A stretch of 64,000 nucleotides of DNA, taken from the NCBI GenBank assembly GCA_977030845.1, contig OZ365113.1, positions 14,074,001-14,138,000 on the forward strand. Reading direction: 5' to 3'. Source of the stretch: Fimbriosthenelais zetlandica. Lineage: Eukaryota. The notes beneath the pieces were generated by a model. The model searched no databases, was not told the origin of the DNA, and worked only from the letters and a program-made list of their open reading frames with translations. The position numbers and the translations under genes are program-made. This document shows, one piece after another, positions 1 through 64,000 of this stretch. The number at the start of each line of letters is the position of its first letter. Position 1 is the first letter of the stretch.

Positions 1-3000
1 CTCCCTAGAGGCCTATAACAACGTATAATCAAGCACGAGCCACTCGTATGCCGCTAGCAGGAAATGTGAGATGTATTACTATTTAAATGGGAGGACGGAA
101 CACATTATTAAATAAACTACTTAGGATCATTATACCGTAGTATAAAATGACTGGTGATCATCAGTATTTTAATTCATAACTTTGGTCTAATCTAGAATAA
201 TATTCAGTGCAATGTAACTTAAAGCGCTCAAAAACATCAAGTATAATATGATGATAAATGAGACGTACTTTATATTTTTATTCACGAAACATTTCTAAAT
301 GTAATTTCGCTGCTCTCGATATGAAATTTATTGGTTGAGGCAATATAGCCTTCTTCAAACCACTCGCTTCACTTTTTGCTCAGCACTTGGTAATTATAGC
401 AATTTAAAAGGCAATTAGACCTAGGGACTGTGATTAAATTAGGCTGGGTAATAACTGATGCGGGTTCTTGAGAATGCTATTCTGGCCTTTGTTAGCTCGT
501 TACACTTGGCTTGGAGATACATGGACTTCTTTAAGGCATGCCTCCTAAGAGTGATATGCATCGCAAAGTAGGAGCCGGGATGGCTACATCGATAGATTAA
601 ATTATATCCAGAAACTAATAATAGAAAGTTAGCAGTTTAACAATCAATTATCAATGGGTATGTATGGAAGATGAATATTCTTAGAGAATAATGTTTTTCT
701 CAAGTAATCAACGTAACATAGATCTATTTGCTGGAGCTTTGATCTGTGAGTATTGGCAGAAGGCAGATGACTGCCATTTGTAGATTCAAATTAATTCACT
801 GTGTTTGAAATTCACACATCTGTCATCTGATTTGGGTCTGATGTTTGTGAAGTTGGGTGTTGTCCATATTGTCAACTGCAAACAGCTAACAGCAAGCTTT
901 TTGATCTTTCTGCGGGATGCTTTCATTTACAGGCTGAAGAATTGCTGATATAAATTCAAATCTCTCCTGTGACGTCAGTAGATGGCCAGAGAGTAAAATG
1001 ATTTATCCCCTTCTAGCATCACATGCTCATTTATAGAGGCTATTCATGGTATAGTTTATATGGTAGGTACCGGAGAGCAGCACTGGGAGGTATAGGCCCT
1101 ATGCTTGGAATGGTCGATCTTCAAGGTAATAAATCGCTTTAATAAAATACCAAGGCCAGGTCTGCAGGAGGGGGATCAGAGCGAAAAATAGACAAATGTA
1201 TGGGGAATAAGCGTTGGCTAATTCATAACGACTGCGGACAATCTGATTGAGGCTATATTATAAGACTGTTGTCTTCATTTATTTATATTGTATTTATATG
1301 CTATTCTGTTTGGCAGGCTTTCCATGCCATGGAAGCCAAATGAATCGACTGAAGGATTAAATTAAATGCATGTTTTTTTTGCGAATGAAAAGTGGCTAAT
1401 TAGAATTGGTTCTCATTTTGCCAAACATAACCATGCTCTGCGAGAAGCGTGGGATGAGGTCAATGCAATTGATTCTCATGACAGGCAAATAATCAGGTAA
1501 CATTTGTCCCCGACCTGAGAGTAGCTCAGATATCAACTGGCTTCGATTGAATGATGAATTATTGATGGCTCTTCGATTGAATCATTCTCTGTACTTTCAA
1601 CAATCGGAAAGGGTAATAACCTCACTCTTCAACCTCTGAGCGCAATTTTGTTTGCACTGAAGCCATTCATGTACTATTCATGAAATCAACTAACAAGTAT
1701 TTGCCTAAATTGCTAAGAGTACTTGTCACGATTCAGAAATTGTATCCACCCCTTGAATACATCTCCGCAATTGCATTTTATGAACAATTAATATTTTACT
1801 TGGTCTAAAGTCAAGGCCATCTGCATTTTCGAATTTAAGAATCCGTGCGCAGGCCAAATATTGAGGTATTTCCAGTCTGGAGTGGGCAGAACAGATTGCC
1901 ACATGGATTTATTGGACAGTTCTCACACAGATCACGTTTCCTGTCTCTAGCAGCACAAATTAGTCTTTTCAGTCAGCCACCCACCAAGTCCTACTGGCAA
2001 ACAGAAGGAAAGCACATTCTCGGACAAGGATCGATTCAGGCAAATGATGTTTGGAGTCTGGCCATCAGAACCAGCCTGGACTAAGTAAATCTAACTACAG
2101 ACCTTCCTGTTTCTGACTTCTTACTCAAGTAAACCGGCGTCGATAGTTGAGTTCAGGAGCAGTATGAAGTTGTGTAAGTCTATGTATGACTATGGCAGGT
2201 TGAGGCCGTGATCGTATATAAGTGGAATGATCATTGGCAAGTATATTGAGAAAGAGGTGTTAATCGACATCATTCTCCTGTGGATGGTGAATTTCAAGCC
2301 CATGGGAAATCAAATCTCCTATTGCCTTGAATATCCCCTGGGATACTTTCAGGCTAAATTTATGTAACATTTCTTAATGGTACTTATTTATTTATAGTAA
2401 AACATGTTTACTTTAATTGGCTTATTTGGTAATCGGATTTTGATCAATTTCCGATAAAGTATTATTCATTCTTGATATTCGAAGTGTTCAGCTTGGTACC
2501 AAAGCGTCTAAAAGAAATGGGAGGGATTTATTTATGTTAACCTGAACCTTGTTGGATTTGTTCATGGCGTGCATTCACCTTTTTATTTAATCTGTATCTA
2601 CTAAGATTTAATTCCACTATATCCAAACAGTCAATGCCGAATCAGGATTGGGAATGATCACTTAAGCTTTAGCCACCCCCACCCCCACCCCTCCAGAGAT
2701 TCAATTCTTTGATACTCAAAGCAATCGACTGGAAAAGGATCTTAGGATGGTAACGTAGAGGCAGGGAGATTCGGTTTGCCCTGCAAATACACAGGTGGAG
2801 TCCATAATCCAACCCCTCACTCACGAGAGACGGCCGTATCGCAGCCCTTGGAAGTGTGGAACCCCAAGTGAAGTGTCTGGCATTGGGCTCCTTTGAATAG
2901 TCAATTTTCCACCCCAACCTCTTCTGCCTGCTGCAAGCTGATCAGATCGAGGGGCACGATTGCAATTCAAAGTGGTCCATTGTGGACTGGAGGGGGCAGT

Positions 3001-4619
3001 TCCAGGAAAGCCAAGAAATGATAATGCCTGGGCTCCAGCCAATCATAAAGCCATTCCTTTCTCTGGGTATTTATCTTCAAATAAGATATCTTTCCATTGA
3101 TAGAACTTGTTATTTAACTGTCTAGATCTTTGACAAAACAAGAAGGATTCTCTTTATGTGGCCTGTCAGCACTCGGCCTTCCCTAGAAGGGCACCCCGGA
3201 GTTATTGCATGGCCAAAGTATATTTCCATTAGGCGGAAATGGAATCACAGTGACTGTGGGGAGGGACAGGCATTTAACAGCAGTGCAATGCTGGAAGAGG
3301 TGGTAAGGAGTCGTAATGGTAGCCACAGGTTCCCATTCAGAGCTGAATAGTCAGTTTTGCCATCTGATAAAAGCCAGGAAGTAATCTTCACTGGCTCATC
3401 TCTAATTTTCTAAATGGGTATCCATCACAGGTTCCATTAGAGACAGGTGTCATCAGACATGGGTGGACTAGTGCATTTGCCGATTCATTTGCTACTCTCT
3501 CTTTGCATTTACTGATGCAATTATCAGGTCTCTTTGATGTTCACAATGCATCAAGTTATGCTCTCAACTGACATAAGAAACATAATCTGTGGTCTCAAAG
3601 GGCTGATACTAACCATTTAAAAGTCAGATGGTGGGGAGCCACTCTCATTTGGTCTATTAAATTGTATAATCCTGTGGTACCATAATATGTTTAAAGATCT
3701 GCTGAGATGTAGCTGAAGCAACAGATTTTCTTGATATTTTCTTATACGTAGAAGATGAGACAGATGACATACCAAGCTGTGGTGGGAATACCATTAGGGA
3801 CAGAAGCACTTACATCAATAGTCGACTAAGCTTTGGTGACAAACAGGAAGGCAGCAGTGTGGTGCATATTGGTATCTATACTCTGTCTGGTGGCACTAGA
3901 TAATGTGGCTTCAGAGCTATCAGGACTGGCTTCAGTCCAGAGCTGCTATCTGAAGCTCCACACTGATAGGTTGGAATGGGAGTTGACAATTATTCCTGGA
4001 TGCCAGCCCGTTTGGTGCGTGGGTAGAATGACTGAGTGTGAACTCTAGAGAAGTAGATGCCTGCCAAGTCCCCATAGACATCGACGTTTAGGAATATCTT
4101 ACTCTAAACTATTTAAGTCTTCTCTCTAACCCGACACAAGCCAACAAGAAAATCCAGCCAGCTCCAAGGCAGGCATAGTCAATGGAATGTACCATTTATC
4201 CTGAATAAATCAGGTCCCATAGAGTGCCTTTGCCCATCTGACTTGGAAGGCGATAGGTAACTTGTCGCAGCAATTTTTCATACTGAGACTTACTTCCTTG
4301 CTGTATTTTGCTGTGGTTGCTAGAAATCTCCATGATAATGGAAGCTGTCTTACTTGCAACAAGACACTAACCACATACACTCAAATGTCAGCAACTTAAG
4401 ATCTAAAAGGGCAGACCTCCTTTAATAAGCCTATACATCCGGAGTGGCATCACTGCATGGACATTCCTTTGTGAATTGGAATTGAATATCTGATTTTTGT
4501 CATTGACATCGCCCACACATATTACGCGCTGCTGATAAGAAGCATTAACATTCAGGCTGTATACAAGATGGAAAAGGGCAAAAAGCTCCAGCTACATATC
4601 GGCATATATATATACTCAC

Positions 4620-4727
4620 AATAGAGAGATCTACCGACCACCCACTGCGAGAAAAGCACATCAATCGGTTCCAACTAAGCAAATGCGCTATGGAGGAAGT
4701 CCTTTTAATCCTAACATGCTTCTGCAT
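4620..4727 (-). CDS. Candidate 108-nt phase 0/0 exon downstream of the zinc-finger exon
   Basis: Acceptor cctctctttttag| and donor |GTGAGT; open only in frame 0 (MQKHVRIKRTSSIAHLLSWNRLMCFSRSGWSVDLSI). Lacks the expected WxCxxC. Confidence 0.25.
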
Positions 4728-6834
4728 CTAAAAAGAGAGGTCTGGGTACCTCGGCCTATTGTATGGTACACTGCCTCGTGCTATCTACCAATAGAGCAAC
4801 AGCATGGCCTATTCTAGACCAATCGTTTATGTTAAATATTGGCCAACGGGGAAAAGCGAACTGGGTTGTTTGTCTTCAAAAGAGAGGTTATCTTCTCTGT
4901 GCTTGGTATTGATCCATGTTCTCCAGTACTATGGATCTAGTGCAATGGCTTTTTTTCTGATCACTGTTCCTACCATTGGAACCTGTATTATGTAAGTGGA
5001 ATTGGAAACACTGGGGTACAATTGGCGAGTATGGGCTTCCTTTTGCAAGTCCATGTAAGCAGTCTAGTTACCACTTTTTTATGGCCTCCACGTGAGCTTG
5101 TCCTAAACACCTTCCCTTGAGAACTGGTAGACAGGGTGATCCATCTTAGAGCAAAGACACACAGTGCTGATAGAATCGATTCACTTAGAGGTGGACCCCT
5201 GATGGCTATGTTGCATGCAGTCAGAGCTTCTGGTCTTCTCTCCAAAGGAACACTGTAATGTCTGGGTATATGGCTCATTAAGTCGGTCTAGTCATGTGTA
5301 CAGAGTCACTTTTATTTTGTATGCTCATTGTCTTATCTACAAGGTCTCAGCTCATATAATTGTTACCTGGAGATTTGGCAGGAAATGCTTCTTATACTAT
5401 ATGCATATCTTGGGATGTCCACGAATGACAAAACATCCAAGAAAGCTATGAAAGATATGAAGAAAATAAGGTAATATAAGGTCCCCCAAAGCCCCAAATA
5501 CAGATCTGCTGCCTGAGATAGGGAGGCGCCAGCTGGGGCCATAACTTTAAGCAGCTATTGAGAACGCTAATCGTATTTCATTAAAACGATATGCGGCAGA
5601 CACGACCATTCACAGGGGGAAATACAGCAAAAACACCATAGCCGGGGGGATATAAAAGCTAACATCAATCTCCAGCGTCTGATGAATGGGTTGCTGAGAT
5701 GACATCTGAGGCACCCTCTCTATAAATAATTTATTGAATGAAATTGAAAGAAATGCTTTCATTCAATCATAGGAGGCCATCCAATTTTGAGGCAGTGTTA
5801 AACCCAAAGAAAAATCATTGGTTTACATCTGATTGGATATGGGTACTGCTTTTGAAATTTGTTTTATTCACAGTCACAATCAAATGAGTTTGCTTTGGGA
5901 AGACTAAATCAAATCTTGATATTGTGGACATACTGTTACTGATCTGTCATGGCCCAGCAGCACTGTTTGACCAACCACTCTCTAGCTCTCATTTTCAGCT
6001 GTCCTGTATACAGCCAGAAGGGAGGATATCTACCGGGCTTCATCGGTGCGAGACAATCCATTTTGGAGTGCACAAACATTTAATTCTGCCTCCATACATC
6101 AAAGACAATACAGCTGAACAATCTAGTTCACAATGGCTCCGATGAGAATTCAACAGCGGGCAAGGCGAAATACATTCTGCTCTTCCCTGGAGCTATCTTT
6201 TTATAATCAGACTGCCCTCTGTTCCATGGCAACAGGGGAAGAGCACCCTTGGGATAAGACCTAGGCCCATTTGATGGTATAGAGATTAGATGAAAGTGTC
6301 GGGAATGAGCATGAAGTATAGAAGAAGAATGCAGATTGCTTGTCATATAATATACAATACTGAAATCTCAATCTGATATTCTTGACACTACTATATGTGT
6401 GATAGTAATGGTTTCCAAGACAAGCATGATCTGATTTGACTATACAAGCTCTTTCAATAATTTAACTGTTTCCTAAATATACATGGAGTCTGCTTCAGAG
6501 CAAATTCATGATTCATTAGCCCGTAGACTAATCAATGGCATACATGTATATTAATTAATAATAGCCTATTCGTGTTGTTGGGTGGGTGCTGTACTAAATT
6601 AAATAATTTATTTGATTAATTCTTACTGTGAGTAGGGAAAAATAAGCAAGGAAATCACTGGTATGAGGTTAAAGGGACTGAAGTAAAAATACAAAGTCCC
6701 TTTACCCAGCTCTGTGCAGTTAATTACATTATGATCTCCGTGTGGTGAAGTGGAGCTTGTTCCCTTCAGGAAGGGACTAATCCAGAGGGGGAGGCAGATT
6801 GCCGACGTCAGCATGTTTTGCGATCAGCTTGCAA

Positions 6835-6895
6835 GAGCAGAGTTTCTTGCGAGTGCCAAACAAAACCAGATTCACTTGAATCCCAGTTGAGAATT
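6835..6895 (-). mobile_element. Short non-LTR (CR1/L2/Crack-like) RT remnant
   Basis: With small frameshifts reads QLGFK-ESVLFGTRKKL, resembling the LGKTESILFGxKRKL motif that follows the RT core in L2/Crack-type LINEs. No flanking motifs found. Confidence 0.35.
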
Positions 6896-9122
6896 CTCCC
6901 CAGAATAATTGGTTTGATTTGAAATGCACCCTATTGTGTAGTTGGCGGGGTTCCTCTTGTGCGATGCAAGCTCCTATTAATATTTTTCCTTTAGAGTGAT
7001 AGGCCTTGATCGCGTTTAAGCAAGCATGTACAGGAACAAAGCAGTAGTCTAGCTGAAGAATTGGTACTGCAGAAGGAACCTAAACTTAATATATTTGCAG
7101 GTTCGGCATCAGACCCTCCTCTCCACTACCTTCCCTGCCCTCTATCCTGGTTCTATTTGTAGTATATGCACGGGTCAGATAAAAGGCAGGCCGAGATGGC
7201 TTTACATGTATGTGACAGGGGGATAAAGGTTGATTGTTGTATGGCCAGGGGCAGAGAAGGGTCGAATGTGTGTCACTGGTCGCCTATATATAAAAGACTG
7301 AATCTTTTTAGTCATGTCATGAAGATCGATGGTACCAGGCTTCTCGCTCTATATCTGTATGTGTAATGGAATCGGTGGAAGCGGGACATCCTGCAGTGCC
7401 TAACGGGAAGGTCAGAGGCTGTGATATACATCATGGCAGTGCACTTCCAGCTAAGAAAATTTAAGGTAATTTAGGTAGTGAAAAAATTGATCATGATGAT
7501 CATTATATGAGTTCCAAATGGAGGGGTGCAAATTGCATTCATTCATTTTCGAATATACTGTATGAGTACCTGTCCCCAACAGGGAGACGGCTAGTCAGAG
7601 ATTGAATAAGAAATATCTCATGTAATATATTGATATGGAATGAGCACCCAGCAGAGGGGTTGTCACCATTACAAATGAGACTGGATGACCCGCTGAGACA
7701 TCATTTGTTGACCAGGGTGGAAAGCACCGCAAACTTAAGCAGGCCAGTCATCCCCCTATATTCCCACCACCTACTGGTAGGCTCTGGTAGAGCACCGCCT
7801 GAGGACTGCACCTGATGCGATAGGAATTTGAATTATTGATAGGTACCAATCTGCCTGATAGAAGCTGTACCAGCCTTGACAGCACTGCTGCCACTGCCTA
7901 CTCCCACATGTTGGGCTATGCTGCTCTTGCGTGAGTTGCAGGTTCAGTTAGAGGCGCAATAAAATCACTCTAGCTGCTGTTCTTCTGGTACTGGTAGGCA
8001 TGATCTTGCTCCTGGTTTCAACCCCTGTAATTTTATTGCTCTATTTTGTCATAATATTATCTACTCATCATATATCACCATGGTAGGCAGTCATAACATA
8101 TTTTCTGACATATCTTCTTTTGATTTTTGTCATTCATGTTTCTCTTGCTTCAGCAAGCCAGATATGACTCAGACACATTGATAGACGATCCTTGGTGCAA
8201 AAACATCACCATTAATATGTTTAACCATCTTTGAAAAGGGCATAAACAGTTTTAAAATGAATTGCTGCATTGCAAGGAAATAGTTGTAAATTGTTTTAAA
8301 TTGCTGTGAGTTTGTGGTGAGTCATTCTCGGACTGGTATTGGGTGATCAATGGGTTGGAAGGATTTCAAGTATGGCTGTGCTCATTTGAAACACCAGACT
8401 AAATACGGAGCTCGCGTGGACGCGGAGGTGGAGGCCCTGAAATAATATCCTAGATCAATAGAGATTGATTACGCTGCTTTGACAATGATGAGACCTCAAG
8501 ATTTGAGGTCAGCCTGATCCTGATTAACGTTATATAGACCTTGCTTTAACAAGTATGTTATTACTAAGCTCAACTACCTTGCCGGCTTTGCACAAAAATA
8601 ATGAATTCTTTTTCGACATTTAGAATTAAAGCAGTTGGACAATTGACTCCAAGAGCAAGGATTGACCTCCGTTGATACAAAAAATATAAATTTATGTGTT
8701 CGAGAACGCACAAAAACCTATGAGGGATCGGGTTACCAATATCTATCGACTAAACTTAAACAGTCTGGGCCCTGTAAGCTATGTATGAGAGCCTCATATT
8801 AAAAGATGGATCATCCAGAAAAAAAATGTTAACAATCAGAATAGATATGGCATAAGTTATTACATGCTGGAACACGTAGTTATAGTTATTGGGCTGGAAT
8901 TTAGCATCAAATTGATATTGAAGGAAAAGGGATGGGGCAATACACAGGAGGGTCCTACTTTATTTCATACAGAACCTGATAATGGTAAAGCCAATTTAAG
9001 GCCACCTAAGTAATACCAGGACCCCCAATATAATGCTACTTCTAGCTATCTATCAAATAAGACCTGAGATGTGACACAAGATTTCTATGCAATTATTGTG
9101 TGAGTCAAATTATGTGTCCTAC

Positions 9123-9312
9123 CTTGTTTTGAATGGAGCTATCGTAATATCCGCAGTCAAGACAAACCATTCGCTCGCAGTCTACACAACAGTTCTGGTT
9201 GTCTTCACGGAGCTCCACCATTGTACAGATAGGACATCTGTTCTCAGCCTCCTCCAGGGATTCCCTCTGTTCTACAGTGTTAGTCATTGAGGTAAAGTCA
9301 TCCTCTAGCTCC
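9123..9312 (-). CDS. PCLO: Piccolo-like gene, zinc-finger exon (probable exon 2)
   Basis: Acceptor tctgtctttcag|G (phase 2, compatible with exon 1) and donor AAG|GTAGGA (phase 0); 190 nt. Reads (R)ELEDDFTSMTNTVEQRESLEEAENRCPICTMVELREDNQNCCVDCERMVCLDCGYYDSSIQNK. The CPIC...NxCxxC...VCxxCG spacing is that of the Piccolo/Bassoon/RIM zinc finger. Confidence 0.85.
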
Positions 9313-12300
9313 CTGAAAGACAGAATCGGTAGAAGAAATTAATTATTTTATTGAATATGCAGGGAACAATTCCCATGTCGGAAATCATAAAATCATAAAG
9401 AGAAACAGAAGCAACAATGACACCATATATTTGTATACTGAATTTTCTACATCGTAATTGCCAGATTGTGATTCTGGCGTTGAATGTAAAGCTGTCGCAA
9501 ATTCCAACATTGGATTGAATTTATGGAGATATGAATTAATAATTTGGAATCTGGCAGTGAGGAGTCTCTGGCTACTTTACCATGCATACTCTATACAGAG
9601 ATCGACTCACATATTTATGGGAAAATAAGATCAGCCAAACACAATGTGGCAGCAGCATCTATACCGTTAAGAATACCAGAGTATGTCCTGCAAAACTATT
9701 GCTAGGAGCTATACATACATTGGATATTGCTATAACTCTAAGAAGGGGTGAAGCAGTACTGGACTGTCATACTCTATGGATTTATCCATGGCTAGATCAG
9801 ACATTTCTTGACACTCAAACATCTCTGATCATAGCTTGAAGCATAATACACTTTCCTTTCCCCTACCTCAGGCAGAATGCTCTTTGAAGCATCAAGTGCA
9901 ACGACCAAGAACTACAAGAAGGTAGATGGAATATCAAGTGCATCAAACAGTACCCATATTGACATATCTATGTTCACTATTAGGGGACATAATAAGAAGG
10001 TGTGGCATGGCGGCTTTTCTTAGTCCCAAGGACACATTAGGCCCGTATAGCCTAAAATAGTTCAACCGTGTTGGCAATATGTAAGAGAAAATCAAGACTC
10101 ATAAAGGATGATATTTGTGCTATACCTTATTGCCAATGGGTTGGCAAGGCAGGCTTTTTTATCCTACTATATATTTTTATCCTATACTCTTACCACCCTT
10201 CATTGTTCTTCTCATCCTATCATTCTGAGAGCAGCAATTTCCAGGCAGGAGGCATTCTCTACTATGAATATGATAGCACCTCTTTAAAATTACATAGGAT
10301 CCATGTGAAATCCTATATTGATCGCTCGAGCTTGGATAATATCAGCAGCTTTATGGAAATTACAGAACAGGAGCTGATTGTTGCGTCCAATGGCCATCAG
10401 GTAAAGTAATAAGGGACCATTTCTTACAGGCTAAAAATGCAATTCAGAGACAAACAATAGCCTTTTTTTGATGGAAATGAAAAGAACCTGCCTCATATCC
10501 TGATAGGGTATACCGAAGGCAGCGCAGCCACCACGACGACCACCATCACTAGACCACATCCTCTTACCAATGGCTCGACCAACCCCATCTCTCTATCCCT
10601 TCCATTCCACCTCATTAAATGATTCTAACTAATTTTGAATACCATCAGGTATAGTCAGATACTCATTCAATCTAGTGCTCACCTGAAAAAACCAGAAACT
10701 GGTTTTATCTTACTCCAGACCTGGTGAAGAAACGACATGTTGCTGGAAAGCTGCAGCTAGGTGAAGGAGCAATGGCAAACAGGAGGTGGGGTAGGAGGGA
10801 GCTCTAGGTGGCAGGATGCCTGTAATGGAGAGCCGGTTGCAGCAGTCTTCCTACCTCAGAAGCTTGCTTTCAAATGGCTCAAGCTATCCAGGAACCATTG
10901 CTCTTCAGGCATATAATATTACCAATGGAATGTCCAGGCTATGTGGTTGTTGCGATGAGGAAGGTAAAATCATGCTAATTGCCTTTGTCGTATACCCCTT
11001 ACAATTACCCAGCCTCCTGGGTAGGTCTGCCATCAGCAAGAACCTCGGTATAGGCATTGGAATGCACAATATAATTATACAGGAGGCCTTGCAGCAATAG
11101 ATGCAGCATATCCCAGCGTTAGAGGTTATCCAGGTATAGAGTGAGTGCATTTGTGCATGCCTGCATCTACGTATTAGCATCACAGACGTAAATTCTCCCC
11201 TGTCTTCTGCATGCTGCTGGCCATTGCTGCTACCATCACTGCACCATTCTCGCCCTTCATCAGCTCTTTCATCGCTATGGGGGTATTTCTTCAACAGGCA
11301 CGCCCTCAATGGTGACAGCTTGAACTAGCCTGGTATTGGTCCAGTTGCTTTAAAGGAGGTGCACCAAGAGAATAAAGTGCAAGGGTTCAGAGAGAGCAAG
11401 TTGTGCACCTGCTATAAGGCCCCAAGCATAACATACTTCATATTACGGCACAGAGGTATAGAGGAAGCCATATTACATATATATGTAACCCATTTCCGCC
11501 ACAGAAATTGCTGTCCTCGTAGGTGTTACTTGGTGAGCATTACCAGAAACAAACGAAGACTTAGGCGAACGAGGCCATTATGCCTACCAACCGTGTACAG
11601 CCTGGCCCGAGGCAAATCTCATGTCAGCCAGCAGTATACATGTATGCATGACATTCTTCTGCTCAAAATGTTGGTAGAGTGACTATTTTACTTTAGCCCC
11701 AGCGCCATTCAGACCTCGGGATACCATTCCCATGCTCGTCCCCAACAAATCTGATGGGAGGACAAATAAAGGAGACAGTTAGCCAGCCTGTGTGGCGGAC
11801 TTATCAGCTCGTTTTTACACCCTCATGCGGGTTACCGATGCTTTTAGTGCCTCAAAAGCAGTCATGTGGGAAGGCTGGAAAAATCTGATACCCTCCTTGC
11901 CAAATCAGGCAGAGAATGGAGAATGTTTTCTTCGAGCTGTTTGTGGAAAATGAAGCGAAGCTTTTTGCCTGGATATCTGCAGCTAAGTGGCAACCAATGT
12001 TATAAATTTAAAGAGGTATTTTCCCAGGTTACTACAGATTTTCCAAGATATAGCTGGCACTTGACTCCACTGACCTACCAACCACCAGGCATGATTGCAA
12101 TGAGAATATAGGTAAACATTAATACCTATCTGCTTGATGTACATAACTAATAGAACGGTCATAGCTCTCTCCATTCCAGTGTTTTATTGCTGTGGACCTC
12201 TTTTTCTACCTCACACACCGACTTAGCCACCCATCTCCTCTGTTTCCGCGGGTGGGTAGTCAAAGAAAACGGTGTTTTTACGAATATTGAGAAACACCAG

Positions 12301-15300
12301 GATCAGAAACTTCCTTCCTCACAATCTGTGAATAACAAGACTGGTGAAAAACCTTCCGGGTTTTGCCAGGAAAATAACCAATTTGTGTGGGGTTTTTTTC
12401 AGCAGTTGGTCTGTCTGGAAATTAATCAGGGGAACAGACATTAAAGGCAAGCCCCGGCATCAGTATCTGATGACAAGAACAAGGCTCTAATCAGTAGTAG
12501 CCTGATCAGCCAGATAGTAATGGCCCGAGGCCAAGCAGGCTGTAGGCCTTGGTGAACATACATTGAGGGAAATGTCAGTGGTAAGGGGAGTAAGGGAGAG
12601 GAAATGATAGAGATATTGAGAGGAGGGAACAGAGAGAACAGACAAATGAACAGTCGGAATGGGGTTCTGAAATTGACTGGACTCCTGGGTGGTGAGCAAT
12701 AGGTTATCAGTACAATGAAATCTCTGTAATTAGTTACATAACATTACAATTTTCGGTAAATATATTACCCCAGTGATATCATTTATTGGTGGTCATTGCA
12801 ATTCAGGTTCTGGTAGCTGGAACCCCTATTAGTATCTACACTAATATTGTGTATTATGGCAGGCAACCAGCTTTATCCTCATTTCCGCTCGCTCCATGCA
12901 CCTGAGACTAACCCAGGAGGCCTGAAATGGAGGTCAAGCACATCTATTCATCGTTTAGTGAGTGCAGATCATTATTGCCCCCTGTATCGACCCAGGGTTA
13001 TTCACGGAACCAGGAGACCTTCACATCTTATACATTAAAGTATAGGTAGCCAACCACAAGAGACTTCACCTCAATATGGATGAATATATCCCTCGACCTA
13101 GAGCAGAAAGAATAAGTCCATTGAAAAGACTGTATGCTGCAAATTACCTAGCTCGCTCGCAATAATATTCATTCAATCCAAGACTCCATAATGGTTGGTT
13201 TTTCCTCCAGCCATTGTTAATTTGCTCCTAAATGATGGGATGTGCTTTTACATTCTCCCTCAGGCAATTAATCACAGAAGTTACAATTGTTGCAGCATTC
13301 TTTCCCAGATGAGTAATGACTATGGCGGACTTTAAGTAACGTAATCTTAGCTGATAAGGACCGAGTCTGATTACAGTGTCCCATTCCTACCAGCCATCAT
13401 CAGAACTATCTGATGGAAATGGATTTCACTGCTGAACCAATATCACCAGTCTTATCAGCGCACGTGGGTGGGGAATATTGTATCTATTCAGATACAGGGG
13501 ATGTGTCCCTACAGGCCCAGCCAAGCTATAGGTCTACATAGATCCAGTTCCAGCAGAAAAAACAACAACTACCACATGTGGATGTTATCGCAGAATCATT
13601 TGCATTGATCACCGATGCAGAAAAATGACGAGATGAGCCCGTTGTCTTGTAGGACATTACAAATTGAACAATAGTCTCTGGGTGGTTTCACAAACCAGAC
13701 TAGTTAGTATTTCAATTGTTCTTGAAATATGTCACACGTCAGTAACAATATGGGCTCAAATAAAATTTGCACCATTTGATATTTTCTGGGCTGTTCAGTG
13801 TAAAGCCAGATGAATGGTCCGCAAAAGAATAATTGGGAGGGACATAAAGAGGATACTAAAACTATTTTAGAGTGGCTTATATGCACGTCTACATTGTTTT
13901 ATTGTAGATTTTCAATTTTAACAGGCTGATGGAAATTTAAATATTTCCCTCCGCTTCCCACATTAAAGGGATTACACTCCGGGATTCTGAGCATTTCTTT
14001 ATAGACGTTTCTGTATACAGTGTGGTTGAGGCCTGACAACAGCAAGCACAGTAAGGCTTAGTTTCTGAGCAATGGCTCGCGCCAGGCTCGTGACAGGCAG
14101 TGCTGTCCATTACGTTGACAGTTCCCATTATAGTGCAAGGTTTATTCAGCCAGTAGAAAATTGCCGCGCTTGCCAACGGCTCAGAGTTTTAAGGCTTTCT
14201 ATCAGTTATTGGCAGTAATAGGTCAGGAAATATTGTCATTAAATGTCAGGTTCCCCTCATATAGTATATGTATCGCTTAATATGTTCATACAGATCGAAA
14301 GTGTTTTTCAGTATGCATGCAAGAGATTGCACATGCTTTCAATATGACATTGTACTATAACTTGTGTGTCCTGTTATTGGGTATTGGGTAGACCAATATG
14401 GATAGCATTCGATCATGGGGCAAGGTCAGCAAGAAGGAATTGACCTACAGATTATGAAAAATGAGACAAATCACCCACAAGCCTATCTCTGGGGTTCCAA
14501 CTCTAAATGCTAAGCCGTACGTACTATGGTGGGGTCGATCATGTGGACCATGTTTGCATGGCCAGAAGGACAGGACTCTACATCTCGGTTTGAAAAACGC
14601 ACATTTCTATTCGATAGCAGTGGGCTATGGCCAAACAAGCCAAGCCAGAATTTCCTCAAGAGACAGGAGTTCCTGACCGAACCATCATTTTTCTTTTTGC
14701 CCACCCCAGCACTGCACATCACCACCAGGATGCGCAACCCCACATCCCATGGCAATCTCTGGCATAGTAAATCCCCAGCTACAAATAGTCCATGGTTGGA
14801 GCCGTTACAAAGCAGACATAGGTGCCGCCTGTTGGCCACTGATTATATAGCCGAGCAATATTATGGTGATTTATGTCAAATGTAGGGTCCATTTCTTATC
14901 ACCATAAAGTGCTGGCCACATGTAATATTGGCAAAATATCATAGAGTCAATATGACTGCATGTCATCAGGTCATTGATACTGGTCTTTGGCAGCTCGCAT
15001 TCTGCCCTCAGCTTCTGATACCACCTCAGTCAAGTTTGAGGGTGTAATTTCCAGAAAAAACGATTGAGCTTTATTAGATATATCTGATGGTCCCAGACAC
15101 GTTGATGATTCACCAGAAAACATAGAGATTTATTCCTCGGGTTCCTATGATGTATATAGACCAAAGAAGACGCCTCTCAGGATACATCAGTTTCCAGTCA
15201 GGAACCACCATCTTGACGTCCTACATGGGCCTGGCCATACATAGATGGGTAAATACACAGTAATAGCAGTTTACTCAGACTTACATTTCCTTCTTGGCCA

Positions 15301-18300
15301 TTAAAAGCTGCTTGCAGCTTAATACAGCCTTGTCGTGACTCATAGCAATGGCTGGAGGTGTTACATTATTGATGGGGCATGTTGGCAAGCTGCCAAGTGT
15401 AACAAAACTATCTTTTCTCATTGCTTGTCCGACTCACCGATCAGCCATTGGGTTGACACAGGTAATTGGGTGGAATTGCAACATTCAGCTGGCCTTAGGT
15501 CAGTTTCTGCATATTTTGTCTTTTCTTATGTCAGAGATGACGTTGCTAATTGTCAACACATCTAGCTCCACAGCTAGAATGCTTAATGTTCATGGGACAC
15601 AATGAATAATAAATGTTGTACCAGATTTCGCTGGTCCTGGAGGAAAGACATTCATGGTTTTTACTAAAATAAAAAAAATGTGGAAAATGATATACTTTAT
15701 ATTAGTATAATATTGTTGTTACAATCTAAAGCAATTACAGACCCGAAGAAGATCCAAAGTAAGATTGCTTTAATTATGCTTTAGAATGTAGACATTACTC
15801 ATAACTGACAATAACTCTCATACTCCTGTCATTACGTGGCACTGGTCTCCCTTGTCTGTAACATGAAGGCATTTAGAATCAGCACATAGAAGCTGCGCCC
15901 AGAATCGGCCAAAGAATTTAAGGTCAACACAATTAACCTTATTATCTGATGTCTGTCTATCTTTAACGAATCAAACGTGCTGGGTGACAATATTTGATGA
16001 ATCATGCAGCAAAAAAACTGTTGAATTCACAAGTAGGTTATCCAGAAAGAAAATTACTTGTTCTTTTTTCGCGACTTAAGTTATGTTGAGAAAACTGCTG
16101 AAAGGTCATGAGTTTTAAAGTGTAAAAAACTATTTCCAACCCAGTCTTTGTTGGGATTGATTGCTGCAAGGAGCACTGGATCTGAATTGTGAATTTCAAT
16201 CGGCTTAACATGTAAAATTTGATACCAATATATGAATAATTTATTTCATCATTGAATGTCAGCTAATAGCTAATGGAATATTCAAGTGGTAAACGTCTAA
16301 GCTGAATATTGTCAAATGTTTCATAATGAAATACTTCCTAGTATTTTTTACATTTCCATGTCTAATAGGATGTTCTGTACACTCATAAGGTATGGTAGAA
16401 CCAGGACATATTAGACAGACTTAATAATAGCCTCAGTATATTGTTGAGCCTAATGAGTGAGTGGACTGCCATGACATGTCATGGTACCTGTAGGCAGGAG
16501 ATCGTGACTTCCTGTTTGCAGCCTTTTTGACATTTCCCTTTTCTGTGTTGTAATAACCACGAGGCAATATGAGAGGCACCTTGCTATCAGGTCCTGGCAT
16601 CAAGTCTCCTCCAAAAAAGTTATCCTCGCATAAACAAGGTCATGTAAGGATACAATATTTCTGAAACCTACAAGTGGATAAAAAGGTTATATTTCACACA
16701 TAGGTTTGACATATTGTGGTTGAAGTACATGTATGTGCTGCATTATGTCACGGAGCAGGCATCATGTGGGCATCTCCCGTGTCTCTTCAGCATGTATATT
16801 GTCACTAACACCCACCAGATTGCCCACAGCGTAATGATGAGAATCGTTAGGACATGAAGACAGAGCTTTTAACTCAGGAACAGTGCGAGTCAGGCCGTGT
16901 AGTTTAATGCAAATACCCGATAGAGTGAATACTGAGCATAGGCAATCGAACACTGCGGCCTGCCTTGCTGGCCCTGCGCTCTACAAGCCTTGCTACTCAT
17001 GGATCCAGTCAACAGATCGATAAGGGTAGCGATCAATACGATCAAACAAAACCCTGTGTATAAAGCCTCCATTCAGCCACCATTGAACACCCCTCCCTCC
17101 CACTCAGCTCCTCTTCCCTCGGGAACAACTGGGTCAGTTTGATTCCTCAAGGGAGTTGCTATATAGCATACATATATAAAATGTGCTGAGCGCTCACCAA
17201 AGTATCAGCTTATAAATTATTCTTCAGGGTATATAGGCATAATATATATTATGGGTACTTGTTCTATAATGCTTTGAAGTAGACAATGACCATTTTAAAA
17301 GCCAAATGGTTGTCATTGCTTTGTGGCAAATACACACAGTTAATTCATTCAGTTATTGTTTTATGTCTCCGTGTCATTCAATAAATTAAACAAGTTATAT
17401 ACCATTTTCTTGGCAATTGATGAGGAAAACAATCTACATCAAAGGTCAAAATCTGTCAGTAATGATTCCTTTAAAACATTCAATTATCAGGGGATATGAC
17501 TATTTTTGTAATGTCACCATATTCATGTGTTTGCTTCCGTCTTGAGGCAAACATGAGGCCTGGGTGTAATGAAGAAGAACTGACAGGGAAACATGCCAAG
17601 TTGAACATCTGTTATAGCCTGATGGTGTTTGTGGTCCTCTTTGGCTGATAACCTCAGACCTTACTGAGCCACTCTTGGCAGGAGCATATTGCTGAAAGTA
17701 GGTCGTATTTGTGATGGCGGATGGATATCGATCGATTAGTCCGAGTAGGTTGTGTCTAGGCATGGGATGTACATGAATGTCACACGGTCTTAGTTTGCTG
17801 TGATGTGACAGTTAAATACTGTACCCCGACTCCATCAGCACTATACCCATCCTACATCCACCCACCCACCATGATCGCACGCACATCGACTGACAACCAC
17901 ACCTACACTTTCTACTTCATAGTTCACCCAATTGCCTTCACAAGTCGATTCTCCATTAAAAAACATGCATGCAGGGATTTACCACTGCAGTCCACATTGC
18001 ATGACTCTGAATAGTTGCTAGCATTAAATTCAGAATAATGGAAGTATTTGAAAAAAAGATTAAGGAGTCATGCAATCTAGGTCATTTGGTGCACTGCAGT
18101 CCTATCCCAAGTGGGCGGCAAACCAACAGGCGTAGTGTTGGCCAAATGGAACTACATAATGTTGAATGCGGCAATTTCAAAAGTAAAATTGATATCAAAG
18201 AACCTATAGATGGCTTGTTTGCGGTGCTGCTTCCATGCATTAGCATGATGGATGGGAAATGTTGTGAGAGTGAGCAGACACGGTCTCAATCATTCCCTCT

Positions 18301-18968
18301 CACCGCTACTCACCAAACCCGTCCTCAATCATACCAACTAAAGCTTCTCATCATAGACAATGGTGGATAATCAATGATTGATAAGGCACAGTCATGCTTC
18401 AGTGCATGATTCCGGCCAGAATACCTGTTAAACTCCCACTACCTCGGTTACAATGAAAAAAGTGGAATAAGATTGAACCCCTTATGAACAATACAACGGC
18501 AATATTATCTGGACTGTTGAGCAATCAAATTTAGGTCAATGATTATGCCGAGAGAGAATAATGAACAACCTATTAGCGGTTGTATTTAATTCCTGTGTCC
18601 TCTCGTGTATACTTGCTGATCTTTAGAAGTTTGATTATGACTGCTTGAATGTTGGCCTTGTATTTGTATTTGGCTGAAAACCTCATTGCATTTATTCACA
18701 AATTGTACATGAGGTCTGTGAACCTTTTCTTTTACTAATCTTTGAATCTGTTCCCCTGTAATAGCCTTAACACATTATCTCGTGCTAATTGTTAGTTGAA
18801 TCTATTTTTTTCATCTTCTATCAAATTAACCACCAGTACACCGATTGAACACTTATTGAACACCTACATATGGGTAGAATTGACATCAGAGGATAATATC
18901 AAATAATTTGTAAATAATTAAACCCGATCGTTTTCAAAATTATAAGATAAGATAGTATGTTATCTCAC

Positions 18969-19555
18969 CTAAGCCTTTGTGTTTCTTCCTCCTGCATCAT
19001 ACGGGCACGAGCCATGACAGCAGCAATCTGTGAGCGTTCCTCCTCACTCAGATGACTGAGGTCCACCTCTGGAGGTTCAATGGGAGACAGATTACACAGG
19101 GAGGACACAGAACTCCTCCTCGACATTCGACCTGGAGGAACTGGGCTTGGACCTGGAGGTACAGGGCTAGGTCCTTGAGGTAACATACCTCCTTGTCCTA
19201 CACCTGAGGCAGCCCCTGCTGCTGGTTGGGGGGTAATGGGCCGAGATCCAGTCTCCATAGCTAGACCTAGGCTTGAGGCTTGTATTCCTGATGCACCAGC
19301 TATCATGCCACTCGGGTCACCTCCCACATGTTGGCCATGGATTCCAGTTTGTAAGTCTCCTTGCCCTGGAGGTGGTGGTGGTGGAGGTAAGGGGTGTTCT
19401 AGTATTATATGTCCAGAATCAGTAGTGGATGGAGCAGCAGCTGGAGGAATACCAGCAACTGCTGAGTGCTGAGCAGCGACAGCAGTAGCGTAATCTGATG
19501 ATGACGGGCTTATACCTTCTGCAGCTCCCTCGGGTAAACTCGTCTCGTTCCCCAT
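18969..19555 (-). CDS. PCLO: Piccolo-like presynaptic scaffold, first coding exon
   Basis: ATG at 19555 with an in-frame TAA 21 nt upstream (the ORF track starts at a TTG). Reads MGNETSLPEGAAEG...EPPEVDLSHLSEEERSQIAAVMARARMMQEEETQRLR, closely matching vertebrate Piccolo as I recall it (MGNEASLEGEGLPEG...ADLSQLSEEERRQIAAVMSRAQ). Ends at phase-2 donor CTTAG|GTGAGA. Confidence 0.9.
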
Positions 19556-20639
19556 CTCCAATCTCGACTTTTATTACTCTGCTCCACTCCCTCTACTCAT
19601 TTGGTGTCTTATCACTGGCTGTCATAATTACAGATCATATCACAATGTGATGTGAGCGAATGTTCATGCATTTAACGTTTAAATGCTCATTTAAATTTAC
19701 TCAAAAACGAGCATGCTGTAACCCATATGGAGGCCATTGTAATTGCCCCTTACATATAGAGGGTTATCGTTTATATTATATTCATTACGGCAATTCATAC
19801 ATACAACCATATTCATTACGGTAAATCATGTATGCATGGAGGCTGATATGAATGTCAATATTTATTGGCATTTTACCGTCAGTGGTTGAGACATGATGCC
19901 CTGCATAGTTATTAATACCAGTATGTGGCCTTCGTTCTCACCCCAGCCACTGATGGCCTCCAAGCTGTTATTTCATAATAGGTTCTCATAAACTGCTCGT
20001 TTAACGCTTGATGAAGTCCCCCCAGCTCAACCTGAGGGCAATTACTGCTGATGCACCAGAAGAAAATAACATTGAGAGGGAGGATGTCATTTCTTGCCTG
20101 TAATTCACATTGTTACTAGTTAATGCTTGGCCTAATACAATTGTCCTAAGGCGAGCATACAGAAATGTGTTGGTATCCAACTCATGATTGATTGATATTC
20201 AGATACTGCAATAATAGTTTTGCTATTCTGTTCTGTACTCCTGAGAATGATGGTGGCCATCAACGACCAATACCTATTCATGCACTGGGAAGTCCTACAT
20301 GCCTATCAACCAAAATCAGAGCAAGTCCCTACTCTGCTTCATACATAGCACAGGTGCAATCAACTCTACAGTGTTAATATTCCAAAGCCAAGCACTGGTT
20401 GTTTCAATGGCAAAGTTTTATACTCTCACCACACAACTAGCCAATGGCATGATCCACATAGACACGCACGTTAGGAATTATATATGGTGTAGGTATAAGG
20501 CATAGGGCTCACTATCGGCTCTGTGCAAAGCTTCCTCAGGAGATTTATCCTGAACCACTGGAGTGTTTACCAATAAATCCTCCCATGCAGTCTACTTGGA
20601 CATTTCCACCGCTAGACGTGGCTCTCTTATATATTGGTG

Positions 20640-22320
20640 ATGGTAGTGAAGCTACGTATTGTTACCCCTTATCATTTCCAACCATTCACCTCCTTCATCT
20701 CCTCTCCTCCTCCTCTTCCTCCTCCTCCTAGGCCAACGACAAGAATGGCTTCACATCCCTTCACCTAGCACTGATAGCCCCACCACAGCTTCCTCTCCTC
20801 CTTCTCCTCCTCCAGGGTTGTGCTGTGAAAACACCACCTCTCTTCCTCATCCTCCAGTAACCTCCCTTCTACAGATCCCATCCTTCGCGGGGTCCCTGTA
20901 TACTCCTATGTATGTACTATGCATTATAGATGAAGAACTTGCAGTGGGAGAATGGCTTTCGATTCCTCAGTGGCCATTAGTAAAAAGCCTATGTACAATA
21001 GACCTAAACGGTGATTGTCCAGGTGGTGGGTGGTGGTGGTGGTGGTTGGTGGTGGTGGAGGAGCTAAGGCCTGCTGTTCTGTAGTGGATGTTCTGAAGCA
21101 GCATAGACTGCTGCTTGGCTGCTGGCCTGCTAGAGCCGATAGCAGGAGAAACTCACTTGTCAGCAGCAGCAGCAGTTGTAGCAGCAGCAGTGGCTTCCAT
21201 TGCTTTTGCAATGCTCAGGCCTCACAACAGCAGATGCCAGACTCTCTACAATGCTTTACACATAGGCAGCAATAGTGATCTTCATACAGCAGCTGTAAAA
21301 GCAGATGAAGGGACGGCTGCAACATTAGCAGCAGCAGAGGTAGTGCCAGCAGCAACAGCAGCAATGTTCACTCTCCACCCACTATAGTCCCCTCTCTTTC
21401 TCATTGCCTTTCTGCAGATTGTATTGCTTTGGCCGGAGCAGGCAATGGGTGAGAGCCCAGCAAAGCAGAAGCCGAACCTGAAGTAGCAAGCTGAAGCAGA
21501 TGTTTTCCAATGGTGTTGAATCCGGCGGCGGCAGATGAAGCAGCGTTGGACAGAGTATCTGTGTCGGAGTCTGTGAGCAGCACAGGGTTCCAGCAGCCAC
21601 ACTACTGAGGGAAGCCACCGGCAACTCTGCTTCTGCCACAGCAGCACATCCAATGACCTCAGATCCAGTAGACACTCCTCCTCTGCCCATCTCTCCTCTT
21701 CTCTCCTCTCTTCCTAATCCTCCTCCTCATTCTCTTCTCACAATCCTGTAAGCGAACAATCCTGCAACCCTTCATCCCGAACTCTTGATACAAACCCATA
21801 TATGAGAAGCAATCCTATATATACCTGTGAAATTTTTTCTTTAAACACAACTATCTCTCTTCACCTCACCTGATTACCTGATTCCCGTTTGAGGAGGATT
21901 CTCGATGAACTTGCTGGCAAAGCTGCAACAAGGCTGGTGTAGGGTAGGGTTACCTGCTGGAGGGGCCACACTTAAAACCTGGCCATACGGTGTCGACAAC
22001 AGGCAGGCACCATGTGTTAGAGAAGGCTGGGGAGTCAGCAGTGGCGGCCGTTGGTTCTCACTGAATGCTTGGCTTCACCACTGGGCTTCTCTATGTGTCC
22101 CCATCATCATCCTCCTCCCCCTCTCTCCTCTCTCCCTACTCTTCCTCCTCTCTACTACCACCCCACACCCTCAACACCACCTAGTACAGGGAGAATGGCA
22201 AGCATGCAGAGCGGATCAGGCATTAATGAATGTTGGTGGGTGGTTTGGAGGTGGTGGGAGTATTATAGTGGCAGAGGGGGTTGTGGTCTGCCTTGGCTGA
22301 TGGGCATTGGGGGAAAGTAG
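20640..22320. repeat. GC-enriched low-complexity block with (CCT)n, (GGT)n, (CAG)n and CT-rich tracts
   Basis: Runs at about 20695-20730, 21025-21060, 21160-21190, 21690-21740 and 22110-22150 generate many overlapping low-complexity ORFs on both strands. Confidence 0.8.
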
Positions 22321-25300
22321 ATGAAGCATATTATAGCATATAACCCAGGATATCCTGCAGATTAGAGTGAGGAGCTTCCTGAGGTTCTTTTGAATTATTT
22401 GGGTCCTCTTTCTGAGCCTTCACTGATCTTAAGCACGCATTATAGACTGCGGAGCGGATCTTTCAATCTATTCCAACTTGAGGAACCTATGCGGATGCAA
22501 GTCCCTTACTCATACAGTATTACTTAGGTTGTTGCATTGAGAGCAACGGATGATACATGAAGGTAACAAATTGATTTTGGGCGAAGGTTGGTGCAGCTCA
22601 GTGTTGAATATTTCATTACTGTAGGGGAGGTGGCTGAGAACTAGAGAAGACTGAGCCTAGACTTTCTGGCAGGGTGGATAAGCCAGTAAATATAGGCGCA
22701 GGTATATATGTTCTGCATGCGCGTGTCCGTTGTTCTGATTTCAGATATCGCAAGATCCATGATTTACTAAGTGATTTCCTTTCTTTTCATAATCTTTTCA
22801 TCTAGAGGAGGCATGTCAATTAAGCTTCTGATACTCATTAATTAGAGCAATGAAAAGAGTATACATGTAAATATTTTAGCCTAATATGATTACTTCCTAA
22901 TTATTGAACTATATTGCTATCGCAAATGATGTCAATCTTTGATACAATTCTGCCTTTTGGGGTTGATCCTATTGGTTGGTCTCTGTAAATATACACTTTG
23001 TATACCTGCGATTATTCAGGTATACGCGGTTACCTGTCTTGATCTATAGAATGCACAATATCATACAATACGTATTTCTCGTATATACATATATATGTTG
23101 GAAATTGTTTGATGGCATTCTGCATAATTATCGTACGTACTGTGACGTATAATTTGATGCTATGCAAACAGGTCATCAACAATTGACCATGCCAATTTAA
23201 TAGCGTTGTATTGACTATTATGAACATCGGAAGCCAAGAATTACGACTATTAGGTACAATAATTATGTTACATAATAAATCAATGAGGTACTTAAGGAAA
23301 ACCATATCCTGAGTAATGTTAACTAATGTCCATGACGTCACCAAACCGCGTCAATAAGTGTTGCACATCTAGCATGTTGATTAATGGGTTTAAATTCAAA
23401 TATTTTGAACAACTAAGATTAAGACAATATACCTGGAGAACGTAGTCATTTCCTATACTACTCACATGTGAACAAGTAGCCATTTTCATATGCTACTTAC
23501 CTAAACATAAGAATGAATAGGGATTACCTCAATTTATAAATGGGTGTTACCTCAATATAAGAAGTACAATTATTGACAGAAATTTTGTGATATTCACCTA
23601 CCGTATTGTTGGTATATGGCTGGAACCCAATTCCCCGTGTCAAAACAGGTGAGAAGACTGGCAGGGCATAAACAAAGGGTTGAGGAGCATGCCATCCTTA
23701 CTATTCATTCCGGTGCCTCATGCAATACAGCTTTCAACCTTTAATAGCAATGAAGAAACTTTGATTAAATATTGACATGCATTGTCTATAAGAGTCAAGA
23801 GTCAATGTACACGGTATTATCATTTTTTTTCATCTGGATTCTCCTTTGTCAAGCTATATAGCAGTGTCCCGCCTTTTCGTTGTACCCTATAAATCTCGCA
23901 TATAGGTCCCAGTTTCTGAGCAACACTGCCACTAAAGAGGCTAGTTTTTAACACTGAACCGTGAAACAATACCTCCCAGGAGGACAGCATTTCACTCCTG
24001 AGACTGTAAATATCCCACCTTCCTAAGTATGGCCCCATCTGGAGGGCACTTGGTGGCTCTGGTGGGTGGTGGCCAGTTGCTTTATTGTTTGGAAGTATGG
24101 ACCGATGGTAAGGAGGTGATGGTGAGTGGAGGGTTGCGGGAGAGGCCATTGGGAAGGAGTCATTGGTAAATATGAGAAAACGGTAATAAAACAGTGGGTT
24201 CGATAAGACGACCTATGGTTTATTACTGACCTAGATCTGCAGGAGCATATATAGACAAGTGGACGCTAAGGATTTCTAGTCAATGTTCAAGACTACTGAC
24301 GTGTTTCGATTACACACCATAGTACCCCTTTTCATGCAAGACATGACTTGACAAGATGACATCTTTTCGCTGAATTACAGAAGGGTGTGCCTAGATTTAA
24401 GAACAACCTACACGTGTGGTTTCTGATGTTTAATCTCGCTGTAAAAACACCAATAACGTGGTTGTTCTGAGAGGACAAATTGCACTGGTTCAGAAATGTC
24501 TGCATAGAATGAATTGAAAAACATGCAGCGATTTTAATTTTTCATGTATGACACTTTAGACACGGAAATCAATAACCCATCTGATTAGTTGAGGAGCCTA
24601 CATCTTGGTCTACTATTTTGGGGTCCAGGTCACGTCTCTAGGGGCCAATACCTTCCATGATAAGAATGACAGATTTATGGTGGAACCTTTGATATGAAGC
24701 CATAACTCCATATCCATGTTCAGGATCTAGACATATTAAATAACCCTGCCTCTGAAAAACAATCTCCCTGACAGAGTCCTGATATTGTTCATGACCCTCT
24801 CTGAATTCATTTATATGGGGCCTGAATAATATAAAGCCATATATATTTCTTGCTGCCATGTAATTTTCTAAACTATTTTGGGCTCGCTCCTTTCTATTAG
24901 AGATTCAAAGGTATAGGCCTATACTTATGGTTTGCATACCCTTCCTGCTTCTGTCTCATCAGAGAAAAAGCGTAATCAATCATTCAATAACATAGGTCAA
25001 TTGTCTTTTCTCTCTGAGAGCTCACAAATCAGTGAACTGACCCGTGTCTTTAAACGTCGGTAACCAAGGGTTCAGATAGGATCTTGAGTTCTAATCGATG
25101 TAATGTCCATTGGATCATTGGATCAATAGGCAAGAAGTGAAGGGGTCAGTTTCTCTTGATCCCTCACAGTGCTCCGCCTCATGGGGCAAGCTCAGATTGT
25201 GCTTGTGAGGGACGAGGATATTTGGCAATTAACTTTGCTAATTAGTTAGTGGCTATTGCCATCACAGCTGAAGTCGAACTGTATCTGTCTATATAGGAAA

Positions 25301-27149
25301 GAACAAAGGCTACCTAGAGGGTTCCCTATATATATTATTTGATACAACCAAAATCATAAATTGCGGTCTTGGAACTTCTTATAAGACGATCATTATTTAG
25401 TAGCTTGTTGCTGCATTGTGTTGCAGGTCATCCTAGAGCATTTCTTATACTTGGCATCGTCCGTCTTACCCATATATACCCTCTTTTGTATCGATCAAAG
25501 GCAGTCCTATATTACAGGGAAGCACCAACGTTCTGCTATGCTTTGGTAGTATATTACATATTCACGCCAGTCTTGCCACTAGAGGGAATACGGGTGGGCC
25601 CCTGCTCAAGGAACGCGCGCCCACTCAACAGTTATTGATTTTGCGTGCCCAGTGGGAGGCTGAAAGGATGAGCAGGCCACATTTGTGACGGGCGCAGGGT
25701 TTCAGAACATCCACAGACGTAAATGCATGGAAGGCACTGCTGCTGAACCAATGGATTCCAGTCTCTTTATAAAATAACATGTATTTTACCTGCATGGGAG
25801 AACTAGAACTTACGTTTTATGCCTTTATACATTTCAATTCCCCAATATCTATAGGCCTAATCATATATACACTTAACAATGATTCATGAATGTTCATCTT
25901 TTCCTGGATAAATCCATTTGAAATAATAAAATAAGGATAGGCAGGCATGCAGTGGAGGGCAAGATTCTGTAAGCAGAGAGGACTTAGCAATCAGGCAGGG
26001 GAAGAGTAGAGGGTGGGGGTAAGCAAGATACGAAGTAGAGCTAGCTTTGGAGGAGTCAGGGTTGGGAGTATACATATATAGGGAGGCACCACTCAACCAT
26101 ACACCGAGTAGACCTCGCGATATCCCAATAAAATGATAACCCCCTGGAATCCAGCTTGTTTCGTTAACCATTCCTTAAAACACGCCCAATTGGGCTGGAG
26201 GCAAGCCGGTAGTCCCCCTAGCGCCATATACTTTAAGTATAGTAGTGCATCTGGAGAGAGACGACAGATGGGGCTAGTATCTAAAGGCCAGCAGTTCTCC
26301 CAGAGATGTACACACACCGAGTAGGCAAACCTCAAGATGGCACCAGCAACCTGCCTTCCTCTGAATCGTCTTATCCGGGAGGTAAAAGTTGGAAACCAAA
26401 CATGATTTCCTTCCATCCTTACTAACTGAATTTCCCATTTTAAAACAAATTATATAGCTAAGCATAAAAGCCAATGTGACAACATTTCTGCTGTGAACTT
26501 TTGCTGAATACTTTTGCCCATATAGATATGTTCCCACTTGGATCCGCTAGATTACCAACATAATATTCATCTTTCAAAAAGAAAATTGTATAAATTAGTT
26601 GCCTTCATCCCCAATGTCATGAATACAGAAAGCGAACATAACCCAGGAGTCGGGGTGACTGAATAGAAACCATGAATTTCACAACCACAAAAAAAGTTAA
26701 ATAGTTTGAAATTCAATTCCCTCGTTTAGCTACATATAAATAGATGTTAACAGATGAAACATATAGTAAGTGTAACGGATGGCTAGGTCGGTATGTCTGT
26801 CATATATTTGTTTGTCAATAGTTCATGTTGGAAAAGGGAAAAAGTCACATCCCATCCACTAAACCTGTCTCTCGCTGATACTTATCTGGGAAGAACAACA
26901 AGTTTGATTTGGGTTTTTGTCATATCTCTTTCAGCCCGCTGTCAAGCTCAACAAAGCCGCTATGGATAGCTATAAAACCGCCCTCAACTCGCATTTTTCA
27001 TAAATTAGAATTTACTTTTCTTTAGAGAGGTGAATACATAATCAGAGAATTGTGCTCGAGGGGAGAGTGGGGGATAAAAAGGGGCGTTATAAAGTAACTT
27101 GTCTCATCCTGAGTGGGAAGATCCTATACAGATACGGGGAGGCATATTA

Positions 27150-27343
27150 GTAACATCCAAGCTAACGTGATATCTTAAGATTCTTGAAACATTTTGACAT
27201 CCAACCCAAAATAAATCCACAGCCATCGTGGTTACAACTGACCAGAAGTAACGTAAAAATGGGATAGTAACATCCAAAAGAGATGTTAACATCCAAAAAA
27301 ATGTTAGCATCCATCGATGGACACGTTAACATCTGAAAATGAT
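27150..27343. repeat. Degenerate tandem repeat, core GT(T)AACATCC, about 18-22 bp period
   Basis: Copies at about 27150, 27267, 27285, 27303 and 27325, plus a partial copy at 27196. Confidence 0.6.
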
Positions 27344-29705
27344 GTGGATGACTGGGCTCCCTCAGCTAACACACGGGTGTCTGAGTGGTCTACTTGATCC
27401 ATGGTCCAGTGGTCTGATAGATTAGGGTAATTTTGAGCCTATTGCTTTATCAGTAATCATTATGGTCCGAATAAGAAGATAATGAACGTACTAAAGATGA
27501 GATAGAAGTTGAAAATGATTCAGTGCCAGAGCTCATCCGAGTATCCATTCACGTGCTCTATGAAATGGGTCTCCAGATGAGATGGCTGAAGAGGTTCTCC
27601 CATCGAGTGCAAGAATGGCAATGTTTGAAAATGAGTCATAGAAGGACTCAAGGGAACCACAATTTGTCTAGCCTTGTCTCTTTAAAATGGATATGGGGAA
27701 TAGAAATAGAAATCACCATTGCCATTTCCAGCTCTTTTTCTGGTTCGTGGTCGTCCTCGGAAAGTGTGGGGCTGATGAATCAGATAGAACAAGTGTGTAG
27801 TATGACTATGATTACAGTAATAATATCAGTAGTCTGACCCCTTCATGTCATACATCCCACACAGAGACATCAATCGGCTTGCTAAGTGTACGTCTGTCTC
27901 TGTTACACTCAATAGCACCTTAGATAGCAAGATTTCACTACCGCTGCTGCTGTCAGATCAAATTCTTACAAGTATTTAAATCCAATTTATATTAGTTTGG
28001 ATATCAGGTATGATCTTGTTTGTGGTGCCTGCTATATAAAAGACCCGGTCGAGAATATCATTGTTCTGACCGTTTGTGACAAGAATGTCAAGAGGTCGAA
28101 TGCGATTGGCCCTTTGTCTCCTTACAGGTGGGAGTCTTTGCATGTTCCAATTGCTGCTCGTCATATAATGGCGACTTTGCCCTGCAACTTGTTTCCACGC
28201 CCCTTGTATCGCGTGTCTCCTCGCATGACCCTTTAATTAACGAGACTTACCGAGATTTGGTAACAATGACAACATCGTTATTGTGACATTTTTGTCAAGG
28301 CCCGTCTCGGTCTAGTCTCGGCGAGAATGTCGTGAGATACTACGAGGTTTTGACACACAAAATGGTGCAGCTGATATAATGATGGGTTGAAAGGGTACTT
28401 CAACAATAGCCTCCTACCCATATAACTACGTACTTGTTTGCACTTGTCATAATTTGGAATAATGTGAAAAATATTCCCGTGGGTTCTACAGAGATATTTA
28501 TGGTTATTGTTGGGCAACTGAATTTCTTTGTGAATTGTTTATGCCCCGAATTTTGCACGCTCCCAGTCCGAGGGCAATTTGTTTAGAACCTTCATAATAA
28601 TATACGAGCATAGAAATATGGAAAAGGGTAAGACAGGAAAACATCAAATTTTAGACATTTTTTTTTCAGATAAGAATATTATTCTAGACAGCATCTTTCG
28701 ATGGCCTTCACCTTCCTAAAGCACTTGAGGACGGAACCATGAAAAATAACATAGATATTTAGGAAAATGGAAAGTCTTTAATCACTGTAAGAGCATTTAA
28801 CATAATTAACATGTTTTTATCAATGTTTTCGCTCTTTCACGTTCACCTTTTTCAGCTGACTTAAAAATCCGGAAGTAATACCCTCAGTGAAAATGCTTCA
28901 GGCGCCGGGGAGTATTTTCAGAGCCTGGGGGAAGCCAGTGAATTATGAGTGAAGATAAAATACTCATATGTTTTTATCATCACAGAATATTTTTACATAT
29001 GCTTTTTCCACTGTCTTCTGTGTGTAATTGTTGAGATGCCACTTGAGGCTTGAGTCGTGCACCTCGGCGGCAGACTTCAAAGCAATAAGGGGATGGCTCA
29101 GGGGTCGTCAGTGTGGGCGTTTTACAAGGACCCAGTCCAACTTTATGTCAGGTGACGAACATGGAACCACGTCCACAGATCCACAGAAAAACGTTTAGAA
29201 AATGACAACCGGTAAAAGGCATGTCTAGATCAAGATCACTTCTTGATATCACTAGGAAGAAATTACAGAACGACATAACTCAAACAACTTGTGTTTGGTC
29301 GCTAGACTATCACCTGGGTAGAAGGCTATATTTATCACTACTTTTATATTAAGAAGTTGCCAATTGGGATAGAAAGGGCAAGGGAACTAGGCTGGAAACA
29401 TGCATCTTGACACATATATAGTAAAAGTGGACAAAGTGAAGCAGACCCTATATAGCCTACTCTATCAAAGGCCGGAGGCGCTTTCAGTCCTCTTTTTCTC
29501 AACACAATGTGCTGCGTCCATCAGAGCTCCCTACATACATCTTCAGTGGCCAAATACTGAATCTTTTATGAACTTAAATCAACATTCCTGAATCACCAAA
29601 TACATGCACTATAAAGGAACACTTTTGATGAAACAATAGAACCATTGCCTCTCCCAGAACTCTGCTAGTCATTTTGCCTCTTCATCAATGCATTTGATGT
29701 CTTTT

Positions 29706-29776
29706 ATAGTCAATATTGAAATTGCCTACAGCAAGATGGGACGATCAAAGGTTCCGTCTACAATTTTGATCCAGAG
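29706..29776 (-). mobile_element. Possible LINE APE-endonuclease fragment
   Basis: LWIKI followed, in another frame, by HLAVGNFNIDY (compare the GDFN motif); spacing is shorter than normal and a stop follows. Confidence 0.25.
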
Positions 29777-30080
29777 TAAAAATGGTCAAATATGCATAGA
29801 TCATTCATGATGCCCATTAGCAGATGCTTCTTTCTTTAGAACTGACAATGGCCGGTTTCGGGATGTATAGACTATGTACTGTATTTGTCTTGGCATAATC
29901 CGTTCCCCAGAATCTTTTTACGGCCCCAATATCAAGGCCAGCGGAACTTTTTCAAATAATCTCCATCATAACCGATAGGGCAAAAGGGAAACAAATCTGA
30001 AGTTACATTCTCAGTTCGTTTCACAGTTCACTTTTTTTTATAAACACCGAGATGATTCTTCTGTCAGTCAAGAAGCATTC

Positions 30081-30370
30081 AAGACGTGCAGGCAGACCTC
30101 CACGTAGGTATTGAGTGTTTCATGAAGGTGGTGGAGCTATGTTTTAAAGTCTCTGGATTGCATCGCACGTCAACAACTGACGTTCACTCACCCAGACGTT
30201 CACGACACAACACTTGTTGGACCAACATTTTAGCCGTCTATTGGGGACACAAATCACGTTTAAATTGCGCGAGAGAGTGTGAGATTTACCGAGTCATTGA
30301 GTGCTTGAATAACGGGACCACTCTTTTACGTTGCCACCTTGAGCCGGAAGTCGTGACGACGTTAACGACA
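30081..30370 (-). promoter_or_regulatory. CpG-rich promoter-like island with candidate first exon
   Basis: About 19 CpG in about 290 bp in a CpG-poor background; ETS motif CCGGAAGT at 30344-30351; aaaATG at 30228 and donor CTGG|GTGAGT after 30192. Confidence 0.5.
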
Positions 30371-30843
30371 ACCATCATGTGACAGTTTCTTCGAAAATAG
30401 TAAATAGAAAGTTTGTGAGATAATTATTTTTCCATACAAGTATTCCACTTAGTAGCGGAAACTATAAAGAACGATTCCTACTATAATATGTCTGTCCACT
30501 GATGGGAAACCCAAGTCTTAAATCCACGACATGATAATTGTATATCTTGACATTGGAGCATCTGAGTACATAGTATTGAGTATAATAGGGTAAACACTGT
30601 ACTGATAAGGCAGCTACACAGACATATTCACCATGACAGTAGGCAGTCACCTGTTACCACGGTGACTCTACTGCTAATTACCACCAATTACATATTATAC
30701 CATTAGATCCAATTGACTTTTTCAGGGCTTGCCTGTGGGTGGCCACTGTCTATAAACTTTACCGCAGTCCTTTAATCTTGTTTCTACTTTCTTTTTCTAG
30801 TACAGGCCACTCAGAATTGATGGGATAATGATCGTGAAGCACC

Positions 30844-30912
30844 GGACTTTTTATGGGGTACACTCCGATCCCTATATAGGGATCGAGGTGTAGCCTACCT
30901 CATAAAAAGTCC
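30844..30912. repeat. 69-bp near-perfect palindrome
   Basis: GGACTTTTTATG...CGATCCCTATATAGGGATCG...CATAAAAAGTCC; arms pair except for a few mismatches and a 5-nt bulge. Confidence 0.85.
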
Positions 30913-33458
30913 AATATACATGTAGCCTACATTGTCATGTATGTATTTGGTAGCTATTAGTTTTACCTCCCACCAAATCTGATATATGCATCTCTGGAAG
31001 ATTAATAGACTTGATGTAGATGAAAACACAATCATTCTGCATGTAGCCTATATATTCAGATGGTTCAGCCTCATTGATGGGGGCAGATTTCTTGAATTTA
31101 ATTTCTGAGTGAATGTTGATTCTAAAATTGGAGCTGATGACAGATTTGTTTAGAGCCCAAGATAGGACATGACATCAGCCTTTCCTTCCTGAGGCATGAT
31201 TTTGCAGGGGAAGGGGTCTTGCATATAGTTCAGTCACCATGCACCTATAACATGATTAGGTTCAAAGGTCTTGAACTAAGTCATCAAGCAGAGCGAAAAG
31301 ACTCCAGTCTTGTTTTCTTTTCATTTATCATAATTTCTTCATTCTACTATCTCTGAGAGCTGTTGTATCTTGTTCTCCACCCTTCCCAAGTCATAAATTA
31401 TGTATGATCAACTCCTCGATTGTTAGTGCGATAGAGGGAGCAGTGAGGATATCATTCCACCACTATCTTCTATGTCCATCGAGAACTGAGGGCGGTCCTC
31501 GCTTAGATCGTCCGTCAGATCACATCTGCCCTCCCGTCACATTCACTTGCCTGCGTCCCACTCCAAGTTCAACCACCCCAACCAAACCACCTCTCTCTTT
31601 TCTTCCTCTTCTCATACAGTAGGAAACTCAGGGAACCAACACTTTCACTGCTCCCATGTGAGGTACAGTCATACAGATATGCGAGATTAAACTTGAAAGT
31701 ACAATATTCAACTCTCAGACACTGGTGGGGGATTCACAGCATTAATATTCCAGCTAAGATGTAACAATACTAGCTATAGATGCCAGAGGCAATATTTAAT
31801 GCCATCAAATAGCTGCATGCCTCGGTCACGCGTAACTTCTATATAGAAAGTACTGTTCTGCTTTATTTGAGTTCCCATAGTATCTGATATATTAAAAAAT
31901 CCTATCTAGTGAGTGTATGAGCGTGATGGGGGAGGTTGCAGATCACATTGCTCCCACTCTCAGACACCAGTATTTGGGATCTTTATATTGAATATCAGTC
32001 ATTTCACTGTGTGACAGCAGTACCATAGCCAACTGGTATGAGTGAAACACAAGCTGGGCTTGATTTAAATGCCCTGTAAGCTGATGTCTCTTATAGCACG
32101 GCTGGCTGAACCTCTCAATTATCCAACAATCCATCACCTTACATACATATATGCTGCTGTGTCACTACATATGTATACAACTACTTTACAGCCGTGTATG
32201 ATAGAGTTTGGATCCTTTCATTCCCTCATGGACATGGATGTCGATGACTTCGAAGCTTTCAAGTACAGGGAGTCGTGCATGGTATTATATATAGTTGGGA
32301 CCTTTCCCTGCATCTTACATGCTTACAAGGAGTCTCCAAAACCCTCTCAGCAGTCTCATTGAAGACAGGAAGGACTTCAGCTGTGGGAGCTGCGATGGAT
32401 GTAGGGAGAGAGGCCTTAAGAGGAGGAGTTGTGATATCGTGGCAGCTGTAGGCTATAGGGGCCTGTGAGGAGAGCTGGAGGGTGGCACTTCTCTCCAATA
32501 GTAGTTCCCGTTTCCCACAATTGGGCTACACACAGTGCTCTATGGGTAGGATACTTATGAAGCATAGAACACATGCATCCTAGATCATCTGTTGAAGAGG
32601 TATACAACAGAGCGGAAGTGTGGAATGAACCCAGGGACATAAAACATCAGATCAAAGTCTATGGTGGAAGAACGAGGTGTTTGGAGGTGGTAGAAGAGGA
32701 GGAGGAGGAGTAAGAGGAGGTGGATAAGGCTGAGTGGGTCCTCTGTGTATTAAGTATGAGTCCCTGGCATGAGCATACACACATCGCTACAAGTGGGACT
32801 ATGGGGCAATCTTACTCCTCCAAGTTACCCCTTTACAAGCAGCCGTGAAGGGTAGTTACTTTCCGGAGAGACTTCACAGTGAGAAGTCCTCTAACTGGCG
32901 AGTCATTTCTGATCCTCCACACTGTTGGCTCACTTGGTGACAGGGTTCATTCCCGCTGCTTTTGTTGGGTGTTCTAAATGTTCCATTTCACTGGAGAGTA
33001 TCTATTGTTTTTCTTCCCCGATTTCCACGCGGCGGGATCTCCACGATAAGCCGACCAGAATGATATGGCTGGGTCCCTTGGAGGTTATACAGTTTTTCAG
33101 AAAATGACTGGGATGCATAATTGTTGTGATTACCTAGCAGGATTCTTGTCTCTTCTGAGTGGAGACATAACAGACAGAGTTCACTTTGGAGGATGCCACT
33201 TTTTGCAGGACACTTAAAACAATTTCCATACAATTACCCTAACTTCGAGGCCAATTTCAGATACAGCTGATTTGGAATAGTTTTGAATATTGGTGTCGGC
33301 GTATGTAAAACATGTCATTGGTAGGAAAGCGAAAATTATAACTGCACTATTAGTCATATGATATGATTACCTGCCTTTTGATAGAAGACAGAAAGGCAAT
33401 GCATCATAGATAATGCAAAATCGTTAGGAAATGGATAACCGATCTCCCTAACTGGGGT

Positions 33459-33465
33459 TATAAAA
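33459..33465 (+). promoter_or_regulatory. TATA box of the ITIH-like gene (candidate)
   Basis: TATAAAA about 65 nt upstream of the first in-frame ATG of the signal-peptide exon. Confidence 0.4.
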
Positions 33466-33528
33466 CATATATCTTCCGCGGATTAAATCCAAGCTAGTCA
33501 TATAACTGATTCATGTATTGATGTTTCA

Positions 33529-33645
33529 ATGGAAACCATGGACCATCCTCGTATTATGGACAAATTCGTCCTCCTGTGTCTTGTACTTTCATTGGGAAAG
33601 GCACTGGAGGTTGGACAGGTGGCCGATGAAGGGGAAACGACTGTG
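33529..33645 (+). CDS. ITIH: ITIH-like gene, probable exon 1 (signal peptide)
   Basis: METMDHPRIMDKFVLLCLVLSLGKALEVGQVADEGETTV, with in-frame ATGs at 33529, 33538 (accATGG) and 33556, an upstream in-frame stop and a hydrophobic signal core. The phase-0 donor GTG|GTAAGT fits the phase-0 exon at 56050. Linkage across 22.4 kb is inferred. Confidence 0.7.
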
Positions 33646-33700
33646 GTAAGTGCAATCACCATATTAGGTACCTAACTACCAACCTATCCTATTCATAATA

Positions 33701-34925
33701 CAGTAGAACCTCTCTATTAAGGACAGGCTCCGTCGCACCTCATTTTGTCCGTAATGCGAGGTTGTCGTAATTGGGAGGAGGCTGCCTCCCAATACACAAA
33801 CAAATAGAGATGTGTATTGGCAAGTCAATAGTACTATCAAGGGCGCTGTATCAATGCGTTAATGTCTTACTACTATAGAAAAGAAACTAGAAAATGATAT
33901 TAAGAACATAGAAACATTCCATTTTTTTTCATTAAATCAAAGACGGTATTATACAATACAATAATCACATAATTATTTTAATGATCAGAACATTGAGTAC
34001 TATAAATAGGCCTACTGTATATATGCTTTGATCCGCCTATATAAGTCTATAAATATCTAGTTTATAAAAGTCTATAATTATATATAGAATAAAAAAAATA
34101 AATAAAATCGACATGCAGTAAAATCGATGACAAATTTAACTATGAAGTTAGGAATACTTTTCCTAATTCTACTTTTTCAAAAAACTAGTGATATTAGTCT
34201 GATGTTTTGCTCTGTGGACTTTGTCTTTCTGGAAATTCTTCAGGGCAGACATGATATCACAGAGACTGTTGTCATAGCCTCTCTTAAGGAACTTGCGACG
34301 AAGTTTATCCAGCATCATTTGTGTCGTCCCGGTAACCCCCTCCCCTTCATCCTCCAGGCAGGCTGGAGGATGAAGGGGAGGGGGTAATAGAGCGACTTCT
34401 TTCCCATGTGTCGCGCACATCGTTTGGCCAGGTAGAGAGGGGAGAATGTGAGGGAGAGAGGTGAGGGGACGGATTGGGAACAAGAATAGACAGTTAATGA
34501 TTAACAATAGATTTCTTGTTATATTAATTATAATCCCTCCCCTCGTTACCACACCACCCCCTACCCCTACCCCCACCCCTAACATCCCTTCCTTCCACAT
34601 CAAAGACTTGCGCCGACATAAAAACAACAACGGCGCGACAATCAAGCTTGACCGGGCGGAGCATTGTTTATTTAAGACGGGAGAGGTGTGAAAAGCTTAT
34701 ATCGCATGAGGGCGCGACTGTCAACTTGACCTGAGTATAGAGGGTATTTAGGTTTTCGTTCCACAAAATGTTGTCCGTATTGCGAGGTGTCCGTAATAGC
34801 CCGTGTCCTTAATTGGGAGGGGAAATTAAACATGAAATAGAGGGAAAAAATTCCGTTCCGGCCGAATTTGTCCGTTATGCGAGGTTGTCGTAATTGGGAG
34901 GTGACCGTATAGCGAGGTTCTACTG
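33701..34925 (-). mobile_element. Internally deleted pogo/Tigger-like (Tc1/mariner superfamily) DNA transposon, 1225 bp
   Basis: TA|CAGTAGAACCTC...GAGGTTCTACTG|TA: TIRs match at 16 of the first 17 bp, with TA on both sides. A 35-bp subterminal direct repeat at 33744 and 34867 has 1 mismatch. Confidence 0.9.
34169..34354 (-). pseudogene. pogo-type transposase C-terminal remnant with PIP-box-like end
   Basis: EDEGEGVTGTTQMMLDKLRRKFLKRGYDNSLCDIMSALKNFQKDKVHRAKHQTNITSFLKK*: acidic patch, helical tail and QxxIxxF(L), typical of pogo/Tigger C-termini. No HTH or DDD domain seen. Confidence 0.65.
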
Positions 34926-35628
34926 TACATCAGATTTACATACCATCCAGTTTTAAGTTTTCATTAGAAATAATGCGCAGATGATGTCATAAGATGCATC
35001 TTGACAGGCAATGAAAGAAATTTATCAGAATAGTACAAACGGTGTACAGAAGCATGATAACATGGTTTGTGGAATATTCCCAGAAAAGTGTCTCTATAGT
35101 AGGAAACTGTGAGGATAATCTTCTCCTGAGCTTTTCTTGGATACTTCAGAACCAAACGCCTGCCGCGACAGGCAAAGTGAAGAATGAATGAAAAGGAGAT
35201 GCATTTAAAACAATTTCCCCTTGTTTTCCCATCAAAAGTCCCTTGAAGTTTCCCCTATTATGTTCTCAATCTGAAGAGAGTTGGAAAACTTAGTAAAGCT
35301 GAGAGAGTTCTCGCGTGATCTGGTGTGATTTCGAGCTGTCTGCTTCCCACTAGGGTGCCATTAGGCTTGCCCCCTAGGAGCGGCTTTCATCACCATGTGG
35401 TTCGGCTTCCCAACTGCCAGTCTTAGGGAAACCCTTATAGGAGATGGTTTTGGGAGGACTGACTATTGTTAGGGTAGGTTATTGGTATTAAAAATGTGCG
35501 TTTTCCTTATGAGACAGCTCCCAGAAATACGGGTTATTTTTAAAGATATATCTCATGGCTGAAGCACAGTAGAATGCACAGAACAGAAGCATGTTTCAAG
35601 AGCCTTGGCTTTGCTTGTTGGATTTGCT

Positions 35629-36217
35629 TGGAAAATGATCCATGATAAACATGATGCACAAATTGATGGAAACAATATTCACACCAAGATGCTTCAGTTA
35701 CATCTAATATATCAAAAGGGCCTAGAATACACAGCTTCCTAAGTCCAATACCCTCTGACTTTTGAATGTTACCCCAGGAAATCAATTCTAACTTTGCCCG
35801 CATTCAGGGGTGAGTTCTACCCACACTTGTTAGTACTGCATACCTGGGGAGTTTCACGTAGAGGTGAAAATACATCAGATAAGCTGCGAACATCAGGATT
35901 CCTACACCCTCTTCTTTTTCGAATACATCTTGTTCTATGTGTTTTATAGAAGTCATAACAACTGGTGGGGCAGGGGGATGGCTACACGTTGCTAAGTCCT
36001 ACAGGAGGTCTGCACCACCGCGGTGATGTATAGCATTGAGTGACGTGCCATTATAGGATTTTATTACTGTAATTCACTAAGCAGTCTGTCTCCATTGGCG
36101 AACCAAGTTTTATTGTTTTTCAATATCAATTCTTATCGCCCTTAAGTCAATATTCACATCACCCCAAGCATATTCAAGCATTTTAAATCCTATGGAAAAT
36201 GATCCATGATAAACATG
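35629..36217. repeat. Exact 25-bp direct repeat, 564 bp apart
   Basis: TGGAAAATGATCCATGATAAACATG at 35629-35653 and 36193-36217. Confidence 0.85.
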
Positions 36218-39200
36218 TATAATATCTGAAAAGAGTTGAGATGTATAAAAGCGATTCAATTTAGATATTCATCCCCTAGTTTCAGCCATTTATACATATA
36301 TCCGGATACGACCAATTTATAGAGCTTCAGAACGTGGGTGAGGGAAAGAGGGAGAGAGAATATTAGGAACAGTCCAACATGTGACTCGCATGTGGGAGAA
36401 TGGCCGGTCTGGGAGTTGCATAGTATATGCCTTTTCACCCTCTTAATACCGGGTGATTTCACAGCCATGCTTTCGAACAAACAGAACTAACGAATCATTC
36501 AAAAACTTTCAAATTTACCACGCAAATTGAACTCTGGAACGTTTTCTTGTCTCTTTCTTGTCGTATGAAGCAATTAATTGACCATTAAAATGATACATAG
36601 TCTAAAATAGGAATTACCGGAAAGTGTGAAGGTGGTACAACTGACAGAAGACCCAATGCTACCACATGGACGATCTGTAACAAAACATTGTTTTCTCTGT
36701 ACAATGCAATTGCTGATATGCAGTAAAAAGCCAGATGTGGGAGAACGGAGATGAGGAGTTGATGAAAGAGGGATGTAAAAATAGATATAGCCTGTAAGCA
36801 ATGCTATTTATTCTATCAACAATATTTTTCTTAATTTCATTGCCTAGAGCAGTTTATATTCTAAGCAAATTATTTTCAGAGAATGATCTTTCTGCTGGAC
36901 CATATATGCTGCATAACTTTCTGGAAGTACGTGTGAAGTACTTGGCCATCTACTGTGACTTTATCGCGCATCTGTTTTAGTGATAATTGTTCACATGTAC
37001 ATGCCTCCCGAGGGAGAATCAATGTCAGATTGACATCCAAGTTTGGAAGAAAGACTTTGTAGCAGTTAAAATGAATCTGACAGAAATGAAAAGAACAGTG
37101 AAAGTGAGCAATTCCAGTCAGATAATAGAGGAACTGTCTAAAAGTACAAGATAACCGCTGATAAACTCAAAGTCTACTTTTTGTCACTTCACGGATGGAA
37201 TACAAAATAAGCAACAAGTGAAGTTCCTTTCAGTGCTGTTCATCCAATGAGCCGCAGCACGGGGAAATGTAATCCAACTTATCAGAGAAGTTACCCGGTA
37301 ATTGTCCCAATGTCAGATAGTCTTCCTCCGTGTCTGCGCTAGCCAACATATTTTCTTTGAAAAGGAACCATCCAACAGAGTTTTCTTTGGAATGTAGCCT
37401 GATATTTAGGCTCTTCAGCCTGAAGGTTGAATTATCATCTGATGCTATCTCATGTCTAAGCATCTGGATCTGTACCTACTTTGTGACAACAGTATATATG
37501 TTCAGTTGAGCTATTATCCTATCAAGCTCTATCAGAGTATACTACAGCATTTCCAGAACCTGAACAAGGTTATCTTTGTGTTATTAGTATAGATGATAAC
37601 AGGTACTTTAGTAGGGGATATATAGCAGAACCCAAACGTACATGTTGCACACGTAAATGATATTATTTTAAAATTATAGTCTTCAGTCGACATTCTAAGT
37701 ACTAAAAATCAAGTATAAAAGTATATAAAACGATATGCTATTATTTCTATAGGCCATTTATGGCTTTGACGATAATAATTATAGTATACTTTTTGTAAGG
37801 ATCAAACTCAAAGGACTGTTACGTTGGGGCGGATTTCGCTCGGCTAGTCATGCATACAGTCCCATAGATATACAGGGCAGAATGTCCCAGGGTGAAGCTC
37901 ATAAATCCTTCCATTGGAGTATTAACCGTGGGTAAAATTAGGCCAAGACAGTGTAGGATCATATCAGTCAGACGGATCTTTATATACGTGCTACTATCCA
38001 ATATTTCTTACTCGACCCTAATTTGTGTAGCAAGAGAGGATATGTATAATATTGTTAAAAGGCGCTATTAATTACTTTTAGAGACCAGCATAATAGCAAT
38101 GACTTTATGAATATCTCAATTTTCATCTCTGACATTCATTTACATTGGTCATTATCAGCATCACTTTTGTCGGCCCCATTAATCACAATTACCTTACCTG
38201 GTAATAGGTCTATTTTTTTCCCTCTAGTTGTAATCAACAGGACTGACTAATCATTCCGGTATGTTGCCTTCTCAAGGGGTGAATTTAAGCACCAAGTAAG
38301 AAGTTGTATTGACTCTCTAGTCTATTACAGTTTGAAGTAGATGAAAGCTATAGATGGTATTGTATCAGCCACGGGCTAGAGTGGGAGGCCCCTTCAATCA
38401 CACCTGGCGTTGTCATGTCACAGTACGGCTGTGAGTGCCTGCTACCTGTGGGCAGTACAAGGCTTTTCTACAGGTGGCAGGACACCTGGCCACTGGGCTC
38501 TTCCCCCGTTTCTCTAAGGACTAAATCTTCCCTAAGCAGAAGCCAGTGACATGATCTATGGTTGTTGAGGGGACTTGCTACAATGGATGGAGGTATACGT
38601 TAAAGCTTCCGAGCTCTCAATTAATTAATATGACATCAGAAGCACCTAATTTCAAGCTTAATTACACTGGTATGTCCATGAACCAAATTTCTATGCTTCT
38701 TGGTGCGAACATATATGTAAAAGTACATTATATCCAATTAAGTAATCAAGATTGGCATATTGATCACAATGCGGTCATGAAATCAATCAAACAAATGATG
38801 TCAGTCCAACAAAATATGGTTCAACATAATCATTCTGGACATCCCGAGGAGCATATCTCCTTTCAGAAACATGTAAATGTTTCTTTCAACATTTTTATTT
38901 AAGTAACTTCGATCAACAACTGCAATTGAGAGAAAGTGATTCAACTTGTTTCGTTCAAGTTTTTAGAAGTTAACTACCTTGTCCAAAAGTGTATTTCAAC
39001 ATGTTATAAGATCAATCTAAGCATGAATCTTTTTTCGTTTGCCCCTTTGACATGTACTTAGATGCGGATGGAAGGTATTCCCCTGGGGATTTTGCTTAGA
39101 AAAGCATACATATACTGGTCTGGACGTGACTGTTGACAGGGTCTGCTGCTTAGAAGTCTCATTTATTAGAGACTGCTGAAACATATCCAAATCAAATGCA

Positions 39201-42200
39201 GATACAACCCCTCTACGCCACCAGAATAGACCACCAACCGCCCTTGAAGAATATTTATGTACTTTCAACTTATCATCTTTATTCATCACCATGGAATTTA
39301 TTATAACGTCTTAGATATTTCAATCATAATTCAAATTCCATGACTGGATTGAAACATTCCTACTATTCTTCTTTTTCACAAAAAGCAATGTACATGTATA
39401 GTTGTAAAGTTTGCATGAGGAGTTAGTGAAAAGGGCCAAGGACCCGAGGTGTGAGGGCGGTAAACATCCAAGGCCTCTTTGTTATCAGGATCCACGGCTG
39501 AGAGACAACAGTTTATGGGCAACTCGAGGCAATAGTCAAGTTGCCCTCGACTGTTGTAAACAGACTATTTAAAGAAAGATTTAATGGAAGAAGTGTGACA
39601 TATATGCACGTACTTTCCCTGTGATAATGCCCCGAATATGACTCTCTGTGAGTAATTTCAACTGCAGCTATCCACTGGTATATCAGATTGAAAAATATTT
39701 ACATAGCATTTACCAACTGTTAAGAGTTAAATGTTTCTCTTCTTGAGTGACATGGATACAAAAAAAATCACCACAGTTTAATAATCAAATGCTCATGTTG
39801 TGAGTTCTAGATGATTGATAACCCCTACCCTCCTCTAATCAGCCTTCCTTGACGATGATTCCTCATGTACCTGTGTTTAATGTAGTAAGCTCACTAACTA
39901 AACAGGATCTGGGCTGATATTTCTTTTTCGAGCGAAAATCATCAAGAGTCTTTATTCATTGGACCCTAGCTTCTAAATTGCTCCCTAAGACTAAGACTAA
40001 TCGACTGACTTCATTGCAACCCACATCTGCCAAAATAAACACGGCAGAGTCCTTGGTATGATTTCTAAATCTATTAATAGCCTATACAGGGAATAAGATT
40101 CTTATGGGGACTAAATGAATGAGTAAAGCTAGGGATTCGCACCCCATGAATTCACTTAAACAATTCTTAGGTCGGAAAGTGATCGAGATCCTTTACTGAG
40201 TATGATACACGATACCCAATATAATTGATAAAATACTATTATAATTAAAATGCTTCAATTTCCTCTTTCAATTCCATAATATTTCAGTATTTTCCCTTAG
40301 ATATAATCCAGTATAGTATTCGTCTATGTACATTTCCATGCCTAACGAGAACACTTCCACCATTCCAAGCAATCGGCAGTTTCACTCAGCACTGTGGTAG
40401 GTAAACATTCAGCTATAGGTAGGTGTCCCTGCTGACATTTTCTGATAGCTAGGTCAACCCCCAACCCAGTAACAAATTTACTAGCACGTTTCGGTTGCTT
40501 CCTTCAGAAATTTCTTCTACCTCACACATACATGGCTACAAAAGAAATAGAAATCGAGGCCTGTTCCATAACAACGATGCTCTGCATTATTGGGTTATGT
40601 AGCGCATACTTTGCAATAAAGAATGTGCACCGTACCCCATTGACATTATGGTTTTGCTGTACATTCCAACTTCTAGATATACTGAGTTGCTCTATTTTGT
40701 CCATTACAAATATGTTCCCTCCCGCTGATACAGTTATTCCGCTATCGATTGGGATATCCCCATAATTCTGCATATGCTTTTTTGCTAAATATTTGCTTAA
40801 TATATTATATGAGGAGAAAAACCTGCACCTAATGAACTACTTCAAACAAGACCTTACCATTGGACATCACCACTCAACCATCAACTTGGTTCAAATCGCT
40901 TTAGGCTAAAACATAAGCGTTAATCACAGGGGAGAATGGCATGTAAGTTCTACATTTACATTTCAAAGGCAGCTTGTTGAACCTTTAAGTTTCAACCACT
41001 TCAACATAGACAGGCTTTTACTGCGCCTGGAGGCAGTCCCTGCATACTTTTTTCTACCCTCCAAAGAAGGTCCATTACCTGCACCACCTGGAGTAGTGAA
41101 GGGTCAAATAATCTGACCTTTACTACTGGAGGGCCTCTCACATGGTGTCAGATCTAGACTAGGACTAGACTAGAGAGGGTGACCAGCCAGGAGGCCCGGC
41201 AAGGTGAAGACAAGAGGCGATAAATCACTATGATTTTATTCACCTTTCACCCGTAAAACACACTGCATCAGCTTCCTATATGATGTACCACTGTCATATG
41301 ATCATGGCCTTAATATTTCACACCCTGCTCCATTGCAAATGAATCATTCTTCATTCAACGCTGGGTTATTTTTTTCACTGCCTGTTTTTATACATGGCTT
41401 TGCGGTGTGCTATTGGAAAGAGCCGAAGCTTGTTTCCGGTGATTTGACAACAATAAATGAATCATTGGCCGCTGCTTAAAAGCTACAAAATTGAAGTTAC
41501 ACGTCTAAAAGGCAAAGTGTTTAAAAATGACATTTGGTTGCGCACTCCTTGGTTTTCTTTCCTATTCTTCGCTTGTCTATTGAGTGAATGGAACTGGAGA
41601 AAAATGGAAAAAGAAAATACGAACTAAAGGGGTAAGGGCTTTGATCGATGTGTCTTCTTTCTCACCAATTAGACATAAGAACATTGTGCTGAATGTAAGG
41701 TATATGGCCACTTTTGTTGGTATCTAAAACCATCCATTGCAGTCAATGTACTGGCACAATACCGACATTGGTGATGACAGAATCGGTACTGACTATCCCG
41801 GAGTCTTCATCATCAAATTCAGAATACAGTAGCCGGTATCAAAAGGAATATTAGCCATTAGCATTGAAAAAATTCCTTTTGAATCAGGCTCCAGATCGAC
41901 TAATCCAAGCATATGATGCTTCATTACCAATTTTACTTAGCCCATATAATAAGTTAGTCGCATGCACGGACGGTCCTTAATATACTACATTTTGTCCTTA
42001 CATCTGACAATTTACCCATCCAATATTTAAGTTAGTTTACAACAATTGCATAAGTCTAATTTGGTGTGGGGAGGTTGGGAATAATATATATGCATAAAAT
42101 GGCAAGCTCATTTTCCTTCTCAGTCCATTAATGGAGCTGCTTGCAAAAATAACGAGTATTTTCTAAAAATGCCCCTGGCATATACAACTAGCAATCACAC

Positions 42201-45200
42201 TTATGATAGGGTGTCACTCAGTTTAATGTTATAGCTTAACATGTAAGATTCCCACAGTCCCCCAGGGAATAACATTAATTATAGCCAATGATTAACGGGC
42301 CATGAACCGATCTTTACATTTAATTATAGCTCGTGACCATGACTCTAGGTCAAAGTCAAAAAATCCCATCCCTTTCATCCCCCACTTCCACCGTCATTAA
42401 TTTTACGGCTGCAAAGTTTTATAACACCTAAAACAGAGGAGGAAAAAACGGGAGAAGAGCTGTTCTAGCTGCGAGTTGAGAGCAGCAGGTTCTCTCCTAC
42501 ACTCCTCGACTTCCCCTTGAGTCAGATAGGTATACACAAGGCCATATATAATGGAAGGTGGGCCAGAAGGGGTGAAGGTAGTGATGTCACCTTCAGACGG
42601 TTACAGATCCTGCCATCACTGAGGCGAGGCAGTTAAGGGTCAATTATTTTCTAGACTAACATCAACTTGATAGTCTGACTTCACAAGCAAGATAGACCTC
42701 TTTTTACTCGGGAGTAAATAATCTTTCTCCCATCTATACTTAATATGACTTAATGCACAGTCATGTGAGGTTGTTATTTCCAAATCATATCACCTGAGTA
42801 AACTGCTTGTTTCGAATGCACTGCGCGTAGAAAAATCAGTCACAAGCAGTGACTATTTTCAATAATAGGGCTTGCAGGGCTAATGAATGGATTGGCTTAT
42901 CGGAATTTGAATTAATTAATACGTTAATACGCTCTGGTACTGTAATGGAATGTTTACCACATCATGGATCATTACACAATGATGATATACTTGATCACTT
43001 GATTAACCCCAGAATATAACTATTAATACAATTCTATCCGGGAACCAATATTGTCCACAGTTCATATACAGCAAAACAATTGTTAACTATATGCCTCAAT
43101 GGTACTATATGTATGTCCAGTATTTAAGGAAATTTATGAACTGTTAGAGTTGTAAGGGATACCCCATTCATGTCTGCTTTTCCCTATCTTTGCAAATAAT
43201 TACCAACAATAAGATGTGGCAGACATGTCTATAATAAAGTTAGTGTTCCCTCTGTTAGTTTTAAACAAAGAATTCCTTAAAACCAGTCCGCTTGACAATG
43301 CTACCCGTTTTCCACCAATCACATATCCTGGGGGCACCAAAGGCACAAATGGCAACGATTTAAAAACCAATTTGTAGCCCGTGGACCTGGCAAGTCCCAT
43401 GCTTTCCAATGATTTATTCCCATTCAATGTTAAGGGTGGCTAACTAGCTTGTTCTCTCCAGATTCCACAGTTACTTCTTGTATTCTTGCCACTTGTTGAT
43501 TCATTCCTGGCAGGTGTCTATAAAAATATCCTACTCATCAACAGTGAGTGGTTACCAACAGTGACTGTTGGAAATATATTAATGTCACTATTTTTCTACT
43601 TTTCCTTATCACTAGAGTGAGCGTGGATTGCCTGCACGCCCTCCAGGGCTGTTTGTCTTTTGAGGCTAACCAAAATATAACTGACAAATATCATCTACTG
43701 TGTGTGGGTCCTAGTAATTATAGAAATAACCCTAAATACCCAAGGAGGATGAGGTTTCATTGATTAATAATACTTCGGGGCATGTTTCAGTGTGCAATCA
43801 GATAATATAAACCTGTCAAATCAAGATGTTTCTCCCACGACAATGCCCAACTTTCTTGAGGCTCTGGTACGGTGGCAATGGTGATTAATGGTCTGACATG
43901 GGTTGAGGGTCAATATCTTTTTAACCTATTCACGACAAAGGTGGTCCCCTGTGGGCAATTATTTTATAATCTATACCATGGCGAAACTGATTAATGTACA
44001 AAACTTATACTAACGCATGTCTTATATTAAGGCTTACTGTCTAAGAAAGGATAGAAAACAACTCACCATAGACTTATCATTGCTAATGGGTGTTGCGAAG
44101 CAGGCCCCAGCTATGCACAAACATAGAAAACGCCCTCTTTTCTGCAAAAGAGATTTTGATTGATGAGGTTGTGTTAACATGAGCAGACATGATATGTTAA
44201 TGTAAATAAGGCAGGTTAACAAGACACTAAGAGCAACTAGATGTGAAATTAACCAGACTCGCCTTCCCAGAAATACTGACAGGAAAATGAAGCCATTTGA
44301 GAAGGAGTGAAATGATAGTTAACATATAATTTACATGTTCGACATCAAGCAAAACTGAGATCCATATTCTACATCAGTAGCTGAATACTGCAGCAAACAA
44401 TGTACTCTTGCAAGTGAAACAATGGTATAGAGCATATTATCAGATATTTGAATATCTGAATTATCATAAAACGATTTTCATCAGAAATGGATGTATCTGT
44501 AGAGAGTCTGGCATTGATAGCGTATTCGCTGATTGATTAATTGTCGTGTCTAGACTGCCCTGCTCTCACCATGGACCGTCCTCACTGAGGCTTACATTAA
44601 TAAGTAATTTTGTCGGACGCCCCATCATTTATATATGCAGGGTTTCGGCTGTACTGCTTCTAAGTTTGTCAATGTAAAGTTGTATTTTAGGGGTATATAT
44701 CCTGGGCATGCATAAGAATGATAATCAGTATAAAGGATTGTCTGTGAACTCACTCTTATATAATGATCTAGACAGCGCTTTATCATAAACTTGTGCATAT
44801 ATAGGCAGCATGGGCCTAATGATCTAACATAGAGCAATTTCCATGTATCGAGCCTCCACGAGCCAACAGTAATAGGAGTAATACTTAACGTCGGGGACAA
44901 TGTCAATAGGATATGATGGGAGTAGGATATGGCCAAATATTCATCCGGGATTGACTCCAGCTGCTAACATTCGAAAAGTGGGACTTGATCTCTGCCTGGT
45001 CAGCTGCTAGCACAAGACTTGGGAAGTTAGCTAAACTAAAGAACCATCATACATTCTACGCCTTATAGAAAAATAATCCAGTGTTCAGAAAGTGTTCATT
45101 TTCAGTGCATGTTTGAAAGCCTTCAGACATAAAAAGCCAGTTTAGAATATAAATGCTTGTATTAGAATATATATTGGTGACATGGGGTAAGTCTATGGGA

Positions 45201-48200
45201 GCTTTGGGCTATGTGACATAACCTATTAAACGGCCTGTTCAGCCTTGATATGATACATTCTGGCGGTATTAGCAGGAGGCAATATGCGGAGCCATAACTC
45301 AAGCTATCTTTTTAGACACCTCGGCCACTGCTTTCCATCTGATAATCCTGGCTTGCCGGGCTCTATCAGACTCTCACATCTAAACCATGTCTTATTGTTG
45401 GCTGGCTCTGCTTGCATCCATGTCATTGTGACTTCATGAATAATTGAAAGTGTCGGAAGAAGTCTCAGCAGACACCCATCTCTCCCTTTCCCCTGTGCTC
45501 CTCGGCAATTCACTTAAGGACAGAGCAGGAGTTATAAGTTGGTTATGGAAGTACATGGGAAGAGTTATTACCAGACTCTTTGTCAGATAAAATCAATGGG
45601 GCTCGTCTATATTCCGACTTAGGTATGCTTGCAAGTATATATATCAGAGCTGTAGAATGAGAACCTAACTGACTGATCTAGTTTTTGCTTGATGAGCCTG
45701 CATCACGTTTTCACACCTTCTTACGAAGATTTAATGTAAAAGATCTTATCACTGTTTATCTACTGATCATTTGTTTCAATCAAATTCAAGATTCTTATGT
45801 ATGTTAATGTTCCCCAGATCCTATCAGGTATAGTTTGTTTCATGTCCCTGTAAAAAAAACCCATGCCTCTCACTTCCATACTCTCGTAGCAAGCCTTCAA
45901 CATTGAGCAATAATTGGGGGATGAAACCCGATGGAGGCAGTTTTGTGAATTGGATCTGTATTTAGTGGGAAGATTAATCTCTCAGGTGAAATGGTTGGAT
46001 TGCTCTTGTACGTTTCTGTCACTGAAATTCAGCCAAGGAAATCGATATTCAGGTGATCTTTCAGTCTAATTGAATATAGAGTAATCAAACGTTCCTCAGA
46101 GAATGTGAACATTTTTCTTGCGTGGATGGAAAGTGTTATTTTATCCGCCCTCAAACACTACAGGACCCATAGCTACTTGTGGCTACTTGTGAACTAGTAG
46201 CATGAACAAAGGAATGGTCTGTGAGCTTCATCAAGTGAGATTTTTTAATTTCTTTTCTTTCTTATACATGTCTACAGAATGTAGGATGTGTGTTTCTTTT
46301 ATTAGGGATGCACAATCCATTCAGAGAAGAGGAATCCTAAAGTAATCCCATCTGTATGAGTTCTTGATACTTGAAACATGTTTACACATTATATTTATAA
46401 AGACATTCCAAAGTAGCGATTGAAAGTTCCGATAAAGACAGAACTCCTGGTTTTCAGTCAGACCTCGATATACCTTTACTGAAGTGAAAGTTAATATCCT
46501 TTAGAAACGATGACTTAACGGCGACAGATCTGAACTTAGCTGAAGTTGTCTCCATCCATCAATTCTAAAGTTACTGAGGCTAGAGTCTTCCATTTCCTAC
46601 CCTTAGGCTGTTCTTCACTGCACTCGGGAAAACATTCAGCAATGAATTTACCCCAGCCCGTCAGTTTTAAACACAAACTTGACTTGAGTATAGACAGACT
46701 TTGTGATATTATATTTAAATAATGTAGAAATGATGTTTTGGTATTCTCATAACTTTGGGAACAAAATTAGGAAGCAGACACCAAACCCGATACGAGGAAA
46801 TGACTGTATTAAAGTATTTTGAATCTGGTTCAGCAGTCCTGAAAACAGGGACAGATTGTTGAAGCCAAATACTTCAATGTAGATCTTAATCTACATAGCC
46901 TACTGTCATTGTGAATACAAACTCCAACAGGCTGGCTATAGAGGAAATTAGTTAAAATTGTTTCCCGTCTTAAGCTTAATATGAATGGAAAAGACAGGCA
47001 AAGATAAGGGGTGATATCAGCTATAGAGAACGTTTGGCAAGTACACCCGGCGGACATAATGCTGCTATATATGAAATCAGTCGAGAAGAAAGATTGGACA
47101 ATTTAAGACAAGATTAGATTCTATTCTAACATCTGATTAAGGATGTCTTCGAGCTAGAAACCACGTAATCGGTTCAGAATCCAAGGCTGACTAACAGGGA
47201 GTAAATGATCATCCCCCGGATCATACCTTCAGACTATACCTGCCATTTAACGGACTGTCTCCAAAAGGGACAAAACTCTACAAGTACCTGTCAACAAAAA
47301 ATTCTACCTCCGGGCCTTATCACGCCCTATAGAAATGGGCGCCATGCAACATTAAGTTTGAAAACCAAGATTTTCCAGGTCACTAGTTTTGGATCGCGCT
47401 AATAGGATGGCCGACAAGTGGGCGATATTGAGTGAATAATGCAAAATCACAGTGGAAGAAAGTGATTCAGAGGTGCAAACTGAGTGCTCCTTGTTGTGAT
47501 GATGTCGCAGACATCAAAAGCTGTCTCACATTCTGGTAGTTTGGTGGTCTATTATGTTCTGGCACAAATAGACCATGTAGGCTATTTGGATATAGACCTA
47601 AGGATGCTTGAATTCAAGACCATCATCATGCATGCAATGTAATCGTAATCCCACATTGTCTGCTCTCAAGAAGTAAAGTGAAACAATCAAAACCATTCAA
47701 AGATTAAAAAGTATATACGTATAGAACTGCATGGTTCATATATCCATCAAGAAAACGAAAGAAAAATATTGCTTATTTTACCATTGAAAAGAGAGTAGTG
47801 TTACGACAGTTTTTTTGCGACTCTCCAGATCTTTTTATATGAATCCCAGGTGTCTGGAGCCACAATAAAGCTTTTCCTAAAAAATGTTCTAATAGAGAAC
47901 TTCCTTTCATCCATTAACGAATGCTGTTTCATATTTCAAACTAAACCCGAGACTTTAGAGTACCTCCCTTGTTGTCTGAACGACCATATCCCTTTGCGTT
48001 CGTTTTAGGAGAGCAATTCATGTCCAGAACATTTCTAATGAGGGAAACATGAGAGAAGCCAAGCTTATGTGCATTAAGCACATACAGGACACCCGATACT
48101 TCTGCTATGAAATGATGCTGAATGAATAAGAAATAATAGTGGTCACGTTTAACTGAGTAACAGAAGATCGGATTCATCCACTAAAAGGCCCCTAAAATGT

Positions 48201-51200
48201 TATTTTATTGAATACATCCATTGAATGCATTCTTAAAAGTCTGTAGCCGAATGGAAGGGAAAGTGGGCTTACAAGTGCTGAAGGAAAATATTCTGAAGAT
48301 TAAATGGTGTGATTAAAAAATCTCCATTTATCCAGGAGTCTACTGAGCAATGGAAAGAGGTTGTGTAGAGCATGGTTATAAGGACTTGACCTTTCTCAAA
48401 CTAGACCTGTGCACTTGGTGTAAAATGATTATCTTCTATTACACTCTAAAATATATTTCATGACATTAAAAATCTATATTCTGTAGGTCAGTGACTTCTT
48501 CAACCTGACCCTACCTACCCCCAGGACAATTTCCCAGACAGTCATATTGTAGGCTCTATCTAAATTCACCCCCAATATCCCAGGGTAATCAGCCTCCCTC
48601 ACTTCCTTGATCACCGACCATGTACTTGTAATCGACTGTGTACTTTATGGCTAACTAACTTTAATACAGTATGATAACTAATTGCGCTTGGTGTTCATTT
48701 ATGCCAATTATCCCAGAAGTATCCTGTACTTCATGTACATGCATTATTGCACAAGGACATGTCGAAATGTTTGTATCCATTCGTAAGTACTGTATCTAGT
48801 CTCCTATGGTAGATTATGGTATGTATGTTTTTGTGGGATTTCTTAAGGAAAATTCTACCATTCTACCATTTTTCTTGCTCGTGCTTTCCTAGGAGGGGTA
48901 TGTGGAAAGGTTACGTGGGTTTTGTATGGCAAGAAGGCGTGGATGGGCCCCACTTTCCTACGTTCCAGTCGATATTTATTCCCACCTCTGCCTATATATA
49001 TACCTATTATTCCCTGTCATGTACGTCATCATTGCCCTTGACGACTGAACAATAAGAATTTAGTAAGTTGGCATGCCTGTTCATATGTCATCCATTCACA
49101 CATATAAATTTTCCTGTCTCTGCCATACAATTGAACAAATACTAGCCTGAAGGATTACATTTATCATAACATAAATCTCCAAACATAAACGCTACACTAC
49201 TCCTTGAACCTTTATCCTTTCCTATATTATTTTTTAAATTTGAGCATAACTTAGTAGATCTACGCCAGCGAAATTTATTGCTGTAAACAATGTCAAAGCC
49301 ATGAAATATTTTTATGTCCTGACTATTTGAAATTCATTCCCGATCGAATGACCCAAAAAGCATTATGTATTTTTAGAACTAGAAATGTGTAATCATACAT
49401 ACAGGACAGAAGGGGAATACGAGTTACTTAACATCTCTTTAGAAAGGAGAGAACCATATTTAGCAATGGAAATCTGACTGCAAGAACTCCAGCTGCACGC
49501 TGTCATTGAATTTAGAGTGTACTGAAATTCATCAAAAAGATGTCCCACATATCACTGCCTTCTTTCGACACTCCTTGCTTCCCCCTTCATGAATACATCT
49601 TGGTATGAAGGAGATATAACTCTCCCCTAAATGACATTGACACATTGTATAACTGGCGATTAGACTGCAATCCTTCAACCAAACAGGTCAAATATATGTA
49701 TGAATTTTTCCCTCTCGGATTATTTAAATCTCAAGTGCAAGTTCAGTGATGATGAATACATTCAAGCATATATGTAATATTTTTGTCCCAACTATCAACA
49801 TTGTTTAGTCATGGACCGACGCCATTCCTTCACGATATCACGTGAGGATGTATGCTTTTAATTGCCTTTATTTGCAGACAGGACTTTTTCACACTGTGCC
49901 GTTTCTTTCCAAATTATTTTCCTCTTTGTGCTAACCATAATGCTCGTCTTTGAGATACTTTTCATACAGGCATCACCGCATAATGAAAGATTTTGGTATA
50001 TTTTTAAGCTTAGCCGGTGTATAATTCTGTTTTTCCAAATATGAAAAATCCCTTTTTCTAGAGCCAGGAGTAAATAGTGAAATTCTAGAAGCAGACACAG
50101 AGAAATACTCTTTTTACAGAAACAGTATATAAATGTACTTGTCTATCGAAATCCTGTGGTTTCTTTTAAAGATTGTCACATGGCGTTTACTCATGCACTC
50201 ACAATGCCTTTGTCTCCTTGCAAAAAAGCATTGCATTAATATAGATGTTGTTTGTTTGGTCGGGGAGGTGAGGCAAGGGGGTTGGCCATTGGGTTTGGAG
50301 TGTGTATATAGGGTGCTCTCACCCCTTATAGACCACCAGTGGTTATTTGAGGCCACATTCTGAGCCAGCTTCGAGTATTTGCGTTATACTCGTAGAAAGG
50401 GCCCTCTTGAAAAGCCCTTCTGCTGCTCACAACCCCCCGATGTACACACCCAAGAGATGGGAGAGGCTTTACTCACACCATAAAAAATAACTTAGAAAAA
50501 CTGCGGGATGAAAACCTCCCCTAAGTCATGGAGTGTATAAAAGGAGCGGGGGCATGACGGGGCTGCGGTGGATTTAACATGGATTCTGTAAGCATGGAGG
50601 ACGAGGGATATTCAATAAAACTTTTTTTTCAATTGATGTGAATTGAATGGAAGCGGACATTGCAGAAGTAAACAGTTTTTGCTTTCCTTTTATAGCGTGT
50701 CGATTGAGGACATTCCAACACACACTAAGGGTGAGGACAGCTTCTGGTGGACTCCCCACTTAAAGTTGTCTTCCCCTGTACAGTACCAGACAGCGCCTTC
50801 ATATATTAAACTACAACGATGCTGACACGCCGAGTAGAATATAACATAAGAGCTTTTGTATTCAAGAACCAATTTTTGTCCTCCTCTGATTCCATCAGTC
50901 ACAGTTCAGAGATAAGCATGGTTTTTGTTTCATATGATGTGGTGACTATCAGTCATCGTCCATAACAAGAATAGTGCGTTTATGTACATACATGGTGGCT
51001 ACAAGACTTAGCGGGAGCAAAAGTTGAAAATAGTCATATACTTTACAGTCATGTATCTACTTAGGTATAGATAATAGTACATCCCACTGCCCTCCATGCT
51101 ACCAAACCCTCTTAGGCCCAGCAGACAGGTATTACATTTATTACAGGTATACATCAAAGTATCGTCCGTATATAACACCAACCAGAACAATAATTATTTG

Positions 51201-54200
51201 GCTTCAAGTTTACCAAGACTGATTGGATTTAAATTTAAATCCTTGCCATGGTGATATTTGTACAGGGCCGGATCGAGATGTACAAGATCCTGTTTGTCAT
51301 TGTATTGAGCAGTCGAAAAAAGTCTGTGCCTGGATGGGAAGGTTTTGAAGCCATTTGTCTCTGTGTGAGATTATTATCCCTTTTGTATATCTGCCAACAT
51401 AGGAAAACATTCGTATGTATGTGAATAATTATGAGTGCCATTATATTGACAAACCGTTAACATGCGGGTGTCCTACTCACAGCTATCATCCAATTATCAT
51501 GTATACCAACCACGCAATGACGAAATGATCCCTAGTTAAAGCCCAGACTCATTTCAATTAGACTATTTGTCATACATGCACGACTTTTAGCTGTGTTTTC
51601 TGAATTAATAGTTATCTAAATTTATAGATTGTATGTTATCGTAATTACTGAACTAATGAATTATTTAATCACAATTGATGCATTAATATATATATTTCCG
51701 CAGAGAATTGAATGTAGTTCTTGGAGGTGTTCATATATACAAAATAAATATTCGTATATTTATATCTCTAATTCAAAGGCATCCAAGGGACATGAAAGGC
51801 TGACACTCTCACTTTGCAATATGACACCTTAAAAGCTATGCAGAAGTTCTGAAGTGACAACATGAGAATCTATAGAATAGTTTGCTCTAAACAGTTCTGA
51901 CTCTCAGAATCTCTCCACGGAAAGTATAGCTAGTATTGTCACCAACTTGAACTCATTTGCTGTCAACAATTTGTATGGAAATAATTCACGATTCTATCCC
52001 TCACTTTCCTCATACCATACTGAAATTTGCTGACATTAAGTCTGAATGTTGTCAGGAAATTGACAAAATCATTTAATAAACAGAGACATGCTACAGGAGA
52101 CCATGTTCTACAAAATTTGGCATCCTGACCACAGCAGACTGTCTTGCCTATACGTCTAACTCCGTCTGACCAGTGTGGCTATCTCGGGAGGCTGCAATTT
52201 AGCCTTGTATGTCTAACTAACGAGTATAGAAAGTCATTGGTCTAACATCCTTATTGATGCTTGTTAACTCTTGAAGATGTCTGAAGTACCAATATTATGA
52301 CCTCTATTTGCTTTAATGGATGCTGTTGTTGGCTTGAAACATTGGTCCAAGATCATCTCAAATCAGACATTGGCATCAACCATGGGCAGTGTACAATAGG
52401 AAATAAAGCCGTGTAATTGGTCTCTGCACGAGGTCAATAGGGTCAGTAGAAAACATAGCAGACATTACCCTCTATTCATGTATAAAGCTATCACAATAAA
52501 TTCGCTCCAGAGCCGGAGTAGCTAGAGTAGGGGAAGCCCCGTTAAATGTATGCCTACAACTGAGGATACTTATATTGTATTTCATACATTTCATACATTC
52601 TGACCAATGCCATTTGATTTCTGGCTAATCCTGACCAACGATGCAGACATTTTTATACATATTGAGATTCCTGAGATAATTCTACAGAGCTCTACCCATT
52701 TCTATACTGTTTGCATGAATAGTATAGTTTATTTTCTCTCCTACCAAGGCTAGGTAGTAACAAGTCGGAGTCAAGTCCGAGGAGTTCTTGCACGGTCATC
52801 AGTCATTCTTATCTTATACAAATTAGATGCCACACTGCCAATTTGCAGGAACTGAGTGCAATGCTGGATGAAGCATTTTCTGTCTATATTTCTATAATAG
52901 CTGGCTTTTATATTGCCAACTAACAATCACTCAGGTATTGCAATAAACATTGACTGTCCCTGAAATTTGACAAAAGATATTATATTGGTTCACGCCATAT
53001 AGGGATAAACTAGGTATGAGGAGATGCATAGTATTATGTTTACATAAACTCATGCAAGGGGCCAAGCTTCAGACTCTCTACAGTCAGAATAAGATAAATG
53101 GCTTCCTTTGGTGATACATCACAGTTCCTATGAATCATATATGTATAGGCATACATCACTTATATCGCTGGTGCATGCAATGACTGTTTGATGGTAATTA
53201 TATTGACTGTAGCAACAAGGATATCTAAATGGCCATTACTTATTATATCTTATATCGGATTCTTCATGAGCGTTTGTTCTCTAATTGTGTAATGTTTGAC
53301 ATTAATCTTAAACCAATGCCATCATATTTCTGTGCCAGAAGAATGTGAATCGCACACTACTGTGTATAGCATTGTAATTGATACCATGTTGCTTTAGGCA
53401 CCCTCGGGTGGAAACAAGCGATAAGAATAAGGGATTTTTTTTATCCTCGCCTATTAGTCTTTCTATTACAGCAGTATGGATATGTTTCAGGGCAATCGAC
53501 AATCATAAACAGCCATTTAGACTGGTGTGGTTGTGATCGTTTAATTAGCGCTATCTCCCTCTCTCTACAGATACGATACATCATCCTCCTATATAGCCTA
53601 GGCTATAGCCCCGGGGTGGTATGGGATAGTATGTAAAGACAGATATGTCACTGAAATTCCACGGTCATATTAGATTTAAAGGGGCATCATAGACACTGAA
53701 TTCATGAGAGAGGATGGAAAAACATTACATGCTCCAAGAATTATAAATATTATACGAGAGGCATAGGCAGAGCTCTGGACTTATCATGGTTTGTGATGAT
53801 CATAAATTAATCTTGGGAAGTTGTTGTTTCAGAAGTAACATGATCTACATTTGCCCTATGCCATTGACGATAATCTTTGTATACAGAAAGCAGAATATAT
53901 GCAGAAAGTTCTTCAAAAGTGGCCATTATTTAGATAGGTCACAGAGTACAAGGCTCGTAACTGAGTGAGTTATAAGACTCTCTAGCTGCTCTCTTGAGGC
54001 AGTTGCTCCAAGGAAATTCGGAGCCAAAAATACCCGGTACCGGCTTTCTGCTACGATGAGAATCAAATACGGATTAGTTCAAGTTGAATATCACGATCAG
54101 ATGTGGTGGTATCCCTTATAACAAAACCTGCTCTCATGGACAGTTTGCCTGCCTGCAATTTCTAAGTCTATGTATCCAGTAGCTATAGGCTATTCAACAG

Positions 54201-56049
54201 AAACAGTATAGATATCTCCCAAATTGTTTTTTTTATTGAATAAGATTGCTATTCTCTTTTTCAATAATTTTCAAGTACAGAAAATAACTTGGGGCAAACC
54301 GATCGTTTTTGGTAATAACACATGATCACGTGCCACGATCTGAATACATGGTAAAGGGTTTAACGAGATTTTCTTTCACGATTTAGAACCAAGTTTTTTC
54401 GTGATAAATCTCATATCAAATGGAACATGTGTAGGGATGTTTGTGGACAGCATAACATGTCCTCCCTGGAGCTTATCTACGTGATCGCTTTGTGCTTTTT
54501 GGTTCATCCTTTAAAAAATGATACATTGTAAACAAGCCGTGAAATTGTTACCATCCTGCTCTTTGATTTCTTGTAGAGATTGTCTCCCCTGCTCTGTCAT
54601 TCTACTCTATACAGAGAAGCAAAAGGTCTCCATGTGAATCCAGACATAGGCCCAGGAGATTTGTTTTGGAGTATCTCTCCTCACAACCAAAGTGCTGATT
54701 TGTTGGCTATCACTATGATTTAGCTGGATATGGCATTGGTCTTAAACCTCAATGAAACTCGACATGCATGGCAAAATAATTGCCTAGTTCCAAACCTCTT
54801 GTCATCTCATTGCTTATCCTTGATGTCTTCATGAAACATTTCACATCTATGTGGAAATGGTTAAATACTGCGGCAAATATTGATTCCATCCTTAGCCTCC
54901 GAACCAGATGGAGAAGACTGATCAGAGAAACCCCTAGGTTTGGCGACCCAGAAGCTACTTAACACAATGGTAACAATAGTAGCTATATGCCTGTATAAAC
55001 CCGACTGTCGAGTCATATGCCCATTCATATCAAAGTCTGACACTCAGCTATAATGAGGACCCAGACACCTTGGCTACCATAGGGATTACCTGACAATGGT
55101 TACCAGAGATCCCCTGCATATTGCAATCTACTACTAAGTAATTTTGCAGTAAGAATTGATGCACATATTTGGCCTTTATATGAAAAGGGAACCAAGGGGC
55201 ATAGCCAACTTTGTTTTGATCTTTTTGTTTGAGGGATCAGGAAACTAAGATTCCCAGAGCACTTGTTCCTTTTGAGACAGGTCTACGATTCGATCTATCT
55301 TTTATGCTCATAAGTTTGAAATTCTTTGTAGGATTAGTTGTCATGAATCGGGGATTTTCTAGTTGAGCTTAATCTGAATCTTATCTCCATGGAAAATATT
55401 TGAATGTAGGAGCCAGGTTTTAAGCCTCTGAATAACAAGCAGAGAAAAATGTAGTGACAGAGGTGGAATAATTATCCCCGAATCCTCTCGTCTCGGAGGA
55501 AACCTATTATGTACCACACAAATGTCTACACAGGATCCTGGTGTTTGTTCGATACTGTCCACCTCTCCCCAGATCCTCCAAATTGAAATACCCTAGTCTT
55601 TGATCAGCAATGACTATATTCAAACAAAGAAAGTCACTTTGACAACCCCGAAAGACCCCCCAGTGCAATTATTGTCCGAAACCCAGTGTTAGGGGGTGCA
55701 ATCCTGAGTGTCTTCCAGGTGAATGGACCAGAGCATTGTCCAAGGATCAATAGATCACAAAGAAATAGACTTAATAGGATATGATCTACAGGATAGGTGA
55801 GCCATTAAAAGCTAGTTATCCAGGTATCAAATGACAGGGGTAAAAGACATCAGTAAACTCCACTGACTACAAAAGAAACGGTAGATATCCAGCATTGTAT
55901 ATCTATGTAAATGACTAGTTTCCTATGGCAATAGGGACATAAATGGTAGAATGGATGGGTATAATCAGATAGAATGTATAATGTGGCATGGCTGAGGGAA
56001 ATCTATTTAGAATAAACACAGTTTTTGATGTTTTTTCTTTCTTTTCTAG

Positions 56050-56222
56050 GAATGGCCACGACAAAATCCAGAAATCAGGTCACTCCAGGTTAGGACAAAC
56101 ATCCTCTTTCGGTTTGCGACAACCTACGTCACCAGTTATGTGATGAACGCGGCTGATGTTCCCAAGGAGACAGTATTTACCGTACGGATACCTAAAGCAG
56201 CCTTCATGACTAACTTCTCCAT
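56050..56222 (+). CDS. ITIH: ITIH-like exon 2 (VIT domain start)
   Basis: tttctttcttttctag|EWPRQNPEIRSLQVRTNILFRFATTYVTSYVMNAADVPKETVFTVRIPKAAFMTNFS(M)|GTGAGT; matches the VIT pattern RFAxTxVxS...PKxAFITNFSM; phase 0 to 2. Confidence 0.93.
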
Positions 56223-59200
56223 GTGAGTATGGTCATACTGTAAGCTGACACATCAACGACCAACTGCCTTCTAGTACACTCCAACCCCTTTTTCTGTGCG
56301 TGATAAGTGCTAAAGTAGTGGATAAAATTCACCCAGAAATGAACTATTACATATGTATTTATTGGAAGCTATTGTCAAACCAATAAATTCCAGGTCCCCC
56401 TCCACTATACTTTATTTAAATTCCCTTAATATTTCTTATTTTGCTGCATTTATTTCATTTCCTTTTCAAATGCATGAAGGGGGAAGCGGAGGGATTTTCA
56501 GAGGGGGAAGTGATGTGGCTTCCCAGTTGGGTTGGAAGCCATTATGCAGGAGGCTGGATCCGGTTATCCCTATTTTGCCCCTGCTGGTATAGATAGCACA
56601 CAGCATAGAAACCCACATAGTTTCAATCAGAAGATAAAAGAAAGCATCGGTGCCAACACCATCTTCATAGCTTCAAGCTGGGGGAGCAACGATAAGGACC
56701 AACCAAAACAAAAACAATATGTGTCCTCGGGGAAGTACTTGGCACCTTTGTAACAGATAAAAAGGTCACTAGTGATGCTATATGGGTGGCGAGTGTGTAT
56801 CCCTATGTTCTAGTCAGACACTGGTTGGGGTGTACAAGTACTTCTTCAACCAGGCAACAGCTATAGGTCGCATTTAAATCTGAGAAATGGCAAATTTACG
56901 TGGGATAAATTAAAAATAATAGGGGGTAAAACGTAAGCTCAGTTCTTAAAGACTGGCTGCCTGGCAAGGCTGGTTAAAGAACAAGATTGTGGAATCTGAA
57001 GGCGTCTTCCTCCGGCCATGATTCCTTCAAAGGTTCACACTCAATAGATGGAACTTTTTATGTTTCCGTAAATCACAATAATTTGATACTTGGGTTGATA
57101 AGTTTGGAGGGACCATTCAACATGTGTGCCCTCGTCTTTCCATCATCTTACCACAAGCGCCGATCATTCAGCACGTGTAATGTACAGCCGTCATGTGCCA
57201 GCTGCTCCCCAAACCAATACATCAACGTTAAACCCTCATTAACTTAACCCTGCTACTTGACCATTGATAATCGGTAATGTACAGGGGTGCCTTATCTCCT
57301 AAAGCTACAACTCCTTATCTTATTTTGATAGTCTTCCCCCATTGCTACACAGGTTTGCCCCAGTCGAGATGACTTGTGTACACTTGTTTGATGCAGAACA
57401 GAGACATGAGCCTGGCAGAAAAACCGCAGTGTATAATTAGTTTAAAATGGTCAGCAGCAATATTCCAATTAATATATGGGAGGTCAATATATTTTCCTGT
57501 TCATTCAACAGCTCTCTGGACTCCTTGTGTTAAGAAAAATCCATAAACACTTTATCCAATTGCATACCTCCTTTACATGTTGGGCATTCTTTAATATTTT
57601 AAACAAAGTGTAACGCTATATTCCGCTTTACTCAATGAAAATTATTTTGCCTCATTAAAAAGCCAAAATAAATAAAATATAAAATGTGTATAAGGAGGGG
57701 GAGCTGAACCACATGGCTATACATCTGTGTTTCAAGATATTTGCGTGAACACTGAGTGATAACCCTACCTATCTACATTGCATTAACACTTACAGGTAAC
57801 CCCAGCCTGAGAGAGATAAGCGACTAACAGGAAACAGGGATCGTATGGAAGTTGAGATGCTTAATGATCAACTCTTGTTGTCATCTCAGGCCAGCGTTCT
57901 CAATTTAGAGGTGTTGAGAGGTCGGCCTCCAGGTCATACTCTCAGTTGAAAGGTCATGATGCATGCAGAGATATGGCTGACTTACCTATACATCTGGTGT
58001 ATATTTTTATATATATCAGCCATAGAAATATGTCAACTATTTGCTCTTTTCATTCGGGCAATGTATAATATATAATACAGCTTGTATTGTTAATGAAGCC
58101 TCAGATATTCTCACCACTTATTCCCACCTTCTATTCTTGTAATCTTGTTAAGAAGTTTTTAGACAGATCCTTCTGGGGACATTTGACATGCATAGAAATT
58201 CTTAGATCCCTAGCATAGGAAACATTGAGAAGACAGAGCCTAACTATATAAATATCATTAATCTTGTACAGTGAGAAATTATAACTTACATTGGCATTGT
58301 CATCTCCATTGTGCCATGTGGACGAGGTGACAACTTTTTCTCATCCTCGGGTCGTGGAAATATTCCCCGGACATGTGTGGTTTATATTGGAATATCTGTA
58401 ATATAAACAGACAATTCTCTTACATTTGAAAACAGGGAAACAATCATAGACATCTTCAAGAATTGTTGGCCCTGCCCATAAACAATGTATGACAGGAATG
58501 AGTTGTAACGGAGAGCCTTTAAAATAAATGGTGATAAATAAGAAGTCTGTTGAAAATATAAACCGCAGTAAATTTCTGAGACATTTTCGAAGAAGTCAAC
58601 ATTGCAATTTCTTTACCACTCATTCTTCAATACTTTATCCTGCATAATAGTGAAGAAGATAATATCAGCTTTTCAAAAAATTATATTTTAAAGTTTGAAC
58701 TTCAGGTTTGAAAGATTCAGCAGATTCACAATGGTCCCACATAATGTATGTGCATTATAGCATATTGGAGTGTTGGCCATCTATAGCGTCTGATGCCTAC
58801 AAAAACCTTTATGATGTACTGTATAGCACATACCTTGGTCTCGCCTCTCGTGTGTTCAATGTCAGAACTCTAGTGGGTGTAAGAGTCTCCACAATGTTTA
58901 TATAAAGATTTCAACATGTCATTAATGGATAAATGTACATAAGGTATCCTGATTCATGACACAAAGTAAATAAAGATCTAGAATTAAGTGTACCATTGGG
59001 ATTGGGAATGGGCTAGAATTCCACCCGTCACTACTGCTACCATTTATAAACTGTTGGCTTTGAGTTGAAAGAGAACTTTACTTCTGACATGGCGTCGTCT
59101 AGCAGAGAGGGACAATATTATTTTCGACAAAGACCTATCAATATCTTCTCCAGGCAGACTTTCTATCATCAGATCCTAATAGGTCATCACCAGTGTAACT

Positions 59201-59854
59201 ATAATATGACTCCATTTCTTCATGCTGTTTTACCGATTGATATAGCCGAGTAAAATGCTGCTTTATAACTTGGTCATTGAACCCGGGGTAAAAACCTTCC
59301 CAGCAAGTCTACGCATTCCATCAGACTGTAAAAGTTGTAACTATACGCCCTCTAATATCAGACATAATAAGCATCCAAACTCATGAACAGCGGGATAATC
59401 CACACAACCAAATACCAAATTCCAGCACCTCTTGTTTGGTCGGCCTACGGATAGCGCCCAATGAAAAATAAAAGAAAACACCAAATGTAAAAATGTCTCC
59501 CAGTGCAAAGTTTGACATACCAGATATTCAACGGCGTCTAAATCCTTTCGCTCTTGCAGCCTGTTTCATAAAGTTGTGTTGATTTGGCAAAGCTAATAAG
59601 ACATTGCCAGGCCCGTTTCATGAGTTCACACCCAAGTTCACTCAACACTGTACTAGATTAGATAATATACTACTTCAACCCTAGTGTGCTTATGTTTCTA
59701 TTTAGAAACCCTTCATATCAGAAGCCAAACCGAAACCCCAACAGAAAGGTGGAAAAAGGTTCTACCAAAGCCTCTTCAATTACTTTTGCAGCACATTTGA
59801 TCGCTATAATTATTATATTGTATGGAAGATAATTATTCCTATCTTTTTTTACAG

Positions 59855-59959
59855 GCAGACCGATGAAATGACACAATATGGAGAAATCAAAGAAATGCGC
59901 GAGGCGAAGCAGGACTATGCCACATATGAATCTAAAGGGAAGGGACACAAAAAACATAA
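59855..59959 (+). CDS. ITIH: ITIH-like exon 3 (VIT)
   Basis: ctttttttacag|G QTDEMTQYGEIKEMREAKQDYATYESKGKGHKKH AA|GTAAGA; phase 2 to 2. Confidence 0.88.
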
Positions 59960-60095
59960 GTAAGACCTCTAGATAACTAGCTACTCTTAAACAGGGTTCT
60001 TTCAATTTTTACTTGCAATCCTTTTTAGGATCATTCGGATGATTTTAACATGATTCATGGATGCATTAGTGTGATATTTCTCTTATTATTTGAAG

Positions 60096-60343
60096 GGTAC
60101 AAGGGTTCAATACATTCCGTGTAGCAGTAAATGTGGCGCCTAAGAAGGGCATTCAATTCAACCTGACTTACCAGCAGCTCCTCCACCGGCGATTGGGGGT
60201 GTACCGTCACGTGATCGATCTCCATCCGTGTCAGGTGGTGCGGGACCTCAAGGTGGATGTTCACGTGACTGAGGCTCGACCAATCAGAACGATAAAGGTC
60301 CCCCCATTGATGACGTCCGGGACGACACCTGATGGAAATGCAG
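60096..60343 (+). CDS. ITIH: ITIH-like exon 4 (VIT end)
   Basis: VQGFNTFRVAVNVAPKKGIQFNLTYQQLLHRRLGVYRHVIDLHPCQVVRDLKVDVHVTEARPIRTIKVPPLMTSGTTPDGNA; acceptor tttgaag, donor G|GTATGG; phase 2 to 1. Confidence 0.93.
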
Positions 60344-60418
60344 GTATGGCTGAAAAGGGAGAACAGGAGATTAGTACATGAACCACATACTGTACAAAAT
60401 TAGTGTATACATGTATAC

Positions 60419-60540
60419 ATGTAATTTCCTAGACATGTATGGTTACAAAATGATATTATTTTGATAGTGGAACCACATTCATATTAGTGTATGTAATTTC
60501 CTAGTATAGAACTTTCCCAAAATATATTATTATGATAGTG
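60419..60540. repeat. Degenerate local duplication (about 50-bp unit) in ITIH intron 4
   Basis: ATGTAATTTCCTAG...CAAAAT(G)ATATTATT(T/A)TGATAGTG at about 60419 and 60491. Confidence 0.6.
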
Positions 60541-60585
60541 AGATATCACTGAGATAACATTGGTTGTTTTATATTAATTTTCTAG

Positions 60586-60746
60586 ATAATGAACTGGCTC
60601 ATATTCAGCGTGGCTCACCATCTACTGCCCATGTGTCCTACCACCCAAGTGTACGTCACCAACTCCAAACCTCCCCACAAGGCATGTCTGGCCAGTTTGT
60701 GATTGAGTATGACATCACCCGAGTTCAGGGATCAGGCGAACTTTAC
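60586..60746 (+). CDS. ITIH: ITIH-like exon 5
   Basis: ttttctag|AT NELAHIQRGSPSTAHVSYHPSVRHQLQTSPQGMSGQFVIEYDITRVQGSGELY|GTTAGT; contains the ITIH G.F.I.YD motif; phase 1 to 0. Confidence 0.92.
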
Positions 60747-60850
60747 GTTAGTAACATCATTTTTTCTAAATCCCATGAATTATTCTTACCAAATATAAAT
60801 AGTTACTTACAATGAAACCAATTCCAACAAAAGTAGTATTTTTTTTGCAG

Positions 60851-61066
60851 ATGGGACCAGACCATTTTGTCCAGTACTTTGCACCTAATATTGCTAGTCC
60901 GATTCCTAAAGACATTCTGTTCTTACTGGACGTGAGTCGATCAATGAGTGGAGTGAAGATGGAGCAAACTAAGGTGGCCATGAGAACCGTGCTGCAGGAA
61001 CTCAGAGACATTGACAGGTTCAACATCATCACGTTCAGCACGGCACTAAGGTTCTGGAAGAAGGAG
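60851..61066 (+). CDS. ITIH: ITIH-like exon 6 (vWA start, MIDAS DxSxS)
   Basis: ttttttgcag|MGPDHFVQYFAPNIASPIPKDILFLLDVSRSMSGVKMEQTKVAMRTVLQELRDIDRFNIITFSTALRFWKKE|GTGAGA; phase 0 to 0. Confidence 0.95.
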
Positions 61067-61361
61067 GTGAGAAACATTTTAAACATTGTATATCAAGGGT
61101 GGATCTGAGTCTCGGTCCAAAATCTGACCAAAGCATACTTGACCAAAATCCCAGACCGTATAGTGTACCGGTATAGCATTATACTAAAACTAAAAGCATT
61201 CTGTAGTGTACTGTCAAAATAATAAAATAAATTAATTATTTTATTCAAATATAAATTGAATGAAATGTGAGGAAATAGATTTAGTGTAATGGAAATGTTC
61301 AGATCATTTAGATTAATAATGACTAGTGTGATTTATGACACAACAAAATATATATTTCCAG

Positions 61362-61434
61362 GGTGTGCACAGACCCACAGCTGAAAATCTGCAAAGTGCC
61401 CGCCAATTCATAAACAAAATGATCGCCAGCCGCG
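61362..61434 (+). CDS. ITIH: ITIH-like exon 7 (vWA)
   Basis: atttccag|GVHRPTAENLQSARQFINKMIASR G|GTGAGT; phase 0 to 1. Confidence 0.9.
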
Positions 61435-61859
61435 GTGAGTATTCATCTTGATCGTGTAAATTAAATTATCATCAACATGGTCTGCCCATTTACTCCTCTT
61501 TGGCCTTGAGCTTTCCAAGAGCACCTAAAACTCTACCCTGTCCACTTTTTATCACATTCCTGGACTTGTATTATAAATTTACTTTACTTATGATCCGTCT
61601 GGGGACTGGGCTTTCTCAAAGGCATCTCTTGCCTTCCTTTTGGCTGGATCCCAGCTGGTAGAAATCTGTGCACGAGCCTTTAGTTGGCGTTGACTTGTCA
61701 TTCGCCTGATTAAGCTCGACATTCTCACTGAAGGCCTCCCACTGCTTTGCATATGCCCACATGCTTTTATGAGGCTGCTCTTCATTAATTTGGAGGGGGT
61801 GGGGGCGGCGGTCAGGAATAAAGAAGATTTCTACACCTTTTTTGATTATATTTAATGGT

Positions 61860-62560
61860 CCAACTAGGTTTTTTTCTTGCGACGGCAGCGATCCTCTCGC
61901 GCTGTACCATTTCATTAGCCCGAGAGACCCGGTCGGACTCTGCTTACAGGAGCATCCCATATATTTCTATTGGCTGAAGCATTTTATATCGAATCGTATT
62001 ATAATTTCACCCACCACCAATCCCAAAGTAATAGTGAACCCACCGTCAGACTGGAGACTAAGGGTAACTGCCACTGGGAATAAGCCAATAGGTCTGTCTA
62101 CCAGCAGGGGAAAATCTCAAAATTTCCGGCAGAAGGAATATATAGTTTCATGTCCTTTGTATATATGCCTTCCTCGGATATAGGCGGTAATAATGGAGAT
62201 CAATACTACATCTAAAATGCCAGAAAATGCCAGAACCCTATTACAGCTAAACTTGTATTTTGTCGATAAAACACTGGATAATTTTAACGGGAAGATACAT
62301 CGCCAAAAACAGATGAACCTGCACAAATATATCTATGGTAGTGTGGAGCATAATTCGAGTGCCAAGTAAATGTGAGTTGGGATGGAAATGTAGGCCCAAC
62401 AAGCCCGGCCAACAAGCCTTCCACCAGTTTATATGCCCGATCTTGAGCGATATCAGGAGCATAAAGAGTCACAGAGGGGTTAATAGATTTGACCCTGACA
62501 TTTCAGCGACTTCCAAGTTTCAGAACAGCCTATCCATCTTGGTGGCAAGGTAAATAGTAC
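61860..62560 (+). mobile_element. Decayed Penelope-like element (PLE) reverse transcriptase in ITIH intron 7
   Basis: Collinear degenerate PLE RT motifs across a stop and frameshifts: FYWLKH..RIIIS (cf. FYxLPKIHK..RPIIS), YIVSCPLYICLP (cf. DVxSLYTxIP), LLQLNL..FNGKIHRQ (cf. LLxL..FNGKxYxQ), YAR/ILSDI (cf. RYxDDI), VNRFDPDISAT (cf. LNxxxPxIKFT). Confidence 0.65.
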
Positions 62561-63110
62561 AGGTCTTTCCCCCTCTGTACCTCTTGTCCCAGTTGAGTGT
62601 AGGGAGGGGTGAGGTGAGAGATGAAAGCCCCAGAGACAGGGAACACCTTGTTCAACCTGAAGCCCTGTAGCAGGAGAATTTCACAACAAGCTTTAACAGA
62701 CAGCAGCAAAGCTCATGTATCTTTCTTCTCAATGAAAAAATAAACATTTTCTAAGACTATAAAAAGAAACCTTGAAGACTGAAACTTTCACTTAGCAACT
62801 GAGTTCCTTTACTCCTTTGGTCTCCTTTGTAAATAATCTGTATCCACTTTCATGGAACTTCCCGTTGGACCAAAAAGATTCCAACTTTGCCTATACTGAC
62901 ACTTTAAAAATAATTAATAACTGAAGCAGAAGGCACTTGAAACAGACTTCGACTTCCATCATGGATCTTGATATTTGGACGCTTATAATTATATTAGATC
63001 ATGAGAACATAGAATGCCATCTTTAATTAGCTTGATCTTTAGTTCAAGTAGGACATTTCGTCCCTTTTCAATTGAAAAGATGTTATGATTTTGATGTAAT
63101 GTAACTGCAG

Positions 63111-63352
63111 GTACTAACTTGAATGATGCCTTATTGAGAGGGCTTGGCATCCTGAGGGATGAAGAAGGAAGAGCAGGTAGGACTGGTGGACAGCGTGTTT
63201 CCCTTATCATGCTGCTCATGGATGGAGAACCCACTGCTGGCATCGTGTCTTCAGACAGGATATTGACCAATGTCAGACAAGCAAACAATGCCATCACGTC
63301 TATCTACTGTCTGGGCATGGACAAGGGCGTTGACGTTATCTTCCTGCAAAAG
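63111..63352 (+). CDS. ITIH: ITIH-like exon 8 (vWA, MIDAS T and D)
   Basis: ctgcag|GT TNLNDALLRGLGILRDEEGRAGRTGGQRVSLIMLLMDGEPTAGIVSSDRILTNVRQANNAITSIYCLGMDKGVDVIFLQK|GTAAAT; phase 1 to 0. Confidence 0.95.
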
Positions 63353-63521
63353 GTAAATATCAGTACCCCAGGTTACATGGTGGATTTTATAACGTTAACA
63401 TAATGATTGTCAGTTTCCTGTCGAAATACGGAAAGTATACACGTCTTAAATAAGTTCACATTGGGCATTAGCTATATCACTTTCTTATTAAGATATTTCT
63501 TAAAACTTTATAAAATTTCAG

Positions 63522-63971
63522 CTTGCAATGCAGAACAACGGAGAAGCACGACTGATTTATGACGAATCTAATACCGCTCTTGCATTCCACGAGTTATACC
63601 AAGAAATTGATAAGCCGTATCTCTCCTCTGTGACCTTCAACTACCCAGAGGACAGCCTTATTCCAACCAGTACATCACCAACCCAGTTCCCAAATTACTT
63701 CCAAGGCTCTGAGATATTAGTGACAGGGATGCTCAACGAAGGGGTGACAGAATTAACAGCTAACATCGAGGCTATATCAGTGTTAGGACCGTACCAGTCA
63801 ACAGACACACAACGTCTTACTGCCTCGAAGAACGCAGTGTTTTCACCAAATGAAATGGAGAGAATGTGGGCTTTCGTGACAATTAAAAGACTTCTTGATC
63901 AAATTAAAGTTGCGGATAACGTGACGGTTCGGGCCACAGCAAAGACAAGGGCGTTGGGTCTATCCTTGAGG
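63522..63971 (+). CDS. ITIH: ITIH-like exon 9 (vWA end and post-vWA region); gene continues beyond the window
   Basis: atttcag|LAMQNNGEARLIYDES...PNYFQGSEILVTG...MERMWAFVTIKRLL...ALGLSLR|GTAGGG; matches the ITIH motifs LALxNxG, NYFxGSEIxVAG and ERLWAYLTIxQLL. Confidence 0.95.
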
Positions 63972-64000
63972 GTAGGGTTTTAATTTAATTTTTGCTATAT

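What the first reader, a model, noticed from the sequence alone, without database searches (positions are those of the whole stretch)
9123..19555. Piccolo N-terminus with a compact RIM-type Rab-binding helix joined directly to the zinc finger
Seen: exon 1 (phase-2 end) and exon 2 (phase-2 start) splice to DLSHLSEEERSQIAAVMARARMMQEEETQRLR|ELEDDFTSMTNTVEQRESLEEAENRCPIC. Known (sequences recalled from memory): in vertebrate Piccolo the DLSxLSEEER helix is separated from zinc finger 1 by several hundred P/Q-rich residues, and Bassoon lacks the helix. In RIM1/2 the helix runs on (..EEEKEQSVLKKLHQQFEMYKEQV..) directly into the finger, forming the Rab3/Rab27-binding unit. LRELEDDFTSMTNTV keeps the RIM L..L...F......V spacing, and the intron falls near the RIM splice-site-A position. 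Inference: this may be an ancestral Piccolo that is still a Rab effector, intermediate between RIM and vertebrate Piccolo/Bassoon.
Basis: partly seen in the sequence, partly recalled or inferred. Interest (0 to 1): 0.75.

Follow-up and report, generated by a model that had tools for sequence, protein, structure and literature searches.

The report
Invertebrate Piccolo with intact Rab-binding-type N-terminus
The first exons of an invertebrate Piccolo gene encode, in one compact unit, all three sequence elements of the Rab3-binding domain of RIM and rabphilin, of which vertebrate Piccolo keeps only scattered remnants, so this Piccolo may still dock synaptic vesicles through a Rab GTPase; the binding itself is untested.

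Summary
On the minus strand, exon 1 (window 19555-18969) and exon 2 (9312-9123) have GT/AG sites and join in phase 2 to give the quoted peptide.

Both exons, with the same boundaries, occur in other animal genomes. A diverged relative shows no conserved block inside intron 1.

The gene is a Piccolo orthologue, not RIM:
- Its PDZ and C2A exons match solved Piccolo domains best.
- The intron inside the finger lies where vertebrate Piccolo and Bassoon have it.
- A separate RIM gene and a probable Fife-like gene lie elsewhere in the genome.

It carries the fourth CxxC followed by SGMWY. A distant orthologue has the canonical SGAWF, the second Rab3 contact element, which the literature reports absent from vertebrate Piccolo and Bassoon.

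Pfam FYVE_2, the Rab-effector finger family, matches in order: exon 1 tail at profile 1-29 and exon 3 at 93-115. The first intron has the same place and phase as in this genome's RIM.

Not shown: transcripts (no sequencing run was listed), a fold of the joined module, and Rab binding. Invertebrate Piccolo is already published, so this is a moderately interesting new member of a known kind.

The parts
18969..19555 (-). Coding exon 1 (195 codons plus 2 bases). It holds the start Met, an MGNETS N-myristoylation-type consensus, a Pro/Gly-rich disordered stretch, an RRSS motif and the first half of helix alpha1.
   Evidence: Orthologous exons are P0001, P0002 and L051:14240-14830.
19538..19555 (-). 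MGNETS: Gly2 with Ser6 fits the N-myristoylation consensus. The first 10 residues are identical in the related species.
   Evidence: Wang 1999 reports that the extreme N-terminus is homologous between aczonin and Bassoon. Myristoylation itself is inferred.
18969..19069 (-). First half of helix alpha1 (EVDLSHLSEEERSQIAAVMARARMMQEEETQRL), RIM-like.
   Evidence: AlphaFold2 on alignment A2 gives a helix at residues 32-55 of 56 with pLDDT 87-96, running to the exon end. Pfam FYVE_2 matches profile positions 1-29 at 12.9 bits. The only paralogue in the genome is RIM exon 1, at 43% identity.
9313..18968 (-). Intron 1 (9656 bases, phase 2).
   Evidence: GT..AG sites. No colinear conserved block against the 12.5 kb orthologous intron of a related species by blastn or tblastx.
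9123..9312 (-). Coding exon 2 (1 base plus 63 codons). It holds the second half of alpha1, a short linker with an invariant Ser, and the first three CxxC pairs of the zinc finger.
   Evidence: The 14-species alignment is A1.
9255..9312 (-). Proposed continuation of alpha1 (R)ELEDDFTSMTNTVEQRESL, with conserved hydrophobic residues at positions 2, 6 and 13 and an invariant Ser18.
   Evidence: Alignment A1. The same spacing after the intron is seen in the rabphilin-like and Slp-like paralogues. AlphaFold on exon 2 alone was not confident here.
9150..9236 (-). Zinc finger, first three CxxC pairs (CPIC..CVDC..CLDCG).
   Evidence: Pfam zf-piccolo, profile 2-37 of 60, E 0.0078. All 14 orthologues hit zf-piccolo and 13 hit FYVE_2. 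A profile of A1 against the PDB finds Slp4, rabphilin-3A, RIM2 and melanophilin fingers.

Best explanation
Window 9123-19555 holds the first two coding exons of an invertebrate Piccolo orthologue. Together with exon 3, about 23 kb further on and outside the window (contig C19:14059771-14059631), they encode in order: a myristoylation-type N-terminus; a disordered Pro-rich stretch; a long RIM-like helix alpha1 that is split by a phase-2 intron; a single double-zinc finger of the Piccolo type; and directly after the last CxxC an SGMWY element, the counterpart of SGAWFF in RIM and rabphilin. These are the three elements that form the GTP-Rab3/Rab27 binding surface in rabphilin-3A and RIM, where the finger holds the two flanking helices in place. 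The likeliest function is therefore that this N-terminus binds a GTP-loaded vesicle Rab of the Rab3/Rab27 group and so ties synaptic vesicles to the large scaffold, whose PDZ and C2A domains lie downstream. Vertebrate Piccolo would then be the derived state: a P/Q-repeat insertion between helix and finger, finger duplication, loss of SGAWFF and loss of Rab3 binding. Shown here: exon structure, conservation, domain matches and shared intron positions. Inferred: helix continuity across the junction, myristoylation, and Rab binding and its specificity.
For: Splicing and phases fit for exons 1 to 5. For Piccolo identity, the C2A exon matches Piccolo C2A 1rh8 at 87.6 bits against 59.5 for RIM2 2bwq. 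The PDZ exon matches only 1ujd, named KIAA0559 in the PDB, which I take from memory to be human Piccolo. The intron lies between the 3rd and 4th CxxC, as in vertebrate Piccolo and Bassoon (Nonet 2012). For RBD elements, exon 3 alone hits Pfam FYVE_2 at profile 93-115, E 0.0012, and rabphilin-3A 1zbd_B residues 99-123, including SGAWF. Exon 2 hits 1zbd_B residues 52-91. The exon 1 tail hits FYVE_2 at profile 1-29. For conservation, exon 3 is 97% identical over 38 residues in a relative whose introns no longer align. A distant orthologue reads SSGAWFHG. For shared introns, this genome's RIM exon 1 ends ...KEQEILR in phase 2 and its later exon starts QIWACNLC...KTGQWYHG in phase 0, as in this gene. 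The rabphilin-like and Slp-like paralogues have their first intron at the same FYVE_2 profile position, about 30. A 60-residue stretch without Pro or Gly spans the junction. The predicted helix runs to the end of exon 1. For contrast, vertebrate aczonin lacks SGAWFF and bound no Rab3A (Wang 1999), and none of the 15 vertebrate-type multi-finger Piccolo proteins retrieved has SGxW[FY].
Against: There is no RNA evidence: no sequencing run was listed. Every RBD match is a weak hit on a single exon, below Pfam's cut-off; only their order and agreement make the case. The joined peptide was never scored, folded or docked. AlphaFold on exon 2 alone gives its first 20 residues pLDDT of about 52 with only a 5-residue helix. 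The motif is SGMWY, not SGAWF, in this species. Noc2 carries SGAWFF yet is reported there not to bind Rab3A, so the motif does not guarantee binding. The exon 2 half of the finger scores as zf-piccolo, whose known partners are PRA1 and Siah1.
Confidence: 0.55

Rival explanations
1. The layout is an inherited RIM/rabphilin-type domain, but it no longer binds a Rab. As in vertebrate Piccolo and Bassoon, the finger serves other partners (PRA1, Siah1-type ligases, or Munc13 C2A as in RIM), and the helix has another role.
For: Vertebrate Piccolo keeps the 19-residue motif yet bound no Rab3A, even as holo-protein. Noc2 has SGAWFF but is reported not to bind Rab3A. Exon 2 scores as zf-piccolo rather than FYVE_2 in this species. 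The known finger partners are PRA1 and Siah1.
Against: Strong purifying selection acts on exactly the two elements that contact Rab3 in rabphilin: the alpha1 tail shows 28 synonymous against 4 non-synonymous differences, and exon 3 has 1 change in 38 residues. The canonical SGAWF is kept in a distant orthologue.
Confidence: 0.3
2. The direct exon 1 to exon 2 join is not the main transcript. Lineage-specific or alternatively spliced exons in the 9.7 kb intron 1 (as at RIM splice site A) or in the 23 kb intron 2 separate helix and finger in most isoforms.
For: No transcript data could be obtained. The intron sits where vertebrate RIM is alternatively spliced (general knowledge: Fukuda 2004, Genes Cells). 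Low-complexity spacer exons would escape a conservation test.
Against: Between two diverged species, only the exons are conserved across the whole exon 1 to exon 2 interval. Exon boundaries and phases are conserved in many genomes. The finger needs exon 3 to be complete.
Confidence: 0.1
3. The gene is a Fife- or RIM-type family member rather than a Piccolo orthologue.
For: The gene has one finger, not two. No C2B was found before the next gene. No Fife structure exists in the PDB, so the PDB ranking cannot separate Piccolo from Fife. No tree was built.
Against: A separate RIM gene lies on C21, with helix exon, finger exon, PDZ and C2A. A third compact locus on C10, with a FYVE_2-type finger and a PDZ 4 kb apart, fits Fife. 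This gene is very large, with single exons of more than 1000 codons, has the MGNE.. N-terminus, and has best matches to Piccolo PDZ and C2A. Orvis 2022 reports Piccolo plus Fife plus RIM in many invertebrates.
Confidence: 0.07

Closest known systems
Vertebrate Piccolo/Aczonin (PCLO) and Bassoon
   Same: MGNE.. N-terminus; the DLSxLSEEERxQIAAVMxR motif (Piccolo); Piccolo-type CX2C finger with the intron between the 3rd and 4th CxxC; PDZ and C2A nearest to Piccolo's; giant low-complexity exons.
   Different: This gene has one finger instead of two. Helix and finger are about 25 residues apart instead of several hundred P/Q-rich residues. The helix continues for about 40 more conserved residues. 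An SGxW[FY] element follows the finger, which is reported absent in aczonin and Bassoon. No C2B was seen.
RIM1/2-alpha (UNC-10) N-terminal Rab3-binding domain
   Same: The alpha1 motif is 43% identical to this genome's RIM exon 1. It has the same phase-2 intron after ..LR and the same phase-0 intron before the last CxxC. The SGxW[FY]/TGQWY element follows the finger. PDZ and C2A lie downstream.
   Different: The finger's first half scores as zf-piccolo. PDZ and C2A are closer to Piccolo. The protein is much larger. A distinct RIM gene exists on contig C21.
Rabphilin-3A Rab-binding domain (PDB 1ZBD, Pfam FYVE_2 PF02318)
   Same: Colinear weak matches of exon 2 (chain residues 52-91) and exon 3 (99-123, with SGAWF). 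The first intron falls at the same profile position, about 30.
   Different: The second intron lies elsewhere: in the rabphilin-like paralogue it is between the 2nd and 3rd CxxC. There is no tandem C2A-C2B directly after the domain. Sequence identity is low.
Invertebrate Piccolo, Fife, Chalumeau and Clarinet (Orvis et al. 2022, PMC9282427; Bruckner et al. 2012, 2017)
   Same: This gene belongs to the published set of invertebrate Piccolos. The genome also appears to hold RIM and a Fife-like gene.
   Different: Those papers, as far as held here, do not describe the contiguous helix-finger-SGAWF unit or propose Rab binding for invertebrate Piccolo. The supplement with the domain figure was not available.

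Membership tests
Piccolo/Bassoon family | Piccolo-type double zinc finger (Pfam zf-piccolo PF05715) | tested here: inconclusive
   Exon 2 alone scores 17 bits, E 0.0078, at profile 2-37 of 60, below the 30-bit cut-off because only half of the domain lies in the exon. All 14 orthologous exons hit it, best E 4.9e-6. Exon 3 scored FYVE_2 rather than zf-piccolo.
Piccolo/Bassoon family | Intron between the 3rd and 4th CxxC of the finger | tested here: met
   Exon 2 ends after CLDCG..QNK and exon 3 starts LQEWVCNIC. The vertebrate position is given by Nonet 2012. This genome's RIM shares the position, so it does not separate Piccolo from RIM.
Piccolo/Bassoon family | PDZ and C2A closest to Piccolo's | tested here: met
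   C2A exon: 1rh8 Piccolo 87.6 bits, fly RIM 4ts6 64.6, RIM2 2bwq 59.5. PDZ exon: the only hit is 1ujd KIAA0559, E 2.5e-10. That KIAA0559 is human PCLO is my own knowledge.
Piccolo/Bassoon family | Conserved extreme N-terminus and the 19-residue Rim-like motif | tested here: met
   The gene has MGNETSLPEG and DLSHLSEEERSQIAAVMAR. The paper gives DLSQLSEEERRQIAAVMSR, which is 16 of 19 identical. The vertebrate N-terminal letters themselves are recalled, not tool-derived.
Piccolo/Bassoon family | Two fingers, Piccolo-Bassoon homology regions, C2B | tested here: not met
   Only one finger was found, and no further CxxC pair in the large exons. No C2B was seen before the next gene. The large exons have no Pfam match. 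These may be vertebrate innovations, or small exons may have been missed.
RIM/rabphilin/Slp Rab-binding domain (Pfam FYVE_2 PF02318; SHD1-finger-SHD2) | N-terminal helix alpha1 (SHD1, L[ST]xL[ST]xEE..I..V..R) | tested here: met
   The motif is present. FYVE_2 matches at profile 1-29, 12.9 bits, E 0.13, and 4 of 5 aligned sequences hit. The predicted helix has pLDDT 87-96.
RIM/rabphilin/Slp Rab-binding domain (Pfam FYVE_2 PF02318; SHD1-finger-SHD2) | Helix runs directly into a Cys4-Cys4 finger | tested here: inconclusive
   A 60-residue stretch free of Pro and Gly spans the junction, and hydrophobic spacing is conserved in exon 2. AlphaFold on exon 2 alone is not confident, and the joined peptide was not folded.
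RIM/rabphilin/Slp Rab-binding domain (Pfam FYVE_2 PF02318; SHD1-finger-SHD2) | SGAWF[FY] element after the finger | tested here: met
   The element reads SSGMWYSG here and in a relative, and SSGAWFHG in a distant orthologue. FYVE_2 matches at profile 93-115, 19.5 bits, E 0.0012. The 1zbd_B alignment covers SGAWF.
RIM/rabphilin/Slp Rab-binding domain (Pfam FYVE_2 PF02318; SHD1-finger-SHD2) | Whole-domain score over Pfam's gathering cut-off (27.2 bits) | not tested
   The spliced peptide has no reference and was not typed into a tool. The two end pieces alone add up to about 32 bits, which is a rough sum only.
RIM/rabphilin/Slp Rab-binding domain (Pfam FYVE_2 PF02318; SHD1-finger-SHD2) | GTP-dependent binding of Rab3, Rab27 or Rab8 | not testable with these tools
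   This needs biochemistry, or at least a complex prediction with an intact Rab of this species. Neither was available.

The most novel reading that the evidence does not exclude
Invertebrate Piccolo is a working Rab3/Rab27 effector, a second Rab-dependent vesicle tether at the active zone beside RIM. The vertebrate Piccolo/Bassoon lineage lost this link through spacer insertion, finger duplication and loss of the SGAWF element. That would give a concrete origin for Piccolo/Bassoon from a RIM-like Rab effector, and an animal model in which the Piccolo-vesicle coupling is Rab-dependent.
Probability: 0.45. Interest if true: 0.6.

Novelty: new member of a known kind. Interest (0 to 1): 0.45.

Why it matters
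How Piccolo and Bassoon hold synaptic vesicles is still unclear. Their zinc fingers resemble those of the Rab3 effectors, but the vertebrate proteins did not bind Rab3. An invertebrate orthologue that keeps helix, finger and SGAWF-type element as one compact unit under strong purifying selection suggests that the ancestral Piccolo was a Rab effector. It also gives a short, expressible fragment of about 120 residues with which to test this directly. If it binds, invertebrate active zones have two Rab-dependent tethers, and the vertebrate state becomes an interpretable loss. If it does not, the module shows that the SGAWF layout is not sufficient for binding. The point is of interest mainly to specialists in active zones and Rab effectors. 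The gene family and its presence in invertebrates are already published.

Tried and rejected
- RNA evidence: two searches for sequencing runs (exon 1 as RNA; 4 kb around exon 2 as any kind) listed none.
- Word-index protein search: exon 1 gave two exon-only ORFs, exon 2 gave one, and the exon 3 ORF gave none. No full-length or spliced invertebrate orthologue was obtained.
- Exhaustive search with exon 2: it returned exon-only ORFs plus vertebrate-type Piccolos with 6-15 fingers.
- Genome-wide zf-piccolo scan: it did not reach our exon at genome-scale E-values.
- PDB search with the exon 1 tail: no hit.
- ESM Atlas with a 426-residue exon: no usable hit.
- AlphaFold on exon 2 alone: low confidence, and it neither supports nor refutes the second half of the helix.
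- Joined 306-residue N-terminus: it was built only inside scripts. It has no reference, so it was not typed into Pfam, structure or complex tools. No whole-domain score, fold search or Rab docking was done.
- Complex prediction: not used, because no intact Rab sequence of this species was available and a test with split chains would not address the claim.
- 'This is RIM': rejected because a separate RIM gene exists.
- Bruckner 2012 and the Orvis 2022 supplement: not held.
Full report
**Observation.** The window is contig C19:14074001-14138000 of a 447 Mb genome. The gene lies on the minus strand.
- Exon 1 (19555-18969) opens with ATG and reads MGNETSLPEG. After a Pro/Gly-rich stretch it ends ...PPEVDLSHLSEEERSQIAAVMARARMMQEEETQRL plus AG before a GTGAGA donor.
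- Exon 2 (9312-9123) follows a pyrimidine tract and CAG. Its first G completes Arg. It reads ELEDDFTSMTNTVEQRESLEEAENRCPIC...CVDC...CLDCGYYDSSIQNK and ends in phase 0 before GTAGGA.

**The rest of the gene.** No exon in window 1-9122 completes the finger, so I fetched the contig below the window.
- Exon 3 lies about 23 kb on, at C19:14059771-14059631. It follows TTTCAG in phase 0 and reads LQEWVCNICQKRRHIVLSSGMWYSGHP....
- Exons 4 and 5 fit in phase.
- Further on come exons of 1226, 374, 426 and 1052 codons, two PDZ exons and three C2A exons.
- There is only one finger, and I saw no C2B before the next gene.

**Is the exon 1 to exon 2 join real?** No sequencing run was listed, so the evidence is comparative.
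- Two other assemblies carry exon-1 ORFs that end at the same residue.
- Thirteen assemblies carry exon-2 ORFs with the same start and end.
- In one relative I walked the contig. Exon 1, exon 2 (intron of about 12.5 kb), exon 3 and exon 4 are all present.
- Across the whole exon 1 to exon 2 interval, blastn and tblastx find only the two exons conserved, with conservation stopping at the splice sites.
- Codon comparison shows 28 synonymous against 4 non-synonymous differences in the exon 1 tail. In exon 3 there is one amino-acid change in 38 residues.
- A conserved constitutive exon in between is therefore unlikely. A lineage-specific or alternative one is not excluded.

**Which family?**
- The C2A exon matches solved Piccolo C2A best: 1rh8 at 87.6 bits, against 59.5-64.6 for RIM C2A structures.
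- The PDZ exon matches only 1ujd, the KIAA0559 PDZ.
- The intron between the 3rd and 4th CxxC is where vertebrate Piccolo and Bassoon have it (Nonet 2012).
- The 19-residue motif that Wang et al. 1999 found shared by aczonin and Rim is present, 16 of 19 identical.
- The genome has its own RIM on C21, with helix exon, last-CxxC exon, PDZ and C2A.
- A third compact locus on C10 has a FYVE_2-type finger and a PDZ 4 kb apart. It fits Fife, but I could not fetch it.
- RIM plus Piccolo plus Fife is what Orvis et al. 2022 report for many invertebrates. I file the gene as a Piccolo orthologue. No tree was built.

**Is the N-terminus a Rab-binding-domain layout?** In rabphilin-3A and RIM, Rab3 is contacted by the helix before the finger and by the SGAWFF element after it, and the finger positions both (summaries). 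All three parts are present here, in order.
- The exon 1 tail hits Pfam FYVE_2 at profile 1-29 (12.9 bits; 4 of 5 aligned sequences hit).
- Exon 2 orthologues hit both zf-piccolo (14 of 14) and FYVE_2 (13 of 14).
- A profile of the exon 2 orthologues finds Slp4, rabphilin-3A, RIM2 and melanophilin fingers in the PDB.
- Exon 3 alone hits FYVE_2 at profile 93-115 (E 0.0012). It also hits rabphilin 1zbd_B residues 99-123, across SGAWF. Exon 2 hits residues 52-91 of the same chain.
- The element reads SGMWY here and in the relative. A distant orthologue from an NCBI assembly reads SSGAWFHG.
- Wang et al. state that SGAWFF is absent from aczonin and Bassoon, and that they found no Rab3A binding.
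- None of the 15 vertebrate-type multi-finger Piccolos retrieved has SGxW[FY].

**Shared introns.**
- RIM exon 1 in this genome ends ...EEEEKEQEILR with AG|GT, in phase 2. Our exon 1 ends ...QEEETQRLR in the same way.
- RIM's later exon starts QIWACNLC...KTGQWYHG in phase 0. Ours starts LQEWVCNIC...SSGMWYSG in the same phase.
- The rabphilin-like (C11), Slp-like (C29) and C27 paralogues also break the helix at FYVE_2 profile position 30-35.
- After that intron, all show hydrophobic residues at positions 2, 6 and 13, as do the 14 exon-2 orthologues.
- This supports common descent of the whole helix-finger unit.

**Helix continuity.**
- A 60-residue stretch without Pro or Gly (residues 163-222) spans the junction.
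- AlphaFold2 on the exon 1 tail gives a helix with pLDDT 87-96 that runs to the last residue but one.
- AlphaFold2 on exon 2 alone is weak for its first 20 residues, with pLDDT about 52.
- Continuity is therefore likely but not shown. The linker from the conserved RRxS to CPIC varies by about 10 residues among species. This is the place where vertebrates carry the P/Q repeats.

**Verdict.** The architecture is supported and extended by exon 3. Rab binding is a reasonable but untested inference. Invertebrate Piccolo and the finger homology are known. The contiguous, selected three-part unit in a Piccolo is, as far as the held literature shows, not described.

Noticed in passing
Window 9258-9260 (Ser18 of exon 2) and window 19117-19128 (RRSS in exon 1): An invariant Ser in an RRxS-type context sits just after the conserved part of the helix in all 14 exon-2 orthologues. 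A conserved RRSS/RRGS lies just before the helix in exon 1. These are candidate basophilic-kinase sites flanking alpha1.
   Followed up: partly
Proteins P0003, P0005-P0009, P0011, P0013, P0014, P0016, P0019: These are very long proteins (2000-7200 residues) with 6-15 tandem zf-piccolo fingers and vertebrate-type Piccolo N-termini. This matches the teleost finger amplification described by Nonet 2012 (PMC3484663).
   Followed up: partly
Contig C19:14057637-14053960 (locus L030:4460-8137, minus strand), exon 5 of the same gene: This single exon of about 1200 codons is largely made of degenerate DPRDPHG-type repeats, with no Pfam match. A second giant exon (L029:497-3652) is rich in SPRD/RDR repeats. 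Both look like species-specific spacer expansions, like the repeat spacers of vertebrate Piccolo.
   Followed up: no
Contig C10:38836601-38836816 and C10:38840922-38841029 (plus strand): A FYVE_2-type finger in one exon and a PDZ exon 53% identical to this gene's lie 4 kb apart. This is probably a compact third member of the RIM superfamily (Fife-like).
   Followed up: no
Contigs C1:67450419-67450592 and C11:18277696-18277869 (also C1:67452183 and C11:18279378): The rabphilin-like C2 exons appear twice with identical scores on two contigs. This is either a recent duplication or a duplicated stretch in the assembly.
   Followed up: no
Contig C19:14017118-14016534 (locus L014): A tandem array of a 27-base unit reads GMGRELRVL about 20 times in one frame. 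It lies downstream of the neighbouring GH47/EDEM-like gene (about C19:14024000-14027600).
   Followed up: no
Locus L033:3790-5133: A reverse-transcriptase (RVT_1) ORF lies about 5 kb upstream of exon 1 of the orthologue in another species. It is a retroelement insertion near the promoter region.
   Followed up: no
Window 20001-22000: G+C rises to 0.478, against about 0.40 elsewhere, just upstream of exon 1. This may be the promoter or 5' UTR region of the gene. It was not examined.
   Followed up: no
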